Part shown: piece after piece, positions 1 through 64,000 of the stretch
How positions within the stretch are numbered: the stretch's first letter is position 1
How the letters are laid out: the number at the start of each line of letters is the position of its first letter
Source of the DNA: an uncultured virus (IMG/VR IMGVR_UViG_3300020727_000009)
Lineage: Duplodnaviria > Heunggongvirae > Uroviricota > Caudoviricetes
Length of the DNA stretch: 64,000 bases
Virus record (IMG/VR): IMGVR_UViG_3300020727_000009
Location: 1-64,000 of that record
Direction: 5' to 3' (one strand)
The notes under the pieces: generated by a model
Told to the model about the DNA's origin: nothing
Database searches by the model: none
What the model saw: only the letters and a program-made list of their open reading frames with translations
Made by a program: the position numbers and the translations under genes

Positions 1-351
1 AAACTCCTTCACACGGCCCTTTAAAGCCCCGTAAAGGTTAATCTGGAAGACCCCATAGGAGTTATCTCCTGTGCGAGGGTTGTAATTGTGTGCCATAGGG
101 TTTCCATGAGTTTCTTTCATGGCTACAGCCCAGGCCACCTTAAGTGAATGACCTTTAAACCCCGCAAGCTGCAATACCTGGTAAAGCTGCTTTGGGTTTA
201 ATTTTTTGGCTAGTCTGTACTCGCCTAGTGGGGTTAGGCATTTTCCTATAATGGGGGCTGCTGCCTTTGCTGGAGCAGCTATTAGGTTCCCAAATGATAG
301 GAGGGCTACGAGCCCAAGGATTAGATAATTCCTTTTGTCATATAAATTCAC
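1..351 (-). CDS. Secreted lysozyme-like / lytic transglycosylase, truncated by the window edge; not in ORF track
   Basis: Manual translation from GTG 351 after a GGAGA RBS: MNLYDKRNYLILGLVALLSFGNLIAAPAKA...AGFKGHSLKVAWAVAMKETHGNP...SYGVFQIN. Signal peptide-like N-terminus, catalytic E(T) and GxFQI motifs. Confidence 0.85.
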   Translation of the reverse strand, partial: MNLYDKRNYLILGLVALLSFGNLIAAPAKAAAPIIGKCLTPLGEYRLAKKLNPKQLYQVLQLAGFKGHSLKVAWAVAMKETHGNPMAHNYNPRTGDNSYGVFQINLYGALKGRVKEF

Positions 352-480
352 ACTATCTCCTAGGCTAGAGAGCCAACCCGAATCTTTACGTAACTGTCAC
401 TTAGGTAAAGATAGCCCGGCATCGGTCTGCCAAGCTAGTTGTAACTCTTTTGTTTCGTTTTTAGTGTTGGAGGTTTAGCT

Positions 481-518
481 CCTGGTCATAGTATAGCCGT
501 AAATACAGGGGTGTGCAA
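481..518 (-). promoter_or_regulatory. SigA-like promoter, class A
   Basis: Minus strand TTGCAC-N17-TATACT-ATGACCAGG; same layout at 42834 and 51434. Confidence 0.7.
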
Positions 519-578
519 ACCGCTAACCTAGTGTAAGATATACCAATATTCTTTAAAAATACCCGAAAGGACCATAAA

Positions 579-866
579 ATGGCACAATGCCTAAATTGCA
601 CAGCAGAAGCAGGCTTCCGAGTTGAGTACCCAGGTGCTGTTCACCAAGTGTTCTGCAACATGCACCTACCATATGATCTTAATGAAATTCTTCCTGACTT
701 CGTTGTACGTTTGACAACTGAGATCGAGACAGTGGCCGAAGAGGCAGTGGCCTCAGCAAAGAAGGCTGCACCTAAAAAGGCAACAACATCCGAAGCTCCA
801 GTAGCTGAGGCAGTGGCCGATGAGGCAGTGGCTGAAGCAGTGGCTGAAACACCAGCGGCTGAATAA
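579..866 (+). CDS. Hypothetical protein with CxxC...CxxH and an Ala/Glu-rich tail
   Basis: ORF with AAGGA RBS. Confidence 0.7.
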   Translation: MAQCLNCTAEAGFRVEYPGAVHQVFCNMHLPYDLNEILPDFVVRLTTEIETVAEEAVASAKKAAPKKATTSEAPVAEAVADEAVAEAVAETPAAE

Positions 867-1141
867 TGTCCATTGAGAGGGTAGAAACAAAACAAGGTCA
901 TCCTGTACCTAAATCTTCACACGGTGCTAGGGGGCCATTTCCTCCTGAAATCTTTTTTAGGCCTGAGGTAATTAATAACTACGCCAGGCCTGGAGATGAA
1001 ATTTTAGAGGGTGCAACCGCACAAAACAATTTCCGCCCTCCTAAGGTGTTCAAGTGTCGGGACTGTTCTATGTTAGTATTAGAGCACGAAATTCCAGACC
1101 ACGAATGTCAAGAGGGAGAGGGCAGTGGCCAAGACGCATGA
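866..1141 (+). CDS. Hypothetical protein with C-terminal zinc finger (CxxC...HxC)
   Basis: Coupled to the upstream gene (TAATG). Confidence 0.7.
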   Translation: MSIERVETKQGHPVPKSSHGARGPFPPEIFFRPEVINNYARPGDEILEGATAQNNFRPPKVFKCRDCSMLVLEHEIPDHECQEGEGSGQDA

Positions 1142-1415
1142 TGTTGGAAGTAAATACTTCTGGCACTTTATGGTATATCCGTTAAAACCTAAAGTTGTAG
1201 TAGAGAAGTCAACTACTCAAGAAATCGAACACCCTTTTAGGTTTGGCAGTGGCCTAGTCTTTAGACTTCCACTTACCCGCCTTTCTATTGTCATAGGTAA
1301 ATGGGTTGCACAATATGAGGAAAGCCAGGCGTTAACAAACGCAATTGCTGGGAGACCAGTGGCCCAAGGCGAATTTGATTGGGATACAGTACGAGGGGAA
1401 GAATATGATGTTTAA
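1125..1415 (+). CDS. Hypothetical protein
   Basis: GGGAGAGG RBS, GTG start, fits the operon. Confidence 0.65.
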   Translation: MAKTHDVGSKYFWHFMVYPLKPKVVVEKSTTQEIEHPFRFGSGLVFRLPLTRLSIVIGKWVAQYEESQALTNAIAGRPVAQGEFDWDTVRGEEYDV

Positions 1416-1635
1416 GAAAAAAGAAGAGCGTCCTAAGACTCGCATAGAAAAAAGAGTAGCAAAGTTATCTACGCCTGAGTTGCTGGCTTGGTCTGACCAA
1501 GTTATCTACTCTATTGGTCGTAATCTATCTACTTGGCAGAAAACAGAAGATCAGTTCAACTTAGAAGAGGCTAAAGTAGCCGCAGAGTCTATCCACGCTA
1601 TTTTAGATGTTTTGTCAGAGAGATTCCCTAAGTGA
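1405..1635 (+). CDS. Hypothetical protein upstream of terL
   Basis: Likely start ATG 1405/1408 after GAGGGG; stop overlaps the terL start. Confidence 0.6.
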   Translation: MMFKKKEERPKTRIEKRVAKLSTPELLAWSDQVIYSIGRNLSTWQKTEDQFNLEEAKVAAESIHAILDVLSERFPK

Positions 1636-3203
1636 GTGAATTTGATGAAGTAGATCTGCCGGAGGACGAATATTACAGTCCTCTGCCAGAAGATGAGGAA
1701 GTGGACACGCTTGATGAGCTGTCTAAAGAATTTGTCAAGGTTCTTATCGAAAAGATCATGCAATTTATGGAAATGCTTGTAGGATATAACCTGCACCCTT
1801 ATCAAGAGCCTCTGGCACGCAGAGTTATTGAATCAGTTCTCATCAACGATGGTGAAGAGATCACTGCACTGGCTTCACGTCAGTCAGGAAAGTCAGAAAC
1901 CATCGCCAACACAGTGGCCACACTTATGGTTATTCTCCCTCGTTTAGCCAGAATGTACCCCGAGCTGCTTGGAAAGTTTGGCGATGGTCTCTGGGTAGGT
2001 ATGTTTGCCCCTACTCAAAACCAGGTTGAAACACTTTATTCTCGTACAGTGTCCCGACTTACCTCTGAAAGAGCTATGGAAGTCTTTGGTGATCCGGAAA
2101 TTGATGATATGCCTACCAAGACACCGGGCGTAGTAAGAAACCTAAAATTAAAGAAGTCAGGCAGTACATTGATGATGATGACTGCTAACCCAAGAGCTAA
2201 GATCGAATCTAAGTCATTCCACCTCATTATCGTAGATGAGTGTCAAGAAGCAGATGACTTTGTAGTATCTAAGTCAATTGCGCCTATGGGTGCGTACTAC
2301 AACGCAACTATGGTTAAGACAGGTACCCCCACAACATCTAAGAACGGCTTCTACCGGTCTATCCAGCTTAACAAGCGCCGTCAGACTCAAGGCCGTAATG
2401 CTAAGCAGAACCATTTTCAGTGGGACTGGAAAGATGTATCTAAGATCCAACCTAACTATGATAAGTACATTCGAAAAGAGATGTTACGTATCGGTGAAGA
2501 CTCTGATGAATTTCAGATGGCTTACAACTGTAAGTGGCTCCTTGAGCGTGGTATGTTCGTCACATCTAGCATCATGGATGATCTTGGAGATACCTCACAA
2601 GAAATTGTAAAATCTTGGCACCGTTCACCTGTTGTGGTTGGAATTGACCCAGCTCGTAAAATGGACAGCACAGTGGTCACAGTGGTCTGGGTAGACTGGG
2701 ATCGTCCTGATGAGTATGGTTACTATGATCATAGGGTGCTTAACTGGTTGGAACTGCAGGGAGATGACTGGGAAGAACAGTACTTCCAGATTCAGCAGTT
2801 CTTAGGAAACTATGACGTGCTTGCTATCGGAGTAGATGCCAACGGTGTAGGTGATGCAGTGGCCGGACGCCTAAAGATTTTAATGCCTCGTGCTGAAGTA
2901 GTGCCGGTTACCTCCAGCCCTACAGAGCAATCTAAGCGATGGAAGCACCTACAGGCGCTAATCCAGCGTCAGATGGTTTCGTGGCCCTCACATGCAAAAA
3001 CCAGACGACTTCGCATTTGGAAGAAGTTCTACCAGCAAATGACAGATGCCGAGGTTCAGTACAAGGGACCTAACTTCTTAGTGGCTGCACCTGATGAAGT
3101 GCATGCTCACGACGATTTTGTGGACTCTTTGGCCCTTGCATGCTCTCTAACACAGGACATGGTTATGCCTACAGTGGAAGTAAGCTCCAGTCCTTTCTTT
3201 TAA
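1632..3203 (+). CDS. terL: Terminase large subunit
   Basis: Walker A ASRQSGKS, Walker B IIVDE, TGTP coupling motif, nuclease motifs GIDPA and HDDFVDS. Confidence 0.95.
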   Translation: MSEFDEVDLPEDEYYSPLPEDEEVDTLDELSKEFVKVLIEKIMQFMEMLVGYNLHPYQEPLARRVIESVLINDGEEITALASRQSGKSETIANTVATLMVILPRLARMYPELLGKFGDGLWVGMFAPTQNQVETLYSRTVSRLTSERAMEVFGDPEIDDMPTKTPGVVRNLKLKKSGSTLMMMTANPRAKIESKSFHLIIVDECQEADDFVVSKSIAPMGAYYNATMVKTGTPTTSKNGFYRSIQLNKRRQTQGRNAKQNHFQWDWKDVSKIQPNYDKYIRKEMLRIGEDSDEFQMAYNCKWLLERGMFVTSSIMDDLGDTSQEIVKSWHRSPVVVGIDPARKMDSTVVTVVWVDWDRPDEYGYYDHRVLNWLELQGDDWEEQYFQIQQFLGNYDVLAIGVDANGVGDAVAGRLKILMPRAEVVPVTSSPTEQSKRWKHLQALIQRQMVSWPSHAKTRRLRIWKKFYQQMTDAEVQYKGPNFLVAAPDEVHAHDDFVDSLALACSLTQDMVMPTVEVSSSPFF

Positions 3204-3209
3204 TTTACC

Positions 3210-3238
3210 ATGACAAAACCCCCTCTACCAGACAGAAT
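3210..3238 (+). promoter_or_regulatory. Putative structural-gene promoter, class B
   Basis: ATGACA-N17-CAGAAT; same spacing at 5525, 8035 and 19842. Confidence 0.5.
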
Positions 3239-3283
3239 TAACCCTGAGGAACCTCAATCCCTTATCCTATAGGAGATATAACA

Positions 3284-3691
3284 ATGGCAACACCAAATAT
3301 CGCACCAGCACCTCAGTACCCTGAGCGCCCTGGCAACTCATACGAGCGCAAGATGTCACCAGCAACACCAGGCCTACGTGGTCCACTTCGTTTTGAAGAA
3401 GGTCTTGCATCAGACACTGACGTCCCAAATGATTTCCAGGTTGGTTTGGATCAAGGCTACGAAACACCAGACGGCCGTCCAAACCACAACCAGAACGTTT
3501 TTGAGAAGTATGCTGATGAGACCATGCGTGAGCGTGCTCACGTCGGTTCAGCAGCTTGGGTAGAAGCACCAACATTCCTTGGTGAGTTTGCACAAGGTAA
3601 CTTCGGAGATCACTCAACAGTGGTCATCGAAGAGGCCATCCGCAGTGGCTCACGCCAGGAGCGCATGAACCCTGCTTCAGTAAACGACTAA
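3284..3691 (+). CDS. Hypothetical protein between terL and portal
   Basis: Strong AGGAGA RBS; codon usage like the capsid gene. Confidence 0.8.
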   Translation: MATPNIAPAPQYPERPGNSYERKMSPATPGLRGPLRFEEGLASDTDVPNDFQVGLDQGYETPDGRPNHNQNVFEKYADETMRERAHVGSAAWVEAPTFLGEFAQGNFGDHSTVVIEEAIRSGSRQERMNPASVND

Positions 3692-3711
3692 AAGTAAGAT
3701 ACAATATACAG

Positions 3712-3749
3712 GTCCCCAGCCCCGTTCCCTTTCTCCGGGGCTGGTGGAC
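3712..3749 (+). promoter_or_regulatory. GC-rich hairpin with a pyrimidine (anti-SD-like) loop before the portal gene
   Basis: GTCCCCAGCCCCG-ttccctttctc-CGGGGCTGGtGGAC. Confidence 0.6.
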
Positions 3750-3799
3750 TTAACTTTCGAGAAGGTATTGTGGGGCACACTAATGTTAGGACTTAATCA

Positions 3800-5518
3800 A
3801 TGAGTGGTGGTGTTGACTTTTCACCTCCGTCCTATAGGGCGGCGTCGTCAGACTTAACCATTTCGATTTCTCCTCTTGGTCTTGTAGAACTTGCTGATGA
3901 AGAGTTTGAAGTACACGGTCCACGTCTAAACCGTTACTCTCTTAACTGGGCAATGTATCTCGGACATCACTGGTCATATCGCCGTGAAATTGGTGAGTCG
4001 CAGATGGTATACAACTATTACCGTGCGTTCACAGACTACATAGTTAACTTTTGTTTTAGCCGTGGCGTTTCATTCCGAAGCCCTCAAGCAACAGAGGCGA
4101 TCATTCCTGACGTCTTAAAGCGTGTGTGGGAAATTGATAATGATAAGCACGGAACACTTTGGGAGATGGGCCAGCAAGGCGGCGTATCAGGAGATTGCTT
4201 TGTTAAAGTAGCTTATGAAGAAGGCTTTGAAGATTCTATTGGCCGTCCTCATCCAGGTAAGGTTCGCATCCTTCCACTTAACTCATCTTTTTGCTTCCCA
4301 GAGTTCCACCCACACGATCGCTCACGTTTGATTCGCTTCAAGCTTAAGTATCGTTTCTGGGGTACATCTATTGAGGGAACTCGTCAGGTCTACACATATA
4401 CTGAAATTCTGACTGACGACCGTATTGAGGAGTACATTAATGATGAACTCATTGACTCTCGCCCTAATCCTATCGGGGTTGTGCCTATTATTCACATCCC
4501 CAATGTCCGTGTCTCGGGTTCTCCTTGGGGGCTCTCTGATTGCCATGACCTTATTGTTCTAAACCGCAACTATAACGAAGTAGCCACAGATATTGCTGAT
4601 ATCGTGAACTACCACGCAGCCCCAGTAACAGTTATTATCGGAGCTAAGGCTTCAGCGCTTGAAAAGGGCCCTAAGAAGGTTTGGGGCGGTCTTCCAAAAG
4701 ATGCTCGTGTAGAGAACCTAGAAGGCGGCGGAGCAGGCCTACAAGGCGCTCTTGAGTACCTTAAGGTGGTAAAGACAGCCATGCATGAGATGGTCGGTGT
4801 CCCAGAGACAGCTCTTGGACAGGTACAGCCTATCTCTAACACTTCCGGTGTTGCTTTGGCTATCCAGTACCAGCCTTTGATGAACCGCTACCACCAGAAG
4901 ATTGTTCAATACTCTGAGGGTCTTCGTAGGATCAATGAGCTAGTTCTTCTTACCCTGGCATTTAAAGAGCCAGAAGTCTTTGCTTACAACCCTGATGTTA
5001 ACGGCCCTATTAAGAATGGCCAACTACCTCTATTGGATATCTCAGACTCTCTAACATACGAGTCTGTAGTCCACTTCCCACCTCCACTTCCTCTAGATAA
5101 GCTGATTACACTTCAGGAAATCCAGACCAAGATGGCTATGAACCTTGAATCTCGTGAAGGCGCCCTACGCCAGCTTGGCGAAGAATTCCCTGACGAGAAG
5201 CTCGAAGAGATCAGAGCAGAGCTTATTAATGATGCTAAGGCCGATGGCGCCCTAGCTCTTGTAAAGCAGCAGATCGCTTCAGCAATTACCTCACTAACTG
5301 GTATGATGCCGGATGGAAGCCTTCCTCCTGGCGCTGCACCTGCAGACGGTATGGGACCTGGTCCTCTAGGACAACCCGGAGTCATCACCCCATTTGAGGA
5401 ACAAACCTTAGCTCAGATGCAAAGTGACCTTGTTACTAAAGCATATGGAACTAGATTACCTGGAAGACAAACTCCTGGACAAAAGGATAGCCCCAGTTCA
5501 GAAGAGGAATCTAAGTAA
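3800..5518 (+). CDS. Portal protein (SPP1 gp6-like)
   Basis: Position after terL; NPIGVVPIIHIPN, GLSD and SGVALAIQYQPL motifs; 572 aa. Confidence 0.9.
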   Translation: MSGGVDFSPPSYRAASSDLTISISPLGLVELADEEFEVHGPRLNRYSLNWAMYLGHHWSYRREIGESQMVYNYYRAFTDYIVNFCFSRGVSFRSPQATEAIIPDVLKRVWEIDNDKHGTLWEMGQQGGVSGDCFVKVAYEEGFEDSIGRPHPGKVRILPLNSSFCFPEFHPHDRSRLIRFKLKYRFWGTSIEGTRQVYTYTEILTDDRIEEYINDELIDSRPNPIGVVPIIHIPNVRVSGSPWGLSDCHDLIVLNRNYNEVATDIADIVNYHAAPVTVIIGAKASALEKGPKKVWGGLPKDARVENLEGGGAGLQGALEYLKVVKTAMHEMVGVPETALGQVQPISNTSGVALAIQYQPLMNRYHQKIVQYSEGLRRINELVLLTLAFKEPEVFAYNPDVNGPIKNGQLPLLDISDSLTYESVVHFPPPLPLDKLITLQEIQTKMAMNLESREGALRQLGEEFPDEKLEEIRAELINDAKADGALALVKQQIASAITSLTGMMPDGSLPPGAAPADGMGPGPLGQPGVITPFEEQTLAQMQSDLVTKAYGTRLPGRQTPGQKDSPSSEEESK

Positions 5519-5524
5519 TTTAGG

Positions 5525-5553
5525 CTGACAAACTAGTAATAGTTTGCGAGGCT
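5525..5553 (+). promoter_or_regulatory. Putative promoter, class B
   Basis: CTGACA-N17-GAGGCT upstream of the scaffold and capsid genes. Confidence 0.45.
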
Positions 5554-5629
5554 ATATACCACCTAAACAAACCCGCAGGTCATCGTGGCACTACATCGGA
5601 CAACGACCTCTTAACCTAAAGGAATAAGC

Positions 5630-6406
5630 ATGTCAGAAAACTCAACAGCAGTAGAACGTGCAGTAGCTCAAGAAGCTTTTGCTTCAGAAGTTAACGGCAC
5701 AGCACCAGTTGCACAGCAAGAACCAGTTTCAGAAAGTAAGTTTTCTGAAGCTAAGGGCTACACGGAACAAGACTTGCACCGTGTACGTGAGCAGGAAAAG
5801 TCAAAACTATATCCACAGATTGATTCTCTTAAGGAAGAGCTAAATCTTCTTAAGAAGGATCGTGAAGAACGCCTAGCTGAGGCTCGTTCAGCAGCAGAAG
5901 CCGCCGCAGAGGCAGAGCGTAAGAAGCTTGAATCTGAGATGGACGTCCGTAGCCTTCTTGAACAGAAGGAAAAGGAATGGGCTGCTAAAATTGAATCTGA
6001 GCGCCTAGAGCGTGAACGTGCTTTTGCTTTGCTAGAGCGTGAACGTGAGTATGCTGAATTAACACAGTATCTCAATCGCCGCATTAGCGAAGAGCAGGAC
6101 AACATCGCCCCAGAACTTATTGATATGATTTCTGGCAACAATGTTGATGAAATCGAAAAGAGTATTTCCAAGCTGAAGGATAAGACCTCAAAGCTCTTGG
6201 AGTCGGCGCAACAGGCTATTCAGGCCCAGCGCCGTGATATGACCGGTACAAGGACAACCTTGCCACCAACCCTCGAAAACAATTCGGACTCACAATCGTT
6301 TACACCGGAGCAGATTGCTTCAATGTCGGTAGCTGATTACGCAAAAAATAGATCACGTCTGCTAGGTAAAACAGCCGATGATCGTAACAAGGGAATCTTC
6401 GGGTAA
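5630..6406 (+). CDS. Capsid scaffolding protein
   Basis: Charged coiled coil between portal and major capsid protein. Confidence 0.85.
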   Translation: MSENSTAVERAVAQEAFASEVNGTAPVAQQEPVSESKFSEAKGYTEQDLHRVREQEKSKLYPQIDSLKEELNLLKKDREERLAEARSAAEAAAEAERKKLESEMDVRSLLEQKEKEWAAKIESERLERERAFALLEREREYAELTQYLNRRISEEQDNIAPELIDMISGNNVDEIEKSISKLKDKTSKLLESAQQAIQAQRRDMTGTRTTLPPTLENNSDSQSFTPEQIASMSVADYAKNRSRLLGKTADDRNKGIFG

Positions 6407-6458
6407 TACCTACCCATTTTTACTAACCTAACATATATGAACAAGGAGTAACACCAAA

Positions 6459-7535
6459 ATGGCATCAGCCGTAACAGGTACCGGTAATCTCGCCGCTGCC
6501 CCAACAGCGTATTCTGGCGCTAACAGCCAGCTTACACAAGCAATTCAGACCATCTGGTCTAAGGAAATTCTATTCCAGTCAATGCCTATCTTGCGCTTCG
6601 AGCAGTTCGCAGTCAAGAAGACAGAACTCGGCGTAGCTCCTGGTCTCCAGATCAACTTCATGCGTTACAACAACCTCGGATTCGCTTCAACACTTACTGA
6701 AGGTGTCCGTATGTCAACAAACGCATTGACAGCACAGCAGTTCTCAATCACTGTTGCTGAGCAAGGTTACGCAATCGCAGTATCCGAGCTTCTACTCAAC
6801 GCATCATTCGATGACGTTATGGCATCAGCTTCACGTCTTCTTGGACGTAACATGGCTCTCTACCTTGATGGCCAGGCTCGTGACACACTCATGGCAGCAT
6901 CTTCTGTCATCTACGGTGAAGATCGTTCAAACCTCTCTGCTGTCAACAACTGGTATGCATATGGCACAGAAGCTACTTCACGTGCAACAATGACCGGTGC
7001 TTCATACCTCTCAACACGTACCGTTAAGGACGCTGTCGAGACCTTGGCTACCAAGAACATCCCAAGGTTGGGCGAGACTTACGTCGCATTCGTTCACCCT
7101 CACCAGAGCCGTCGTCTTCGTGACCTCCCAGAGTTCATTGAAGTAACAAAGTACGCTGCTCCAGGTAACTTCATGCTCGGTGAAATCGGTCGTCTCTACG
7201 ACACAGTCTTCATTGAGACAACACAGATCTCAAAGGTCACAAACGGTGCAGGCTCAGGCTACACCACAGATACAGCAGTGGCTACAGGATCAATTGCCTA
7301 TCCAACTGGCGGAGGTTACACAACTCCAGTAACAGCTACAGGTAACGGTTCAAACGATCGCTACTCAGCTATCTTCATTGGAGACAACGCATTCGGTCAC
7401 GCTATCTCACTTCCAGTTGAGCTTCGTGACGGCGGTATTCTTGACTTCGGTCGTGAGCACGCTCTTGCATGGTACGCTATCTACGGCCTCGGTCTTATCA
7501 CCGATCAGTCTGTAGTTATTGCAGAAACCAACTAA
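6459..7535 (+). CDS. Major capsid protein (N4-gp56-like, HK97 fold)
   Basis: LTEG, YVAFVHPHQ, GEIGRLYDTVFIET and AWYAIYG motifs; highly biased codons; AAGGAG RBS. Confidence 0.95.
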   Translation: MASAVTGTGNLAAAPTAYSGANSQLTQAIQTIWSKEILFQSMPILRFEQFAVKKTELGVAPGLQINFMRYNNLGFASTLTEGVRMSTNALTAQQFSITVAEQGYAIAVSELLLNASFDDVMASASRLLGRNMALYLDGQARDTLMAASSVIYGEDRSNLSAVNNWYAYGTEATSRATMTGASYLSTRTVKDAVETLATKNIPRLGETYVAFVHPHQSRRLRDLPEFIEVTKYAAPGNFMLGEIGRLYDTVFIETTQISKVTNGAGSGYTTDTAVATGSIAYPTGGGYTTPVTATGNGSNDRYSAIFIGDNAFGHAISLPVELRDGGILDFGREHALAWYAIYGLGLITDQSVVIAETN

Positions 7536-7545
7536 TTTAATACCG

Positions 7546-7571
7546 GGGGGAGGGCCTTGAAACCCTCCCCC
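7546..7571 (+). terminator. Stem-loop after the capsid gene (no U tract)
   Basis: GGGGGAGGG-ccttgaaa-CCCTCCCCC. Confidence 0.55.
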
Positions 7572-7603
7572 ACCCCAACTAATCTAACAGGAGAATAAAT
7601 ATC

Positions 7604-7972
7604 GTGGCAAAAGCAAAAGTTACAGACGTTACAGGGCGTCAGCGTGAGGCTCTACTAGCAGCTAACGCAGAGGTATTAGCAGAACGTGCTAATGAAATCT
7701 CAATGGCAACACAAACAAAGGCTCACAAAGATGAGACTGAAGTTGTTGACCTTACTCAGAACCCAGAAAACCCAACAGTAATTGACGAGATCGAAAGCGT
7801 GGGCGTAAGCCTTGCAGACGACCAGGTTGTCATTCGAGTAGCAGAGAACCTAGACATGGTTACTATTGGCGCTGGAAACAATTATTCATTCCAAACAGGT
7901 AAAAAGTACAAAGTTCCAAAGCATGTAGCGACTCACTTACAAGAAAAAGGTTATTTGTACGACCGCCTCTAA
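7604..7972 (+). CDS. Hypothetical head-associated protein
   Basis: AGGAGA RBS; follows the capsid gene. Confidence 0.75.
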   Translation: MAKAKVTDVTGRQREALLAANAEVLAERANEISMATQTKAHKDETEVVDLTQNPENPTVIDEIESVGVSLADDQVVIRVAENLDMVTIGAGNNYSFQTGKKYKVPKHVATHLQEKGYLYDRL

Positions 7973-7988
7973 GTCGCACCCCGTGGCC

Positions 7989-8031
7989 GCCCTCATAGAC
8001 ACCCGCCCTCCTGTCTATGGGGGCCTTTTTT
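7989..8031 (+). terminator. Intrinsic terminator with CCTCC-containing loop
   Basis: 13-bp stem GCCCTCATAGACA/TGTCTATGGGGGC followed by T6. Confidence 0.8.
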
Positions 8032-8034
8032 AAC

Positions 8035-8063
8035 CTGACTAATCTCAAGATTTGTTAGATGAT
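8035..8063 (+). promoter_or_regulatory. Putative promoter, class B
   Basis: CTGACT-N17-GATGAT immediately after the terminator. Confidence 0.45.
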
Positions 8064-8088
8064 TAGCACACTATCTGATGGAGGATTT

Positions 8089-9186
8089 GTGGCAACATTA
8101 CAAGCACTCTCTGACCGACTTCGGGCAGAACTTGGCGACACAGCACGAACCTTTGTGGATACCTACACTGGTGACGGTGTTACTGTGCGCTATCAACTTT
8201 CACAAGCGCCTATTCAAGGTTCTACCCTTGTTGTTAAAGTTGGCTCAACCGACGTATCCTCAACCGCCATCGTTGAAGAAGGAACCGGTGTATTAACCCT
8301 TCCTACAGCCCCAGCAAACAACGCAATCGTCACTGTTGCTGGACAGGCGTATCGTTACTTTACTGACTCTGAAGTTGCCTACTATGTCAACACAGCTTTT
8401 GCCCAGCATACTCGTGGAGAGACAACTAGCTTGGGCAGCTCAATAACCCAGCTTGCTTTCCTACCTGCTGTAGAAGAATATCCAGTGGTTATTTTAGCCA
8501 CTACCTTGGCCCTCTATACTTTAGCCAATGACTCCGCTTTTGATATCAATATCATGTCTCCAGATGGCGTCAGTATCCCACGTTCTGAACGTTACAGCCA
8601 GCTTATGAGCATGATGACTACTCGTCAGCAACAATACCGTGAGATATGCTCAATGCTAGGTATTGGACTTTACCGTATTGAGGTATCAAGTCTTCGACGT
8701 ATCAGCCGTCTTACAAACCGCTACATCCCTATCTACAAGCCACAAGAAATTGATGACTGGTCTCTCCCACAAAGAGTTATGCTTCCAGTACCTACCTACG
8801 GGGATCAGACTCCTCCAGAGCCTATCCTGGTACAGGATCTCGAAATGTACTCCGGAGACGATTTTGTACAAGACTTTGGGTTCAACTTTGATCTTACTAA
8901 CTACACGGCTAAATCTGAAATTGTTCTTTACCAAAACAGCGAATTCTCTCAGGTTGGGCCGGTTGTTCTTGGCTCCTTTACAGTAGGTAAGGTAAATGCC
9001 CAAGGCCAGTCCTACCCTAGTATTTTGACCCTAAGTCTTCCAGGAAGCGTTACAGAGACCCTTCCAAAGACTGCTTACTATGATTTACGCCTAACCGATC
9101 AAACAGGTAAAGTAAAGACCTACTTTGGAGGGAAGGTATATACCTTCCCATCAGTGACTAACTCTTCAGGATACGGTGTTGTATGA
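8089..9186 (+). CDS. Head-tail adaptor-like virion protein with extra beta domains
   Basis: GTG 8089 after GGAGG; LRAELGD and FTDSEV adaptor-like motifs; position in operon. Confidence 0.65.
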   Translation: MATLQALSDRLRAELGDTARTFVDTYTGDGVTVRYQLSQAPIQGSTLVVKVGSTDVSSTAIVEEGTGVLTLPTAPANNAIVTVAGQAYRYFTDSEVAYYVNTAFAQHTRGETTSLGSSITQLAFLPAVEEYPVVILATTLALYTLANDSAFDINIMSPDGVSIPRSERYSQLMSMMTTRQQQYREICSMLGIGLYRIEVSSLRRISRLTNRYIPIYKPQEIDDWSLPQRVMLPVPTYGDQTPPEPILVQDLEMYSGDDFVQDFGFNFDLTNYTAKSEIVLYQNSEFSQVGPVVLGSFTVGKVNAQGQSYPSILTLSLPGSVTETLPKTAYYDLRLTDQTGKVKTYFGGKVYTFPSVTNSSGYGVV

Positions 9187-9539
9187 GCCCTACAGTATGG
9201 ACCCCAAACAACTTAGCGCCGTTTCCTACGGTAATCTACCAATGTAGCAATTCGGACACCTGTACATGCGGGAACTGTAATGCCGCTATATCCATTACAG
9301 AGAACCCACCAATTACTCTAACTAACTTAGATAACCCAGTACAGGCTGTAGCCTATTCCTATACACAAAACAGCCCCTCAGCTATCTGGACAATCACCCA
9401 CAATTTAAACTTTTATCCGAACATAACTGTTGTAGACTCTGGGGGTAGTCAAGTAGAAGGTGAAGTTAGCTACCTAAACCCCAGTAGTCTTGTGCTAACA
9501 TTTACTTCAGCTTTTAGTGGACACGCTTACCTATCATAA
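9183..9539 (+). CDS. Small virion protein (WTITHNL...PNITVVD domain)
   Basis: Domain similar to the C-terminus of 9551..11308 (YTVTHNLATTDVQVTL). Confidence 0.7.
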   Translation: MSPTVWTPNNLAPFPTVIYQCSNSDTCTCGNCNAAISITENPPITLTNLDNPVQAVAYSYTQNSPSAIWTITHNLNFYPNITVVDSGGSQVEGEVSYLNPSSLVLTFTSAFSGHAYLS

Positions 9540-9550
9540 GGAGATAGTAA

Positions 9551-11308
9551 ATGGCACGTAAGTTTTTAACCCCAATTGATTTAGGCAAGCTTGAGCTTCA
9601 AAATGCTCGAATTCAAAACCTTGCAACGGCACCTTCATCTCCAGTAGTAGGTCAGATCTACTACGACACTGCTCTTAACGGTTTGTATATCTGGAATGGT
9701 ACTGCTTGGGGTTCTGCTGACGGAATTAGCGCAGGTGCACTTGCTTCTCGTCCAGTTGCGACTGCCGTAGCATCAGGTACTTTTTATTATGCTACTGATA
9801 ACTTCTTAGTTTACTACTCTAACGGAACCACTTGGCAGCAGACCAACGCTTTTGGTTCCGGAGCTAGCACTACTTTAACAATTGCTGGAACAGCCGCAGA
9901 CGGAACATCTACCAACTTTGCTCGTGCAGATCATACCCACGCAGGTCCTGGTTTTGGTGCGGTAACAGCTGCTACATCTTATGGACTTGGATCTTCAAAT
10001 GGTTCAGCTACAACCGTAGCCCACTCAGACCACACCCACGGTACGCCTTCACTTACATCTGTAACACCGTCTACAATTACAGCAGCTTCTGCTGGAGTAG
10101 GTACTGGTACTGCTCCTGCTCGTGAAGATCACGTTCACGCATTTACTCCTTCTAACTTTACACTTGATACTTTTGGCGCTCCAGCAGCAGATGTTTCTCT
10201 AAACAACCATAAGATCACAAACCTTGCCACACCAACTGCAGGAACTGATGCAGCTAACAAAGCATACGTTGACGCAACTGCAAGCTCACTTAACGTACAC
10301 GGTTCTGTATCTGTAGCAACCGCAACAACTCTTGCAGCTACATATTCTGCTGGTACATCAGGTGCTGATGGCGGTACTGGCGTAGGCGCAACAATTACCT
10401 TCTCTTCAACAGGAACAACAGTTGTTGATTCTTACACACTTGCATCTGGCGACCGTATTCTTGTTAAGAACGGTGTTACTGCAGACGCAGGAACATCTAG
10501 CGAGGCAAACGGTATCTACTTAGTAACAACTGCTGGAACTTCCGGTGTTGCAACCGTCTTGACTCGTGCAACCGATTATGATAACTACGTTGCTGGTCAA
10601 GTAGTTGCTGGAGACTTCGTCTTTGTTGGTTCGGGTGGACAGGCTAACACAGGTTGGGTACAGTCTAACCTTGGATCTTCATCTACTCCACATGATGGAA
10701 TTAAGATTGGCACCGATGCGATCACCTTCACCCAGTTCTCTGGTGCTGGAACTTACCTAGCTGGTAACGGACTTAACCTTACTGGAGAAACCTTCTCATT
10801 CACCCCAACCTCAACTGGCGGTTTGGCAGCAGATTCTGGCGGAGCATCTATCCTCTTGCCTTCAGCATCAGGTTTGACAACTACCTCTTCAGGTCTTGCT
10901 CTTAACCCAACTACCTCCGGTGGTTTGACAACCAACTCATTTGGTGCCTTGATCTTGCTCAACAGCACCTCTGGTTTGGCTACAACAACCAGCGGTTTGG
11001 CAGTAACTCCAGGTCTTGGTATCACCATCTCTGGCCAGGGTGCTGCTGGAGCAGCAACCACTAACCAGGTAGCTATCAACACCGACGTAGTAGTACGCAA
11101 GTACGCTACCTCAATCGGTGATGGCGCATCGCTTTCTTACACAGTAACCCACAACTTGGCTACCACGGATGTTCAGGTTACCTTATACGACAATTCAACT
11201 AACGTTGAGTACTTTGCAGACGTTACACACTCTACTACAAATACTGTTACAGTTGCCTTCTCAACAGCACCTACAACAAACCAAATACGTGTAGTAGTCT
11301 TCGGATAA
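9551..11308 (+). CDS. Fibre-like virion protein
   Basis: Thr/Gly/Ala-rich; DHxH repeats, KITNLATPT..DAANKAYVD stalk motif, GDRILVKN...NGIY domain. Confidence 0.8.
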   Translation: MARKFLTPIDLGKLELQNARIQNLATAPSSPVVGQIYYDTALNGLYIWNGTAWGSADGISAGALASRPVATAVASGTFYYATDNFLVYYSNGTTWQQTNAFGSGASTTLTIAGTAADGTSTNFARADHTHAGPGFGAVTAATSYGLGSSNGSATTVAHSDHTHGTPSLTSVTPSTITAASAGVGTGTAPAREDHVHAFTPSNFTLDTFGAPAADVSLNNHKITNLATPTAGTDAANKAYVDATASSLNVHGSVSVATATTLAATYSAGTSGADGGTGVGATITFSSTGTTVVDSYTLASGDRILVKNGVTADAGTSSEANGIYLVTTAGTSGVATVLTRATDYDNYVAGQVVAGDFVFVGSGGQANTGWVQSNLGSSSTPHDGIKIGTDAITFTQFSGAGTYLAGNGLNLTGETFSFTPTSTGGLAADSGGASILLPSASGLTTTSSGLALNPTTSGGLTTNSFGALILLNSTSGLATTTSGLAVTPGLGITISGQGAAGAATTNQVAINTDVVVRKYATSIGDGASLSYTVTHNLATTDVQVTLYDNSTNVEYFADVTHSTTNTVTVAFSTAPTTNQIRVVVFG

Positions 11309-11320
11309 GAGGTCCTTTAA

Positions 11321-13624
11321 GTGACAAGGGCTTTCTTATCCTCGGCTAACGTAGCAGGTACGCTTGTCATTAATACGACAGGTATTAGTCAGGCTTTACA
11401 GCTAGTAGGTTATGCAAATCGTGGTGGTACCGGGTATCATGATTTTCTCATCGTTACTAACACCTACTCGGGTGCCACCAACCCTAGCAAAAACTTTCGT
11501 GTTAACAGCACAGGTGATCTTCAGATCATCAACGATGCCTATAGCGCAAACATCTTCAACCTTACGGATGCCGGTGTTTTAAGCGTACCTAAAATCTCTG
11601 CTGGAGGAACAACCGGTACGTCAGGTCAAGTACTTCAATCTACAGGTTCTGGGTTACAGTGGGCCTCTGTTGGCGGTAGCGGAACAGTAACCTCTATCAC
11701 TGCAGGTACTGGTCTTACTGGAGGAACAATAACCTCTTCCGGAACATTGGCTATTGATACTACTGTTGTTCCACGGCTCGGTGTAGACAATACTTTTACA
11801 GGAAATCTTACAGCTCCAAAATTTATAACTTCTGGCGGCACATCAAGTCAGTTTGTTAAGGGTGATGGAACCCTAGATTCAAGCACATATTTAACTACAG
11901 GAACAGCGGCATCTACTTACTCCCCTATTGCTGGATCCTCGTCACTGACCACTACCGGAACCATCACTACTGGTACTTGGTCAGGCTTGTTTGGTGCCGT
12001 ATCTGGAGCCAATCTAACCAACCTAACAGCGGGTAATCTTACTGGAACTATTCCCTCAACTGTATTAGGCAACTCTACGCACTATATCGGTACTACATCT
12101 ATTGCCTTAAACCGTGCGTCTGCTTCTCAATCTCTAACCGGTGTTAGCATTGATGGCAATGCAGCTACCGCAACTAAGCTGCAAACTGCTCGTTTGATTA
12201 ACAGCGTTTCGTTTGATGGCTCTGCCGATATTACAATTAAAGCGGTCAATCCAAATGCTCTTACAATAGGCACAGGCCTTAGCGGCTCATCCTATGACGG
12301 TTCTGGTGCTGTAACCGTAGCTATTGACTCTACTGTTGCAACACTAACCGGCGTCCAGACCCTTACAAATAAGACCTTAACTGTACCGGTAATTGATAAC
12401 ATTAACGCAGCATCTGCAACCGGAACTACAGCAACCCTGTTTCCTAACGTAACAACTGGAGCCCTTGCTATCGGTGCCGGTATTACTACAGGTACGGTAA
12501 ACATTGCCGCTGTTGGAACCGGTGCCAACACAATCAATATTGGTAACACTAACAGTACCGTAACCATTAACGGTAACCTTACCGTTACCGGAACAACCGA
12601 AACTATCAACTCTTCTACCCTACTGGTTCAAGATAAGAATATAGAAATTGGCAAGGTTGCTACACCTTCTGATTCCACCGCAAATGGTGGAGGTATGCTT
12701 CTATACGGTACCACTAACAAAACTCTTCAATGGCAGTCTTCAACCAGTTCATGGCTTTCATCTGAGCACTTTGATCTTGCATCCGGTAAAACCTACCATA
12801 TTGCTGGAACCACAGTTCTTACCCCTACACAGGTTCTAGGTCGCACCCCAGGTGGAACGACAGGGGGCGATATTGCCACTATTGACGCCACCCAGACTCT
12901 TACAAATAAGGCAATCTCTGGGTCTTCTAACACCCTTACCAACATTGCTAACTCAAGCCTTACCAACTCATCTATTACGTTGGGTACAACCTCTGTTTCA
13001 TTGGGCGGAACTACCCTAACACTCTCTGGATTAACATCTGTAACTGCAACCTCTCACATAACCAGTGGCGGTACATCTTCACAGTTTGTTAAGGGAGATG
13101 GCTCTCTAGACTCATCTACATACCTAACCACCGGTACTGCTGCCTCTACATACTCACCTATTGCCGGATCTTCTTCTATCACTACTGTAGGCACTATTAC
13201 CTCGGGATCATTCCCTGCAGCAAATATTGCGGCAGGCTCTCTATCTACTGGCGTTGTGCCTACGGCAGCATCTGTTACAAGCGCCGCCTCTGGTCTTGGC
13301 TATACAGGAATGCCTCAAAATTTACAGCCAGCAGTGGGATCAACATATACCTTAATAGCCAGCGATGCTGGAAAGCACATCTACTTTAACGCAAACTGCA
13401 CACTTACCGTTCCAGCAAATGCATCGGTCGCCTTTCCTGTAGGCACGTCTATAGCCTTGGTAGCAGCTTCTAGCGTGACTGTGACGGTTTCTATCACATC
13501 TGATATACTAATGCAAGCAGGAACCGGGGCTACAGGGTCTAGAACCTTAGCACCATACGGAATGGCAACTCTCTTAAAAGTTGCTGCAACTACTTGGATG
13601 ATTAGTGGAAATGGGCTTACGTAA
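11321..13624 (+). CDS. Fibre protein A
   Basis: Thr/Gly/Ser-rich; QTLTNK repeats, GNAATATKLQTARLIN motif, C-terminal TYTL...DAGK...W.ISG domain. Confidence 0.85.
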   Translation: MTRAFLSSANVAGTLVINTTGISQALQLVGYANRGGTGYHDFLIVTNTYSGATNPSKNFRVNSTGDLQIINDAYSANIFNLTDAGVLSVPKISAGGTTGTSGQVLQSTGSGLQWASVGGSGTVTSITAGTGLTGGTITSSGTLAIDTTVVPRLGVDNTFTGNLTAPKFITSGGTSSQFVKGDGTLDSSTYLTTGTAASTYSPIAGSSSLTTTGTITTGTWSGLFGAVSGANLTNLTAGNLTGTIPSTVLGNSTHYIGTTSIALNRASASQSLTGVSIDGNAATATKLQTARLINSVSFDGSADITIKAVNPNALTIGTGLSGSSYDGSGAVTVAIDSTVATLTGVQTLTNKTLTVPVIDNINAASATGTTATLFPNVTTGALAIGAGITTGTVNIAAVGTGANTINIGNTNSTVTINGNLTVTGTTETINSSTLLVQDKNIEIGKVATPSDSTANGGGMLLYGTTNKTLQWQSSTSSWLSSEHFDLASGKTYHIAGTTVLTPTQVLGRTPGGTTGGDIATIDATQTLTNKAISGSSNTLTNIANSSLTNSSITLGTTSVSLGGTTLTLSGLTSVTATSHITSGGTSSQFVKGDGSLDSSTYLTTGTAASTYSPIAGSSSITTVGTITSGSFPAANIAAGSLSTGVVPTAASVTSAASGLGYTGMPQNLQPAVGSTYTLIASDAGKHIYFNANCTLTVPANASVAFPVGTSIALVAASSVTVTVSITSDILMQAGTGATGSRTLAPYGMATLLKVAATTWMISGNGLT

Positions 13625-15327
13625 TGTCTGGTATTTTTCAAGGGTTAATGAACTTTATCCAAACGGCTTTTGCCTCCTTTTCGGATAACTTCAATAGAAC
13701 CACTTCAGGTTCGCTAGGAACATCTAGCTCAGGCGGTGCTTGGAAAGCAGAGCGTGGCGTTTGGAGCGCCAACGGATATTCTGCTACTACTGCCACAGCA
13801 GCATCTTCATACCCACTTGCTGACGTAAACATGACCTCCCAAAGCAATACCTCTTCAATTTCTGTGGGCTCTACCTTTGTATTCTCTGCTTCTGGAACAA
13901 TCTCAACCGTAACCCCAACAACTAGTGGGTATACCGTTGTTGTTACCGGACTTAGCTCCACAGCAGGTCTTGGCGCAGGTCAATGGATCTCAGCTACACC
14001 TGGAACTGGATCTCTTGGAACAGATACTGATATTCAGATTGTTTCGGTAGATAGCTCTAGCCAGATCACTCTTGAGGTTCAGGCCTCTTCAGCCCCAACT
14101 ACAGGTAGCATTACTAACGTGGCCACCCGCAATAACGATGGTGGTGCTGGTGTTGCTATGTGGGTTACTGATTCGGGCAACTGGTGGGGAGTAACTTATG
14201 GTCGCTCAACCAATACTTCCTGTAACTGCTCCACCTGTGCAACCTACTCTTGTGCTGCGTATACCCCATATGTAACCGGAACTTATTGCGGAAACTACGC
14301 CTACTATAGCAGTGCATCATGTACCGGTGGCTACTCTTATGCAACCAACTATGGAGTTGTAAGCTATTCATATGCTGTATCTGGATACGGCTGTACTGGA
14401 GGCTACTCTTATGCAACCAACTATAATTCAAACTACGCATACTACTCCACCTACGCATGTGCTTCTTATACTCCATCATGTGTAGCCTACGCTAACAACT
14501 ATGGATGTAGTGGATACTCTTCCGGATCTTCTTGTAGCTCATACTATTCAGGATCTTGTGCATCCTATGGAACCTCCTACTCCTGTTTAGCCTACGGAAA
14601 CGTTTACTATAAAGGTGGAAGCTACTACATCCGCGCTCCAGATTGCACTAGCTATGCCGTGAGTGGGCACCCATGCGCTAGCTATTCTTCTGGCTGCTTG
14701 TCTTTCAGCACTTATTACAGCTGTTCAAGCTACTCTACTTCAGGCTCCAGCTGCTCAGCTTATGCAGGCTCTACTTGTAGCTCATACGGTGTATCAAGCT
14801 ATGGAACTCACCAGGTATATAGCGTATCAAGCTATTCTGGCCCTAACTGTGGCGGATATGGAGCTAATTCCTACTCTGGACCAAACGCCAACTACGGAAT
14901 TTCAAGCTATTCTGGCCCTAACTGCAACTCTTTTACTAATAACTACTATGGCCCAGTATGTACCGTTTACTACGCCACCTATGCCCCATACTGCTCTTCC
15001 CCTCAATATGGCTATACCTCCTGTAACTGCCAGACCTGTTTCCCTGGATATATTCGCCTTATCCAGTCCTCAAGTAACGTTGTATCTGAGATTACCCGTT
15101 GGAGCCTATCCCAGCTTGCTGCAGCGTTTAAGGTAATTACCAATGCTGTAACTAAGGTTATTACCATCCGCCCATACTCAAATACCGCTTTGACCACCCA
15201 AATAGGTTCCGACCTCACATATACAGCAACAGGTGCTACAATAGCCACTAAGTTTGGAATCGTCCTAGGACCTTCTGATTACGTTCAAGGTAATCAACTA
15301 GACGACTTCAATTCCCAGTCAAACTAA
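13624..15327 (+). CDS. Putative fibre-tip adhesin A with a 273-aa Cys/Tyr/Ser insert
   Basis: Coupled to fibre A (TAATG); scaffold shared with 20832..22100; 26 mirror-spaced Cys. Confidence 0.7.
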   Translation: MSGIFQGLMNFIQTAFASFSDNFNRTTSGSLGTSSSGGAWKAERGVWSANGYSATTATAASSYPLADVNMTSQSNTSSISVGSTFVFSASGTISTVTPTTSGYTVVVTGLSSTAGLGAGQWISATPGTGSLGTDTDIQIVSVDSSSQITLEVQASSAPTTGSITNVATRNNDGGAGVAMWVTDSGNWWGVTYGRSTNTSCNCSTCATYSCAAYTPYVTGTYCGNYAYYSSASCTGGYSYATNYGVVSYSYAVSGYGCTGGYSYATNYNSNYAYYSTYACASYTPSCVAYANNYGCSGYSSGSSCSSYYSGSCASYGTSYSCLAYGNVYYKGGSYYIRAPDCTSYAVSGHPCASYSSGCLSFSTYYSCSSYSTSGSSCSAYAGSTCSSYGVSSYGTHQVYSVSSYSGPNCGGYGANSYSGPNANYGISSYSGPNCNSFTNNYYGPVCTVYYATYAPYCSSPQYGYTSCNCQTCFPGYIRLIQSSSNVVSEITRWSLSQLAAAFKVITNAVTKVITIRPYSNTALTTQIGSDLTYTATGATIATKFGIVLGPSDYVQGNQLDDFNSQSN

Positions 15328-15338
15328 GGAGATAATAC

Positions 15339-15674
15339 ATGGCTGACGATTTGCTACCAGTTCCACCCCTTGTTGTGCCAACACCACCTGAGACATCAGG
15401 TCGTTATAGGGTTGCAATGGTTATTAACGGGGTTGTTCACACTGTTTTTAATCTAGATACCACAGACGCAGCACGCTACCTTTCAAACCCTACATTTATT
15501 CAAATCCCTAAGACACTTTATGTTGACCCAGGATTTTTATACACTGATGGGGCTTTCACACCACCGCCTGCCGTTGATGCTATTCCTGCAAACCCACAAA
15601 ACGCTGCACCAGTAGCGTCTACTCCACAAGAGGTACCTGCAACACCATCGGTAGCTCCAGAACCACAAGCATAG
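15339..15674 (+). CDS. Small protein, paralog family 1 (putative fibre/adhesin chaperone)
   Basis: RVAMVINGVVHTVF...LSNPTFIQI; similar to 16384 and 22800. Confidence 0.7.
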   Translation: MADDLLPVPPLVVPTPPETSGRYRVAMVINGVVHTVFNLDTTDAARYLSNPTFIQIPKTLYVDPGFLYTDGAFTPPPAVDAIPANPQNAAPVASTPQEVPATPSVAPEPQA

Positions 15675-15691
15675 TATTCGGGAGGGCGACT

Positions 15692-16384
15692 ATGAAAGTA
15701 ATACGATTTGTTCCAGAAATTGAAGATAAAGAGCTCATGCTCCTTGAGCCAGAGCCGTGTAAAAAGTACGTACCTCAATGGTATAGAGATGGCGAGTATC
15801 ACTGGGTTGATGAAAACGGGAATAACAATCCGGGCTTAAAGACCTGCAAGCCCTTTATTGATGTGATGATCGGCGGGTATTTTCTCCTTATACCTTTTGA
15901 CATCCACGTCACCCGTGATGAAGACGGAAAAATGAATATAAGGTGGGATGGGCCAGATGCATGGCAAGGCTTTGTTGGTGAACGCCCTAGTGCTATTGGA
16001 GCCACAATCCCTGTGCCTGCCGGTCACAGCAAGAACCATTTGATATGGTCTTCTAAGTGGGGTTGGAAAACACCACGTGGTTGGAGCACTATTGTTACCC
16101 ACCCATTTAACAGAAGCGATCTTCCATTTAGAACTATGTCTGCTACTATTGACAGCGACAAATTCTTTACTAATGGCAACATTCCTTTTCATATAAGGGA
16201 AGGCTGGACAGGTACTATTCCTGCTGGCACACCTTTTGTACAAATCATACCCGTTAAAAGAGCTTCATGGAGATCTTTTGTAGATGTTGGTTTGACTGCT
16301 CTTGGAAGAGTTAAGTCTGTAAACGTACGTGTTGAGCAGTATAAGTATAAAAACGTCGAGTGGGTTAAGAAGGATTACGAGTAA
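15692..16384 (+). CDS. dUTPase-fold-like protein A (DUF6065-like)
   Basis: PQWY, LKTCKPFIDVM.GGY, TPRGWS, ATIDSD and GTPFVQIIP motifs; paralog of 22120. Confidence 0.65.
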   Translation: MKVIRFVPEIEDKELMLLEPEPCKKYVPQWYRDGEYHWVDENGNNNPGLKTCKPFIDVMIGGYFLLIPFDIHVTRDEDGKMNIRWDGPDAWQGFVGERPSAIGATIPVPAGHSKNHLIWSSKWGWKTPRGWSTIVTHPFNRSDLPFRTMSATIDSDKFFTNGNIPFHIREGWTGTIPAGTPFVQIIPVKRASWRSFVDVGLTALGRVKSVNVRVEQYKYKNVEWVKKDYE

Positions 16385-16770
16385 TGGATAAGGTTATTAG
16401 GAACTACGATGTTCCAGAAGTAAGGCCTATGAGTACTAAAGAGTTTGTTAAGTACTTAAAGGGAAAGCGTGCAGCTAAAAAACATGACCACGATCATCAG
16501 CATGCCCCTGCAGAACATGTTCATGGCCCAGAATGTGCGGTAAACGAGCCTCCTGCCGGAGTAGAAGTCGTATCCTTGGCTATCGTTTTAGATGGTATCG
16601 TAGTAGATGTTATGAACGTTCAAAAGGGTTTTAGCGAACTTCTTTTAAAGGGACCATCATTTGTTAAGATTAATGATGGAGACCCACGCCCTCCTGTTGG
16701 ATCTGTCCATAAAGATGGCAAGTTTGAACCATTTGGCATCCACGGAGTTACAAGGCGTGGATCACAATAA
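16384..16770 (+). CDS. Small protein, paralog family 1, with a His-rich linker
   Basis: HDHDHQH...HVH; SLAIVLDGIVVDVM...LKGPSFVKI. Confidence 0.7.
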   Translation: MDKVIRNYDVPEVRPMSTKEFVKYLKGKRAAKKHDHDHQHAPAEHVHGPECAVNEPPAGVEVVSLAIVLDGIVVDVMNVQKGFSELLLKGPSFVKINDGDPRPPVGSVHKDGKFEPFGIHGVTRRGSQ

Positions 16771-17045
16771 TGTCAGATACCCCTAGGGAAGTAAAACCGT
16801 GGGATATGCTGAACAAAAATATGGAGCGTGCTCTCCCAGCTATTGCTGAGAATAGGCTTAAAACCTGCAAAGGTTGTGAGCGCTTCATAAAGCTAACCCA
16901 CCAGTGCCGTGAATGCGGATGCATAATGAATGCTAAAGTTAAGCTTCAAGATGCCAGGTGCCCGCTAAACAAGTGGGTAACTCCAGACCTCCCTTTTGAT
17001 AGGGAACTTACAGAGGATGATTTAACTAAAATAATCGAGGGATAA
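16770..17045 (+). CDS. Cys-rich small protein (DUF6171-like)
   Basis: RLxxCxxC...CxxCGC...CPxxKW pattern. Confidence 0.7.
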   Translation: MSDTPREVKPWDMLNKNMERALPAIAENRLKTCKGCERFIKLTHQCRECGCIMNAKVKLQDARCPLNKWVTPDLPFDRELTEDDLTKIIEG

Positions 17046-17047
17046 CA

Positions 17048-18055
17048 ATGAAGTCTACTAGCACCACTACGCTCAATCATACGTCATATCAAACGTCTTA
17101 CCGCTTTGCTCCAGAGGAAGTAGGTCTGGTTGCAAGCAACAATATCAACATGTTTCAGGTTCACCCAAAGTTTGGAAAGAAAGAGAAGCATGTAAAAGAC
17201 TTCATCTCAGACCAGATGAAGGTATTTGTTTATCTGGGGGGATCTTTCTACCACTTTATGCATGAGGATCTAGGTGAGTTTTTAGCTCAATACGCTTTAA
17301 CTCCAGATGCCCTGTTTATTATTGATATCACTGGGGTTGTAGATAGAGATCCGCTTCCAACCTACATTCAGAACTTCTTTAAGTTCCTTAATAAGAACGG
17401 CGTAGACTATGCGCCGGTAGATCTTAGGGTCATAAATAAGTTCAACATCAATAACCTCTATTTTAGAGACCTGTTAGTAGAGTCGTATGAGGTAAACAAC
17501 CCTTGGCCAAAGATCCACGAAATGTCTAAGCAGTTCATTACCCCGGATGTAAACGTGGCAGATGGTAAGAAAGTCTACCTAACTAGAAAGAATTACAAGG
17601 GCAGGTCCCTTAAAGCTCTGATCAAAGGGCGGCTTCCATATGAGGATGATGACCGCATGGATGATGAAGGCAAGGTAGAGAACTACTTTGCATCTTTAGG
17701 GTTTGATATTGTAGCCCCCGATGAATTTAAGACCTTTGAATCACAGATCAGCTACTTTAGCAAGGCTAAGTTGGTAGCATCAACAACTAGCTCTGGTCTT
17801 GTAAACGCTGCATTTATGCCGCCTGGGTCTGCCGTGCTTGAGCTGACTACTCCGCTTATTTCTTTTACTAGTGTTGGTAACGGTGTTACTGAGCCTGCCT
17901 CTGTAGGCACAGAAGAGATGCACCACTTCTATCACTTAATGGCCGCAAGATTGGGTCACCGCTACGTCTCTATTCCTAATCTAAATAGAAGTTCGGACGA
18001 GGTAATTAATACTATTGAAAACGATCCTTTCTTGAAAGCGTGGTTATCAGCATGA
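17048..18055 (+). CDS. Glycosyltransferase, GT61/DUF563-like
   Basis: KVYLTRK...GFDIV.P...FESQISYFSKAKLV....SGLVNAAFMPPGSAVLEL. Confidence 0.8.
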   Translation: MKSTSTTTLNHTSYQTSYRFAPEEVGLVASNNINMFQVHPKFGKKEKHVKDFISDQMKVFVYLGGSFYHFMHEDLGEFLAQYALTPDALFIIDITGVVDRDPLPTYIQNFFKFLNKNGVDYAPVDLRVINKFNINNLYFRDLLVESYEVNNPWPKIHEMSKQFITPDVNVADGKKVYLTRKNYKGRSLKALIKGRLPYEDDDRMDDEGKVENYFASLGFDIVAPDEFKTFESQISYFSKAKLVASTTSSGLVNAAFMPPGSAVLELTTPLISFTSVGNGVTEPASVGTEEMHHFYHLMAARLGHRYVSIPNLNRSSDEVINTIENDPFLKAWLSA

Positions 18056-19413
18056 AAAAAGTTATAATCTTTGATCTTGATGGGGTCTTGATTGACAGCA
18101 AGGACATTCATTTTACCGCTCTGAATATGGCGTTGGAAGATGTTTCTCCTGAGCTTGTAATTAGTACTTTTGACCACAAGAATATATATGAGGGGTTGCC
18201 TACTAAGGAGAAGCTGTTTATTCTCTCTGAGAGTAAGGGGCTTGTTCAAGAGCTGCACCCAGTAATTTGGGAACTTAAGCAAAAGTACACTGCAGAGATG
18301 TTTGAGAACGTAGTAGAAGATAGGGATCTTGTAGAGCACTTTAAGTACATTGCATCAAAGGGCATTGGTATCGGCGTTGCCAGTAACAGTATTTCCAAGA
18401 CTGTAGAGACCTGCCTAGATAAACTGGGGATACTTCCATACGTGGATGTAGCCATATCTAATGGCGGAGTTGCAAACTCTAAGCCCCACCCAGAAATGTA
18501 TTGGTCTATCATGAACTATTTCAAGACTGTTCCAACAAATGTTGTTATCTTTGAAGACAGCTTTGTTGGAAAACTTGCTGCTAGGGATAGTGGGGCTCAT
18601 CTTATTGAGATTAAGAATAGGGAAGATCTTACTAAAGAAAAGATTGATCTTGCTCTAGAGCACCTATCTAAAGCCTCTTCATTTAGGGATAAGAAGATGA
18701 ATGTTTTGATCCCAATGGCAGGACTAGGGAGTCGTTTTGCGGATGCTGGCTATAGCTTCCCTAAACCTCTTATTGAAGTTAACGGTAAGCCTATGATCGA
18801 GCGTGTAGTAGAGAGCCTTGGTATAGAGGCAAACTACATCTATGTTTCTATGCAGGAGCATGTAGAAAAATACAACTTGATGTTCATGCTAGACAAGATC
18901 ACCCCTGGATGCCATTTGATCAGCACCCCAGTGCTTACAGGCGGTGCGGCCCAGACCTGTTTACTTGCAAGAGAGCTTATTAATAATGATGAGCCTCTGA
19001 TCATAGCTAACTCAGATCAAATCGTTGACTGGGACAGCAGAGACTTTATGTATCATATGAACGTAAAGAATGCTGATGCCGGCATTGCAACATTCACCTC
19101 TACCCACCCTAAGTGGTCTTATGCAAGAATCGCATCTGATACAGGCCTTGTTTTAGAAGTTGCTGAGAAGAAGCCTATTAGCAATCATGCAACTGTGGGC
19201 ATTTACTATTGGAAGCATGGCTCAGACTTTGTTAAGTACGCTGAGCAGATGATGGAAAAGAACATCACAGTTAACGGAGAGTTCTATACCGCCCCAGTAT
19301 TTAATGAAGCTATTAATGATGGGAAGCGTGTATATGCTATGCATGTTAATAAGATGTGGGGAGTGGGAACTCCAGAGGATCTAAACAACTACCTTAGGAG
19401 TAACAATGCTTAA
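18052..19413 (+). CDS. HAD phosphatase fused to a sugar-phosphate nucleotidyltransferase
   Basis: HAD motifs FDLDGVL, KPHP and FEDS; NTP-transferase motif IPMAGLGSRF...PKPL, plus EKKP and GTPEDL; ATG 18052 overlaps the upstream stop. Confidence 0.9.
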   Translation: MKKVIIFDLDGVLIDSKDIHFTALNMALEDVSPELVISTFDHKNIYEGLPTKEKLFILSESKGLVQELHPVIWELKQKYTAEMFENVVEDRDLVEHFKYIASKGIGIGVASNSISKTVETCLDKLGILPYVDVAISNGGVANSKPHPEMYWSIMNYFKTVPTNVVIFEDSFVGKLAARDSGAHLIEIKNREDLTKEKIDLALEHLSKASSFRDKKMNVLIPMAGLGSRFADAGYSFPKPLIEVNGKPMIERVVESLGIEANYIYVSMQEHVEKYNLMFMLDKITPGCHLISTPVLTGGAAQTCLLARELINNDEPLIIANSDQIVDWDSRDFMYHMNVKNADAGIATFTSTHPKWSYARIASDTGLVLEVAEKKPISNHATVGIYYWKHGSDFVKYAEQMMEKNITVNGEFYTAPVFNEAINDGKRVYAMHVNKMWGVGTPEDLNNYLRSNNA

Positions 19414-19840
19414 GATTGCCCATAGAGGTTTGATTAGGGGAGAAAACAAGGACGGGGAGAACAATCCTGTTGACGTAGTCTCTGCTATTGCCCAAGGCTA
19501 TGACGTAGAGGTTGATGTCTGGATGAATCCGGAAGGTATGTTCCTAGGACATGACGAACCCTTCTACCAGATTGACGAGGAGTTTATCAACTCTATTAAA
19601 GATAAAACCTGGTTCCACTGCAAGAACATAGAAGCCCTTGGCTATTTTTCTAACAACATCCCGGATGCCAGGTTCTTCTGGCACCAGAATGACGACCACA
19701 CCCTGACAAGTAACGGATATATCTGGACTTACCCTGGTAGGGCTTTGACAAACAAGTCAATAGTGGTACTTACTGAGCCTACAGATTTAAGTATCTTTGA
19801 GGGTATCTACGGGGTCTGCACCAAGTACCTAGTTGGCTAG
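19406..19840 (+). CDS. PLC-like / glycerophosphodiester phosphodiesterase-like protein
   Basis: IAHRG, EN, DVEVDV, LGHD and HCKN motifs. Confidence 0.8.
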   Translation: MLKIAHRGLIRGENKDGENNPVDVVSAIAQGYDVEVDVWMNPEGMFLGHDEPFYQIDEEFINSIKDKTWFHCKNIEALGYFSNNIPDARFFWHQNDDHTLTSNGYIWTYPGRALTNKSIVVLTEPTDLSIFEGIYGVCTKYLVG

Positions 19841-19841
19841 G

Positions 19842-19870
19842 CAGACAATCCCGTAGTTTTCAGGTATCGT
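19842..19870 (+). promoter_or_regulatory. Putative promoter, class B
   Basis: CAGACA-N17-TATCGT upstream of fibre B. Confidence 0.5.
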
Positions 19871-19896
19871 GGGGGGCATTAAGCGAAGGAGTTTAT

Positions 19897-20832
19897 ATGA
19901 CAGTCGGTTTTCCTAGTGCAGTCTATCCCTACACAGCTCGTGTAGATCTTCAGGATACTGTTGTAGCTAATGACGTAAACTCTCTGCAGCAAGAAGTCAG
20001 AGCTATTGAGACAGGCCTCGGAGTTCCTTCTGACGGCTTTGCAGGCGGCGTTCTTGTATCTAACTTCACATCATCTACAGCTTTTAGCACAGGTACAACA
20101 TCCTGGACTACCCTAGCTCAGCGTCTTGCAAACATTGAAAACGGTCTGATCTATGGCGTAGGTAACGCTCCGTATGTATCTAAAACTGGCGGCAGCACCA
20201 TCCTTACCAGTTCTGCTGGCGGTGTGGGTCTCACCCTAACTACTGGTTCTGGAACCAATAACCTTCTTACTACAGCAGGGTTTACCTTAAGCTATTTGGG
20301 TATTCCACAGGTAAGCGGAAGCAACGTTCTCTATGTGGGCAGCACTGACTACAACTCCCTAAACACATCTATTACAACAACCCTGCCTAACTCCATCGCT
20401 ACAAAGGTCCCTCTTTCGACTGTAACGACCGCTGGAGACCTTATCTACGGTACTGGGTCATCTACTGTAGGCCGCATAGGTATTGGTTCTACAGGGCAGT
20501 ATCTGACCGTTTCTGGGGGTATCCCAACCTGGTCTACTCTACCTTCATATCTTCCTACAAGCACTTTGACAACAAACGGCGACCTTCTAACCTATAGCAG
20601 CGGAAACACACGCTTGGGTATCGGATCTACCGGACAAGTTCTTACAGTGGTTGCTGGCCTACCTGCTTGGCAGACACCTACAACCTCATACGTCTCTCAG
20701 ACTAACGGATCAGTCACAACAGCATCTACAGTAACAGCATCTTCTAACGTGGTACGCAATACGTGGGTAAGCACTTCTACCCCAACCTCTGGACAAGGCA
20801 TTGAAGGCGACGTCTGGTTGGTGTATGTATAA
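19897..20832 (+). CDS. Fibre protein B
   Basis: N-terminal ANDVNSLQQEV.AIE..LG; two TTxGDL...RxGIGSTGQxLTV..G.PxW repeats; C-terminal STSTP..G.EGDVWL. Confidence 0.85.
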   Translation: MTVGFPSAVYPYTARVDLQDTVVANDVNSLQQEVRAIETGLGVPSDGFAGGVLVSNFTSSTAFSTGTTSWTTLAQRLANIENGLIYGVGNAPYVSKTGGSTILTSSAGGVGLTLTTGSGTNNLLTTAGFTLSYLGIPQVSGSNVLYVGSTDYNSLNTSITTTLPNSIATKVPLSTVTTAGDLIYGTGSSTVGRIGIGSTGQYLTVSGGIPTWSTLPSYLPTSTLTTNGDLLTYSSGNTRLGIGSTGQVLTVVAGLPAWQTPTTSYVSQTNGSVTTASTVTASSNVVRNTWVSTSTPTSGQGIEGDVWLVYV

Positions 20833-22100
20833 TGAGTGGTCAAGTCAAAGTAGGCGGGGTTTGGCGTACAGCTGGTAGTATTCTAACTAAGGTGACAACC
20901 GGCGGTATTCAAAGCTGGCACTCTGTAACATCTGGTTGGGTTAAAATTGGTGGCGTTTGGCATCAGTGGTTTACTGGACAATTTGCTGATACTTTTGCAA
21001 GACTTACCTCTGGTTCGTTAGGGACATCTTCTAGCGGCGGAGTATGGAACGCCATCTCTGGCATCTGGTCCTCTAATAACGGCGTGGCTACAACTGCTAC
21101 TAGCCCATCTACATACCCTATTGCTGCTACGGATATGGGTAACCCGAACGTAACCGCTACCGCTCAAAACGTAAGCTTAGGTTCTGGCATATCATTCTTA
21201 GTAACAGACTCTAATAACTGGCTTGCTGCTGTGGGTGTTGAGAGCGATACTTACTTTACGTACTCATATTCTTATACTGCCCCGTACACATATACAGCCC
21301 CATACACCTACGCCACCCCATATACCTCAGGTACACCACTAGGTTATTATGCAAGCGGAACCACTTACTACTACTCTACTGTTTATCAAGGTACAGGAAA
21401 CTATGTTTCAGGAACCAACTATTCTTGGGACGGAGCATACGTATACTCCACCCATTATCAGTATGCTACTGCAGGTTTTTGGGATCATGGAACTTACCAG
21501 TATTACATTGCAAACCCAGGTGCATACGGAGCACCATATAGTTACATAGGTGGCGGACAATATGCCGGTACACAGCGGTATGTAGTTCAATACGGTACCT
21601 ACAGCACGTATGTTCAACCAACCTACACCTCATATAACAACGCTGTAGCTCATACTGGCGATGTAAGCACCCCATATACAGCACAAACTTACACCTCTTA
21701 TAGTTCACTAGGATCCTACACAAATTACTCTCCATACTATTCCGGAACCTACTCGTCTACAGACAGCTACACGGTTCCCTCTACCTATACAGCAACAGGG
21801 TCTGCCACAACTACGAACATCCAGTATTTGCTTAAAATTTACCAATCAGTGGCCGGAACAGTTTCCACGCTTGCCACCACCACCCTAAGTGGTATTTTAG
21901 CTTCTCTAAAGGTTGTAGTTCATGGTACTTCAGTTACCGCCACAGCGTTTAGCGATAATTCACAAACCACTAGCGTAGGCACCGCCACAACCACTTTAGG
22001 CAGTTCTCCTACCGCAACAAAAGCTGGTATAATTTTGACTACGTCGGATCAAGCTCAGGGAAGTACCTTAGGTTACTTTACGGCCACGATCACAGGTTAA
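20832..22100 (+). CDS. Putative fibre-tip adhesin B with a ~190-aa Cys-free Tyr/Thr insert
   Basis: Coupled to fibre B (TAATG); Trp-rich N-terminal VKVGGVW/VKIGGVW; scaffold shared with 13624. Confidence 0.7.
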   Translation: MSGQVKVGGVWRTAGSILTKVTTGGIQSWHSVTSGWVKIGGVWHQWFTGQFADTFARLTSGSLGTSSSGGVWNAISGIWSSNNGVATTATSPSTYPIAATDMGNPNVTATAQNVSLGSGISFLVTDSNNWLAAVGVESDTYFTYSYSYTAPYTYTAPYTYATPYTSGTPLGYYASGTTYYYSTVYQGTGNYVSGTNYSWDGAYVYSTHYQYATAGFWDHGTYQYYIANPGAYGAPYSYIGGGQYAGTQRYVVQYGTYSTYVQPTYTSYNNAVAHTGDVSTPYTAQTYTSYSSLGSYTNYSPYYSGTYSSTDSYTVPSTYTATGSATTTNIQYLLKIYQSVAGTVSTLATTTLSGILASLKVVVHGTSVTATAFSDNSQTTSVGTATTTLGSSPTATKAGIILTTSDQAQGSTLGYFTATITG

Positions 22101-22119
22101 AAAGTTTACGGAGGAGCGC

Positions 22120-22803
22120 ATGAAGGTCTTTAGGTTTGTACCTAGTCCTGGTGTAAAAAAAGAACATAAACCGCCAGTACCAGCAAAGAGCGAAGTCCCA
22201 GACTGGTATAAAAATGCTGAGCGTCATTACTATGATAAGCATGGCGTCAAATACGACGGCTTAAAAGTCTGTGTACCTTTTCTAGACGCCATGATTTCTG
22301 GTTATATGTTGGTTACCCCCGTTGATGTAGAAGTAACTTTAGACGAAGAGGGTAGATCTAAACTAAGCTGGGAAGAGACAGGCTTTCCGGTGCTAACCGA
22401 ACGCCTTGGTTTGACAGGCCATACTATCCCACGTCCTGCCGGACATGCCCACAACCACCTTGCATGGAACTGTCAATGGGGTTGGAAAGTTCCTCCAGGA
22501 TATAGCGCACTTTTAACGCACCCAATAAATAGATTTGACCTACCTTTCACTACTATGTCTGGGATTGTTGACAGCGAAGAGTTTACTGGTTGGGGTAACG
22601 TACCCTTTTTCATAAGAGAGGGTTGGACAGGTACAATACCTGCAGGAACACCCATTGCCCAGCTAATCCCTATTAAAAGAGATAAGTGGGTATCCGTCCA
22701 AGACTACACTGAAACGGACCATCAAGTAGAAAGAAGTAGCTATCTTCGTTCTGCAACAGGTGTGTATAAAAAACTATGGCGTAAGCCAAAGGAGTATTCA
22801 TGA
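22120..22803 (+). CDS. dUTPase-fold-like protein B (DUF6065-like)
   Basis: PDWY, LKVCVPFLDAM.SGY, VPPGYS, GIVDSE and GTPIAQLIP motifs; paralog of 15692. Confidence 0.65.
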   Translation: MKVFRFVPSPGVKKEHKPPVPAKSEVPDWYKNAERHYYDKHGVKYDGLKVCVPFLDAMISGYMLVTPVDVEVTLDEEGRSKLSWEETGFPVLTERLGLTGHTIPRPAGHAHNHLAWNCQWGWKVPPGYSALLTHPINRFDLPFTTMSGIVDSEEFTGWGNVPFFIREGWTGTIPAGTPIAQLIPIKRDKWVSVQDYTETDHQVERSSYLRSATGVYKKLWRKPKEYS

Positions 22804-22964
22804 TGTTTAAAAAGAAAAAGGAAGCCGAGCCAGTTGCTGAGGTAAGGTCTATACGTCTAGGTATAGTAATAGACGGAGAGATTGTAGAAGTCTTTGCAGT
22901 AAACAGTGCTAGATTGGCGTCCCTGTTTTTAAATAATCCAACCTTTGTAGACCTAGAGGATTAA
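22800..22964 (+). CDS. Small protein, paralog family 1 (54 aa; not in ORF track)
   Basis: MMFKKKKEAEPVAEVRSIRLGIVIDGEIVEVFAVNSARLASLFLNNPTFVDLED; GGAG RBS, ATGA overlap. Confidence 0.8.
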   Translation: MMFKKKKEAEPVAEVRSIRLGIVIDGEIVEVFAVNSARLASLFLNNPTFVDLED

Positions 22965-22965
22965 T

Positions 22966-23955
22966 ATGTCTATCTATATTGCTATCCCAACCATGTATGA
23001 TAACCAGGTTCCCTTTACCGTATTTGAGGCTATCCAAAGCGCCGCTAATCCAGACGACTTAACTATAGGCCTTGTTCTTATGGAGACTGCCCATTCAAAT
23101 GTAGACTATGAGTTCTACTATAAAGATAAGATTGAGAAGCTACTTGAATTCTCCCAAGTTAAGTTTAAGAGGTTTAAGGTAGGAGAATATGAGCCGTCTA
23201 TTGGTTTTGGTCGAGATCAAGCCCTATCTATGTATGATGGGGAAGACTATATTCTTCAAGTAGATTCCCATACACTCTTTGAAAGAAATTGGGATACTAA
23301 GCTTATTAAGATGTACGAGGGTGCCCTAGAAGCTACTCAAAATCCAAAAACAATTATGACAGCTTATTTGCCTGGGTTTAAACATCTAGATAACGGTGAG
23401 CGTGTTCCTTTAAGGCACGATAAGCTTGCCCAGTACCCCATCATGTTGTTTAGGACATGGGTAAATACAGGAATTCCTGCTTGGAAAGACGAACCGTTGG
23501 CCGGTCCTGATTCGCACATGTACAGGTCAGACGATCTATATGTACCTGCTGTTAAGTTTAACGCTCAGTTTGTCTTCTCTAACAAGCACTATTTTGGTAA
23601 TACCGGCTTAGATATAGACACTATTTTTTGGGAAGAAGAGATCATTCAAACTATGAGTTTGCTAGAGGCTGGTTTTTCTTTAGTGTTTCCAAACATGACC
23701 GTTCCGCTATCTCATCTATTTCAAAATAATACAGACTTTGATCAAGTACTGCACCCAACCTACAGGGTAAGTGGAGCCAACCCTAAGATACTTCCTAATG
23801 AGCAGTACTACAACAGTATTAGGGACAACTGGGTAAAGTACGTAACTAATCCGGCTAACAAGGCCAAGGTTGACCGGTTCTGCAGGTACACAAAGATCAA
23901 CCTTAAGTACGGGCCATTTAAAGAGGGGTACATCCCTAAAGAGTTTAATAGGTGA
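22966..23955 (+). CDS. Glycosyltransferase, GT60-like (Skp1-hydroxyproline GlcNAc-transferase family)
   Basis: SIYIAI, GR....SMYDGEDYILQVDSHTLF..NWD..LI, IMTAYLP and FWEEE motifs. Confidence 0.8.
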   Translation: MSIYIAIPTMYDNQVPFTVFEAIQSAANPDDLTIGLVLMETAHSNVDYEFYYKDKIEKLLEFSQVKFKRFKVGEYEPSIGFGRDQALSMYDGEDYILQVDSHTLFERNWDTKLIKMYEGALEATQNPKTIMTAYLPGFKHLDNGERVPLRHDKLAQYPIMLFRTWVNTGIPAWKDEPLAGPDSHMYRSDDLYVPAVKFNAQFVFSNKHYFGNTGLDIDTIFWEEEIIQTMSLLEAGFSLVFPNMTVPLSHLFQNNTDFDQVLHPTYRVSGANPKILPNEQYYNSIRDNWVKYVTNPANKAKVDRFCRYTKINLKYGPFKEGYIPKEFNR

Positions 23956-23984
23956 TCCCCCTAACCGAGAGGTAGACTACTCCT

Positions 23985-24560
23985 ATGCGTGGAGAAAATA
24001 GGCAAGGTAGATTTAGCGTTCTGTCCGAACGTGCCTCTTTCGTGTCCGGAACCACCGTAGAGCTTCAGAAGACTGTAGGCACTAGCGTAGCTTGGTGGCT
24101 TTTTGACTCTGCCAATACCGTGGTGGACCCGGTTTATGACACAGGTGCAGTAAGCGGCGGACGTGTCTGGAAGAACCCACTAACTATTCCTGTAGTAAGC
24201 GCCCAACTAGAGCAGGGCGTTACCGTACAGTCAGATCGTGGTTTCTATAACACCGACCGCCTTACCCTTATTATTAACGTAGACGTTATTGAGAATAGCC
24301 TGAACTTCTACGGCGCCAACGCAAACAATGTGCCAGAGCTAGCCAACGTAGAGCTTAACCCTGACTTCTATCTACGTGACCGCATCATATTCCGTAATGA
24401 AGTATTTACCCCTACTAGGGTGCTGCCCGAAGGTATAATCGGGGCTAACTACACCTTGCTTAGAGTTATCTGTGAGCAGGTGAACGCAGAAGAGTTGGTA
24501 AACGATCCTCAGTTCCAGCACTATGCAAACTACTCTGCTTTTGACCCTACGACCTACTAA
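23985..24560 (+). CDS. Probable head-closure / neck protein
   Basis: Position; DRIIFRNEVF beta-barrel-like motif; apparent leaderless start. Confidence 0.55.
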   Translation: MRGENRQGRFSVLSERASFVSGTTVELQKTVGTSVAWWLFDSANTVVDPVYDTGAVSGGRVWKNPLTIPVVSAQLEQGVTVQSDRGFYNTDRLTLIINVDVIENSLNFYGANANNVPELANVELNPDFYLRDRIIFRNEVFTPTRVLPEGIIGANYTLLRVICEQVNAEELVNDPQFQHYANYSAFDPTTY

Positions 24561-24569
24561 GGAAATACC

Positions 24570-24740
24570 ATGGCAGCAAAAAAGACAAGTAAGAAGCACC
24601 CAGGTTTTGAAAAAGCTTCTGCTAAGATTGCTAAAAAAGAAGGTGTATCCCAAAAGCAAGCAGACGCTATTTTAGCAGCATCTTCACGAGGAGCTTCAAA
24701 GGGAGCCAAGAAGAAGAACCCAAGACTTAAGAAGGTCTGA
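24570..24740 (+). CDS. Small Lys-rich protein (56 aa; not in ORF track)
   Basis: MAAKKTSKKHPGFEKASAKIAKKEGVSQKQADAILAASSRGASKGAKKKNPRLKKV; AAGGA RBS. Confidence 0.8.
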   Translation: MAAKKTSKKHPGFEKASAKIAKKEGVSQKQADAILAASSRGASKGAKKKNPRLKKV

Positions 24741-24741
24741 T

Positions 24742-24939
24742 ATGGCTAAAGTAAAAATTGACGGTAAAACCCATAAATTTGTTAAGAACAAAAAAGGTGA
24801 CGTTATAGTAAGCCATCCAGATGGTGGAGGTCCTACTATGGACTTGACCAAAAAGGATGCTAAGATTAAGACTGTAAAAGATGGTATTGCCGCTGGCCGT
24901 CAGTGGCACAAGACTCACAAGAAAAAGAAGGGAAAGTAA
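24742..24939 (+). CDS. Small Lys-rich protein
   Basis: Tightly packed ORF. Confidence 0.75.
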   Translation: MAKVKIDGKTHKFVKNKKGDVIVSHPDGGGPTMDLTKKDAKIKTVKDGIAAGRQWHKTHKKKKGK

Positions 24940-24940
24940 T

Positions 24941-25033
24941 ATGTGCAAAGCATGTGGATGTGGCTGCTCTAAGCCAAACTGCAAGGGCGCCTGCAAGAAA
25001 AAGGGCAAGCCTACTACTAAAAAGGGCAAGTAA
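24941..25033 (+). CDS. Cys/Lys-rich peptide (30 aa, metallothionein-like; not in ORF track)
   Basis: MCKACGCGCSKPNCKGACKKKGKPTTKKGK; starts 1 nt after the upstream stop. Confidence 0.7.
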   Translation: MCKACGCGCSKPNCKGACKKKGKPTTKKGK

Positions 25034-25034
25034 A

Positions 25035-25094
25035 GTGGCCCCAGAATGCAAGTGCGAAAACTGTAACTGCGGAAAAAAGGATAATAATGGCTAA
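25035..25094 (+). CDS. Cys-rich peptide (19 aa)
   Basis: GTG start 1 nt after the upstream stop: MAPECKCENCNCGKKDNNG. Confidence 0.5.
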   Translation: MAPECKCENCNCGKKDNNG

Positions 25095-25266
25095 AAAGAA
25101 GATGTCTGATAAGGAACAAGATAAAAAGCTTGAAAAAGGTATGACACCGGCTCAAAAGAAGAAATTTGAAGCAGCCGATAAGAAGATGGACAAGAAGAAG
25201 CCTTCTCGCAAGGAAGATGAAAAGATGGATAAGGCCTTGGCCAAAAAGGTTAAGAAAAAGAAGTAA
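25087..25266 (+). CDS. Small Lys/Asp-rich protein (59 aa; not in ORF track)
   Basis: MAKKKMSDKEQDKKLEKGMTPAQKKKFEAADKKMDKKKPSRKEDEKMDKALAKKVKKKK; AAGGA RBS. Confidence 0.8.
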   Translation: MAKKKMSDKEQDKKLEKGMTPAQKKKFEAADKKMDKKKPSRKEDEKMDKALAKKVKKKK

Positions 25267-25272
25267 AGATTT

Positions 25273-25295
25273 AGCCCCCCACGAGGGGGCTTTTT
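25273..25295 (+). terminator. Intrinsic terminator
   Basis: AGCCCCC-cacga-GGGGGCT followed by a T run. Confidence 0.85.
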
Positions 25296-25370
25296 CCTTT
25301 ATTATTGCCTTGACGCCAGAGAGATCTGGAACCCTGCAGAAGTACCCCTACGCCTCTTTAGGAGGATCTG

Positions 25371-25535
25371 ATGATTTACCTTGCTAAGCGCCTGCTCGAA
25401 CAAGAGACAGACGCCGATAAGATTGAGTTCATTCGTGGAGCATCGGGACTATTGCCGGGATCAGGAACCAAAAAGGTTCTCTCATCTGTTGCGGTAGGCT
25501 ACTTGCTTTCGAAGGTACTCAGCAATCGTGGCTAA
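25371..25535 (+). CDS. Hypothetical protein (54 aa; not in ORF track)
   Basis: AGGAGG RBS; MIYLAKRLLEQETDADKIEFIRGASGLLPG... Confidence 0.75.
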   Translation: MIYLAKRLLEQETDADKIEFIRGASGLLPGSGTKKVLSSVAVGYLLSKVLSNRG

Positions 25536-25794
25536 ATTCTCATCTATCTTTAAAGACTCAATTAGGCGTGTAGAGAAATCAGTTACTCCTGCTTACACCA
25601 ATAAACTTCGCAGCCATCTATCTGACTATGGTTGGCCTTCGCACATCGTCTCCCAGGTTTCCCTCAAGCATGACGGTAAGCAACATAAGATTACCTACCC
25701 AGAGCACCTAGAGGATCAGATCCTTACTCTGGAGTATGGAACTCAAGATACTCCCCCAAATCCTGCCATGCGCACTTTTATGATGGGGAGCTAA
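25528..25794 (+). CDS. Neck / tail-completion protein (HK97 gp10-like)
   Basis: LEYGT...P.P.MR motif. Confidence 0.7.
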   Translation: MAKFSSIFKDSIRRVEKSVTPAYTNKLRSHLSDYGWPSHIVSQVSLKHDGKQHKITYPEHLEDQILTLEYGTQDTPPNPAMRTFMMGS

Positions 25795-25795
25795 G

Positions 25796-26395
25796 ATGCC
25801 TTTTATTTTAAATGAAGACGCTGCTCTAAAGAGCCTACTGTCTGGGATTACCGTTTCAGATGGCGGCAATACCTCACGCCCTGTAGCTGTCTACTATGGA
25901 CAACCTGATAAGGAACTCCGTCAGCAGTCTTACCCATATATTACTGTGGATCTTGTAGGGATCAGAGAAGATACTTCTCGTGCCCACCGTGGTTACATCC
26001 CAATCAGCTATCTGCCTGATACTGGGGTTACCCTAGACCCAAACACTCAATACAATACTGGATACCCTATCCCAGTAGACCTCATCTACCAGGTAAGCAC
26101 CTGGGCTCGTCAGCCCCGCCATGATCGCCAGATCATCGCATCTTTGCTTTCCTTTGGTAGACTACCCCTTAGATTTGGCCAGCTACACGTACCTCAAGAC
26201 AACACTGTTCGTCGTCTTGATGTATTAGGGTTCTCAAAGAGAGATAGCACTGAGCAGGATAAGCGCCTGTTTAGTAACGTCTTTAATCTTCGCATTAGCG
26301 CAGAGATCTTTGAGAATTCGCTAGACCAAATGTACGAAGTACTACACAACCCACACATCACGTTCACAACTCAGACATCAACCTTTACCTCGTAA
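25796..26395 (+). CDS. Tail terminator-like protein
   Basis: YPYITVDL and PIPVDLIYQVSTW motifs; directly precedes the sheath gene. Confidence 0.7.
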   Translation: MPFILNEDAALKSLLSGITVSDGGNTSRPVAVYYGQPDKELRQQSYPYITVDLVGIREDTSRAHRGYIPISYLPDTGVTLDPNTQYNTGYPIPVDLIYQVSTWARQPRHDRQIIASLLSFGRLPLRFGQLHVPQDNTVRRLDVLGFSKRDSTEQDKRLFSNVFNLRISAEIFENSLDQMYEVLHNPHITFTTQTSTFTS

Positions 26396-26457
26396 ACTAC
26401 CCAGCCTACTATTCCTAACCCTTTCTAACAACCTAATCTCTTAAGGAGAAACCTCAA

Positions 26458-28218
26458 ATGACATACCAACGTCCCGGAGTGTATATCCAAGAAGTCGCAT
26501 TACAGCAAGCTATTACACCAACAGACTTCAGTGCTGCGTGTGGTGCTTTCTCAGGTACCCTACCACAGGGTCCAGTTGTTCCAACACTTTGTGGAACCTG
26601 GCGTGACTTCCAAAATATTTATGGTGGATTAAACAACTCCTACCCAACAACATGGGCTGCGTATCACTACTTCTCAAATGGTGGCCGTAACCTTTATGTA
26701 AACCGTGTTCTAGGAACAGGCGCAACAGCCGGTTCTGCATCGTTTACTGACGGATCTACAACCCTTACAGCAACCGTTACTGCGGCATCTGCTGCAGGCG
26801 GCGTAGTATCCTTCACAACTTCAACTGCTCACGGATTCTCTGTGGGACAGACTGTAAGCATTACTGGTCTTAGCACCACTGCGTTTAACTTGAGCGGTGT
26901 GCTAATTGGAACAGTTCCAACAACCACTAGCTTCACAGTTACAAACGCTGCAACAGGTACAGCAGTAACCGGCGCTTCTGCCACAGCTACTGTAACTCCA
27001 GGCGTTTGCTTTACTTTAACTGCTGATAACGCAGGCGCATGGTCACAGAACTACCAGGTTCAGATTGTTCCTGGCGGAACTTCAAACCGTTTTGGTATCA
27101 CTGTAACTCAGAATGTGACAGTTAACGGAAACACAAGTACCGCTGTTGTAGAGCAGTTTACTGATCTCAGCATGAATGCTTCAGACCCTAACTATATTGC
27201 TTCAATTGTCAATGCTACTTCTGCTACCTTGGGTGTAGTATCAAACATTAACAATGCTAAGTTCCCATACACAGGTGGCGCAGCAGTTACTCTTGCAGGC
27301 GGCACAGACGGTTCAACACCTAACACCGCTGCTTACAAGACAGCATGGACTAACTTTGACAGCGTAGGAAGCTCTTTGGTTCTTTATGCTCCAGATGCTT
27401 CATATGCAAGCACAGCATCAGCTGCTGCTCAAATGCACGCTGATGCAATCAGCTATGCATCTACACGCACAGATGCATTTGCAGTCGTTGATACCCCATC
27501 TGGACTTGGTTCAGCTACAGCTGCTCAGAACCAGATTGTTAACACTGTTGCTGACATTGGCGGTAACTACGGAAACCTTGCAGCCGCATACTGGCCATGG
27601 GTTTACGTCCCAGACGCAACTAAGTCTCAGGGAACTACTTCTCTACAGGCTCCAGGCGGAATGGTTGTAGGACAATACATTGCAACCGATATCCTCCGTG
27701 GACCTCAGAAGACTCCAGCAGGTCTTCAGAACCAGCTCGCAAACGCACTCTCTACAGAGTACCAGTTTACAAATGCTGACCTGAACAGCCTCAACTCATC
27801 TATCAACCCTGTCAACACTATCCGCAACGTCCCAGGTGCAGGTATTGTTATTATGGGTGGTCGTACTCTTACTAATAACCCAGGCAACCGCTATATCAAC
27901 CTACGCCGCTCATTGATTTACATCGAAAAGCAGATCGCACAGCTTTCACAGTTTGCTGTCTTCGAGAACAACGATGCTAATCTTTGGACTCAGCTCAAGT
28001 CTGCTATCGGTGGCTTCTTGCTTACTTATTGGCAGCAAGGTGGTTTGCGTGGAACAAATTCCTCGCAGGCTTACTATGTAATCTGTGACTCTACTATCAA
28101 CTCATTTACTTCCATCCAAAATGGCTATGTAAATATTGAAGTAGGCGTTGCACTCGAATATCCAGCAGAGTTTGTTGTGGTCAAGTTGTCACAACTAACC
28201 GGAAGCGCAACAGCGTAA
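26458..28218 (+). CDS. Contractile tail sheath protein
   Basis: RPGVYIQE, YWPWV, GGRTL, RYINLRR, VFENND and PAEFVV motifs. Confidence 0.97.
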   Translation: MTYQRPGVYIQEVALQQAITPTDFSAACGAFSGTLPQGPVVPTLCGTWRDFQNIYGGLNNSYPTTWAAYHYFSNGGRNLYVNRVLGTGATAGSASFTDGSTTLTATVTAASAAGGVVSFTTSTAHGFSVGQTVSITGLSTTAFNLSGVLIGTVPTTTSFTVTNAATGTAVTGASATATVTPGVCFTLTADNAGAWSQNYQVQIVPGGTSNRFGITVTQNVTVNGNTSTAVVEQFTDLSMNASDPNYIASIVNATSATLGVVSNINNAKFPYTGGAAVTLAGGTDGSTPNTAAYKTAWTNFDSVGSSLVLYAPDASYASTASAAAQMHADAISYASTRTDAFAVVDTPSGLGSATAAQNQIVNTVADIGGNYGNLAAAYWPWVYVPDATKSQGTTSLQAPGGMVVGQYIATDILRGPQKTPAGLQNQLANALSTEYQFTNADLNSLNSSINPVNTIRNVPGAGIVIMGGRTLTNNPGNRYINLRRSLIYIEKQIAQLSQFAVFENNDANLWTQLKSAIGGFLLTYWQQGGLRGTNSSQAYYVICDSTINSFTSIQNGYVNIEVGVALEYPAEFVVVKLSQLTGSATA

Positions 28219-28232
28219 GGAGAATATAGAAA

Positions 28233-28865
28233 ATGACAGCATACTCACTATCTACGGTTCAGACAGATCCAATCCGTAATTTTAAGTTTCTTGTGACATT
28301 TAGCTCACCAGGCGATCCGGCTGGCAAGCTAAGCTCATCAAGTAGCGGAATCTTTGGAACTATGGGATTTGTCTCTGTTTCCGGTCTAAGCATCGCCACA
28401 GAAACAATCGCATACCGTGAAGGTGGCTTCAACACCAACGTTCACCAGATTCCTGGTCAGACCGCATTTACCCCAATCACGCTTACCCGTGGTTCAATGA
28501 TCGGTCAGTCAGGTAGCTGGGATTGGATGTCACGTCTGTTCTCAGTCTTGACCCCAACCCTTACAGCTGGAACAAACGATGTTGGTTCTGAGTTCCGTGT
28601 TGATTTGGACATTCAGGTCCTATCACACCCTAACGTAGGAGCCTCAACAGGTCAGAGTGGAACTCAAGCTGTTCTTGGCGGCTCAACCCAGCACACTTCA
28701 CTTCGTTTCAAGGTATACAATGCCTGGATTACATCACTTGCTTACAGCAACCTTGATGCAGGCTCTAACACACTTATGGTGGAAGAGATGACTTTGGTTC
28801 ATGAAGGCTTTGAAGTATCTTATGCTCCAAGCTTGGCAACCACAGCTCCAGAAATCACTCGCTAA
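28233..28865 (+). CDS. Tail tube protein (T4 gp19-like)
   Basis: DPIRNFKF, SGL, YREGG, ITLTRG, VYNAW and EEMTLVHEG motifs. Confidence 0.95.
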   Translation: MTAYSLSTVQTDPIRNFKFLVTFSSPGDPAGKLSSSSSGIFGTMGFVSVSGLSIATETIAYREGGFNTNVHQIPGQTAFTPITLTRGSMIGQSGSWDWMSRLFSVLTPTLTAGTNDVGSEFRVDLDIQVLSHPNVGASTGQSGTQAVLGGSTQHTSLRFKVYNAWITSLAYSNLDAGSNTLMVEEMTLVHEGFEVSYAPSLATTAPEITR

Positions 28866-28890
28866 ACAATCTAACTAAAGGGTAAACAAA

Positions 28891-29715
28891 ATGGCTACAG
28901 ATACAAAGACTATAAATGCGGAAGCCAATCCTGAGCTAGCTAACAGGCTAGTTCAGGAGGCTTTAAATCAATCGGAACAGGTTGAGGAGAAGAGGCCGTC
29001 TACTAAGATGGCCCCTCCTCCTAACCCAAAAGTTAACCTCATGATTGGAATAGTAGATCCGTTTACCGGAATGACTATAGACTCCGTTGAGGTTAGAGAA
29101 CTTAATGGGGCAGATGAAGAGGCTTTAGCTAGGATCTCAGATCCTGGAAAGTCTCTTATGGAAATTTTAGAACGAGCTACAGTAAAGATCGGTGACGAAG
29201 CGGCCACCCCTGGCTTGCTAGATCAGCTCTATGCTGCTGATAGGGAGCTTATTCTTTTAGAGATTAGAAATAAGACCTTCGGTTCTGTAATCAAGCTTGG
29301 GCCAGGCGCATGCCCAAAATGTGGTGAAGAGCAGGTTTTTGAAATTGATCTTGAGCAAGACGTTCCTTTAAAGAAGCTTGAAAGTCCTTTGGAATTCAGC
29401 ATGACTTGTAAGGCCGGAGAAGTAGTTATCTCCTTGCCTAAGGGTTCTGCTCAAAAAGCCATTGTGGCTTCAACCTCAAAAACTAGTGCTGAGTTGGATA
29501 CAATTCTCCTCAAGCATTGCATTATCTCTATTAATGGCAGGCCGGTACTTACCACAGATGAGGTAAGGAACCTTAGCCTAAAAGATCGTAGAGAAATTTT
29601 AGAACAGATATCAGACCGCAACCCAGGCCCACAACTCGACAAACTAACTAAGGAATGTACCTCTTGTAATCAGGAGGTAAAGCTGCCACTAACCCTGGCG
29701 GATATCTTTCGGTGA
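28891..29715 (+). CDS. Tail assembly chaperone (T4 gp26-like), Zn-binding
   Basis: VRELNGADEE, DR..ILLEIR..TFG, two CxxC motifs; lies between tube and tape measure. Confidence 0.8.
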   Translation: MATDTKTINAEANPELANRLVQEALNQSEQVEEKRPSTKMAPPPNPKVNLMIGIVDPFTGMTIDSVEVRELNGADEEALARISDPGKSLMEILERATVKIGDEAATPGLLDQLYAADRELILLEIRNKTFGSVIKLGPGACPKCGEEQVFEIDLEQDVPLKKLESPLEFSMTCKAGEVVISLPKGSAQKAIVASTSKTSAELDTILLKHCIISINGRPVLTTDEVRNLSLKDRREILEQISDRNPGPQLDKLTKECTSCNQEVKLPLTLADIFR

Positions 29716-29716
29716 A

Positions 29717-29857
29717 ATGGACTATGAGTCCCTCATGGATGTCTATGAAGCTTTATCGCTTCAATATCCAGGATGGACTTACAACGAGATTCGTACCCTT
29801 TCTTTTAGGGAACGAATAAACTGGATAAATAAAGCTATTGATCGTATAAGGCGGTGA
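29717..29857 (+). CDS. Small tail chaperone extension (46 aa; not in ORF track), probably reached by +1 frameshift
   Basis: MDYESLMDVYEALSLQYPGWTYNEIRTLSFRERINWINKAIDRIRR; GW...EI..L...ER..W motif. Confidence 0.8.
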   Translation: MDYESLMDVYEALSLQYPGWTYNEIRTLSFRERINWINKAIDRIRR

Positions 29858-29860
29858 TGT

Positions 29861-32740
29861 ATGAACCTGTTTAGCCCAGAAGATCAAGAGGGCGGTCTTG
29901 GCGACTTTGCTATTAAAGAAAAGCAATATGAGGAGTTTGAAGACTCTTTCCTAAAGCTATTTGAAAAAGTAGAGACTATTGCTGAAAAGATTGCTTCCCT
30001 CATGGGCAAAGCAGGCGAAGACGCAAAGAAGGTTGCCAACTCCATTAACGATAATGGCGGCGGCGGTAGCAAACTTGGCTTAGGATCTTTTGCTAAGTCT
30101 GCAGCCAGTGCGTTAGGTATGGGCGTTGTTACAGGCGGTGCTGCGTTGATGCAGGCCGCACCAAGTGTGGGCTCAGCTGTCACCCAGTATATGGGTGCAG
30201 CTACCTATGCCGGTTACTCAGGCATGAGTGTTAACCAAGCAATTGCTATGGCTAACAAGCAGGCAGGCGGCGGAGCCACAAGTGCTATGAGCCCAGTTAT
30301 GGCTCAAGCTGCCCTTGCCTCCCAAGGTTATGCGGCCAACACAGCAACCTCTCAAAGAATTATGGGTCAGGTCGGTGGCTTAAGTGCCATGACCGGAATG
30401 AGCAACGAGCAAGCTGCTGGCGCTTTTGCCGGCATTAACGGCATGAATATGATTCGTGGCGGTATTAAGCGTAGCGATATCCGTGATGCTAACGGTGATT
30501 TGCAAAACCCAACAACGATTATCAATGCTATCTATAACCGTTTGGGTAAGCACGTAAAGAACGCCAGCGATGCTATGGGCACCTTTATGAACCAGAACTC
30601 TACCGGCTATGAAAGCTTAAGCGCTTTGGCAGGCGGCAATCAGCAACTCATGTCAGTGTTGCAAGATGCTATGGTTCTTCGTGCTAAAAAGGGCTCAAAT
30701 TTAGCAGCATCAGATCTTAGCAATGTTAATACCACCCTAGGTATTATGGGTGGAATGGGCAAAGACAATCCTTTTGCCGCTAACTTTAGAAATAACTCAG
30801 CTCAGAATAAACTTCTTGGAGCTACCCAAGAGGGGTTAGTATCTGGATACGATACTGCAACTAACGCTTCTGCTGCCGTTACTGAAGGCCTTACAAAGAT
30901 GGCCGAAAAGTTCCCAGGTGTTACAGAGGGCTTAATGAAGCTTAAGGGAATACTTGAGACATTCCCACAAGCAAGCGGACCTGCAAGTGTTCTTTCACAA
31001 CTTGGCGGCGGTCTTTTGGGTGGAGGCGTAAATGCCGTAAATAATAAGCTGCTTATGAAGTCCATAGAAAAGATGTTTGGTAAGGAATCCAAGGTCTTAG
31101 AAGAGGACGTAGCAAAATCTGCAGCAAAGACTGCTGAAAAGAGCGTACTTAAAGCAGCAGCACCATCTCTATTTGGCAGATTGTTTGGTGGAGTTAAGAA
31201 TGTTCTTAAGAATCCTGGCGACATTTTTAAGCTGGGCGCTACAGCTGTTGAAGAAGCGGGCATTGCTGGAGAAGAAGTATTTAGTGGCGGAGCTGCTACT
31301 CCAGCTGTTGTTGCTGAAGAAGCGGGTGTTGCGGCTCAAGACGCCTCTATTGCAAAAGACTTTGCTGTGGGTGCTGCTCACGGTGGTTCTTCAGATCACG
31401 GTAACTTAGGTACTGGAAGTAAGAAGAGTTTACTAACCCCTACTAAGTACACCTTGCCTGTAGCAAAATCTACCCCAATTACTTCTCCTTATGGAATGAG
31501 ACCAACACCTTCTGTTCCTGGTAAGCGTGGCGGTGGCCGCAGTATGCACAGCGGTATTGACTTTGGCGTAAGCGAAGGAAGTCCCGTATATGCTATTAGA
31601 GATGGCGTGGTTGCTACTGTTGGTCAAGGTGGAGGTTGGGGTAATTATGTAGTTATTGACCACGGAGATCATTCATCTCGCTATGCTCACTTGTCTGCTA
31701 TTGTGGTTACAAGAAAGCAAAAAGTAAAAGCCGGTCAAATTATTGGTCGTTCTGGAGGTAAGCCAGGAACTCCTGGAGCTGGAGACTCTACAGGTCCACA
31801 CCTTCACTTAGAAGTTATGAATAGCAAGGGCGTTAGGGTTGATCCAAAGCCTTTCTTAACTGGCGCAAGTACGTCTCAAGCAACTATACCTCTAGGTACA
31901 TCTGTAGGATCACATCAGGCAGCACAAGCTGGATCTAATGGTTTTTCTAACTTCCTAAATACTGATGGGACCTCTAATCTTGGTCAATACGCATCTACAG
32001 ATATTTCGTCTCTATTAAGCAACTCAATTACTGGTAAGGCAATGACATACTCTGATCTTGTTACGAAGGTCGGAGCAAGCAAGGCTGCAGATATTATGGC
32101 CGGTATTTCTGGACCACAGGTGGATGAAAAGATGATTCCTGGTGGTAAAGATGGGTTAATGAGAACCCTTAGTGCTAAAGGATTCTCGGGTAAAGCTTTG
32201 CAAACAGCTTTTGCTATTACTTTAGCAGAGTCTAGTGGACGTCCTGGAGCAGTAGGCGATGTAGAGTTGCAAGATGCTAAGTGGGGTCCAAGCTATGGTT
32301 TATTCCAGGTTCGTTCTCTTAAAGATTGGAAGGCATATAGCGAACCTTATAGAGACGGCTCTCGCCTTCGTAACCCTAGCTTTAACGCTGCTGCTGGATA
32401 TACCATTAGTAGCAAAGGACGTAACTTTAATCCTTGGTCTACCTACACAAGCGGTTCTTTTGTCAAGTACCTTAAAGAAGCTCAGACTGCTGCCCACGAT
32501 ATTGGACAAGGTGGAGGCCCAGAAGGTTTAGGCATTAGCACTACTCCGGATGCACCATCTGTGCACTCCTCGTCAGGAAGTAGCGCAACGTTTAACGCAA
32601 GGTCTAATGTTACAATTAAGCTGGATATGAGTGTTCATATCGCTCAAGGAAGCATTGAAGAAACTGAAAGGTTAGTTAGAGCCGTGTCACAGAGATTAAC
32701 TTCTAAGGGAGTTCTAGATAAGATTGCGAGCGCCCTCTAA
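29861..32740 (+). CDS. Tape measure protein with M23 peptidase and lysozyme-like domains
   Basis: Ala/Gly-rich helical N-half; HSGID, YAHLS and GPHLHLE (M23); AESSG...SYGLFQV...NPWSTY (SLT-like). Confidence 0.9.
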   Translation: MNLFSPEDQEGGLGDFAIKEKQYEEFEDSFLKLFEKVETIAEKIASLMGKAGEDAKKVANSINDNGGGGSKLGLGSFAKSAASALGMGVVTGGAALMQAAPSVGSAVTQYMGAATYAGYSGMSVNQAIAMANKQAGGGATSAMSPVMAQAALASQGYAANTATSQRIMGQVGGLSAMTGMSNEQAAGAFAGINGMNMIRGGIKRSDIRDANGDLQNPTTIINAIYNRLGKHVKNASDAMGTFMNQNSTGYESLSALAGGNQQLMSVLQDAMVLRAKKGSNLAASDLSNVNTTLGIMGGMGKDNPFAANFRNNSAQNKLLGATQEGLVSGYDTATNASAAVTEGLTKMAEKFPGVTEGLMKLKGILETFPQASGPASVLSQLGGGLLGGGVNAVNNKLLMKSIEKMFGKESKVLEEDVAKSAAKTAEKSVLKAAAPSLFGRLFGGVKNVLKNPGDIFKLGATAVEEAGIAGEEVFSGGAATPAVVAEEAGVAAQDASIAKDFAVGAAHGGSSDHGNLGTGSKKSLLTPTKYTLPVAKSTPITSPYGMRPTPSVPGKRGGGRSMHSGIDFGVSEGSPVYAIRDGVVATVGQGGGWGNYVVIDHGDHSSRYAHLSAIVVTRKQKVKAGQIIGRSGGKPGTPGAGDSTGPHLHLEVMNSKGVRVDPKPFLTGASTSQATIPLGTSVGSHQAAQAGSNGFSNFLNTDGTSNLGQYASTDISSLLSNSITGKAMTYSDLVTKVGASKAADIMAGISGPQVDEKMIPGGKDGLMRTLSAKGFSGKALQTAFAITLAESSGRPGAVGDVELQDAKWGPSYGLFQVRSLKDWKAYSEPYRDGSRLRNPSFNAAAGYTISSKGRNFNPWSTYTSGSFVKYLKEAQTAAHDIGQGGGPEGLGISTTPDAPSVHSSSGSSATFNARSNVTIKLDMSVHIAQGSIEETERLVRAVSQRLTSKGVLDKIASAL

Positions 32741-34644
32741 TGCCTACACCTACCTACCAGTATTTTTACACTATAGAAGCTTGGATGAACTGGAGCTATA
32801 TAGATATTAATCTTGATCAACCTACTGCAGACAATACTACTCATGCTGGCGTATATACCACTGCTTTAAATAACTTGACAGATTTGGCAACACAACCTCC
32901 ATCATTTTATTGCTTGTATAGAGAATCTAGCACAAAAGCTACAAGTAAAACTGCGCCTGCTGCTACAACCTTTACTCTTCCTATTGGATATCAAGTCCAG
33001 TATAGAATTAGATTCTATCAACTATTTGGTGGTACATACTACTGGTTGACAAATAGCTACGTTACTGTGCACAATGCCACAAGCGTATCTGGATTTACCC
33101 TGGGTAAAGTCAACACCGACCACAACGCTTTTGCTGCCGGACCTAATATCTCACATCAAGGCGTTGGGGATACTTTTTGGTTTACTATTAGCCCTAAAGC
33201 ATATGTGGCCAGCTCAACTACCCCATTTACTTTAAGCGGAACTATCAATGCTAATGGTTTAAATGGCGATAACGTCACCTACTCTATTTCATCATCAAAC
33301 GTGGCATTGTTAAACGTTAACCCTACAGTTTTAGGTACCCCTATTCCAAAAGGTCAGAAGGTTCCAGTAACCCCGCATGTTCCTCAATCATTTTTAGATG
33401 TTATTAGCTCTACGCCTTCGGGATATACCTCCCCAATTCCAGGAGACTATGTATGGGATTACTGCAACCAGAAATGGCACGGAGTATATAAAGCTCCAAA
33501 TAACAACTTAGCTGGCGTAAAAACAGTTGTCTATCAAGAATACGAGTGCACAGTAAGTGGTAAGCCTACAAAGGTAGGCGGACTTATTACCGACAAAGAC
33601 GGTAGTAAATATAAAGCACTTGTAACAGGATTCCTTAACTACACCAGAGCAAATTGCGCAGATCCGCACAATCAAGTTGGTCCAAAACCTCCTGGTGGAG
33701 GCGGAGGTAGCGGAGGCGGGGGTACAACCCCACCACCTGCTGGCGGAGATAATAAAAACGTTGCAGTTACCTATAATCCCCCATCAGGAGATGTTAGGTG
33801 GAACCCTCCTCCTCATAAGTTTGCTAGAGATACTCAGTATGCCCAAAGAGTTGCTAACAACAATGGCTGGACTGTAAACAACCCTAATGCATTAGCAGGT
33901 CTTTTTGATTCTGGGACTTCTTTTGAAAGGGGCCGACTATTCCAAGATAGTAACGGCGCTCAAATTTTAAACAAGATTAGCCCAGGTAAGGGTAAGACTT
34001 TAGGTACCGTAAATCAATGGGGCTTTAGGTTTATGTATAACCCTACAAGCTTTATGTATCAAACTTCTACCCTTAACAATATTGACTGGACTATGGGACC
34101 AAAAAATTCTGCAGCGTTGCTTGCTGGAAACTCCCAGGTTAGCTTTGAGATCTATATTAACCGTATCCCTGATATGCGTTACTTGCTTAACTACAACCCA
34201 GCTAATGATCTTTCTGAGTCTGCAGTTTACGGAAGAGAGCTTAGGACAGAAGAGCGTTCAGGTTTAGCGTATAGAGGTACTGAATACGATATTGAGTTCT
34301 TATATAGAGTACTTAATGGGGACCCAGACTCTAACCCTTTACTGTTTAACTCAAACTATGGCGGAGATAGCTCAGACTTTGGTTACACTACGGCTGTGCC
34401 TTGTTGGCTATGGCTTAACGACAATATGCGATACTACGGATCTATGGCAAGCTTTAGTGTTAACCACGTAATCTTTGATGCCAGAATGGTGCCTATTCTA
34501 AGCGTTGTAAGTATTACGTTCTCTAGAATCCCTGCTCTCGGCTTTGATGTGGCAAAAAATGCATATACAAAAGGAACAAAGGCTGCAAACGTTAAGGCTG
34601 CTCAAGACGCTGCTAATGGAGTTGCTACTGGAGTTTCATCATGA
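32740..34644 (+). CDS. Baseplate / tube-initiator-like protein with large N-terminal extension
   Basis: Position; FRFMYNPTS and FDARMVP motifs; Pro/Gly linker. Confidence 0.6.
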   Translation: MPTPTYQYFYTIEAWMNWSYIDINLDQPTADNTTHAGVYTTALNNLTDLATQPPSFYCLYRESSTKATSKTAPAATTFTLPIGYQVQYRIRFYQLFGGTYYWLTNSYVTVHNATSVSGFTLGKVNTDHNAFAAGPNISHQGVGDTFWFTISPKAYVASSTTPFTLSGTINANGLNGDNVTYSISSSNVALLNVNPTVLGTPIPKGQKVPVTPHVPQSFLDVISSTPSGYTSPIPGDYVWDYCNQKWHGVYKAPNNNLAGVKTVVYQEYECTVSGKPTKVGGLITDKDGSKYKALVTGFLNYTRANCADPHNQVGPKPPGGGGGSGGGGTTPPPAGGDNKNVAVTYNPPSGDVRWNPPPHKFARDTQYAQRVANNNGWTVNNPNALAGLFDSGTSFERGRLFQDSNGAQILNKISPGKGKTLGTVNQWGFRFMYNPTSFMYQTSTLNNIDWTMGPKNSAALLAGNSQVSFEIYINRIPDMRYLLNYNPANDLSESAVYGRELRTEERSGLAYRGTEYDIEFLYRVLNGDPDSNPLLFNSNYGGDSSDFGYTTAVPCWLWLNDNMRYYGSMASFSVNHVIFDARMVPILSVVSITFSRIPALGFDVAKNAYTKGTKAANVKAAQDAANGVATGVSS

Positions 34645-34922
34645 TAGAAAGAATCTCACGTTATTACGACGGTCCTTTGGCCCAAACACCTAATAAGTAT
34701 ACTGGGGACTATGAAATCTCTGTATTTAGAAGCTGGCCCGGTGCTCAAGCTATTAGTTACGTTAACTATACTTGGAGAGAAGGAGATAGCTTAGCAGCAC
34801 TAGCGCATGCTTATGGCTTAGGTGCAAACTTTTGGTGGGAAATTATGGACATCAATCCAGAGATATTGAACCCATTTCATATATCTCCTGGAACTGTTCT
34901 AAGGGTTCCTTATGGCAGCTGA
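34641..34922 (+). CDS. LysM-like / tail X baseplate protein
   Basis: YTWREGDSLAALA...WWEIMDINP...PGTVLRVP. Confidence 0.85.
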   Translation: MIERISRYYDGPLAQTPNKYTGDYEISVFRSWPGAQAISYVNYTWREGDSLAALAHAYGLGANFWWEIMDINPEILNPFHISPGTVLRVPYGS

Positions 34923-35799
34923 TTACTCTAGCTCACCTGCGCTTCAGTCTTTTGTATGGAGAGCTGAAAGCTACAAGGCTTCTTTTACTGTGTCTTTTCC
35001 AAAAGCCCCTGACATGGATCTATTTTTATTGGGAGCTGAACTTCATCAAGGCATAGAGCAGCATGACCGTTTAGTGCTGCACTTTAAAGGAAACCCTTTT
35101 CTAAAAAGAGCGGCTATTGTCTCAGGAGATCCAGTTATCTTTACCATTGTTTCCGGTAAGAAGAAGACTACATGGAACGGGTATGTAAACCACATAGACC
35201 AAACAAATACGTACCAAGGTGGAAATACAGACATGGTATGTGTAGGAGCTACCTGGGTGTTAAAAGATACGGACCAAAAGGTATACAAGAATGTAACAGC
35301 CGACCAGGTTGTAACACAGGTGTGCCAACGTTTTGGATTTGAAGCTGTAACCCAGCGTCACCCACGTCAACGTTCTGCCATCGTACATTCGGGAGAAAGC
35401 TTTTGGCAACTGCTTCGCCGCCTAGCAAAGCAGACCGGCTTTACTTTGTTATCTGAAAATACAACTATCTACTTTGTATCTAAGGATAAGATCTATCAGA
35501 GCAAGAAGAACTCTGCCCCTTACTTTAAGTATCTTAATGATGAAAATGCTGGAGCAATCCCTAGAGAAAGAAAAGTTCTTGGGGACATCCTATCCTTCCA
35601 CCCTATTATCTCAGACCAGGCTCCTGAAGCAGGTGTTAGGGTAGACCGTGTTATTGCTGGAACAAACCATCAAACAAGTGCGATATTGAATAGCACGCAC
35701 AAATACAAAGCCCCTAATACAAGTACGTCTGGCGTGGTCATCCCTAATCCGCAGTACTTTAAGTCGCCGTCCTTTGGTTCTCCTACAGGTGCGCCATGA
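34912..35799 (+). CDS. Baseplate hub (gpD/gp27-like), N-terminal part
   Basis: YKNVTADQVV and GESFWQLLRRLAKQTGF motifs. Confidence 0.8.
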   Translation: MAADYSSSPALQSFVWRAESYKASFTVSFPKAPDMDLFLLGAELHQGIEQHDRLVLHFKGNPFLKRAAIVSGDPVIFTIVSGKKKTTWNGYVNHIDQTNTYQGGNTDMVCVGATWVLKDTDQKVYKNVTADQVVTQVCQRFGFEAVTQRHPRQRSAIVHSGESFWQLLRRLAKQTGFTLLSENTTIYFVSKDKIYQSKKNSAPYFKYLNDENAGAIPRERKVLGDILSFHPIISDQAPEAGVRVDRVIAGTNHQTSAILNSTHKYKAPNTSTSGVVIPNPQYFKSPSFGSPTGAP

Positions 35800-36413
35800 C
35801 CAGTAACTTCTCTAACAATAGCCCTAAGAGCGCCCCTACATCTGTATTTAAAAAACACCATGTACACGAGGTAGCTACTAGCTTAACAGAGTCTAAAACA
35901 ATTGCAGCCAACTTTGCTGAGAACCATAGGTATCAACACAGGGCTATTGTGACTCTCTTTCCCGATCCTACATTAAAACTTTTTGACCCTATTTACTTAG
36001 ATGGCCTTCCTAATAACATGTCCGGATACTGGACTGTATTATCTATTACACATAGTTTTGGTGGAACTACGGCTAACTATATTATGGAGATAGAAGTAGG
36101 TACAGATGTTATTGGGGAAGTAGATCCTGATGCGGCAACAAGAGCCCAACAACGGGATATCCAAGGCGACCTATCTGGACAATCTTTGAGTTCCTCAGGG
36201 GCGGCATTGTCTCAATATAACACCAGTCCTAACTTAAACTCTTTGAGTCCTCAAACAACAGCCGTACCAAACAGCGCTGTAGTTTCTCAGTCGCCTACCG
36301 CAGTCCCCGCTGTTGCAGGGGTAAGCCCTAACGCTACAAGGGCACCGAATAACAGCAATGTTAAAAGGACGGTACAATGGTCGTCTAAAACTAACAGTAA
36401 GGTTGTGAAGTGA
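35796..36413 (+). CDS. Baseplate hub, C-terminal part as a separate ORF
   Basis: DPTL...IYLDGL....SGYWTVLSITHSF resembles the last barrel of gpD-type hubs. Confidence 0.65.
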   Translation: MTSNFSNNSPKSAPTSVFKKHHVHEVATSLTESKTIAANFAENHRYQHRAIVTLFPDPTLKLFDPIYLDGLPNNMSGYWTVLSITHSFGGTTANYIMEIEVGTDVIGEVDPDAATRAQQRDIQGDLSGQSLSSSGAALSQYNTSPNLNSLSPQTTAVPNSAVVSQSPTAVPAVAGVSPNATRAPNNSNVKRTVQWSSKTNSKVVK

Positions 36414-37045
36414 TGGCGCTACCAAACGAGACAGACTATGGTATGGATTTCATGGGTAGGACACGGTTTTACGGTATCTACTCTGCCAAGGTAATTAATA
36501 ACCAAGACCCTACCGGAAGAAACCGAATTCAAGTTCAAATCCCACAACCAACCGGCGGGGAAGTAACTAACTGGGCTTTGGCATGTCTTCCTATTACTGA
36601 TAACTCATATCACCCGGACCATAACCCGCATACAGCTAGCCAGATTGCAGCACTTCTTACAACCTCCACATCTAGTGCATCAGGCTCGGATCCTCAAGGC
36701 GGTACGGTAACGGTCAGCATTCCAGCTCTTACGGTAGTTGCAAAAGATGCTACCAAACAGCTTAACCATGCCCATCAAACTACCCACCCAATGTACAAAG
36801 CAAGCACTAGCGTAGTTTCATCATCTCCATACTCTAACGCTAGTTCTACGGACGCTAAAGAAATAAGTACCTATACTTCTGCTAGTGGGATATCTGCACC
36901 GGGCACCGTAGCCGGCACAGCACCTAGCCCAAACAGCCCTGAGCATACCTTCCACCGTTCTGTACCTGAAGTGGGTCAGCTGGTGTGGGTTATGTTTGTT
37001 GCGGGAGATCCTGAATACCCAGTATGGATTGGAGTACAGTCATGA
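36410..37045 (+). CDS. Baseplate spike (gpV/gp5 OB-fold) with a large insertion
   Basis: FYGIYSAKVINNQDP.G..RIQVQIP...WA and VPEVGQLVWVMF.AGDP.YPVWIG motifs. Confidence 0.85.
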   Translation: MMALPNETDYGMDFMGRTRFYGIYSAKVINNQDPTGRNRIQVQIPQPTGGEVTNWALACLPITDNSYHPDHNPHTASQIAALLTTSTSSASGSDPQGGTVTVSIPALTVVAKDATKQLNHAHQTTHPMYKASTSVVSSSPYSNASSTDAKEISTYTSASGISAPGTVAGTAPSPNSPEHTFHRSVPEVGQLVWVMFVAGDPEYPVWIGVQS

Positions 37046-37434
37046 CAGCAGCTTTAAGCTACCCTTACAGTGTTGATCCAAACACTGGAGTAGTAAACCA
37101 GGCCCAAAGCCTAGTTAAAATTTATCTGGATAGGATTCTTACCCTATTAAGTACCAACATTGGTCAACGACCTATGCTGCCTAACTACGGGGTCAACTGG
37201 GCATCCGCCTTGTTTGAAAACGATAATGATGCTAAACTTGCTATTCCACAAGCCATCAAGACAGCCATCAAGACCTGGTTGCCAGATATCAAAGATGTTA
37301 CGGTCACTACCTCCGGGGTAGACTATCAAGGAGTAGATACTGTGTCTATAAGTATTGTGCTTCCTAACGACGACATTGCCTCTTTAACCGCTAACCTTGC
37401 TACCTTCAACTACTACGGACCAACGGGAATCTGA
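37042..37434 (+). CDS. Baseplate wedge gp25/gpW-like
   Basis: LLSTNIGQRPMLPNYG and AIKTWLP motifs. Confidence 0.9.
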   Translation: MTAALSYPYSVDPNTGVVNQAQSLVKIYLDRILTLLSTNIGQRPMLPNYGVNWASALFENDNDAKLAIPQAIKTAIKTWLPDIKDVTVTTSGVDYQGVDTVSISIVLPNDDIASLTANLATFNYYGPTGI

Positions 37435-37436
37435 TC

Positions 37437-39275
37437 ATGACTCAAATTGACTACACCTCCAGAGACTTTAATGCTTTAAAGTCGGACCTTATTAACCTGA
37501 TCTCTACCGCTACCGGTACTCAGTGGAACCCTACAGATTACTCAGATTTGGGTAACGTCTTGGTTGAAACCTTTGCTTACATGGGTGACATCATGTCACA
37601 CTACCTTGACCGAGCAGCTAATGAAACATCCATTCAAACAGCTATTCAAACACAGAGTCTTTTAAACCTTGCTACCCTTTACGACTACCACCCAAGTGGT
37701 CCGGTACCTGCAACGGTATCTGTAACCTTTACTAACACAAGTACCAACACAGTTACGCTTCCGGTTGGAACTCAGGTCATTGCCCCACTTACATACGGTC
37801 CCTATTCTTTGGCGTACTTTGAAACAACTCAAGCAGCTACAGCAGTTCAGCCTGGCGCTCAAGTTACAGTAACAGCTACTGAAGGAAAGACAGTAAACAC
37901 TGACCGTCCTGACTTGATTGACAGCACATATAACCAGGCACTTCCTCTAAGCTTGGGCACTTCTGATGGAAGTGCTAACCAGTCCTATACAATTATTGAT
38001 CTTGGTGTGATTGACAGTTCTATCTACGTGTACGTAGGACAGGGCGTTGCTTTTAATACTTGGACATACTTAGACAACCTATTAGAATCAGGACCTAAGG
38101 ACACAGTATTTACTACTGTTAGGAATGCTGACGGAACCCTTAACATTCAGTTTGGTGATGGAGTTAATGGCGCAGTACCTTTGTCTGGACAACTTATCAG
38201 CTCCCTATATAGGAATAGCGTAGGTTCTTCTGGAAACGTTTTGGCTGGAGCTATTGCAGAAATTTCTTTTGTTCCTGGAAACGTTGACCCACAGGTCTCT
38301 ACATACTTTACTGTTACTAACTCTCTTACAGCATCTGGCGGTGCTGATGGGGATAGCATCACACAGATTAGAACAAAAGTACAAGCGACTATCAGGTCTA
38401 GAAATAGGGCTGTGACTTTAGATGACTATGGAAACATTGCTCTAAAGGCTTTTGGTGTAGGAAAGGCGGCTGCAACTGCAAACGTCTTTACATCAGTCAA
38501 CCTTTATGTGCAGCCAATCTCTGCGGGATCTACCTCACCAACCCCGGGCCTTCCTTCGGCAGTAATTACCGATGTCGGAACATCTGGCAGCGGTGGAACA
38601 GGATCTCTTGTTTCATATACAACTAAGTCTGCCCACAACTTTGCAACTGGAGATCTAGTAAACATCTCTGGAATTCGTCCGTACACTTACAACTTACAAG
38701 GCCAGGCTATTACAGTTACTGGAACAAATACTTTTACTATTGCCAGTACTGTAACAGGAACGTTAACCACAGGAGGACTGGATCCTTTTGTTTCAGGAAC
38801 TGTAGTTAACCTAACACCTACTAGTGCTTGGGGATCTGTATCGGGCACTTCCTTATCTAATTCTTTAAAGTCAACTGTAGCTAGCTATATGGCTGACAAG
38901 ATTATGTTAGGAACCACACTTACTATTCTTCCACCAGTTTATGCACCTGTTTATCTAACCTTAACCGTAAAAGTAAACCCTGCGTATAAAAACTCGGATG
39001 TTGTCTTAGGTATCTACCAGGCTATTCTTGGAGCAGGTGGTTTATTTGAATATAACAATAATACGTTTGGCGCAAGCATCCCCGTGTCCCAGCTTATTAG
39101 CACACTGCAGGCTGTAAACGGAGTAGTGTCGGTAGTACCAACTCAATTTAGCACAGACGGCTCTACCCCATCTGCGGGAGTTCTACCAAGCGACTTGTCT
39201 TTGGCAGCAAATCAGATTCCGTTCTTAACGGCTACAAACCTAGTTATTAACGCCAGTGGCGGTATTACATCCTAA
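37437..39275 (+). CDS. Baseplate J / gp6-like wedge protein
   Basis: DYTSRDF, IQFGDGVNG, GGADG and RAVTLDDY motifs. Confidence 0.92.
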   Translation: MTQIDYTSRDFNALKSDLINLISTATGTQWNPTDYSDLGNVLVETFAYMGDIMSHYLDRAANETSIQTAIQTQSLLNLATLYDYHPSGPVPATVSVTFTNTSTNTVTLPVGTQVIAPLTYGPYSLAYFETTQAATAVQPGAQVTVTATEGKTVNTDRPDLIDSTYNQALPLSLGTSDGSANQSYTIIDLGVIDSSIYVYVGQGVAFNTWTYLDNLLESGPKDTVFTTVRNADGTLNIQFGDGVNGAVPLSGQLISSLYRNSVGSSGNVLAGAIAEISFVPGNVDPQVSTYFTVTNSLTASGGADGDSITQIRTKVQATIRSRNRAVTLDDYGNIALKAFGVGKAAATANVFTSVNLYVQPISAGSTSPTPGLPSAVITDVGTSGSGGTGSLVSYTTKSAHNFATGDLVNISGIRPYTYNLQGQAITVTGTNTFTIASTVTGTLTTGGLDPFVSGTVVNLTPTSAWGSVSGTSLSNSLKSTVASYMADKIMLGTTLTILPPVYAPVYLTLTVKVNPAYKNSDVVLGIYQAILGAGGLFEYNNNTFGASIPVSQLISTLQAVNGVVSVVPTQFSTDGSTPSAGVLPSDLSLAANQIPFLTATNLVINASGGITS

Positions 39276-39286
39276 GGAGGCAGTAA

Positions 39287-42200
39287 ATGGCTAAGTATAA
39301 TACCTCGATATATAACTCAGGGTTTAAGTACGGCACAGCGTCTAACACAACAGCGTACTACAATGCTAATGTAGTTGCTACGGCTACCACATACGGAACT
39401 GTATCGGTTAGTTGGACCACCATTACATGGCCGTCTTCTGACTCTGCACCTACATACTGGATGCTAGTTAAAAGCTACACCAGTACTCTTGATAACCCTA
39501 ATGATGGTATCAGGCTTGCTGGCGGACCTTACTCATCTAGTGGTGTTACTTATACAGGCTATGGCTCAAACTATATAGACATTAACTATGACTCTGTTGG
39601 AAAAGAAGCAAGCTACTCTATTTGGGTTTTTGATGGGTCTATCTGGCACTTCTGCGGAGACAGCTATGCAAAAATTGTAGAAGATAAAGAGTCACTAATT
39701 CAAATCTCTTCTTGGCTTCCAAGGGTTTGGTTTAACGATGCTGAGTCTCTAGATCAGACAGGCGTACCAAATTCTGGTAATACTGGAGATACCAACGCTA
39801 CCTTTTATAAAGTAATGCAGCAGTTTGCCTTTATGTACGACCTGTTTAGAACTGAAGGCGAGCTTTTAGCCAAATCTAATAACTTTGCCTACACACCAAA
39901 TGCATTCCTATACCCTAAGATCTTAGACTTTGGATTTACCTACCAACCATCTTTGGGAGATAGCTACCATAGATCATTGGCATCTGCAGGAAACGTCATC
40001 TCTTCATACAAAGGTCAACCTCTTGGACTTAAGAACTATACGGTTTCATCTACCCACCTAGAGAACACCGTTACTACAGGCCTTAACCTAATGTTAACCT
40101 ATAACGATTCTTCTTTTGAAGAATCTCTTGGGGCTTGGAACGTAAGCAGCGGAACTTTTACGCAGAACACTTATACCAAGGATATTAACGGAAACTATAC
40201 CGGGACTTTCCCCGCTACTCTGTACCCAACAACTATGGTTTATGACACTGCGTTTCTTCCTAGAAGCGTAGGCTATGCCAAGCTTGCCACTGCTGCAACA
40301 ACTGCTATAACCATGTCGTTGCCATCTTCGGCAGCAGACATCACCACCTACGGTATTCCCGTAGATGCCGGTACTAACTATATCTTTAGTGGATATATCA
40401 CACATCAGACTGGTGGGGTTTCAGCAACCACCACCGCCCAGATTGCTTGGTACACCTACACAGGTTTGTATATCAGCACTACCGCTGCCGGCCCTACCAC
40501 AACCTCTTCAACTGCGTGGCAAAGATTCAGTACGTATGCTGGATTGGTAGGAAGCACCGCACCTATTAACGCATCGTTTGCTAAGATCATTCTTACAATA
40601 ACCCCATCAGCAGCCACTGCAACCAACTACGCTTTTGATTACTTCCAACTTAAGGTAGCTAACCAGTCGCTTTACTTTGAAGACTCAAGGACTATTCACG
40701 TCGGTATTAAGGGTGAGGGTGAGAACTACCTTCCTAACCCAGACTTTGAAAGCCCTGCTTCTTCAGTTACATTAGTCTCTACAGGAAGCTTGCACTCTTG
40801 GGCAGGTTTAAATGGAACTCTTGCACTAGATACTACAAACGTAGTCCACGGAACTTATTCAGCTAAACTGACATCTACGGCTAACGCAAGTAGCAGCGTA
40901 TATGTAGGCTATGTAACTGATTGGGTTCCTGTTGATCCTGGAACTTTGTTTACCTTTAGTGCTTACATAACCGCAGGCACCTCTCAACCTGCCTATGTTC
41001 AGATTGAATTTTCTAATCAACCTAGCTACCAAACTTCAAGCAATGGTAACTCAATTATTCCAGTAAGTACTGGAACTATTTACTCTGACGCTAATGGTCA
41101 GTACTACCCAACTACTGTGTATACCCAAACAAATAATGCCACCATTGGTACAACTACTACGCAGCTTGGTGTAACAGCTATTGCTCCGCAGTATGACCAA
41201 GATTCAGGCATGCCGTTAGCTAAGTGTTCTGTGTACTTCCCTAACGCAACTACCGGCCAAACGTTCTGGGTAGACGCAGCAATGTTAGAACCGTCTTCTA
41301 CAGTTAACAACTATTACTCTGGAAACGGCGGAGTTACTCCAACAGATCCAACCGAAGCCCCTTACCACAATATCAACAACTGTCTTTGGGAGACTAAGGT
41401 TATCTCTAACTTTATGTCCAACAGTTCGTTTGAAACAGACACGTCAGATTGGTCTGCTGGTACCGGAACAACCATTACAAAAAGTTCTAGTGACAACGGC
41501 TACACATTGGCTTATGACGGAACATCTTGGGGTAAGGTAACTTACACCACTCTTGGAACAATTACGGGAACCTATTATCTTCCTGGAGCAGCTTTGGGTG
41601 GAGAAGACGTTGTAATCTCTGCTTACGTCCGTGGACCTGCAGGTGTCGCTTACACATACACTATTGGCTCAAGCACATTTACTGTACCTGCTGCACAGTC
41701 GTCTAACTGGACTAGGATCAGCACCGTGCAAACATTGGCGGCTGGCGCAACTGCACCAACCTTTACAATAACAGGAACAGGTAACACATACTTCCACATT
41801 GACGCTGTTCAGGTGGAATACGGCCGGGTACCTAATCAATTCTTGGTTACCTCAAGCCCTACGGTCTCTGTACCTAACCCGCTAAACACGGCAAAGACAA
41901 TTTGGTCTGCAAGACGAGCCAGCATTGGTAGTGGAAAAGGAAGTTACTTCTATAACTACAGTGTTAAAGCATCTCGTCTTAAGAACAGTCTTGGTTCTTT
42001 AGTTGCCTTAGGTAACTCATGGAGGATTGACTCTGGAGTTAGTACCCCTGGCTATTCTGATCTAACTTCGTCACTTGTACCTAACTCTTCTTTTGAATCA
42101 AGCTTAGGTAACTGGAGCGGAGTAACTGCAACTCTTACTCGACAAGTATCTAGAGGTATGTTGTTTGGTGATAACGTTTCTCATGGACAAGCATACGCAA

Positions 42201-42580
42201 GAGTGTTAAGCGCCGGTACCGGATCTAGTTTTGGTATTACAACTGGAAACGTTTATATTCCAGGTAACACAAAACTTTATCTAGCTGTAGCAGTACGACC
42301 AGAGACTGCAGCTGTCGGAACGTTTACTCTTACAACTACTTTTTACAATGCTGCGGGAACTGCGATATGGACTGCAACTACAGGTTCTCCAACTAACACA
42401 CCTGTTACTGCAACGGTTACTCAAACAAACCGTTGGGCATACTTAGGAACTACGTTCTACACATCTAACTTAGTGGGCGCAGCTTATGCAGTTATAAGTG
42501 TAACGTGTACTCCAACAGGAGGCAACAGCAACACTGTTGCGTTCGGAATTGACAGGGTGGTTCTTCGCCCCGTATACTAA
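39287..42580 (+). CDS. Large baseplate/tail protein with repeated carbohydrate-binding-like modules
   Basis: YKG...GL wedge-like motif followed by four N(x)xxFE...W modules (CBM4/9-like). Confidence 0.7.
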   Translation: MAKYNTSIYNSGFKYGTASNTTAYYNANVVATATTYGTVSVSWTTITWPSSDSAPTYWMLVKSYTSTLDNPNDGIRLAGGPYSSSGVTYTGYGSNYIDINYDSVGKEASYSIWVFDGSIWHFCGDSYAKIVEDKESLIQISSWLPRVWFNDAESLDQTGVPNSGNTGDTNATFYKVMQQFAFMYDLFRTEGELLAKSNNFAYTPNAFLYPKILDFGFTYQPSLGDSYHRSLASAGNVISSYKGQPLGLKNYTVSSTHLENTVTTGLNLMLTYNDSSFEESLGAWNVSSGTFTQNTYTKDINGNYTGTFPATLYPTTMVYDTAFLPRSVGYAKLATAATTAITMSLPSSAADITTYGIPVDAGTNYIFSGYITHQTGGVSATTTAQIAWYTYTGLYISTTAAGPTTTSSTAWQRFSTYAGLVGSTAPINASFAKIILTITPSAATATNYAFDYFQLKVANQSLYFEDSRTIHVGIKGEGENYLPNPDFESPASSVTLVSTGSLHSWAGLNGTLALDTTNVVHGTYSAKLTSTANASSSVYVGYVTDWVPVDPGTLFTFSAYITAGTSQPAYVQIEFSNQPSYQTSSNGNSIIPVSTGTIYSDANGQYYPTTVYTQTNNATIGTTTTQLGVTAIAPQYDQDSGMPLAKCSVYFPNATTGQTFWVDAAMLEPSSTVNNYYSGNGGVTPTDPTEAPYHNINNCLWETKVISNFMSNSSFETDTSDWSAGTGTTITKSSSDNGYTLAYDGTSWGKVTYTTLGTITGTYYLPGAALGGEDVVISAYVRGPAGVAYTYTIGSSTFTVPAAQSSNWTRISTVQTLAAGATAPTFTITGTGNTYFHIDAVQVEYGRVPNQFLVTSSPTVSVPNPLNTAKTIWSARRASIGSGKGSYFYNYSVKASRLKNSLGSLVALGNSWRIDSGVSTPGYSDLTSSLVPNSSFESSLGNWSGVTATLTRQVSRGMLFGDNVSHGQAYARVLSAGTGSSFGITTGNVYIPGNTKLYLAVAVRPETAAVGTFTLTTTFYNAAGTAIWTATTGSPTNTPVTATVTQTNRWAYLGTTFYTSNLVGAAYAVISVTCTPTGGNSNTVAFGIDRVVLRPVY
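42549..42578 (+). promoter_or_regulatory. Consensus SigA promoter for a leaderless gene
   Basis: TTGACA-N18-TATACT-N6-ATG(42585). Confidence 0.75.
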
Positions 42581-42584
42581 TGCC

Positions 42585-42860
42585 ATGACACTAGTAATTA
42601 TCTCGGGACTTGCCACAGCATGTTTACTAACGGCTGTGGAGGGATTGTTAATCAATCTCGGTAAGTGGAGGGGCTTAACAGCTCTTGTACTTTCTACTTT
42701 GTTTTGTCTAAACTTAGATACACGGACAAAATATTTATTCGTCTACTCCTTAGCCTCCACATTCGTGGGGCTCACTTTGTCATACCTTGTCGAGCAACTT
42801 TTTACGGGAGTGAATCCTAGAACGGCTCGCGGTTTGCCAAACCGTATACCTAGGCGGTAA
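42585..42860 (+). CDS. Small membrane protein with about three TM segments
   Basis: Hydrophobic ORF; start revised to ATG 42585. Confidence 0.7.
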   Translation: MTLVIISGLATACLLTAVEGLLINLGKWRGLTALVLSTLFCLNLDTRTKYLFVYSLASTFVGLTLSYLVEQLFTGVNPRTARGLPNRIPRR

Positions 42861-42872
42861 ACTATAACCAGG
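42834..42872 (+). promoter_or_regulatory. Promoter, class A, for the replication operon
   Basis: TTGCCA-N18-TAAACT-ATAACCAGG. Confidence 0.7.
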
Positions 42873-42880
42873 AGGGTAAT

Positions 42881-43813
42881 ATGTTAAAACCAATTTCAAA
42901 TCCTAAGCTTTCGCTTAGGGCTAAAGCTTTGTTCTACCATTTTGCGGAAAAGGGTAGAGTAATTTCAGCAGATGAACTCAGGGCAAGTCAAGACGTCATG
43001 GAAGGCCGTGACGCTCTTCAGGCTGCCATCAACGAACTCAAGGACTTTAGGTACATCAAGACTGTCCGGGTACGGAACAACAACCAGTGGGTATCTCAAC
43101 TTAAGTTCACGGACGAGGCTGTAAAGCTCATGTCTCTGAATAACGGGTTTTCAGGGCACCTGTATATAGACAACTATGCAACTACTAGTGATATAACTAC
43201 TAGTACTAACATAGATACAGTTACTAACGTAACTGTATCTATTGAGGCGCAAGCGCCTCTTAAGGAGGAAACAGTGGCGTGGAATCTTGATGGGGAAGAA
43301 GAAACCCCGCTAACCAAGAGCCAACTTCGTCGCCTAGAGGCTATGAAGGGCGATGATGTTGTTGGATCTGTAGGAAAGCTTGAAGACCGTCAGACTCGTC
43401 TGAACGCAAAATACAAGAAGCCAGTCAAAGCCCAACGTTACGGCAAGGACAGGATCAACACTCCAGAGGAGCTTTGGTCCACTAGCGATCTTGTTTCAGA
43501 GTTTTACGACCTCTCAGACAAAGCCAATCACGGAATGTCCGATCAGGTTAACAGCCAGACTCTCAGCACATGGATCAACAAGAAGGTTGGCGAAGGCACT
43601 GAGCGTGTAGTTATCCTAAAGGGCATCCGAATGTTCTTTGCAGATCCTCGCAACTTACACGATGTAGGAAGCGGCAAGCCTTTGTGGCAGAGGTTCTTTG
43701 CTTACTACCAAACAACCCAAGCACAGATTAAAGGAACTACTAAGAAGGTTTACGTAGATGAAGACTTCTTAGCCCAGCAAGAAAAGATGATGCAACTACT
43801 AGAGGGGGAGTAA
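42881..43813 (+). CDS. Replication initiator (N-terminal winged HTH)
   Basis: NPKLSLRAKAL...GRDALQAAINELKDFRYI; precedes a DnaC-like gene; low-complexity linker carries DNA repeats. Confidence 0.75.
   Translation: MLKPISNPKLSLRAKALFYHFAEKGRVISADELRASQDVMEGRDALQAAINELKDFRYIKTVRVRNNNQWVSQLKFTDEAVKLMSLNNGFSGHLYIDNYATTSDITTSTNIDTVTNVTVSIEAQAPLKEETVAWNLDGEEETPLTKSQLRRLEAMKGDDVVGSVGKLEDRQTRLNAKYKKPVKAQRYGKDRINTPEELWSTSDLVSEFYDLSDKANHGMSDQVNSQTLSTWINKKVGEGTERVVILKGIRMFFADPRNLHDVGSGKPLWQRFFAYYQTTQAQIKGTTKKVYVDEDFLAQQEKMMQLLEGE
43180..43259. repeat. Direct and inverted repeats inside the initiator gene (candidate origin)
   Basis: AACTACTAGT twice; ATAGATACAGTTAC-taac-GTAACTGTATCTAT; GAGGCGC-aa-GCGCCTC. 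Confidence 0.7.
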
Positions 43814-44488
43814 ATGTTTGATATCACCAAAGAGTCTCCAACAATCCAGAAGCAGATTCTCAACTCCGGAGTCCCACTAAAGTCAATCGGCAAAGAGTTC
43901 TCAGATCTAGACCAGACAGCAGAAGTTTTGGCCGTCAAGAAATGGGTGGACAGTGTTCTAGCTGGAGAGGTCATTAAAAAGGTTGGGAGCCCTAAATGCG
44001 GCCTTGGTGTACTGCTAGTAGGGGAACCAGGTCACGGGAAGACTACGCTGGCTTCTACGGCCCTTCAAAGCCTTATTAGGGGTATCTCAGGAGAGACACT
44101 AGGAACTCCAGGAAAGCTTCCAAAGCGTGTAGGGGTCTTTATGGACTATCCAAAGCTTCTACGGCTTCAGAAGTCTCAGTTTGACGAAATGGACGAAAAT
44201 GTCCAACTTAAGCTTGATAGCATCTACGGAGACGCTGACAAGTCCAACAACGTTCCAGTCTTTGTACTGGACGACCTAGGCAAGGAATATCGCACAGGCT
44301 CTAAGTGGTCAGAGAATCAGTTTGATGCTCTGCTACGTTCCAGATACAACGCAGGTCTACCAACGATTGTTACGACAAACGTTCCTCTCAAGGATTGGTA
44401 CATCTACGGAGAATCTATGGAGAGTTTTGCCCGTGAAGCTTTTATGAATCTTGCGATAATTGCACCTAAGGGGGACCGACGTAAATGA
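43814..44488 (+). CDS. DnaC/IstB-like ATPase (helicase loader)
   Basis: GEPGHGKT, VLDDLGKE, R.RY and PTIVTTN motifs. Confidence 0.9.
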   Translation: MFDITKESPTIQKQILNSGVPLKSIGKEFSDLDQTAEVLAVKKWVDSVLAGEVIKKVGSPKCGLGVLLVGEPGHGKTTLASTALQSLIRGISGETLGTPGKLPKRVGVFMDYPKLLRLQKSQFDEMDENVQLKLDSIYGDADKSNNVPVFVLDDLGKEYRTGSKWSENQFDALLRSRYNAGLPTIVTTNVPLKDWYIYGESMESFAREAFMNLAIIAPKGDRRK

Positions 44489-44784
44489 AGGATATGACTA
44501 TGAAAGAATGGCAGGCAACGCAGATCTTTTTGTCCGACACCGGAGTTCACAGCGTAGAGATTAACCTAGATACTGCTCGCCTTCGTTGCGACTGTCCCGG
44601 CCACTCTTCTAGAACTCGTTGTAAGCATACCTCGTTTGTCCAAAAAAAGATGTTAGCAAACAATGGTATCTATCCGGTAGAAGTTTCTAACAAAGCTTCT
44701 AGGGAAGAGTCGTCTATTGCAAAAGAAGATCCTGAAAACTTTAGACAGTTTCTTGTAAAGTATGGTCGGGTAGAGGTTCTCTAG
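44485..44784 (+). CDS. SWIM zinc-finger protein
   Basis: CDC...CKH. Confidence 0.8.
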   Translation: MKDMTMKEWQATQIFLSDTGVHSVEINLDTARLRCDCPGHSSRTRCKHTSFVQKKMLANNGIYPVEVSNKASREESSIAKEDPENFRQFLVKYGRVEVL

Positions 44785-44786
44785 AT

Positions 44787-45203
44787 ATGCGTGGGGGCGA
44801 CATATCAAATGAAATTCCCCAAAGAGTCCTAGTTACTCTTGACTGCATTATAGATCGCCGCCCCTCTTTGAAAAAAGTATTGGGGTTAATGGTTGCAGAA
44901 GAAGAGGTTACATATAACCGCTTAGCTCTGGCCACGTTTTGGAGATTCAAAGATAGTTACGAGTATACGTTAGAGCTTGTTGGCTTTGAGTATAGTCAGA
45001 AAGAAATGGATGAGGTGCTTGAGGACCTAGATAACCTAGGAACTAATCCATTTAATTATGCCAGTGCGTATAACGTTGTGGCAGACCTTGTGGCAGAATT
45101 ACCTTACAGGCCAGAAGTAAAGCATGTGATTGATATACCCGAACGTGGGTTACGTTATGGGCACTGGTATATGGACTTGGGGGCAAACAATGGCGGCAGA
45201 TAA
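44787..45203 (+). CDS. Hypothetical protein (possibly degenerate HAD-like)
   Basis: ORF within the replication operon. Confidence 0.6.
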   Translation: MRGGDISNEIPQRVLVTLDCIIDRRPSLKKVLGLMVAEEEVTYNRLALATFWRFKDSYEYTLELVGFEYSQKEMDEVLEDLDNLGTNPFNYASAYNVVADLVAELPYRPEVKHVIDIPERGLRYGHWYMDLGANNGGR

Positions 45204-46425
45204 CGAAGAGAGGTTAATCTCTAGGGTAGTACGTACCCGTGAGATCATACCTGCCTTAGAGGCCGGGTTAGAAGACAACTGGTTTTACAATGCGGAGAAC
45301 CGAGCTGTCTGGAAGTTTATTAGGCAGCACTGGACAAAGTACGAAGAGGTCCCAACAGCCGTAACGGTTAAGGATAACTTCCCTACTTATCGTTTGCTTG
45401 CCGTAGAGGATTCGCTTGAGTACCTTGTAGATCAACTAGTTGACTACCGTAAGCGCCAGAAGACTATTGAGGTTGTGCAGAACGCTGCAGAGTCCATTGC
45501 TTCTGGAGATCACGAGAAGGCCATCGCAGAGATGGCTCAAGGTATCTCTACAATCTTTGACGAGGGCATCGCACAGACCTCTGATATAGATCTTACTGAG
45601 GCGCCTGAAAAGCGCTTTGATGAGTACATGTCTATCAAGACTCGTGATGGGGGTCTGCTTGGCTACCGCACCGGCTTCAAGACTATTGACGAAGCTACTG
45701 CCGGGTTACAGCCAGGTCAGCTAATTACTATCATTGCTCCTCCTAAGACAGGTAAGTCTGTGCTAGCTATGCAGATTGCTGTTAACGTGCACGAAGATGG
45801 TTACGTCCCTATGTTCCAGTCTTTTGAGATGACCAACATTGAGCAGCAACACCGTCACGATGCAATGCGAGCTAAGATTGCCCACTCTCGACTTGTTCGT
45901 GGAAACCTCAACCTTGACGAAGAACGCCGGTACAAAGAGGCGCTTAAGAAGATGGACTCCATGCAGAAGTTCTATCTTACGGATTCTTCCTCTGCTATGA
46001 CTGTCTCAGGACTTCAAGCAAAGATCGAAAAGATTCGTCCAGATATTGTTTTTGTAGACGGCGTGTACTTGATGGTGGACGAGGCAAGCGGAGAGTCAAA
46101 TACTCCGGGAGCACTTACCAGCATTACTCGTAACCTAAAGCGTTTGGCGCAAAGGCATAACATCCCTATCGTTATCTCAACCCAGGTTCTTCTTTGGAAG
46201 ATGAAGCGTGGCCAGGTAAGCGCAGACTCTATCGGTTACTCCTCATCATTCTTCCAAGACTCAGATGTTATCTTGGGACTTCAAAAGCAAGACGAGGAAG
46301 ATGACTCCTCACGTGAACTTCGCATCGTGGCTAGCCGTAACTCCGGCCCAGCTACTAGCGACTTACTTTGGGACTGGGAGGGCGGACGCTTTGAAGAGTA
46401 TGGATCCTTTGGTACTCAGATCTAG
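45190..46425 (+). CDS. dnaB: Replicative DnaB-like helicase
   Basis: TGF..IDE...GL.PGQL, APPKTGKS, SFEM, FVDGVYL and QDSDV motifs. Confidence 0.95.
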   Translation: MAADNEERLISRVVRTREIIPALEAGLEDNWFYNAENRAVWKFIRQHWTKYEEVPTAVTVKDNFPTYRLLAVEDSLEYLVDQLVDYRKRQKTIEVVQNAAESIASGDHEKAIAEMAQGISTIFDEGIAQTSDIDLTEAPEKRFDEYMSIKTRDGGLLGYRTGFKTIDEATAGLQPGQLITIIAPPKTGKSVLAMQIAVNVHEDGYVPMFQSFEMTNIEQQHRHDAMRAKIAHSRLVRGNLNLDEERRYKEALKKMDSMQKFYLTDSSSAMTVSGLQAKIEKIRPDIVFVDGVYLMVDEASGESNTPGALTSITRNLKRLAQRHNIPIVISTQVLLWKMKRGQVSADSIGYSSSFFQDSDVILGLQKQDEEDDSSRELRIVASRNSGPATSDLLWDWEGGRFEEYGSFGTQI

Positions 46426-46648
46426 TCCGTTTGACGGTACTCAACTCTGCATTGAAGAAGACTCAAATCTTTTCTTTCCAGAGTATTACTCGGATACAGC
46501 ACAGGTCGAAAAAGCTAAAGCAGTTTGTGACAACTGCTGGATCAAAGGCAAGTGCCTAGATTACGCAATGCAGACCCCGATGCTACAGGGCATTTGGGGA
46601 GGTACAACACCTAGAGAAAGAAAGCGGTTACGATTATCAAAAATATAA
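46400..46648 (+). CDS. whiB: WhiB-family transcription factor 1
   Basis: C...FFP...AKAVCxxC...C...GIWGGTTPRER. Confidence 0.93.
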   Translation: MDPLVLRSSPFDGTQLCIEEDSNLFFPEYYSDTAQVEKAKAVCDNCWIKGKCLDYAMQTPMLQGIWGGTTPRERKRLRLSKI

Positions 46649-46680
46649 GAGATATCCCTAAGCCAGATTATTCAGAAGCA

Positions 46681-46899
46681 ATGGACATTACAGGAGAGCC
46701 AACACACGTTTGCCCTTGCGGTTCAATGCTTTGGAATGTGCAGTGTATGTTCGAAGACTATGAGATCTCAATGTATATGCTTGAGATGGAGTGCGTACTC
46801 TGTGGAACTAAGGCAACCGCCCCAACCCCAGTAGATATGCCAGAAGATTATGTACGTGTAGATGACAGGCCTAAGGACGACTATCTAGAAGAGGACTAA
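46681..46899 (+). CDS. Small zinc-ribbon protein
   Basis: PTHVCPCG...CVLCG. Confidence 0.75.
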   Translation: MDITGEPTHVCPCGSMLWNVQCMFEDYEISMYMLEMECVLCGTKATAPTPVDMPEDYVRVDDRPKDDYLEED

Positions 46900-46900
46900 T

Positions 46901-47869
46901 ATGTATCGTGAGGGCGATGTAGAGAGTGCTTTACTCCGCATGGGTATTGAGACTACCCAGCGAGGAGATGAGCTTTTGGGTCTATGTCCTATGCACTTAG
47001 AGCGCACAGGACGTCCAGATTCAAATCCATCATGGTCAGTTAACGTTGAGACCGGTGTACACCACTGCTTCTCTTGCGGATACAAAGGTAACTTGTTTAC
47101 CCTTGTAGCTGAGGTTAACGAGTTTGAGACAGAGTTTGGACGCTTGGACTTTGATGCCGCCAAAGATTGGTTGCGTCAGAATATCGAGGTTAACTTTGAC
47201 CTGCTTGTAAAGCAGCTTGAAGAATCTAAGAACTCTTATATCCCTATCCAAAGGGTTATCGAGATGTCCGAAGCTAGGCTCGCAGTCTTTACATCTCCTC
47301 CTGAATGGGCATTAGAAGCCCGAGGATTGTCCCTAGAGGCCGCAAACTCTTACGGAGTCCTTTGGGATACTAATGCCGAATCCTGGATCCTGCCCATCCG
47401 TGAGCCATTTAGTAATAAGCTCATGGGTTGGCAGGAGAAGGGGCAGAAGAGTAGGTTGTTCCGCAACCGACCAACTGGAGTTAAGAAGTCTCAGACTTTG
47501 TTTGGTTTTGGTAACTACTCCAACGGCCCTATGATCATAGTGGAGTCTCCACTTGATTGCGTAAAGCTCTTGTCATTGGGAATCACCGGAGGTGTCGCAA
47601 CCTACGGAGCCTCCTTCAGCAAAGATCAGTTAGATCTTATGCGTTCAGCCGACAGCTTAGTTGTTGCCTTTGATAATCCAAAGGTAGATGCTGCCGGTCT
47701 TAAAGCCTCTAAAGAGATGCTGGCTAAGATCCGAGAGAACGGGCTTGAGTGTAAGTTCTTTAGCTATACCACCGAAGCCAAGGATATTGGCGATATGGGT
47801 GTGGAATCGGTTATACTGGGACTACAGACTGCTAAGCATTCTGTATTTGGAGAGGCGGCTTTTGCGTGA
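46901..47869 (+). CDS. dnaG: DNA primase (CHC2 zinc finger + TOPRIM)
   Basis: CPMH...HCFSC; IVESPLD, AFD and KDIGD motifs. Confidence 0.93.
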   Translation: MYREGDVESALLRMGIETTQRGDELLGLCPMHLERTGRPDSNPSWSVNVETGVHHCFSCGYKGNLFTLVAEVNEFETEFGRLDFDAAKDWLRQNIEVNFDLLVKQLEESKNSYIPIQRVIEMSEARLAVFTSPPEWALEARGLSLEAANSYGVLWDTNAESWILPIREPFSNKLMGWQEKGQKSRLFRNRPTGVKKSQTLFGFGNYSNGPMIIVESPLDCVKLLSLGITGGVATYGASFSKDQLDLMRSADSLVVAFDNPKVDAAGLKASKEMLAKIRENGLECKFFSYTTEAKDIGDMGVESVILGLQTAKHSVFGEAAFA

Positions 47870-48009
47870 AGTTGTTAGATAAGCTTGAGTGTTATATATG
47901 GGGGCACTCTTATATTGAGGGTTCTGGAACCCAATGCCCATTTACAGGATATACATACAGCTATTGCACATGCTGCATGAAGCGTAGAGCAACAAAGGGG
48001 GAAGAATGA
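47866..48009 (+). CDS. Small Cys/His protein (47 aa; not in ORF track)
   Basis: MKLLDKLECYIWGHSY...CPF...CTCCMKR; 4-bp overlaps at both ends. Confidence 0.7.
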   Translation: MKLLDKLECYIWGHSYIEGSGTQCPFTGYTYSYCTCCMKRRATKGEE

Positions 48010-48545
48010 TTATTGGTCTATCAGGTTACGCACAGTCAGGTAAAGATACCGTGGCTAAGTATCTAGTAGAAAACCATGGGTTTACAAGGGTTGCCTTTGC
48101 GGATCCAATTAGAACATTGCTGTATACGCTCAACCCACTTATTTCAGGCAACTCACGTTTATCTGATTTGGTTGATGAGTATGGTTGGGAGGTTTCCAAA
48201 CAAACTCCGGAAGTTCGTAGGTTGCTTCAAGAGCTTGGTGTTGGTGCTCGCAAGGTATTTGGTGAAGGGTTTTGGGTACATCAAGCAATGAAGACTATGC
48301 TAGATGAACCTAGACTAGACCTTAAATATGTTATTACAGATGTTAGATTCTTTAATGAAGCTGACATGGTACGGGCCAATGGCGGGCAGATTTGGCGTGT
48401 AGAGCGCACCGGTGTTGAGGCAGTTAACTCTCACGTATCAGAACACGATATAGATAACTGGGACTTTGACGCATACCTTCACAACAACTCCACACTCGAG
48501 GACTTAGAGTTTGCAGTTAAGGTCCGATTGATGGCGTCCATATGA
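48006..48545 (+). CDS. Deoxynucleoside monophosphate kinase
   Basis: IIGLSGYAQSGKDT, FADP, RRLLQ, ITDVRF and HVSE motifs. Confidence 0.92.
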   Translation: MIIGLSGYAQSGKDTVAKYLVENHGFTRVAFADPIRTLLYTLNPLISGNSRLSDLVDEYGWEVSKQTPEVRRLLQELGVGARKVFGEGFWVHQAMKTMLDEPRLDLKYVITDVRFFNEADMVRANGGQIWRVERTGVEAVNSHVSEHDIDNWDFDAYLHNNSTLEDLEFAVKVRLMASI

Positions 48546-48793
48546 CACACGATGAAGTTATAGCGTGGATTGATGAGGAAATCGCCAAATTAAATGAATT
48601 GATTAACAACCCTTGCGCTTGGGGTATTGAAACCGAGATTGAATACCGCGCCTCTCTCCTAGCCAACCGAGATGTGTTGGAGAGGCATCGTCAAGGAAAT
48701 AATGAAGCGGAAGAACAATGTCAAGGGTGCTTTGAGGAATTCCCCTGCCCTACCTACCAAGACATTTACAACAGGATTAGAGAGGTGATGTAG
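48542..48793 (+). CDS. Hypothetical protein (H...CxxC...PC motif)
   Basis: VLERH...CQGC...FPCPTY; resembles the C-terminus of 49304. Confidence 0.7.
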   Translation: MTHDEVIAWIDEEIAKLNELINNPCAWGIETEIEYRASLLANRDVLERHRQGNNEAEEQCQGCFEEFPCPTYQDIYNRIREVM

Positions 48794-48907
48794 GTGGACT
48801 TTCTATCAGGCGTGGCAGTTGGGTGGGCTTCGTTTCACCTTCTACTGACACTTAAAGGTGATTTTTGGTTTAACAAATCCCTACAACAAAGTGAGGTGGA
48901 GAAATGA
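48794..48907 (+). CDS. Small hydrophobic protein (37 aa; not in ORF track)
   Basis: GAGG RBS; MDFLSGVAVGWASFHLLLTLKGDFWFNK...; abuts both neighbours. Confidence 0.55.
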   Translation: MDFLSGVAVGWASFHLLLTLKGDFWFNKSLQQSEVEK

Positions 48908-49251
48908 GCGAGGCTAAATGGTACGAAGTAACACTTACCCAGACATTCTTAGTAAAGACTGAGGATATAGCAGGGACTATGAATCTTCATAAGTTCAGCA
49001 CTTTCCCTGACCTAGACCCTGACACTGAGGTTAAGTTCCAAGATGGAGAAGAAACCTATCGTGAGGTGTTTTTCTGTAACTGTGGCGAAGATTGTGGTTG
49101 TGATACTCAGGTTAATACTGAGGGTCAAGATTGTGATGATTGTTTTATAGCGCGGGAGATTGAGGCAAATTGTTTGCAACTAGGGCATAACATCGGATTC
49201 CCGTGTGAGAAGTGTGAAATTGCCGCCGCTATCGCTAGGGGTGAGAAATGA
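48904..49251 (+). CDS. Hypothetical Cys-rich protein
   Basis: GAGG RBS; several CxC/CxxC motifs. Confidence 0.7.
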   Translation: MSEAKWYEVTLTQTFLVKTEDIAGTMNLHKFSTFPDLDPDTEVKFQDGEETYREVFFCNCGEDCGCDTQVNTEGQDCDDCFIAREIEANCLQLGHNIGFPCEKCEIAAAIARGEK

Positions 49252-49303
49252 CTTCTCTACTTTACCGTTTTAGCCGTATCTACTTTACTGAAATGAGAAA
49301 GAA

Positions 49304-49744
49304 GTGAACCTAGACGAATTAATTTGGCAATGCGGAGATTGCGGTAATACCTACGAATACTCAGTTAAGTATTGCGTTAATAACTTGCTCGATAAAGTAG
49401 CAGCAGAGAAGGCTCACCATGACTTTATGGAAGAGCAATACGCGAATGAACCTAATCAAACAACTAAAGATGCTATTGAGGAAGCGAGGAAGATGAATGA
49501 CCGCGATGAATTGCTGGCAAAGATAGACGATGAAGGCGAGTTTTACGTTCAATACTTGGATTGTAAACCTGTCTTTATATCAGCCCTTCGCGCAGTAGTG
49601 GAATTGCATAAGCCAGTTGAAGTTCCTCATAATGATTACGCTACTGGACTGGGTTGTTCTGCACCTAGTTGCCTTGATAAATATGCTGAACCCAGCCCTT
49701 ACCCTTGCGAAACTATCCAAGCGATTGAGAAGGAGTTAGAGTAA
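49304..49744 (+). CDS. Hypothetical protein (ALRAVVELHKP...YPCxTIQAIEKEL)
   Basis: Looks like two fused small Zn-binding modules; possible second start at MNDRDELL. Confidence 0.65.
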   Translation: MNLDELIWQCGDCGNTYEYSVKYCVNNLLDKVAAEKAHHDFMEEQYANEPNQTTKDAIEEARKMNDRDELLAKIDDEGEFYVQYLDCKPVFISALRAVVELHKPVEVPHNDYATGLGCSAPSCLDKYAEPSPYPCETIQAIEKELE

Positions 49745-51280
49745 TTGTTTACGGGGACACTTTTACCGTATCAGGTTGAGGCCGTAGAGGCTATGGTTGC
49801 ACGCAAAAAAATGCTTGTAGCTTACGATCTTGGTTTAGGTAAGACTGTTCTAACAATTGCTGCACTTGAGGAACTTGCACCAACAGAACCTGGTATCATA
49901 ATTTGTCTATCCTCACTGAAGTATCAGTGGGCAGAACAGATTAGGAAATTCACTGGTGGCACTGCAAGTCCTTTGGTCATTGATGGAACGAAGAAACAAC
50001 GGGAGCTTCAATACGCCGATGCCCTTTCAGGAGAGTACACGCATATCATCCTCAACTATGAGCAAATTGTTAACGACTGGGATAACGGAGTTAACGGGCT
50101 CCCAAAGGGATTTATCGTATGCGATGAAGCCACAGCAATTAAATCTTTCAGATCAAAACGATCCAAATACGTAAAGAAGCTTGAAAGCCCTATCCGTTTT
50201 GCCTTGACGGGCACACCTATTGAAAACGGAAAACCGGAAGAGCTCTACAGCATTATGGAGTTTGTAGACAAAAAAGTCCTAGGTCGTTTCGACTTATTTG
50301 ATAAGACATTCGTTGTTCGTAACCATTTTGGGGGCGTACAAAGCTACCGCAACCTATCTACGTTAAGTACCAAGATGAAGGAAGCATCAGTACGCAAGCG
50401 CCAGCAAGATCCAGACGTAGCACCATATCTACCGGATACTATCTTTGCAGAGCCTATTCTTGTAGAGTTTGATAGTGCTGGGGCAAAGCTTTACAAGCAT
50501 ATTGCTAGAGAACTGCTGCAAGATCTAGATGAGGCTGTGGACTCTTTTGGTTCATCCTTTGATTTGTTTAGCCATTATTCAGGAGAAAGTACAAACCCTA
50601 TAATGGATGCCCTAAAGGGAAAGGTTATGTCAAAGCTTACGGCTCTTCGTATGCTGTGCGACCACCCAGAGCTAGTTCTTAAGTCCCGTGCTACCTCAAA
50701 ATATGTGGGAGAGTTAGAGGAGTCAGGCAAGCTTGATAAGATCTCAAGGTCTGTTAAGCTCGAGACACTCAAAGAGTATGTAGACAACTTCCTGGATCAA
50801 GACGAGCGCAATAAGGTTGTTATATTTACTAGCTATGTACATATGGTTTCTTTAATCAGAGAGAATATAGAATACGCTTCGGCGGGATATACAGGAGAGA
50901 TGGATGCAAAAACTAAAGAGGCTTCTAAGGTTAGGTTTCAAACCGATCCAGATTGTCGTATTCTTGTTTCTAGTGATGCCGGTGGCTATGGGGTGGATCT
51001 TCCTCAGGCTAACCTACTTATTAATTACGACCTCCCGTGGAATGCGGGCCTTGCGATCCAACGCAATGGAAGAATTCGTCGTGCTTCTAGTACGTGGCCT
51101 TCTATAGTAATCCAAGACTTTCTTATGGAAGGCTCTATCGAGGAAAGGCAGCACGAGATGCTAGTACAAAAGACCTCTGTTGCTAACGCAATCATTGATG
51201 GTGAGGGTATCAACGAAGCCGGTGGTGTCAACCTAACTGTTGGCACACTTAGGGCTTTTTTAGAGAACGTTTCGGTCTAG
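49745..51280 (+). CDS. SNF2-like (SF2) helicase
   Basis: DLGLGKT, DEA, LTGTP.EN, GYGVDL and QRNGRIRR motifs. Confidence 0.95.
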   Translation: MFTGTLLPYQVEAVEAMVARKKMLVAYDLGLGKTVLTIAALEELAPTEPGIIICLSSLKYQWAEQIRKFTGGTASPLVIDGTKKQRELQYADALSGEYTHIILNYEQIVNDWDNGVNGLPKGFIVCDEATAIKSFRSKRSKYVKKLESPIRFALTGTPIENGKPEELYSIMEFVDKKVLGRFDLFDKTFVVRNHFGGVQSYRNLSTLSTKMKEASVRKRQQDPDVAPYLPDTIFAEPILVEFDSAGAKLYKHIARELLQDLDEAVDSFGSSFDLFSHYSGESTNPIMDALKGKVMSKLTALRMLCDHPELVLKSRATSKYVGELEESGKLDKISRSVKLETLKEYVDNFLDQDERNKVVIFTSYVHMVSLIRENIEYASAGYTGEMDAKTKEASKVRFQTDPDCRILVSSDAGGYGVDLPQANLLINYDLPWNAGLAIQRNGRIRRASSTWPSIVIQDFLMEGSIEERQHEMLVQKTSVANAIIDGEGINEAGGVNLTVGTLRAFLENVSV

Positions 51281-51289
51281 ACTTATCCT

Positions 51290-51451
51290 ATGCCAAACGC
51301 ACCTAAGACCCCAACCCGCACCATCCGGGTATCAGATGAGCTCTGGTCTGCTGTCAAAATTAAAGCAGCCGAGGATAGCCGTACCGTCACAGATGTGATT
51401 GTAGAGGCTCTTAGAGCCTATATTGATACTGATTTGCAATCCCTAGAGTAA
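51290..51451 (+). CDS. Ribbon-helix-helix DNA-binding protein (53 aa; not in ORF track)
   Basis: MPNAPKTPTRTIRVSDELWSAVKIKAAEDSRTVTDVIVEALRAYI. Confidence 0.85.
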   Translation: MPNAPKTPTRTIRVSDELWSAVKIKAAEDSRTVTDVIVEALRAYIDTDLQSLE

Positions 51452-51471
51452 TCGGGTATCCTATAACCAGG
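51434..51471 (+). promoter_or_regulatory. Promoter, class A
   Basis: TTGCAA-N17-TATCCT-ATAACCAGG. Confidence 0.7.
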
Positions 51472-51480
51472 GGGTAAGAC

Positions 51481-51912
51481 ATGCCAAAGGTTATAAAGAA
51501 AGACGATCCAAAAGACCCAGGAATCATGGGCAAAATACGTACGTACATTACTCTTAAAAACCAAGTAGATGACCTGTCTGCTGAGCGTGATTCTTTGAAG
51601 AAGGATCTTATAGAGTTAGTGGATACTGAGGGTGAGCCAGATGAGAAGGGCCATATTTGGTACCGGTTGCCTGAAGAAGTAGAGGGCATCAATTCACTAC
51701 AGCGCCAGCGCAAGGTATCGCAAAGATTAGACTCCAGTGTTGCTGAACCTATGTTAAAAGAAAAGGGTATATACGACCGTTGTTACCAGATGGTTCCGGT
51801 ATTAGACGAGGCAGAAGTTATGGCTTGCTTATACGAGGGTCTTATCACAGAAGAAGAAATTGACGCTATGTTTCCTAAAAGCGTAACATATGTGTTCTTA
51901 GCAAAGGGTTAA
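51481..51912 (+). CDS. Hypothetical protein with N-terminal coiled coil
   Basis: First ORF after a class A promoter. Confidence 0.7.
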   Translation: MPKVIKKDDPKDPGIMGKIRTYITLKNQVDDLSAERDSLKKDLIELVDTEGEPDEKGHIWYRLPEEVEGINSLQRQRKVSQRLDSSVAEPMLKEKGIYDRCYQMVPVLDEAEVMACLYEGLITEEEIDAMFPKSVTYVFLAKG

Positions 51913-51913
51913 T

Positions 51914-52381
51914 ATGGAAGATAAGGTAGATAAGTTCTTTGAGGACCTGGATGAGTACTATCCTGGTTCAAAGAGGAAACGTCGTGCCTTAGATCCAGAT
52001 GTAGCTCCTAAGAAGCCAGTTAATTTAGATTCCTGGGATGCAAGTCCACAGGTTAAAAATCTACCGAATGGAAAGACGGTAGAACTTTACAGTGTTGGGT
52101 CATTGTGCCAAGCATTGGGAAGACCGATAGTGACCGTAAGACTTTGGGAACGCAAGGGTTATATACCACGTGCACCCTATCGTCTCAAGTCTATGATTGT
52201 AGATGGAGTAAAGAAGCCAGGATGGCGTATGTATTCCAAAGCTATGATTGAATCTGCTATCAAAAGTTTCCAAGACCGGGGCCTCATCGGTGCCCCCAGA
52301 GTTGACTGGAATAAGCATCCAGATCTATCAATTGAATTGATGGAATCATGGACGCTTATTCATAGTCAAGAAACCGAGTAA
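51914..52381 (+). CDS. MerR-like HTH DNA-binding protein
   Basis: YSVGSLCQALGRPIVTVRLWERKGYIP...WRMYS. Confidence 0.8.
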   Translation: MEDKVDKFFEDLDEYYPGSKRKRRALDPDVAPKKPVNLDSWDASPQVKNLPNGKTVELYSVGSLCQALGRPIVTVRLWERKGYIPRAPYRLKSMIVDGVKKPGWRMYSKAMIESAIKSFQDRGLIGAPRVDWNKHPDLSIELMESWTLIHSQETE

Positions 52382-52441
52382 CCACCTATCGTACGGACTC
52401 GACAGAGTCCCAGATATCAGCCAACTACCGAAAGGGTCAAC

Positions 52442-53137
52442 ATGACCAGCTCACTTAAAGTCAAGACCGCAGTACCAAACGTTAACGAGTACGCAGATCC
52501 TACAGAGGAGGAACTCGTTGAACTCTTTACAGAAGAAGATGAGAACGAAGCCCCTGAGCAATCTTCTGTAATCCAAACTGGTTGGGCAGCCGCTAAGAAG
52601 GCTACCGCAAAGACAACCAAGACTTTCGCTACTGACTTCCGTTTTGATGAGGATGTTCAGCTTATTAAGTTCATCTCTGATGAACCACACGTGTTCATGC
52701 AACACTGGATCAATCGTCCAGGCAAGAAGTCCTTCATTAGCATTGGTGAGGGCGACCCACTTATTGCTGTAGGAAGCAAGCCTGACCAGAAGTTTGCATT
52801 CACAGTTCTTAATCTCTCCGATGAAGAGCCACAACTCCAACTGATGATCGTAGGGGTACGCCTATGTGGTCAGTTAGAGAAGCTCGCCTCTAATGCAAAG
52901 ACGGGTCCCTTGAACCGTCCTGATCTCTATTGGGCAGTAAGCAAGACCGGTACAGGTACCAAGACTGCTTACTCAATCGTTCCTGTAAAGGAACGTGACC
53001 TCGCTGAGGAATGGCAACTAGACCCAGTCGCTTGCGCTGAGTTGATCAAGACAATGAAGCCTCTAGGCAGGGATGCTCTTCACATCTCTACAAAGGCTGA
53101 GTTGGCAGAGATCGCTCGAGAAATCGCAGCCAACTAA
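52442..53137 (+). CDS. Probable single-stranded DNA-binding protein (gp32-like)
   Basis: IKF...FMQHWI and VSKTGTGTKTAYSI motifs; acidic N-terminus; precedes the polymerase. Confidence 0.65.
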   Translation: MTSSLKVKTAVPNVNEYADPTEEELVELFTEEDENEAPEQSSVIQTGWAAAKKATAKTTKTFATDFRFDEDVQLIKFISDEPHVFMQHWINRPGKKSFISIGEGDPLIAVGSKPDQKFAFTVLNLSDEEPQLQLMIVGVRLCGQLEKLASNAKTGPLNRPDLYWAVSKTGTGTKTAYSIVPVKERDLAEEWQLDPVACAELIKTMKPLGRDALHISTKAELAEIAREIAAN

Positions 53138-53151
53138 TCTAGTCCATTACT

Positions 53152-53193
53152 GTTGGGGGCCCGGTTTTAACCTCCTTTCTACGGGCCCCTAAC
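53152..53193 (+). promoter_or_regulatory. Hairpin with anti-SD loop upstream of the DNA polymerase
   Basis: GTTGGGGGCCCG-gttttaACCTCCTTTCTa-CGGGCCCCTAAC. Confidence 0.7.
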
Positions 53194-53210
53194 TCAACTT
53201 AGGGAGAGCA

Positions 53211-55187
53211 ATGAATATAGTTACCACCACAGAACAACTTGCCGAGGTGCTTGACGCCTACATGGCGCAAGATGCTTTTGTATTTGACGTAGAAACTGTA
53301 GGCGATCACCGAGGTGACCCACGCCTAAATATTGTTACGTGGATTGCTATGGCAACCGAAGGCCGTGTAGACGTTATTCCTATGGGCCACCCTAACGGCG
53401 ACTATGTTCGTACTGAGTTCCCTCTGCTCCCTTCTGCGCAAGATCGCATTATAAAAGGTTTGCCTATCCGTCCTTCTGATTACAGCAAGGATGAGCGTAA
53501 GGCCACTAAGATTTTTACAGAGGCTCCAGAACAACTTACTGCTGGAGAAGTGTTCAAGACCCTCAAGCCATTGTTTACTAGCGATAAGCTTAAGATCGGC
53601 CACAACTTAAAGTTTGACCTACAGAGCGTAACTAAGTACGTAAAAGAACTTCCTGCTCAACCTTACTTCTGCACACTCAATGCTGCCTTTGTCCTTAATA
53701 CAAGGAACAGCCTGCATCTTGGCCTAGCCGATTGTTTGAAGCGTGAGCTTGGCTACGAGATGGTCAAGGGCGTAGGTAAAGAAGTAGAGGCGTATTCCTT
53801 TGATGAGGTTGCCACCTATGCTGGTTTAGACGCAGAGTGGACTTGGAAGCTTTACCAAAAGTATCTCGCTGACTTGGGCACCGATAAGCTAGCCGGTATC
53901 TTTAAGCTTGAGATGGATGTTCTTGAGGTTATCTGCCGCATGGAGCTTCGAGGTGCAGACATTGACGTCAACTCCCTATCTACATTGAAAGCTGACTTAG
54001 AGGTTCAGTTAGAGACCACTAAAGCAAAGATCTACAAGTTTGCCGGCAAGGCCTTTAACATCAACAGCGTTCCAGAGAAGCAGACTATCTTGTTCTCTAA
54101 GAAGGCTGATGGTGGGCGGGGGCTACGTCCTAAGGTTCTCACACCTGCAGGACAGAAGAGGGCCGATGCCGGCACCGAGCCTACGGTAAATGACTTCTCT
54201 GTATCAGAGCCTGCCATCAAGATGTTTGAGGGCAAGGACGCTTTGGTAGACGCACTACTAGAGTACTCAGATCTTAACAAGCTTCTTACTACTTATGTAA
54301 TTCCATATCTAGGCGGAGACATTACTCGCACAACCGGCGGTAAAGCTAAGGTTGTGGCTAAGAAGTCTATTATGATTAAGAACCGCATCCACACCGACTT
54401 CATTCAATATGGTGCAGAGACTGGTCGTTTCTCTAGTCGTAACCCTAACCTACAGAACGTACCTAACCCACGTACTAAAAACGGTAAGGCTATCCGCAAC
54501 CTGTTTATTGCCCCAGAAGGTTACAAGCTTGTAGTTGCTGACTATTCCCAGATTGAGCCACGTGTCCTTGCTTCTTTCTCTAAAGACAGGATCTTGTGTG
54601 GCGCATATATGGATGGTGAGGATATCTATACCACCATCGGCAGCACAGTTGGAGTAGATCGCTCTGCTGCCAAAACTTTGGTTCTAGCCATGATGTATGG
54701 TGTGGGACCTGACAAGATCGCTACCTCTATTGGGGTAACGGTTCCTGAGGCACGAAGGTTGCTTGATGAGTTCTTTCATAAGTTCCCTGCTATCGCTCGT
54801 TATAAGAAGCAGGTGATCAAGGAGAGCCGTAACCGTAGTCCTATCCCGTATGCGCTAACCTACATGGGCCGTCGCCGCTATCTGCCAGAACTCAGATCAG
54901 ATGTACAATGGGAACGCTCTAGGGCAGAACGTCAGGCGTTTAACACTGTTATCCAAGGTTCATCAGCAGATCTTATTAAGCTAGCAATGATTAGGGCTAA
55001 TAAGCTTATCCCTGATGAGGCAAGCTTGATCTTAACAATTCATGATGAACTTGTTACGGTCACTCCTGACAATCTTGTTGAAGAGACTGAGGCAGCAATT
55101 CGTGAGGCCATGGAAGGCATCAATGCTCTGCAGATCCCTATGATCGCAGATGTTAAGACAGTTCAGCGTTGGGGAGAGGCAAAGTAA
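53211..55187 (+). CDS. polA: Family A DNA polymerase with 3'-5' exonuclease
   Basis: FDVET, HNLKFD, YA..DA; TGRFSS.NPNLQN, ADYSQIEPR, R..AK....A..YG and IHDEL motifs. Confidence 0.97.
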   Translation: MNIVTTTEQLAEVLDAYMAQDAFVFDVETVGDHRGDPRLNIVTWIAMATEGRVDVIPMGHPNGDYVRTEFPLLPSAQDRIIKGLPIRPSDYSKDERKATKIFTEAPEQLTAGEVFKTLKPLFTSDKLKIGHNLKFDLQSVTKYVKELPAQPYFCTLNAAFVLNTRNSLHLGLADCLKRELGYEMVKGVGKEVEAYSFDEVATYAGLDAEWTWKLYQKYLADLGTDKLAGIFKLEMDVLEVICRMELRGADIDVNSLSTLKADLEVQLETTKAKIYKFAGKAFNINSVPEKQTILFSKKADGGRGLRPKVLTPAGQKRADAGTEPTVNDFSVSEPAIKMFEGKDALVDALLEYSDLNKLLTTYVIPYLGGDITRTTGGKAKVVAKKSIMIKNRIHTDFIQYGAETGRFSSRNPNLQNVPNPRTKNGKAIRNLFIAPEGYKLVVADYSQIEPRVLASFSKDRILCGAYMDGEDIYTTIGSTVGVDRSAAKTLVLAMMYGVGPDKIATSIGVTVPEARRLLDEFFHKFPAIARYKKQVIKESRNRSPIPYALTYMGRRRYLPELRSDVQWERSRAERQAFNTVIQGSSADLIKLAMIRANKLIPDEASLILTIHDELVTVTPDNLVEETEAAIREAMEGINALQIPMIADVKTVQRWGEAK

Positions 55188-55627
55188 TGTTCGGGCGCAA
55201 AAAGAAAAGGATGGTTGTTTTTGAGGATTCCCTCAATAAGCACATCCCTTTGCCGGTACTCATTAGGCAGACTATCTACGATACTATGCTTATGCCTGCA
55301 GAAGAGATCGCAGAGATTATGGGCTTACCGCCTATCTCAGAAGAAGTATCCGAGATGGAAGAACGGGCAAGCCAGGAGCGTCTAGAGAGGTTTGCTCACC
55401 TCATACCTTTTATAGACTCCCACGCAGATGTCTGCTCAAAAATAGCTATAGCAGCCTATCTAATTGAAGAAGAAGATTCCCCTAAAGAGGAGAAGTATAC
55501 GGACGATGACATTGACTCCTTAGCCAAGATGTTCAGGCTAGTGTCTCTATCTGCAACCATGTCCTGCCTATCAACATTGTTTAATCTAGAACTAATACAA
55601 GAAAGGGATATCCATAGTGTCAACTAA
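55187..55627 (+). CDS. Hypothetical protein
   Basis: TAATG coupling with polA. Confidence 0.7.
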   Translation: MFGRKKKRMVVFEDSLNKHIPLPVLIRQTIYDTMLMPAEEIAEIMGLPPISEEVSEMEERASQERLERFAHLIPFIDSHADVCSKIAIAAYLIEEEDSPKEEKYTDDDIDSLAKMFRLVSLSATMSCLSTLFNLELIQERDIHSVN

Positions 55628-56003
55628 TTGGTGGGCAAACAAGTTAGGTGGCGGTGCGTCTGCTCCTGCAAGCACTCCCGCAACCGGACCTTTGCCTGGA
55701 AACGTATATCAACCTACCACGGTAAACACTCCGGTTACCTATGATCCTAGCAGGGACCAAACAGTAACCAAAGCAGTAAGCGCACGCAACAACGATAGTT
55801 GTCCAAACTGTTTCTCAGGCAACTACTTTGCTCCTCAAGGTACTGGTCGTGCTCGATGCTACGACTGTGGATACCCATTGTTGCAGCAAGGCTCCGGCGC
55901 AGGAATGCCTGGCGGAGGTAGCGGAGGCGCTGCAACCCCAGCTAAACAAGTCGGGCAATCAGGTGGCTTTAACCCAAACGTCATAGTAGATAGGATCGGA
56001 TAA
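55617..56003 (+). CDS. Hypothetical zinc-ribbon protein
   Basis: CPNC...CYDCGYP; Gly/Pro-rich. Confidence 0.75.
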   Translation: MSTNWWANKLGGGASAPASTPATGPLPGNVYQPTTVNTPVTYDPSRDQTVTKAVSARNNDSCPNCFSGNYFAPQGTGRARCYDCGYPLLQQGSGAGMPGGGSGGAATPAKQVGQSGGFNPNVIVDRIG

Positions 56004-57064
56004 TGGCAGTAATCAGTCCAGATGCACTCAAGGTAGTTGCAAACATTAACAAGAAGCTTGGTGCTGGTACGGTTGTCCGTGCTAGTGAGGTCAATCTTCC
56101 TAACCGTATCCCTACCGGATCTCTAACCCTAGACGTAGTTCTTGGTGGGGGTTGGCCTATGAACCGTTGGGTAGAACTTGTAGGCGAAGCGTCTCATGGA
56201 AAGACTGCCATTGCCTTGCGCACCATCGCAGCTAACCAGGCTAAGAACCCAGAGTTCACTGCCGTGTGGATTGCTGCAGAAGATTTTGATCCCGAGTACG
56301 CAGAGCTTTGCGGGGTTGATACAGAACGTGTAATTATCGTAGAGACTAATAGTATGGAGGATGCATTTGACGCAGTTATTCAATTCATGGAAAGCAAAGC
56401 GGTTGACATGGTTGTTATTGACAGCCTTCCTGCTCTTGTTCCTAGTGCAGAAGATGAAAAGCACATGGGAGAGTTTACTGTGGGACGAGGAGCTTTAATA
56501 ACCAACAAGTTCTTCCGTAAAGTTTCGTCCGCTACCAAGCGTGACCTTATCGAATCAGAACGTCCAGTGCTGGGCATTATGATCAATCAGTACCGTATGA
56601 AGATCGGCGTCATGCACGGCGACCCTCGTACAACACCAGGAGGTCTTGGCAAAGACTACGCCTACAGCGTTCGTTGCGAAGTAAAGCGTGACGATTGGCT
56701 CGAGGTAGGCACCGGACAAGAGAAGCGTCGTGTGGGGCAAACGATTCGTGTCCGTACTATTAAGAACAAGACCTATCCCCCACAGCAGACTGCTTACCTG
56801 GACTTCTACTTCTCAGAGGGTGGGCCTATTGATGCCGGTAGCTATGACACCGGTAAAGAGATTGTCTCTCTAGCCATCTTGAATGGCATTGTAGAACGTC
56901 GTGGCGGCTGGATGTATTATAAGGATCGTAAGTGGCAGGGTGCACAGGCTCTGATTGACTCTCTTCGTGAAGAGTTGGACCTCAGTTCCGAGATTAGCGC
57001 TGCAGTTATGGATACCCTTAAGAACAGCCCAGCCCTAATGATGGAGACTCCTGATGAAGAGTGA
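56003..57064 (+). CDS. recA: RecA-like recombinase
   Basis: IPTGSLTLD..LGGG.P, GEASHGKT, VVIDS, INQ.R.KIG and TTPGG motifs. Confidence 0.97.
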   Translation: MAVISPDALKVVANINKKLGAGTVVRASEVNLPNRIPTGSLTLDVVLGGGWPMNRWVELVGEASHGKTAIALRTIAANQAKNPEFTAVWIAAEDFDPEYAELCGVDTERVIIVETNSMEDAFDAVIQFMESKAVDMVVIDSLPALVPSAEDEKHMGEFTVGRGALITNKFFRKVSSATKRDLIESERPVLGIMINQYRMKIGVMHGDPRTTPGGLGKDYAYSVRCEVKRDDWLEVGTGQEKRRVGQTIRVRTIKNKTYPPQQTAYLDFYFSEGGPIDAGSYDTGKEIVSLAILNGIVERRGGWMYYKDRKWQGAQALIDSLREELDLSSEISAAVMDTLKNSPALMMETPDEE

Positions 57065-57398
57065 GGGTCAGAAGCAGTCCCTTAAGCACGAGAAGCGTCT
57101 GGCTGCCCTAACGGGTGGCCAGCGCAGTGCTGGTTCAGGATCCTTTTGGTCTCGTAAAGGTGATGTCAGAAATGACCACTACCTGTTCGAGCATAAGTGG
57201 ACCAGTAAGAAGTCTTTTAGCATCCAGTCCTCTATCCTGGACAAGATAACCACAGAGGCTATCTTAGACAGCAGGGAGCCGGTGCTGGCCTTTCACCTAG
57301 ATGGCCAAGACTATGTGATTATCCAAGAGCACCATTTTCATGAATTAACAAATGCCATGTACAATAGCGGTGTGGGGGGCCACAACGAATTGGACTAA
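57054..57398 (+). CDS. PD-(D/E)xK nuclease (resolvase-like)
   Basis: HEKR...GSG....KGDV...FEHK. Confidence 0.8.
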   Translation: MKSEGQKQSLKHEKRLAALTGGQRSAGSGSFWSRKGDVRNDHYLFEHKWTSKKSFSIQSSILDKITTEAILDSREPVLAFHLDGQDYVIIQEHHFHELTNAMYNSGVGGHNELD

Positions 57399-57401
57399 TA
57401 A

Positions 57402-57740
57402 ATGGTATTGCGTTACTCAGACGACCCATCATGGACTTGGCGGTATGACGCCAAGTGTCAGGGAGAAGACACAGAGATCTTCTTTCCTCCAAGAGATAAA
57501 GCATTGTACAAACCGATTGCAGATAAAGCTAAAGCTATTTGTTGGGGTAAGGACGGTCGCCCTCCTTGCCCAGTTAGACAAGAGTGTCTTAAGGAAGCTA
57601 TACTGGTATCGGAGCAGCACGGAATATTTGGCGGCATGTCGCATAGAGAAAGAAATGCTGTAGAGCGTAAGATCAAAAAACAGGGGATCACTCTAGATGA
57701 GTGGTTGGAGAAAGAGGGCAGAAAGTATGGGCAAACCTAA
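57402..57740 (+). CDS. whiB: WhiB-family transcription factor 2 (CX8C variant)
   Basis: AKC...FFP...AKAICWGKDGRPPCPVRQEC...GIFGG...ER. Confidence 0.9.
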   Translation: MVLRYSDDPSWTWRYDAKCQGEDTEIFFPPRDKALYKPIADKAKAICWGKDGRPPCPVRQECLKEAILVSEQHGIFGGMSHRERNAVERKIKKQGITLDEWLEKEGRKYGQT

Positions 57741-58608
57741 GACTATTGCCAGTAAAGATCTAAAGGCATTTCTAGCAACCAGTAAGCGTGAGACTCGTTT
57801 AATGGGTGCTGTAGAGCGCCACGTATTGTCCCGTCCGTTCGATGATCGGGACATGAGCTACATCCACCCTTCAGATATTATTAAAGATGATTGGTGTGCA
57901 CTTGCGCAGTACCACGCACTTAAGGGTAACTATGTAGAGACTCGAGATAAGCCTACAGCCCGACTTGCATCTATCTTTGCAGAGGGCCACACCATCCACG
58001 CTAAGTGGCAGAACTGGTTTAAAGAGATGGGCGTTCTCTATGGTAAGTGGTCTACGCCAAAGCTAGCACCTTTCTGGTCATCATCATCTAGCTTTACTGA
58101 CTTAGGTTGGGAAGAGATCCCTACCTACATGGAAGTGCCTCTACGTAGCGATAAGCATATGATGCGTGGACATGCTGACGGCTGGATCAAAGGTCTAGGC
58201 GATGATTGCTTAATTGAGATCAAGTCCCTAGGTTCTGGCGGTATACGCATGGAAGCTCCTGCTGTAATGGAGCAGGCTAACGGTAACGTAGAGCTTGCTT
58301 GGAAAAACATCAAGACTCCTTTCCGTGCACACCAGCTTCAGGGTCAGGTCTACCTCCACCTTTGCCATCTGATGGTTGAGGAGGGGTCGCTAGATTCTGC
58401 TCCCAAAGAGATTGTCTTTATCTATGAGCTTAAGGCTAACCAAGAGTACAAAGAGTTTGTTGTAGCTTACAATCCAGAGTTTACAAAGGAAATCTTTGAC
58501 AAGGCTCTAGATGTAGCGTGGGCTGCTAACAACGACCGCCCACCGCTTTGTAGTATAAACATTGAAAAGGGCTGCACACGTTGCGCCCCATTCCAGGAGG
58601 CAAAGTGA
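57727..58608 (+). CDS. Cas4/RecB-like exonuclease
   Basis: HPS...C, G..IH, GHADG, IEIKS and Q.Q.Y motifs; C-terminal C...CxxC. Confidence 0.88.
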   Translation: MGKPKTIASKDLKAFLATSKRETRLMGAVERHVLSRPFDDRDMSYIHPSDIIKDDWCALAQYHALKGNYVETRDKPTARLASIFAEGHTIHAKWQNWFKEMGVLYGKWSTPKLAPFWSSSSSFTDLGWEEIPTYMEVPLRSDKHMMRGHADGWIKGLGDDCLIEIKSLGSGGIRMEAPAVMEQANGNVELAWKNIKTPFRAHQLQGQVYLHLCHLMVEEGSLDSAPKEIVFIYELKANQEYKEFVVAYNPEFTKEIFDKALDVAWAANNDRPPLCSINIEKGCTRCAPFQEAK

Positions 58609-58730
58609 GCAAGGTGCACGATAACAAAGGTTACTGTGGAGAGTGTGGTAGTTACTCAACAGAGTGTAAGACACTTGACTTTCACGGTATGAAACAAAAA
58701 GTCTGTAAAAAATGTCGGGGGGCAAAATGA
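58605..58730 (+). CDS. Small zinc-finger protein (41 aa; not in ORF track)
   Basis: GGAGG RBS; MSKVHDNKGYCGECG...VCKKCRGAK; overlaps both neighbours by 4 bp. Confidence 0.75.
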   Translation: MSKVHDNKGYCGECGSYSTECKTLDFHGMKQKVCKKCRGAK

Positions 58731-59209
58731 GTATCAGTAGAGATGTGTTAGCCGCAGTTAACGAACTTGGATTCTCTTTGACTGCAAAGCCTGAGTACGA
58801 GATTCCGGCGCTACCCCGTGACATTACTGAGCTGGATGACGAAGGTCTCATGGATCTCTTTGTTCAGTTTACGCAATGGAACGACCACCTAGCCGGTGCT
58901 CACGCTATTGCTATTATTAATGAGAGAGAAGCTCAACGAAACCTTGACACCCAGGAAGCTGCCAGTATGCTGCGGCATTGGACTGGTGCAAAGGGAGATC
59001 GTGTAGCCTTGATCAAAGCTCAGATCGCTTCTACTACCGAGGTTAAAGATTTGCAGCATGATCTAGATGTTAAGTATGCTTTCCGTAAGATCATTGAAAC
59101 AAGAACTCTCAATGTTGAGAGGGATTCACAAGTAGTGTCTCGTGAGCTGACCCGCCGCACATCCGATGGTGGAGGCATGCGAGCTAGGACTAGGAGGTTC
59201 AATACATGA
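58727..59209 (+). CDS. Helical protein, possibly a UvsY-like recombination mediator
   Basis: Coiled coil ending in SRELTRR; recombination gene context. Confidence 0.5.
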   Translation: MSISRDVLAAVNELGFSLTAKPEYEIPALPRDITELDDEGLMDLFVQFTQWNDHLAGAHAIAIINEREAQRNLDTQEAASMLRHWTGAKGDRVALIKAQIASTTEVKDLQHDLDVKYAFRKIIETRTLNVERDSQVVSRELTRRTSDGGGMRARTRRFNT

Positions 59210-59490
59210 GTAAGCGCCAGGAAAAGATCGCCGCACGTATCGAAGAGCAACAGCTCTTTCTTAAAGCCCGTGAGCGGTTTAATATGTCTCGCTTCATGCA
59301 GGCCCACTACTTGGGTAAGCAGATGTTTGAAGAAGGTAAGGATAAACTTACTGATGGTGAGATCGCTATGCTAGAGGACCAAATAGCTGAAAACCAAACT
59401 ATTATTGACGAGTATCTAAAGCGGGAGGGTCTATATGCCGAGCCAGAGTCGGAAACACCGGGGCTACCGGACACAGAAGTTAGTAGCTGA
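59206..59490 (+). CDS. Hypothetical protein
   Basis: GGAGG RBS. Confidence 0.7.
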   Translation: MSKRQEKIAARIEEQQLFLKARERFNMSRFMQAHYLGKQMFEEGKDKLTDGEIAMLEDQIAENQTIIDEYLKREGLYAEPESETPGLPDTEVSS

Positions 59491-59782
59491 GTATCTTGCT
59501 AAACGAGGCTTTCCGTTCGCAGAAAGTACGGGTGCTGGTAGATCTGGCACTGATATTACCGGTACTGTTGGTATTGATTGGGAAGTAAAGGCTAGGGCTG
59601 ATTTCAACCCTAGCGGGGCCATGAAGCAGCTCAAGGATCGTGCTAATGAGAATGATCTACCTGTGGTAGTTCTCCGCTTAAACGGCCAAGGGGAGGCTTC
59701 TGTAGGGGAGTTTATGACCTGCCTTCGGTTAGAAGATTTTGTGAAGTTAATTAGGGATGCGGGATACGGCGATACACCGTAA
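59435..59782 (+). CDS. Holliday junction resolvase-like PD-(D/E)xK nuclease
   Basis: KHRG...VAEYL..G...GTDI.....WEVK. Confidence 0.85.
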   Translation: MPSQSRKHRGYRTQKLVAEYLAKRGFPFAESTGAGRSGTDITGTVGIDWEVKARADFNPSGAMKQLKDRANENDLPVVVLRLNGQGEASVGEFMTCLRLEDFVKLIRDAGYGDTP

Positions 59783-59833
59783 GATATGTTCCTAGGTGGG
59801 CGACTAAAAATCGAACCTAAAGGACTACAAATC

Positions 59834-60112
59834 GTGAATGAAGAAAAAGAAGACGGATTCTTGCGTGTAGGCGCTGGATCTAATGCCCAAGCCGTAGGCT
59901 CAGCCATTGCACACGCACTGTATGAATCACCACAGGTAAAGCTCCGGGCAGTAGGAGCATCAGCAGTAAACCAGGCAGTAAAGGCAATTGCAATCGCAAG
60001 AGGCTATGTAGCCCCTCGTGGTTTAGACCTTAGCTGCCGTCCAGGATTTACCACTGTAGAGTCTAGGGATGGCAACATCTCAGCAATAGTCTTTACAATC
60101 TCGGTAAGTTAA
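59834..60112 (+). CDS. spoVS: SpoVS-family (Alba-like) protein
   Basis: S....VGSAIA...AVGASAVNQAVKAIAIARGYVAP.G.DL.C.PGF; GTG 59834 after AAGGA. Confidence 0.9.
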   Translation: MNEEKEDGFLRVGAGSNAQAVGSAIAHALYESPQVKLRAVGASAVNQAVKAIAIARGYVAPRGLDLSCRPGFTTVESRDGNISAIVFTISVS

Positions 60113-60155
60113 TCTATTATTAGTACCAAGAGATCTCTAACAGTTAGGTACCAAC

Positions 60156-60515
60156 ATGGCAACTCCAGAACAAGAAGCATTGGCGGGAATGGCAAAGGTT
60201 GGCGCACCACGTGAGCCAATGGGCCAGAAGCCTGTTTCATTCACTTCTCCTTCAGCTAAGCCTGAACAAGGAACACCTGTAAAGAAGAAGAACACTGCAG
60301 CCGGTGATCCTACCGCAGCAGGCACAAAGAAGAACCGTGCTAACCGTCCTTACGCAGGACAGGAGCGTCTAGGCGCTCGCTACGGCGTTAAGGCAAGCTA
60401 TGCACCACAGACAGAACCTGCTGCTGGTCTTACACAGGCTAACAGCAAGATCATCAGCCCATCAGTCATTCGTCAGAAGGATTCATGGTCTGAAGGAATG
60501 GAAACTTCCTACTAA
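60156..60515 (+). CDS. Hypothetical basic, probably disordered protein
   Basis: Highly biased codons; followed by a hairpin. Confidence 0.75.
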   Translation: MATPEQEALAGMAKVGAPREPMGQKPVSFTSPSAKPEQGTPVKKKNTAAGDPTAAGTKKNRANRPYAGQERLGARYGVKASYAPQTEPAAGLTQANSKIISPSVIRQKDSWSEGMETSY

Positions 60516-60527
60516 ATCGGATATACT

Positions 60528-60559
60528 ATTAGCAGGGCCTGTAACAGGGCTCTGCTAAT
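60528..60559 (+). terminator. Stem-loop after 60156..60515
   Basis: ATTAGCAGGGCC-tgtaacag-GGCTCTGCTAAT. Confidence 0.55.
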
Positions 60560-60577
60560 CTAAACATTGGGGGCAAT

Positions 60578-60808
60578 GTGTTACAAGGGCTATACGAAAA
60601 AGCAAAAATCGAAAACGCTGCAAACCGTTGTGTTGTAGCTCAGTGGGGCATTCAGTTTGAGGGCGCAGATAGAGACGCATTCAATCAGTCTATTTCAGAC
60701 GATGAGTTCTCCAATAAGAATCTATATAACCTTTACAAAGATGCCGGGGCTACCTTTAGTATCTCGTCTCTCCGTGCACATAGATTAGGAGAGTGCGGAT
60801 GTCGCTAG
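60578..60808 (+). CDS. Hypothetical protein (C...H....C.C)
   Basis: Precedes and overlaps the phosphoesterase gene. Confidence 0.7.
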   Translation: MLQGLYEKAKIENAANRCVVAQWGIQFEGADRDAFNQSISDDEFSNKNLYNLYKDAGATFSISSLRAHRLGECGCR

Positions 60809-61956
60809 GCGAATCATATAACGAGGCCAAGGCAGAGGTCGTTACCAACAATGCCATTAACTCTATTGAAAAGCTTCTTAAAGCTAACGGACTAACTCCA
60901 GAAGATGTTGGCAAGATCAGCAAGGTTAGTTTGTCTAATAACCCTGATGACACTAAGATCATCTTGTCTCCTGCTTGGAACGAGGGTCCAAAGTGGCAGC
61001 CTGTACAGCAGGCCGCACCTACAGTTGTACAGCCAAAGGTTCGTACACCTGCTCTAATTAGCAGTAACTGGAAAGTTGCAGTAGCACTTCCAGACCCACA
61101 GATTGGCTATCGCCGTTATGAAGACGGTACGCTAGACCCATTCCACGATGAGGACGCTATGGACGTAGCGCTTCAGGTAGTAGGTTTAGATCATGGCCAT
61201 CCTGTAGATCAGGTAATTAACCTAGGGGATTTCCTAGACCTACCTATGTACGGCACCTATGAACAAGAAGCTGTCTTTGCGCATACCGCACAGTTGGCTA
61301 TTGATCGTGGCCACTTGTTCTTAGCAGAGCAGCGTGCTGAGGCCGGTGCAGATGCTCGTATCATCCTTCTAGAAGGAAACCACGACAAGCGTCTTAACCG
61401 CTTCATCAATACAAATGCTGCTGCAGCTTATGGTTTGAAGGTGGCTAATATGCCAAACTCATGGCCTGTAAACAGCTTGCAGAATCTATTACGCTGTGAC
61501 GAACTAGGAGTGGAGTTTATTGATGGCTACCCAGCTGCTGCACACTGGATTAATAAGCGTCTTCGTGCTATGCACGGTGATCGTGCTAACTCTTCTGGCT
61601 CAACGGCTGCACAATATGCGAATTCGAATCCAAATATCTCTACGTTATTTGGTCATATTCATCGCATGGAACAGCAATCCAAGACTGTATTTGATCGTGA
61701 CCAGGCCATTAAAAGTGTCTCTTTTAGCCCGGGATGCCTCTGCAGGGTTGACGGTGCAGTCCCTTCCGTTAAGGGCGGTGTTGATGTCAAAGGTCAAGCT
61801 CTACAGTATTTTGAGAACTGGCAGCAAGGAGTAAGCGTTATCTTCTTTAAAGATGGGGATGATGATAGCTTCCACTTTGATCAAGTTCACATTCATAAAG
61901 GTAAGACTATGTACCGTGGACAAGAGATTGTATCTACAAGACTAGCAGTTCAGTAG
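60799..61956 (+). CDS. Calcineurin-like metallophosphoesterase
   Basis: PDPQ, LGDFLD, GNHD, HG and GHIH motifs. Confidence 0.9.
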   Translation: MSLGESYNEAKAEVVTNNAINSIEKLLKANGLTPEDVGKISKVSLSNNPDDTKIILSPAWNEGPKWQPVQQAAPTVVQPKVRTPALISSNWKVAVALPDPQIGYRRYEDGTLDPFHDEDAMDVALQVVGLDHGHPVDQVINLGDFLDLPMYGTYEQEAVFAHTAQLAIDRGHLFLAEQRAEAGADARIILLEGNHDKRLNRFINTNAAAAYGLKVANMPNSWPVNSLQNLLRCDELGVEFIDGYPAAAHWINKRLRAMHGDRANSSGSTAAQYANSNPNISTLFGHIHRMEQQSKTVFDRDQAIKSVSFSPGCLCRVDGAVPSVKGGVDVKGQALQYFENWQQGVSVIFFKDGDDDSFHFDQVHIHKGKTMYRGQEIVSTRLAVQ

Positions 61957-61972
61957 TTACGTTTAGCGATAC

Positions 61973-62019
61973 AGATAAGCCGGTGTAGTGCACAATATGT
62001 GCATACGCCGGCTTTATCT
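61973..62019 (+). promoter_or_regulatory. Long hairpin ahead of the lysis cassette
   Basis: AGATAAGCCGGTGTAgTGCACA-ata-TGTGCATACGCCGGCTTtATCT. Confidence 0.65.
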
Positions 62020-62034
62020 ATTAGAGGAGACTCT

Positions 62035-62301
62035 GTGAGCAACAATACTATTAATATTTTGCAGGGTATCTCTGCTGCTTTGGCTATTATTGGTGCTTTT
62101 GGTTTCTCATTCCGTTGGGTTATCAAGCACTACCTATCAGAATTACGCCCAAACCACGGCTCATCCCTTAATGACAAGATCAACCTAGAGATTATTCCTC
62201 TTCTTAAAGAGCTTAGGGCACATCAAGAAAAGATCGGACTAAAGGTTGCTAAATTAGAGGGTCGTTTCGAACAACACGTAGACGACGTAGAGGCAGAATA
62301 A
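62035..62301 (+). CDS. Single-TM membrane protein (lysis-cassette type)
   Basis: GAGGAG RBS, GTG start; TM segment followed by ELRPNHGSSLND and a coiled coil. Confidence 0.75.
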   Translation: MSNNTINILQGISAALAIIGAFGFSFRWVIKHYLSELRPNHGSSLNDKINLEIIPLLKELRAHQEKIGLKVAKLEGRFEQHVDDVEAE

Positions 62302-62783
62302 TGTCGTACACGCCTCGTCCTGGTGACTACGGCGTAGTAAAGACTAACGGCTTTATTGGCAGACTCATCAGATTAACCACAACAAGTAGGTGGAATCACG
62401 CCGTAATCTACATTGGCGATGGAGCACTTATTGAGGCTAGACCTACTGGCGTTACTTTTGGCAAAGTAGATGAATATCCGGTAATAGCTTGGAATCAACA
62501 TGAGTACAGCCTTACTGACGAACAGCGCAAGATCATCGTAGATTACGCTGTAGATCAAATTGGTAATCCGTATGGCTACCTAGATATCTTTGTAATCTTC
62601 CTACGTGCTTTTGGTTTAAAATTACCTCCAACTAAGCTATGGGTATCCCTAGCTAGGAGACAAGGCTTTATCTGTTCAGAGCTTGTATCTGAAGCCTATG
62701 AGCATGCAAACTATTCACTAAGTAAAAAACCCGATGCCCTTGTAACACCGGGTGATCTAGCAGAGAGGTTAATCTACCAGTGA
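62301..62783 (+). CDS. Permuted papain-like (NlpC/P60; YaeF/YiiX-like) amidase
   Basis: PGD, WNHAVIY, G.PY, ICSELV and TPGDL motifs. Confidence 0.88.
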   Translation: MSYTPRPGDYGVVKTNGFIGRLIRLTTTSRWNHAVIYIGDGALIEARPTGVTFGKVDEYPVIAWNQHEYSLTDEQRKIIVDYAVDQIGNPYGYLDIFVIFLRAFGLKLPPTKLWVSLARRQGFICSELVSEAYEHANYSLSKKPDALVTPGDLAERLIYQ

Positions 62784-63211
62784 CAGACGCACATAAGCAA
62801 GCAATGAATCTTCACCTTGCTGTCTCTATCCCTGCCCATGAGCCTCGTGAGACAGATCCGCACTACCACTTGTTCAATCAGGCTAAGGCTAGGATTAAAA
62901 AGCAAGGCCTATGGAAGTGCATAATTGACGATGACCTGTGTTCTGGCGGCCCCGAGCTACATCACAGCCACATAGAGTTTAGCCAAATCAACAATATGGA
63001 CATGCATAAGGTTGAGAAGGCTTTTGGCCTACATTTTGAAACTGATGAGGAATTCCAGGAGTGGATCGAATCCCCAGGAAATCTTGAGGTTTTGTGTGAG
63101 GCTCATCATCGTACACGTTTTGGTATCCACGAGATCCCAGCCCCACTCTGGGAAACATTTAGGTATCGTAAGACAGGAACAGATCCTGCAGCGGAGGTAA
63201 CACATGAGTAG
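62780..63211 (+). CDS. HNH-like protein
   Basis: C...C...ELHH...NLEVLCEAHH. Confidence 0.7.
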   Translation: MTDAHKQAMNLHLAVSIPAHEPRETDPHYHLFNQAKARIKKQGLWKCIIDDDLCSGGPELHHSHIEFSQINNMDMHKVEKAFGLHFETDEEFQEWIESPGNLEVLCEAHHRTRFGIHEIPAPLWETFRYRKTGTDPAAEVTHE

Positions 63212-64000
63212 TGGATTGGATATTGTAAATATTGCCCAAACTCAAATAGGTTTTATAGAAGGTCCAAACAACGAGAATCCTTATGGAACTTGGTACGGTA
63301 TTCCTAATGAGAGCTACTGCGCTATGGGTGTTAGTTGGGTCTTTGCTCAAGCAGGCCTATCTGCATTGGTAGCTGCACAGACTGAAAAAGGTTTCTCCTA
63401 TTGCCCAGCCGGTTTAACATGGTTTCAGAAGAAGGGCCGTGTTGTAGGAAAGTATGAAGGGCAACCTGGAGACCTAGTATTTTATTCCTGGTCCGGTAAT
63501 GGTGTTGCAGACCACGTAGAGATTATTGAGAACGCTTCTCGTGATGGAATCACTTGCATCGGATTTAACACAGGCCCAGATAAATCAACTGGTAACCCTG
63601 CTAATGGTGATGGTTGTTTTCGTGTCCATCGCCCATATCTTTATGTATTAGCTATTGTTCGCCCAGAATATCCTGGAGCAGTTAAGCCTACAACAAGCAA
63701 GGCTGTTAATAACAAAGCTTTAGCTACAGGCGTTGCCGGAGTTACAGCTCTAGGAGGTGCCGGTGCTGCAGGTATTACTCATACTACAACCTCTACACCA
63801 ACAACTAAGACCACCGTTATTGTTGCGCCACCCTTCCCAGGATCTAGCGCCTTTAAAGTTGGGGCTAAGGGAACATCTGAGTTGATAGTAGCTAGGGCTT
63901 TAGCTAACGCTGGTTTACTCCCAATGAACTTAGTATCCAATGTTCTTACACAAGAAGAGATAGCTTTGATTCCTGTGTATCAGTCTAAGTACCCAGGTTT
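63204..64000 (+). CDS. Endolysin with N-terminal CHAP domain, runs off the window; not in ORF track
   Basis: GGAGG RBS; manual translation MSSGLDIVNIAQTQIG...YCAMGVSWVFAQAG...PGDLVFYSW....ADHVEII...GFNT. Confidence 0.88.
   Translation, partial: MSSGLDIVNIAQTQIGFIEGPNNENPYGTWYGIPNESYCAMGVSWVFAQAGLSALVAAQTEKGFSYCPAGLTWFQKKGRVVGKYEGQPGDLVFYSWSGNGVADHVEIIENASRDGITCIGFNTGPDKSTGNPANGDGCFRVHRPYLYVLAIVRPEYPGAVKPTTSKAVNNKALATGVAGVTALGGAGAAGITHTTTSTPTTKTTVIVAPPFPGSSAFKVGAKGTSELIVARALANAGLLPMNLVSNVLTQEEIALIPVYQSKYPG

Follow-up and report, generated by a model that had tools for sequence, protein, structure and literature searches.

How would a protein chain fold in which 26 cysteines are set out in mirror order on either side of a short loop, and what would a phage do with it? 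One gene in the stretch of DNA analyzed here raises this question. The stretch, referred to below as the window, comprises 64,000 nucleotides (positions 1 to 64,000) of IMG/VR record IMGVR_UViG_3300020727_000009, an uncultured virus of the class Caudoviricetes. An initial annotation had proposed that residues 200-472 of the gene product (window 14221-15039) form an ultralong two-stranded hairpin cross-linked by nested disulfides or metal ions. The reading that we prefer, with a probability of roughly 0.6, is that of a hairpin stalk with nested cysteine pairs, likely disulfides, carried by a lectin-fold host-recognition protein of a contractile-tailed phage of Actinobacteria.

The ladder gene and its cysteine map

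The gene, here called the ladder gene, and the parts of its product are as follows.

13624..15327 (+): ladder gene, 567 aa; predicted lectin-fold protein with a cysteine-laddered stalk; 84 relatives, 271 representative clusters
13624..13872 (+): residues 1-83, N-terminal half of the predicted split ConA-like beta-sandwich; FSDNFNRTTSGSLGTSSSGG..W motif, conserved in the family alignment
13873..14133 (+): residues 84-170, small extra beta-barrel domain; pLDDT 69-91 in the model of the window protein
14134..14220 (+): residues 171-199, predicted sandwich strands running into the stalk; GGxGxAxWVTDSGNWWGVxYGR, with invariant alignment columns; strands 176-194 in the model
14221..14586 (+): residues 200-321, outgoing (N) arm; 13 Cys, i.e., a CxCxxC clamp (200, 202, 205) and 10 rungs
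14587..14643 (+): residues 322-340, tip loop LAYGNVYYKGGSYYIRAPD, carrying every K, R, and D of the stalk
14644..15039 (+): residues 341-472, returning (C) arm; 13 Cys, i.e., 10 rungs and a CxCxxC clamp (467, 469, 472)
15040..15324 (+): residues 473-567, C-terminal half of the predicted split sandwich; better conserved than any other part of the protein, pLDDT 98 in the model of the relative P0035

Translation of 13624-15327 on the plus strand (567 aa) places the 26 cysteines exactly where they had been reported, at residues 200, 202, 205, 210, 222, 233, 257, 279, 286, 295, 304, 312, and 321 in the N arm and 341, 351, 358, 367, 377, 385, 409, 434, 446, 457, 467, 469, and 472 in the C arm. The gaps between them are, in order, 2 3 5 12 11 24 22 7 9 9 8 9 (20) 10 7 9 10 8 24 25 12 11 10 2 3, where the value in parentheses spans the tip, and both lists of spacings read outward from G331 were reproduced. 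At the two ends the outermost cysteine motif recurs in direct rather than mirrored order (2,3 each time), and the arms differ in their innermost base gap (5 vs 10). The compositional features described in the initial annotation are likewise present: the two ends read TSCNCSTC and TSCNCQTC (TSCNCxTC), Tyr or Phe follows at position +3 of 18 of the 26 cysteines (most being CxxY/F), Tyr accounts for 56 of the 286 residues at 195-480 (20%, about one in five), and K330, R337, and D340 are the only K/R/D residues in 200-472. Moreover, Glu is absent from residues 200-472, the stalk consists of 22% Ser, 20% Tyr, and 12% Gly, and residues 195-480 contain two His and no HxH motif.

The symmetry of the inner gaps is far from what the gap sizes would give in random order. 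The mean mirror misfit is 1.4 residues in the window protein vs 6.69 for shuffled gap orders, and no shuffle out of 2000 fitted as well (p=0.0005). Read instead as a direct repeat, the same gaps give a misfit of 8.0.

A DNA palindrome as the source of the symmetry was rejected, because no pair of inverted repeats was found in 14100-15150. The repeats in the arms are short and direct: 72- and 75-nt units occur within the arms, and NYG-x-SYS units are common to both. A DGR target was rejected because no reverse-transcriptase family was found among the 134 ORFs of the 93-kb genome; the intragenic repeats are short direct units only.

The direct repeats and the Ser/Tyr/Gly-rich composition fit a reading in which the chain forms a beta-solenoid or a series of small loops, with sequential cysteine pairing, or else a low-complexity and perhaps glycosylated Ser/Thr/Tyr-rich linker; the duplication of repeats would then have produced the apparent symmetry incidentally. 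Glycosyltransferase and sugar-nucleotide genes just downstream and the poorly modeled mid-stalk (pLDDT 22-47) agree with this as well. However, glycosylation is compatible with a hairpin and hence is no alternative to it, and the behavior of the gaps in the family makes this reading highly improbable.

Mirror covariation in the family

The family comprises 84 relatives and 271 representative clusters (50% identity, E≤1e-3). For the symmetry counts 221 proteins were collected, 181 of which have at least 250 aa and at least 10 Cys. The number of cysteines is even in 171 of these 181. In 141 of the 181 the mirror misfit is the smaller of the two, in 24 the direct-repeat misfit is, and in 16 they are equal; in 78 of the 181 the mirror fit reaches p≤0.01 on shuffling. 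In the 171 proteins with even cysteine numbers, the arms are 16-177 and 21-191 residues long, a range of about tenfold in the family, with r=0.95 between the arms. The 1521 mirrored gap pairs in these proteins correlate with r=0.85, and 65% agree within ±1 residue, compared with r=0.10 and 30% for gaps of the same proteins taken in direct order. Very unequal gaps also sit at mirrored places, as exemplified by the pairs 46/50, 34/35, 92/92, and 69/65 residues in different relatives, and relatives share cysteine parity and positions although the intervening residues are not conserved.

Changes in gap size are also matched between the arms. In P0002, a gap of 22 has become 12 on one arm and the mirrored gap of 24 has become 13; P0003 and P0004 carry compensating changes of the same kind. 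Among the 454 large gap changes counted over 122 nearest-neighbor pairs, 250 are accompanied by a matching change in the mirrored gap, whereas a random other gap matches in 97. The mirror covariation of gaps and arm lengths speaks for an antiparallel hairpin and rules out a sequentially paired solenoid; the direct-order cysteine periodicity of disulfide-braced beta-solenoids is not seen in the ladder family (r=0.10) or in the window protein (misfit 8.0). Local sequential pairing or a solenoid fold, and homologs without the symmetry, had been named at the outset as observations that would count against a hairpin. The homologs retain the symmetry, and the correlations (0.85 mirrored, 0.10 direct) go against the solenoid.

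What kind of hairpin this would be is constrained by the same numbers. Only 36% of the mirrored gaps are exactly equal, and among the equal ones odd gaps outnumber even gaps (271 vs 182). The excess of odd gaps is not what one expects of a canonical, flat beta-ladder in which all cystines occupy non-hydrogen-bonded sites, and together with the low share of equal gaps it argues against the stalk being a simple flat beta-ribbon.

The number of rungs varies in relatives from 5 to 23 pairs, and seven of those listed contain no cysteine whatsoever. In the two of these that were read in sequence, P0147 and P0216, the Tyr-rich insert is retained, which makes the cysteines look like staples that can be dispensed with, a point that the initial annotation had not raised. 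At either end of the stalk, the CNCxTC motif is invariant in the family alignment. The tip loops of relatives are often rich in K/R, G, and N, with K in 62 and GG in 46 of 171. Relative to P0002-P0004, the stalk is 66-73% identical and the body 80-95%, and all gap columns but one lie in the stalk; the C-terminal part of the sandwich is 84-95% identical, with no indels. By these alignments, the stalk is the fast-evolving, hypervariable part of the ladder protein.

The even cysteine number in 171 of 181 relatives and the position-wise mirror matching are predicted if the stalk pairs with itself. They are not required on a reading in which the paired arms carry cysteines that bond to neighboring copies or to further proteins of the virion, or remain reduced and merely pack, with no intramolecular rungs. 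Precedents for links between chains exist. Virion-wide disulfide networks are reported for the actinophage Jabs, which infects Mycobacterium abscessus and has ~1,700 disulfides (PMC13419713), so that it also sets a precedent for disulfide-rich virions in actinophages, and for the Agrobacterium phage Milano (PMC10811340), and tail-tube rings of siphoviruses are described as disulfide-stabilized (PMC13576161). These particles resemble the proposed stalk in that cysteine cross-links serve as a structural device in released particles, but their links join subunits of capsid, tail, and sheath, whereas the ladder is proposed to be intrachain and to build a new projection. An oxidase gene was not found in the genome, which fits cysteines that stay reduced or are joined between chains. 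On the other hand, the 5 to 23 pairs among relatives have no known matching partner, and we consider this reading distinctly improbable.

The lectin-type body and the genomic setting

AlphaFold2 was applied to the window protein (27-sequence alignment; whole-model mean pLDDT 48.2) and to P0035, a relative with 10 pairs (116-sequence alignment). At the stalk base the strands are mirrored in both models, in the register of the cysteine pairs, but neither run modeled the mid-stalk, which lies at pLDDT 22-47 (22-31 over residues 230-430 in the window protein and 36-47 over residues 120-210 in P0035). Strands 203-210/213-232 of the window protein lie opposite 438-457/460-467, with all residue sums equal to 670; in P0035, strands 102-104/107-113 face 213-219/222-224, with all sums equal to 326. 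The strand sums at the base lie within 2-3 of those of the proposed cysteine pairs. Antiparallel arms, in register around the tip loop, are supported by family covariation, compensating indels, and mirrored base strands.

The body of P0035 is modeled at pLDDT 96-98. It matches the carbohydrate-binding module CBM66 (4b1m; Z 16.9, rmsd 2.7, 150 residues aligned), chain 8zdo_a of the mycobacteriophage Douge baseplate (Z 16.0), and the TM4 gp23 receptor-binding domain (9n6a; Z 15.3), followed by legume-lectin, galectin-like, and GH43 C-domain folds (Z 10-15). The best Foldseek match is the Douge central fiber (8zdp, E 2e-4). The window protein's own low-confidence model matches lectin folds weakly (Z 7.3-7.7), and the fold of its body, a ConA-like lectin/CBM beta-sandwich in the models, is assigned via P0035. 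The extra small barrel (84-170) gives weak barrel matches (Z about 7), and short relatives lack it. In these models, the stalk is an insertion in the lectin-type sandwich of a phage fiber-module protein, a feature absent from the initial annotation.

The closest structural parallels to the body are receptor-binding heads of actinophages (Douge BppU-CBM and central fiber, 8zdo/8zdp; TM4 gp23, 9n6a) and CBM66 (4b1m), which share the sandwich fold with the P0035 body (Z 15.3-16.9, 150-170 residues); the common setting is a tail/fiber gene module of an Actinobacteria phage. The Douge CBM and fiber tip were shown to bind mycobacterial glycans, and the text of that paper contains the word "disulfide" nowhere and "cysteine" once, in a methods formula (PMC13033339). 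At the sequence level, these heads have no similarity to the ladder protein in Pfam, PHROGs, NCBIfam, or PDB sequences. Searches with the ladder protein gave no match to curated families in Pfam (E≤0.1), PHROGs (E≤0.01), or NCBIfam (E≤0.01), and a profile search of PDB sequences returned only a chance ribosomal match (E 0.28) and no similarity to gp37. The ESM Atlas returned only unnamed viral clusters. With tblastn against 50,697 GenBank phage records, neither the whole protein nor its N-terminal 199 aa or C-terminal 104 aa gave a match; the family has no member among GenBank phages, and therefore a cultured system is lacking.

The 93-kb genome is that of a myophage, with terminase, portal, capsid, sheath, tube, and baseplate genes. 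Three WhiB genes were found on scanning its 134 ORFs, and whiB is regarded as an actinophage marker (PMC10202952). The neighbors of the ladder gene in the window are as follows.

11321..13624 (+): fiber-like protein, 767 aa, upstream of the ladder gene; PHROG tail fiber / virion structural matches
15339..15674 (+): Pro-rich small protein, 111 aa; syntenic, downstream of the ladder gene
15692..16384 (+): conserved neighbor, 230 aa, phrog_7084; part of Atlas look-alikes with DUF6065 (a lead only)
19897..22803 (+): second, paralogous module; duplicated fiber / ladder-type / DUF6065-like gene set
19897-20832 (+): fiber-like protein of the second module, 311 aa
20832-22100 (+): Cys-free ladder paralog, 422 aa, with a ~190-aa Tyr-rich insert; TAATG overlap with the 311-aa fiber gene
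22120-22803 (+): DUF6065-like paralog of the second module, 227 aa

The ATG of the ladder gene overlaps the stop codon of the upstream fiber gene (TAATG), to which it is translationally coupled. Synteny around the ladder gene is conserved in viral contigs (54 loci, many of them near-duplicates of each other): a fiber-type neighbor lies upstream of 34 of 51 ladder-like ORFs, a neighbor of the 230-aa type lies within 1.5 kb downstream of 46 of 51, and the last ~90 residues (about 672-764) of the 767-aa fiber reappear just upstream of the ladder genes of other phages. A literature search found no paper on DUF6065. Glycosyltransferase and sugar-nucleotide genes occur shortly downstream of the ladder gene (GT61 at 17048, HAD+NTP-transferase at 18040, and a GlcNAc-type GT at 22966).

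With regard to redox chemistry, virions assemble in a reducing cytoplasm, and no thioredoxin-, DsbA-, or Erv-type enzyme was found in the genome (Pfam E≤1e-3, 134 ORFs), an observation that counts against disulfides. The related Streptomyces phage LuckySocke, the capsid of which is 74% identical to that of the ladder phage, is annotated with a thiol oxidase or thioredoxin. At the corresponding place its annotation lists a tailspike and hypothetical proteins, and the ladder protein had no tblastn match in the phage collection that contains LuckySocke.

The coupling to a fiber gene also bears on a reading in which hairpins stand side by side in a trimer (or dimer) and the cysteines of the arms coordinate an axial metal at each level. 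The needle of T4 gp37 is the obvious parallel. Its chain runs out to the tip and returns; this out-and-back course is what the mirror covariation of cysteine spacing indicates for the window protein and the family, and mirror symmetry is explained equally well by any such chain. Moreover, trimeric fibers, in general experience, often yield poor monomer models, as obtained here for the stalk, and the invariant CNCxTC at both stalk ends resembles metal-site motifs. The gp37 needle is described as a trimer with seven iron atoms coordinated by histidines along its length (PMC6957217), i.e., a fiber-tip element braced at regular axial levels, as proposed for the ladder stalk. The differences are substantial, however. 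In gp37, the bracing is by HxH and the needle is the end of a trimeric shaft; the ladder stalk has a single Cys per arm per level, no CxxC or HxH pair, and two His, and it is a loop inserted in a lectin-type sandwich, a fold class typical of self-contained modules. Cys-free relatives and the in-genome paralog retain the Tyr-rich insert, for which optional staples are the better fit, and the profile search of PDB sequences gave no similarity to gp37. On balance we regard the metal-bridged arrangement as unlikely. Co-folding of three copies of P0035 gave scores of 0.00 and 0.00 in a single job without controls, a result that counts neither for nor against a trimer.

A proposed architecture and its meaning

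If the stalk is a hairpin with nested cysteine pairs, the data can be combined into the following model. The product of the ladder gene would be a host-recognition protein in the virion of an uncultured myophage of Actinobacteria; its presence in the virion and its binding to a receptor are suggested by gene order and fold. The body is a lectin-type sandwich by its fold, split in sequence (residues 1-199 and 473-567), with the extra barrel at 84-170. Between two neighboring sandwich strands, a 273-residue loop would exit, run out, and come straight back, its arms antiparallel, in register, and held by nested pairs. Three pairs (C200-C472, C202-C469, and C205-C467) would clamp the base, and ten rungs would follow: C210-C457, C222-C446, C233-C434, C257-C409, C279-C385, C286-C377, C295-C367, C304-C358, C312-C351, and C321-C341. 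The rungs would close off a basic, Gly-rich tip loop of 19 residues, and Tyr at Cys+3 would flank each pair. The pairs are most likely disulfides, formed when the particle enters oxidizing surroundings, and the stalk would probably be a rod built from one chain. Its length changes by matched indels in both arms. As a probe for glycans on the host surface, the Tyr/Ser/Gly-rich stalk would determine how far the protein extends and what it recognizes, and the lectin body would offer a second glycan site and anchor the protein to the fiber encoded by the upstream gene. In this model the cysteine positions, the mirror covariation across the family, the lectin fold, and the gene context come from the data, whereas disulfide chemistry, the exact pairing, a rod shape, a monomeric state, and a role in receptor binding are inferred.

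The predicted connectivity has counterparts among small peptides. Theta-defensins, protegrins, and tachyplesins consist of two antiparallel strands with parallel nested disulfide rungs. They are free antimicrobial peptides of about 18 residues with 2-3 rungs each. Mirror-related cysteines on two arms are shared with the ladder stalk, which differs in having 13 pairs over 273 residues (5-23 pairs in relatives), with rungs 5-25 residues apart, and in being embedded in a 567-aa putative virion protein. The bovine ultralong CDR-H3, with which the initial annotation compared the stalk, is also a long two-stranded projection from a beta-sandwich with a distal binding element and hypervariable length and sequence. 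Its stalk is free of cystines, the disulfides being in the knob, whereas the ladder has cysteines along its entire stalk and ends in a plain tip loop of 19 residues. The ladder stalk is several times longer, and the origins are unrelated.

The mirror-ordered cysteine pattern is real, and we could not find a length-adjustable laddered stalk on a probable host-recognition protein of lectin type described; no account of such a design came up in a literature search that covered few subscription journals. Tentatively, and at odds that we place clearly below even, the stalk may represent an unrecognized building principle: a single-chain, two-stranded cystine ladder, adjustable rung by rung, that forms a stiff, Tyr-studded probe tens of nanometers long, with its reach tuned to the thickness of the host surface layer and with tip and sides diversifying for receptor choice. 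The ~40 nm proposed for its length is an upper bound that holds for full extension only.

Host-recognition proteins set the host range of phages, and they are almost unknown for the abundant uncultured phages of low-GC Actinobacteria. The 271 clusters (50% identity, E≤1e-3) would add to these a family in which a lectin head bears a hypervariable, length-adjustable stalk, with arms that co-vary as paired RNA strands do. Should the rungs prove to be disulfides, we would know of no longer cystine ladder, and the stalk would offer a natural template for stiff, length-programmable protein rods and for the display of binding loops at a set distance. It would also pose an evolutionary question, namely, how matched indels arise and become fixed in two distant parts of one gene.

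Mirror symmetry of the cysteine ladder

The ladder protein is encoded by the following ORF:

13624-15327, + strand: ladder gene, 567 aa

Its translation bears out the composition described in the initial annotation, namely 26 Cys at the residues claimed, TSCNCxTC at both ends of the stalk (residues 200-472), a Tyr content of about one residue in five (20%), most Cys in a CxxY/F context (18 of 26), and K, R and D restricted to the tip loop, since K330, R337 and D340, all between C321 and C341, are the only such residues in 200-472. The gaps between successive Cys read 2 3 5 12 11 24 22 7 9 9 8 9 [20] 10 7 9 10 8 24 25 12 11 10 2 3, with the tip in brackets. The mean misfit of the inner gaps to their mirror positions is 1.4 residues compared with 6.69 in shuffled orders, and none of 2000 gap shuffles gave an equal or better fit; the direct-repeat misfit is 8.0. 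Because no inverted DNA repeat was found in 14100-15150, where the only repeats common to both arms are short direct units, the symmetry is a property of the protein and not of the DNA.

A word-indexed search yielded 84 relatives, and HMMER, run exhaustively on 50%-identity representatives, gave 271 clusters at E<=1e-3, of which 128 reach E<=1e-10. None of the relatives carries a named annotation, and 50,697 GenBank phage records gave no match to the whole protein or to either conserved end. Of 221 proteins collected, 181 are 250 aa or longer and have 10 or more Cys, and 40 are shorter or have fewer Cys. In 141 of the 181 the gaps fit a mirror pattern better than a direct repeat, in 24 worse and in 16 equally well; shuffling gives p <=0.01 in 78, while many of those with p >0.01 cannot discriminate because their gaps are nearly uniform. 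Some relatives are perfectly palindromic in Cys spacing, for example P0064 (7 12 7 9 9 11 9 9 9 11 [18] 11 9 9 9 11 9 9 7 12 7).

The Cys count is even in 171 of the 181 relatives. In these 171 proteins the two arms, 16-177 and 21-191 residues long, correlate in length with r=0.95, and the 1521 mirrored gap pairs correlate with r=0.85 (65% within ±1 residue), compared with r=0.10 (30% within ±1 residue) when the same gaps are paired in direct order. Long Cys-free stretches likewise lie at mirrored places (46/50, 34/35, 92/92 and 69/65 residues). Close relatives show compensating changes, as in P0002 (82% identical in alignment A1, made with closer relatives), where 22 becomes 12 on one arm and 24 becomes 13 at the mirrored gap. 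In 122 nearest-neighbour pairs whose members have the same number of Cys, 454 gap changes of at least 4 residues were counted; 250 of them have a counterpart at the mirrored gap and 97 at a random other gap. The former is a rough figure, as some pairs are not close relatives and the indexing of rungs (proposed cross-arm Cys pairs) can slip. The mirror symmetry first noted in one sequence, with homologs proposed as the test, thus holds across the family. This covariation, similar in kind to that of RNA helices, supports antiparallel, in-register arms, a pairing to which we give a probability of about 0.9. A solenoid or sequential pairing of the Cys, considered as an alternative, is argued against by the same mirrored covariation.

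In an alignment with 27 closer relatives, the N-terminal ~200 and C-terminal 95 residues are well conserved and the middle of the protein, its Cys excepted, is unalignable. Moreover, in P0002-P0004 the stalk is 66-73% identical versus 80-95% for the body (residues 1-199 and 473-567), and all gap columns but one fall in the stalk. Judged from these alignments, the stalk is the fast-evolving part of the protein.

Stalk geometry and fold of the body

The commonest Cys gaps in the family are 5, 8, 7 and 11 residues. Mirrored gaps are exactly equal in 36%, and within ±1 in 58% without the base motifs; where they are equal, they are more often odd (271) than even (182). A flat two-stranded sheet with all cystines at non-hydrogen-bonded sites would demand even, equal gaps, which is at odds with both counts, so that between rungs the arms must form bulges or loops. 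Of the two-stranded needle initially envisaged, the antiparallel course of the arms is supported, and the length of ~40 nm is an upper bound, with 121-131 residues per arm fully extended. At Cys+3 there is an aromatic residue in 40% of cases on the N arm and 34% on the C arm across the family, which suggests that Tyr may pack beside each rung.

The AlphaFold2 model of the ladder protein, based on a 27-sequence alignment, is poor (mean pLDDT 48; 22-31 over residues 230-430). Its stalk-base strands, 203-210/213-232 and 438-457/460-467, are mirror images whose limits all sum to 670, near the 667-672 to which the residue numbers of the proposed Cys pairs add up. P0035, a 317-aa relative with 20 Cys, was modeled with a 116-sequence alignment as an all-beta structure with pLDDT 96-98 (residues 20-110) and 87-98 (211-317), in which mirrored strands 102-104/107-113 and 213-219/222-224 take in both CxCxxC motifs and the middle of the stalk is at pLDDT about 40. 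Structure prediction, suggested as a check in the initial annotation, thus gives mirrored strands at the stalk base in both proteins and leaves the mid-stalk at low confidence.

The body of P0035 matches CBM66 (Z 16.9, rmsd 2.7, 150 residues), the Douge baseplate chain 8zdo_a (Z 16.0), the TM4 gp23 receptor-binding domain (Z 15.3), the phage J-1 Dit CBM2 (Z 13.1) and legume lectins (Z 10-12), and its best Foldseek match is the Douge central fibre (E 2e-4). On the model of this relative, the body fold is assigned as a ConA-like lectin/CBM sandwich. Galectins and CBM66 are weak matches to the model of the ladder protein itself (Z 7.3-7.7), in which an extra domain at residues 84-170 (pLDDT 69-91) resembles small barrels (Z about 7). 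The Douge CBM and fibre-tip domains are described as binding mycobacterial surface glycans (PMC13033339).

Covalent staples or metal sites

The even-number rule is consistent with disulfides. Seven of the listed relatives have no Cys at all, and both of those whose sequences were examined, P0147 (with a central NGGK) and P0216 (with PPSYYAG repeats), keep the Tyr-rich insert. A Cys-free paralog is also present in a second module of the window:

19897-22803: paralogous module, with a 311-aa fibre-like gene and the two genes below
20832-22100: Cys-free paralog of the ladder protein, 422 aa
22120-22803: 227-aa paralog of the 230-aa neighbor of the ladder protein

This paralog shares the body motifs and has a Tyr/Thr/Ser/Gly insert of ~190 residues, such that one phage carries stapled and unstapled versions of the same design; its nearest relatives (viral loci L050 and L051) carry 22 Cys. 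One scaffold thus occurs both with and without Cys, as would be expected of optional covalent staples more than of metal sites that are essential. The main rival is an oligomeric needle braced by metal in the manner of the gp37 trimer, in which histidines hold seven iron atoms (PMC6957217). The invariant CNCxTC motifs at the stalk ends could still form a metal site, but a metal essential to the stalk fits less well with the Cys-free relatives and the paralog in the same genome. The rungs are more likely than not to be disulfides. About 1,700 disulfides are reported in the virion of Jabs, a phage of an actinobacterium (PMC13419713). Against disulfides, no thioredoxin-, DsbA- or Erv-like gene was found in the genome, so oxidation of the Cys would need to be spontaneous or host-dependent.

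Gene neighborhood, host and proposed role

Genes near the ladder gene include:

11321-13624: fibre-like gene, upstream, 767 aa
15692-16384: 230-aa neighbor, phrog_7084

The stop codon of the 767-aa gene overlaps the ATG of the ladder gene in TAATG, and the Cys-free paralog overlaps its upstream 311-aa fibre-like gene in the same way. Across 54 viral loci with 51 recognized ladder-like ORFs, 34 of the latter follow an ORF of 78-1283 aa matching the end of the 767-aa fibre protein (residues about 672-764) or the 311-aa protein, and 46 have a relative of the 230-aa protein within 1.5 kb downstream, counts that overstate independence because many loci are near-duplicates. In other phages, the ~90-residue C-terminal domain of the 767-aa protein (residues ~672-764) is found at the end of upstream proteins, 198-1283 aa long, that are unrelated in other respects; this conserved end may be a docking or receptor-binding end working with the ladder protein. 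Atlas clusters resembling the 230-aa protein have DUF6065 in 12-23% of members, which is a lead only, and no paper mentioning this family was found in the literature searched. One possibility is that the ~230-aa paralogs serve the Tyr-rich stalk protein, either as its dedicated chaperone or as an enzyme that modifies it.

Downstream, glycosylation genes lie among the fibre genes (17048-19413 and 22966-23955). They encode two glycosyltransferases, one of the GT61 family and one of GlcNAc type, and a fusion of a HAD hydrolase with a sugar-nucleotidyl transferase; virion proteins rich in Ser, Thr and Tyr may carry glycans. At 16770-17045 lies a gene for a 91-aa protein that bears CxxC...CxxC motifs and falls just short of the DUF6171 threshold (26.9 vs 27 bits); its synteny with the ladder module extends to many related loci.

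The window belongs to a 93-kb viral record, estimated to be 95% complete. Genes for terminase, portal, major capsid, tail sheath, tube and baseplate proteins identify a contractile-tailed phage, the tape measure of which has M23 and lysozyme domains. Three genes encode WhiB-family transcription factors:

46265-46648 (window)
57402-57740 (window)
86179-86544, minus strand (genome; L058:6179-6544, a sequence piece outside the window)

Since whiB is reported to occur only in Actinobacteriota and to serve as an indicator of actinophages (PMC10202952), these genes point to an actinobacterial host despite ~45% G+C. In its capsid protein the phage shares 74% identity with Streptomyces phages LuckySocke and BRock, and a low-GC actinobacterial host would fit the G+C of 42-49%. 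The phage also encodes a homologue of SpoVS (stage V sporulation protein S; window 59786-60112, Pfam E 8e-27) and, outside the window, an Hsp20 small heat-shock protein (genome 89398-89928; L058:9398-9928) and a proteasome-subunit-like fragment (genome 91192-91755; L058:11192-11755).

No description of a cysteine ladder of such design was found in the literature searched, in which subscription journals are thinly covered; the nearest concepts are small cystine-ladder peptides and the bovine ultralong CDR-H3. The ladder protein is most likely a receptor-binding accessory of the tail fibre, in which a lectin head would bear a covalently stapled, Tyr/Ser-rich hairpin stalk of adjustable length, with a basic tip loop at its far end. 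Gene order and fold together make a role in host recognition moderately likely.
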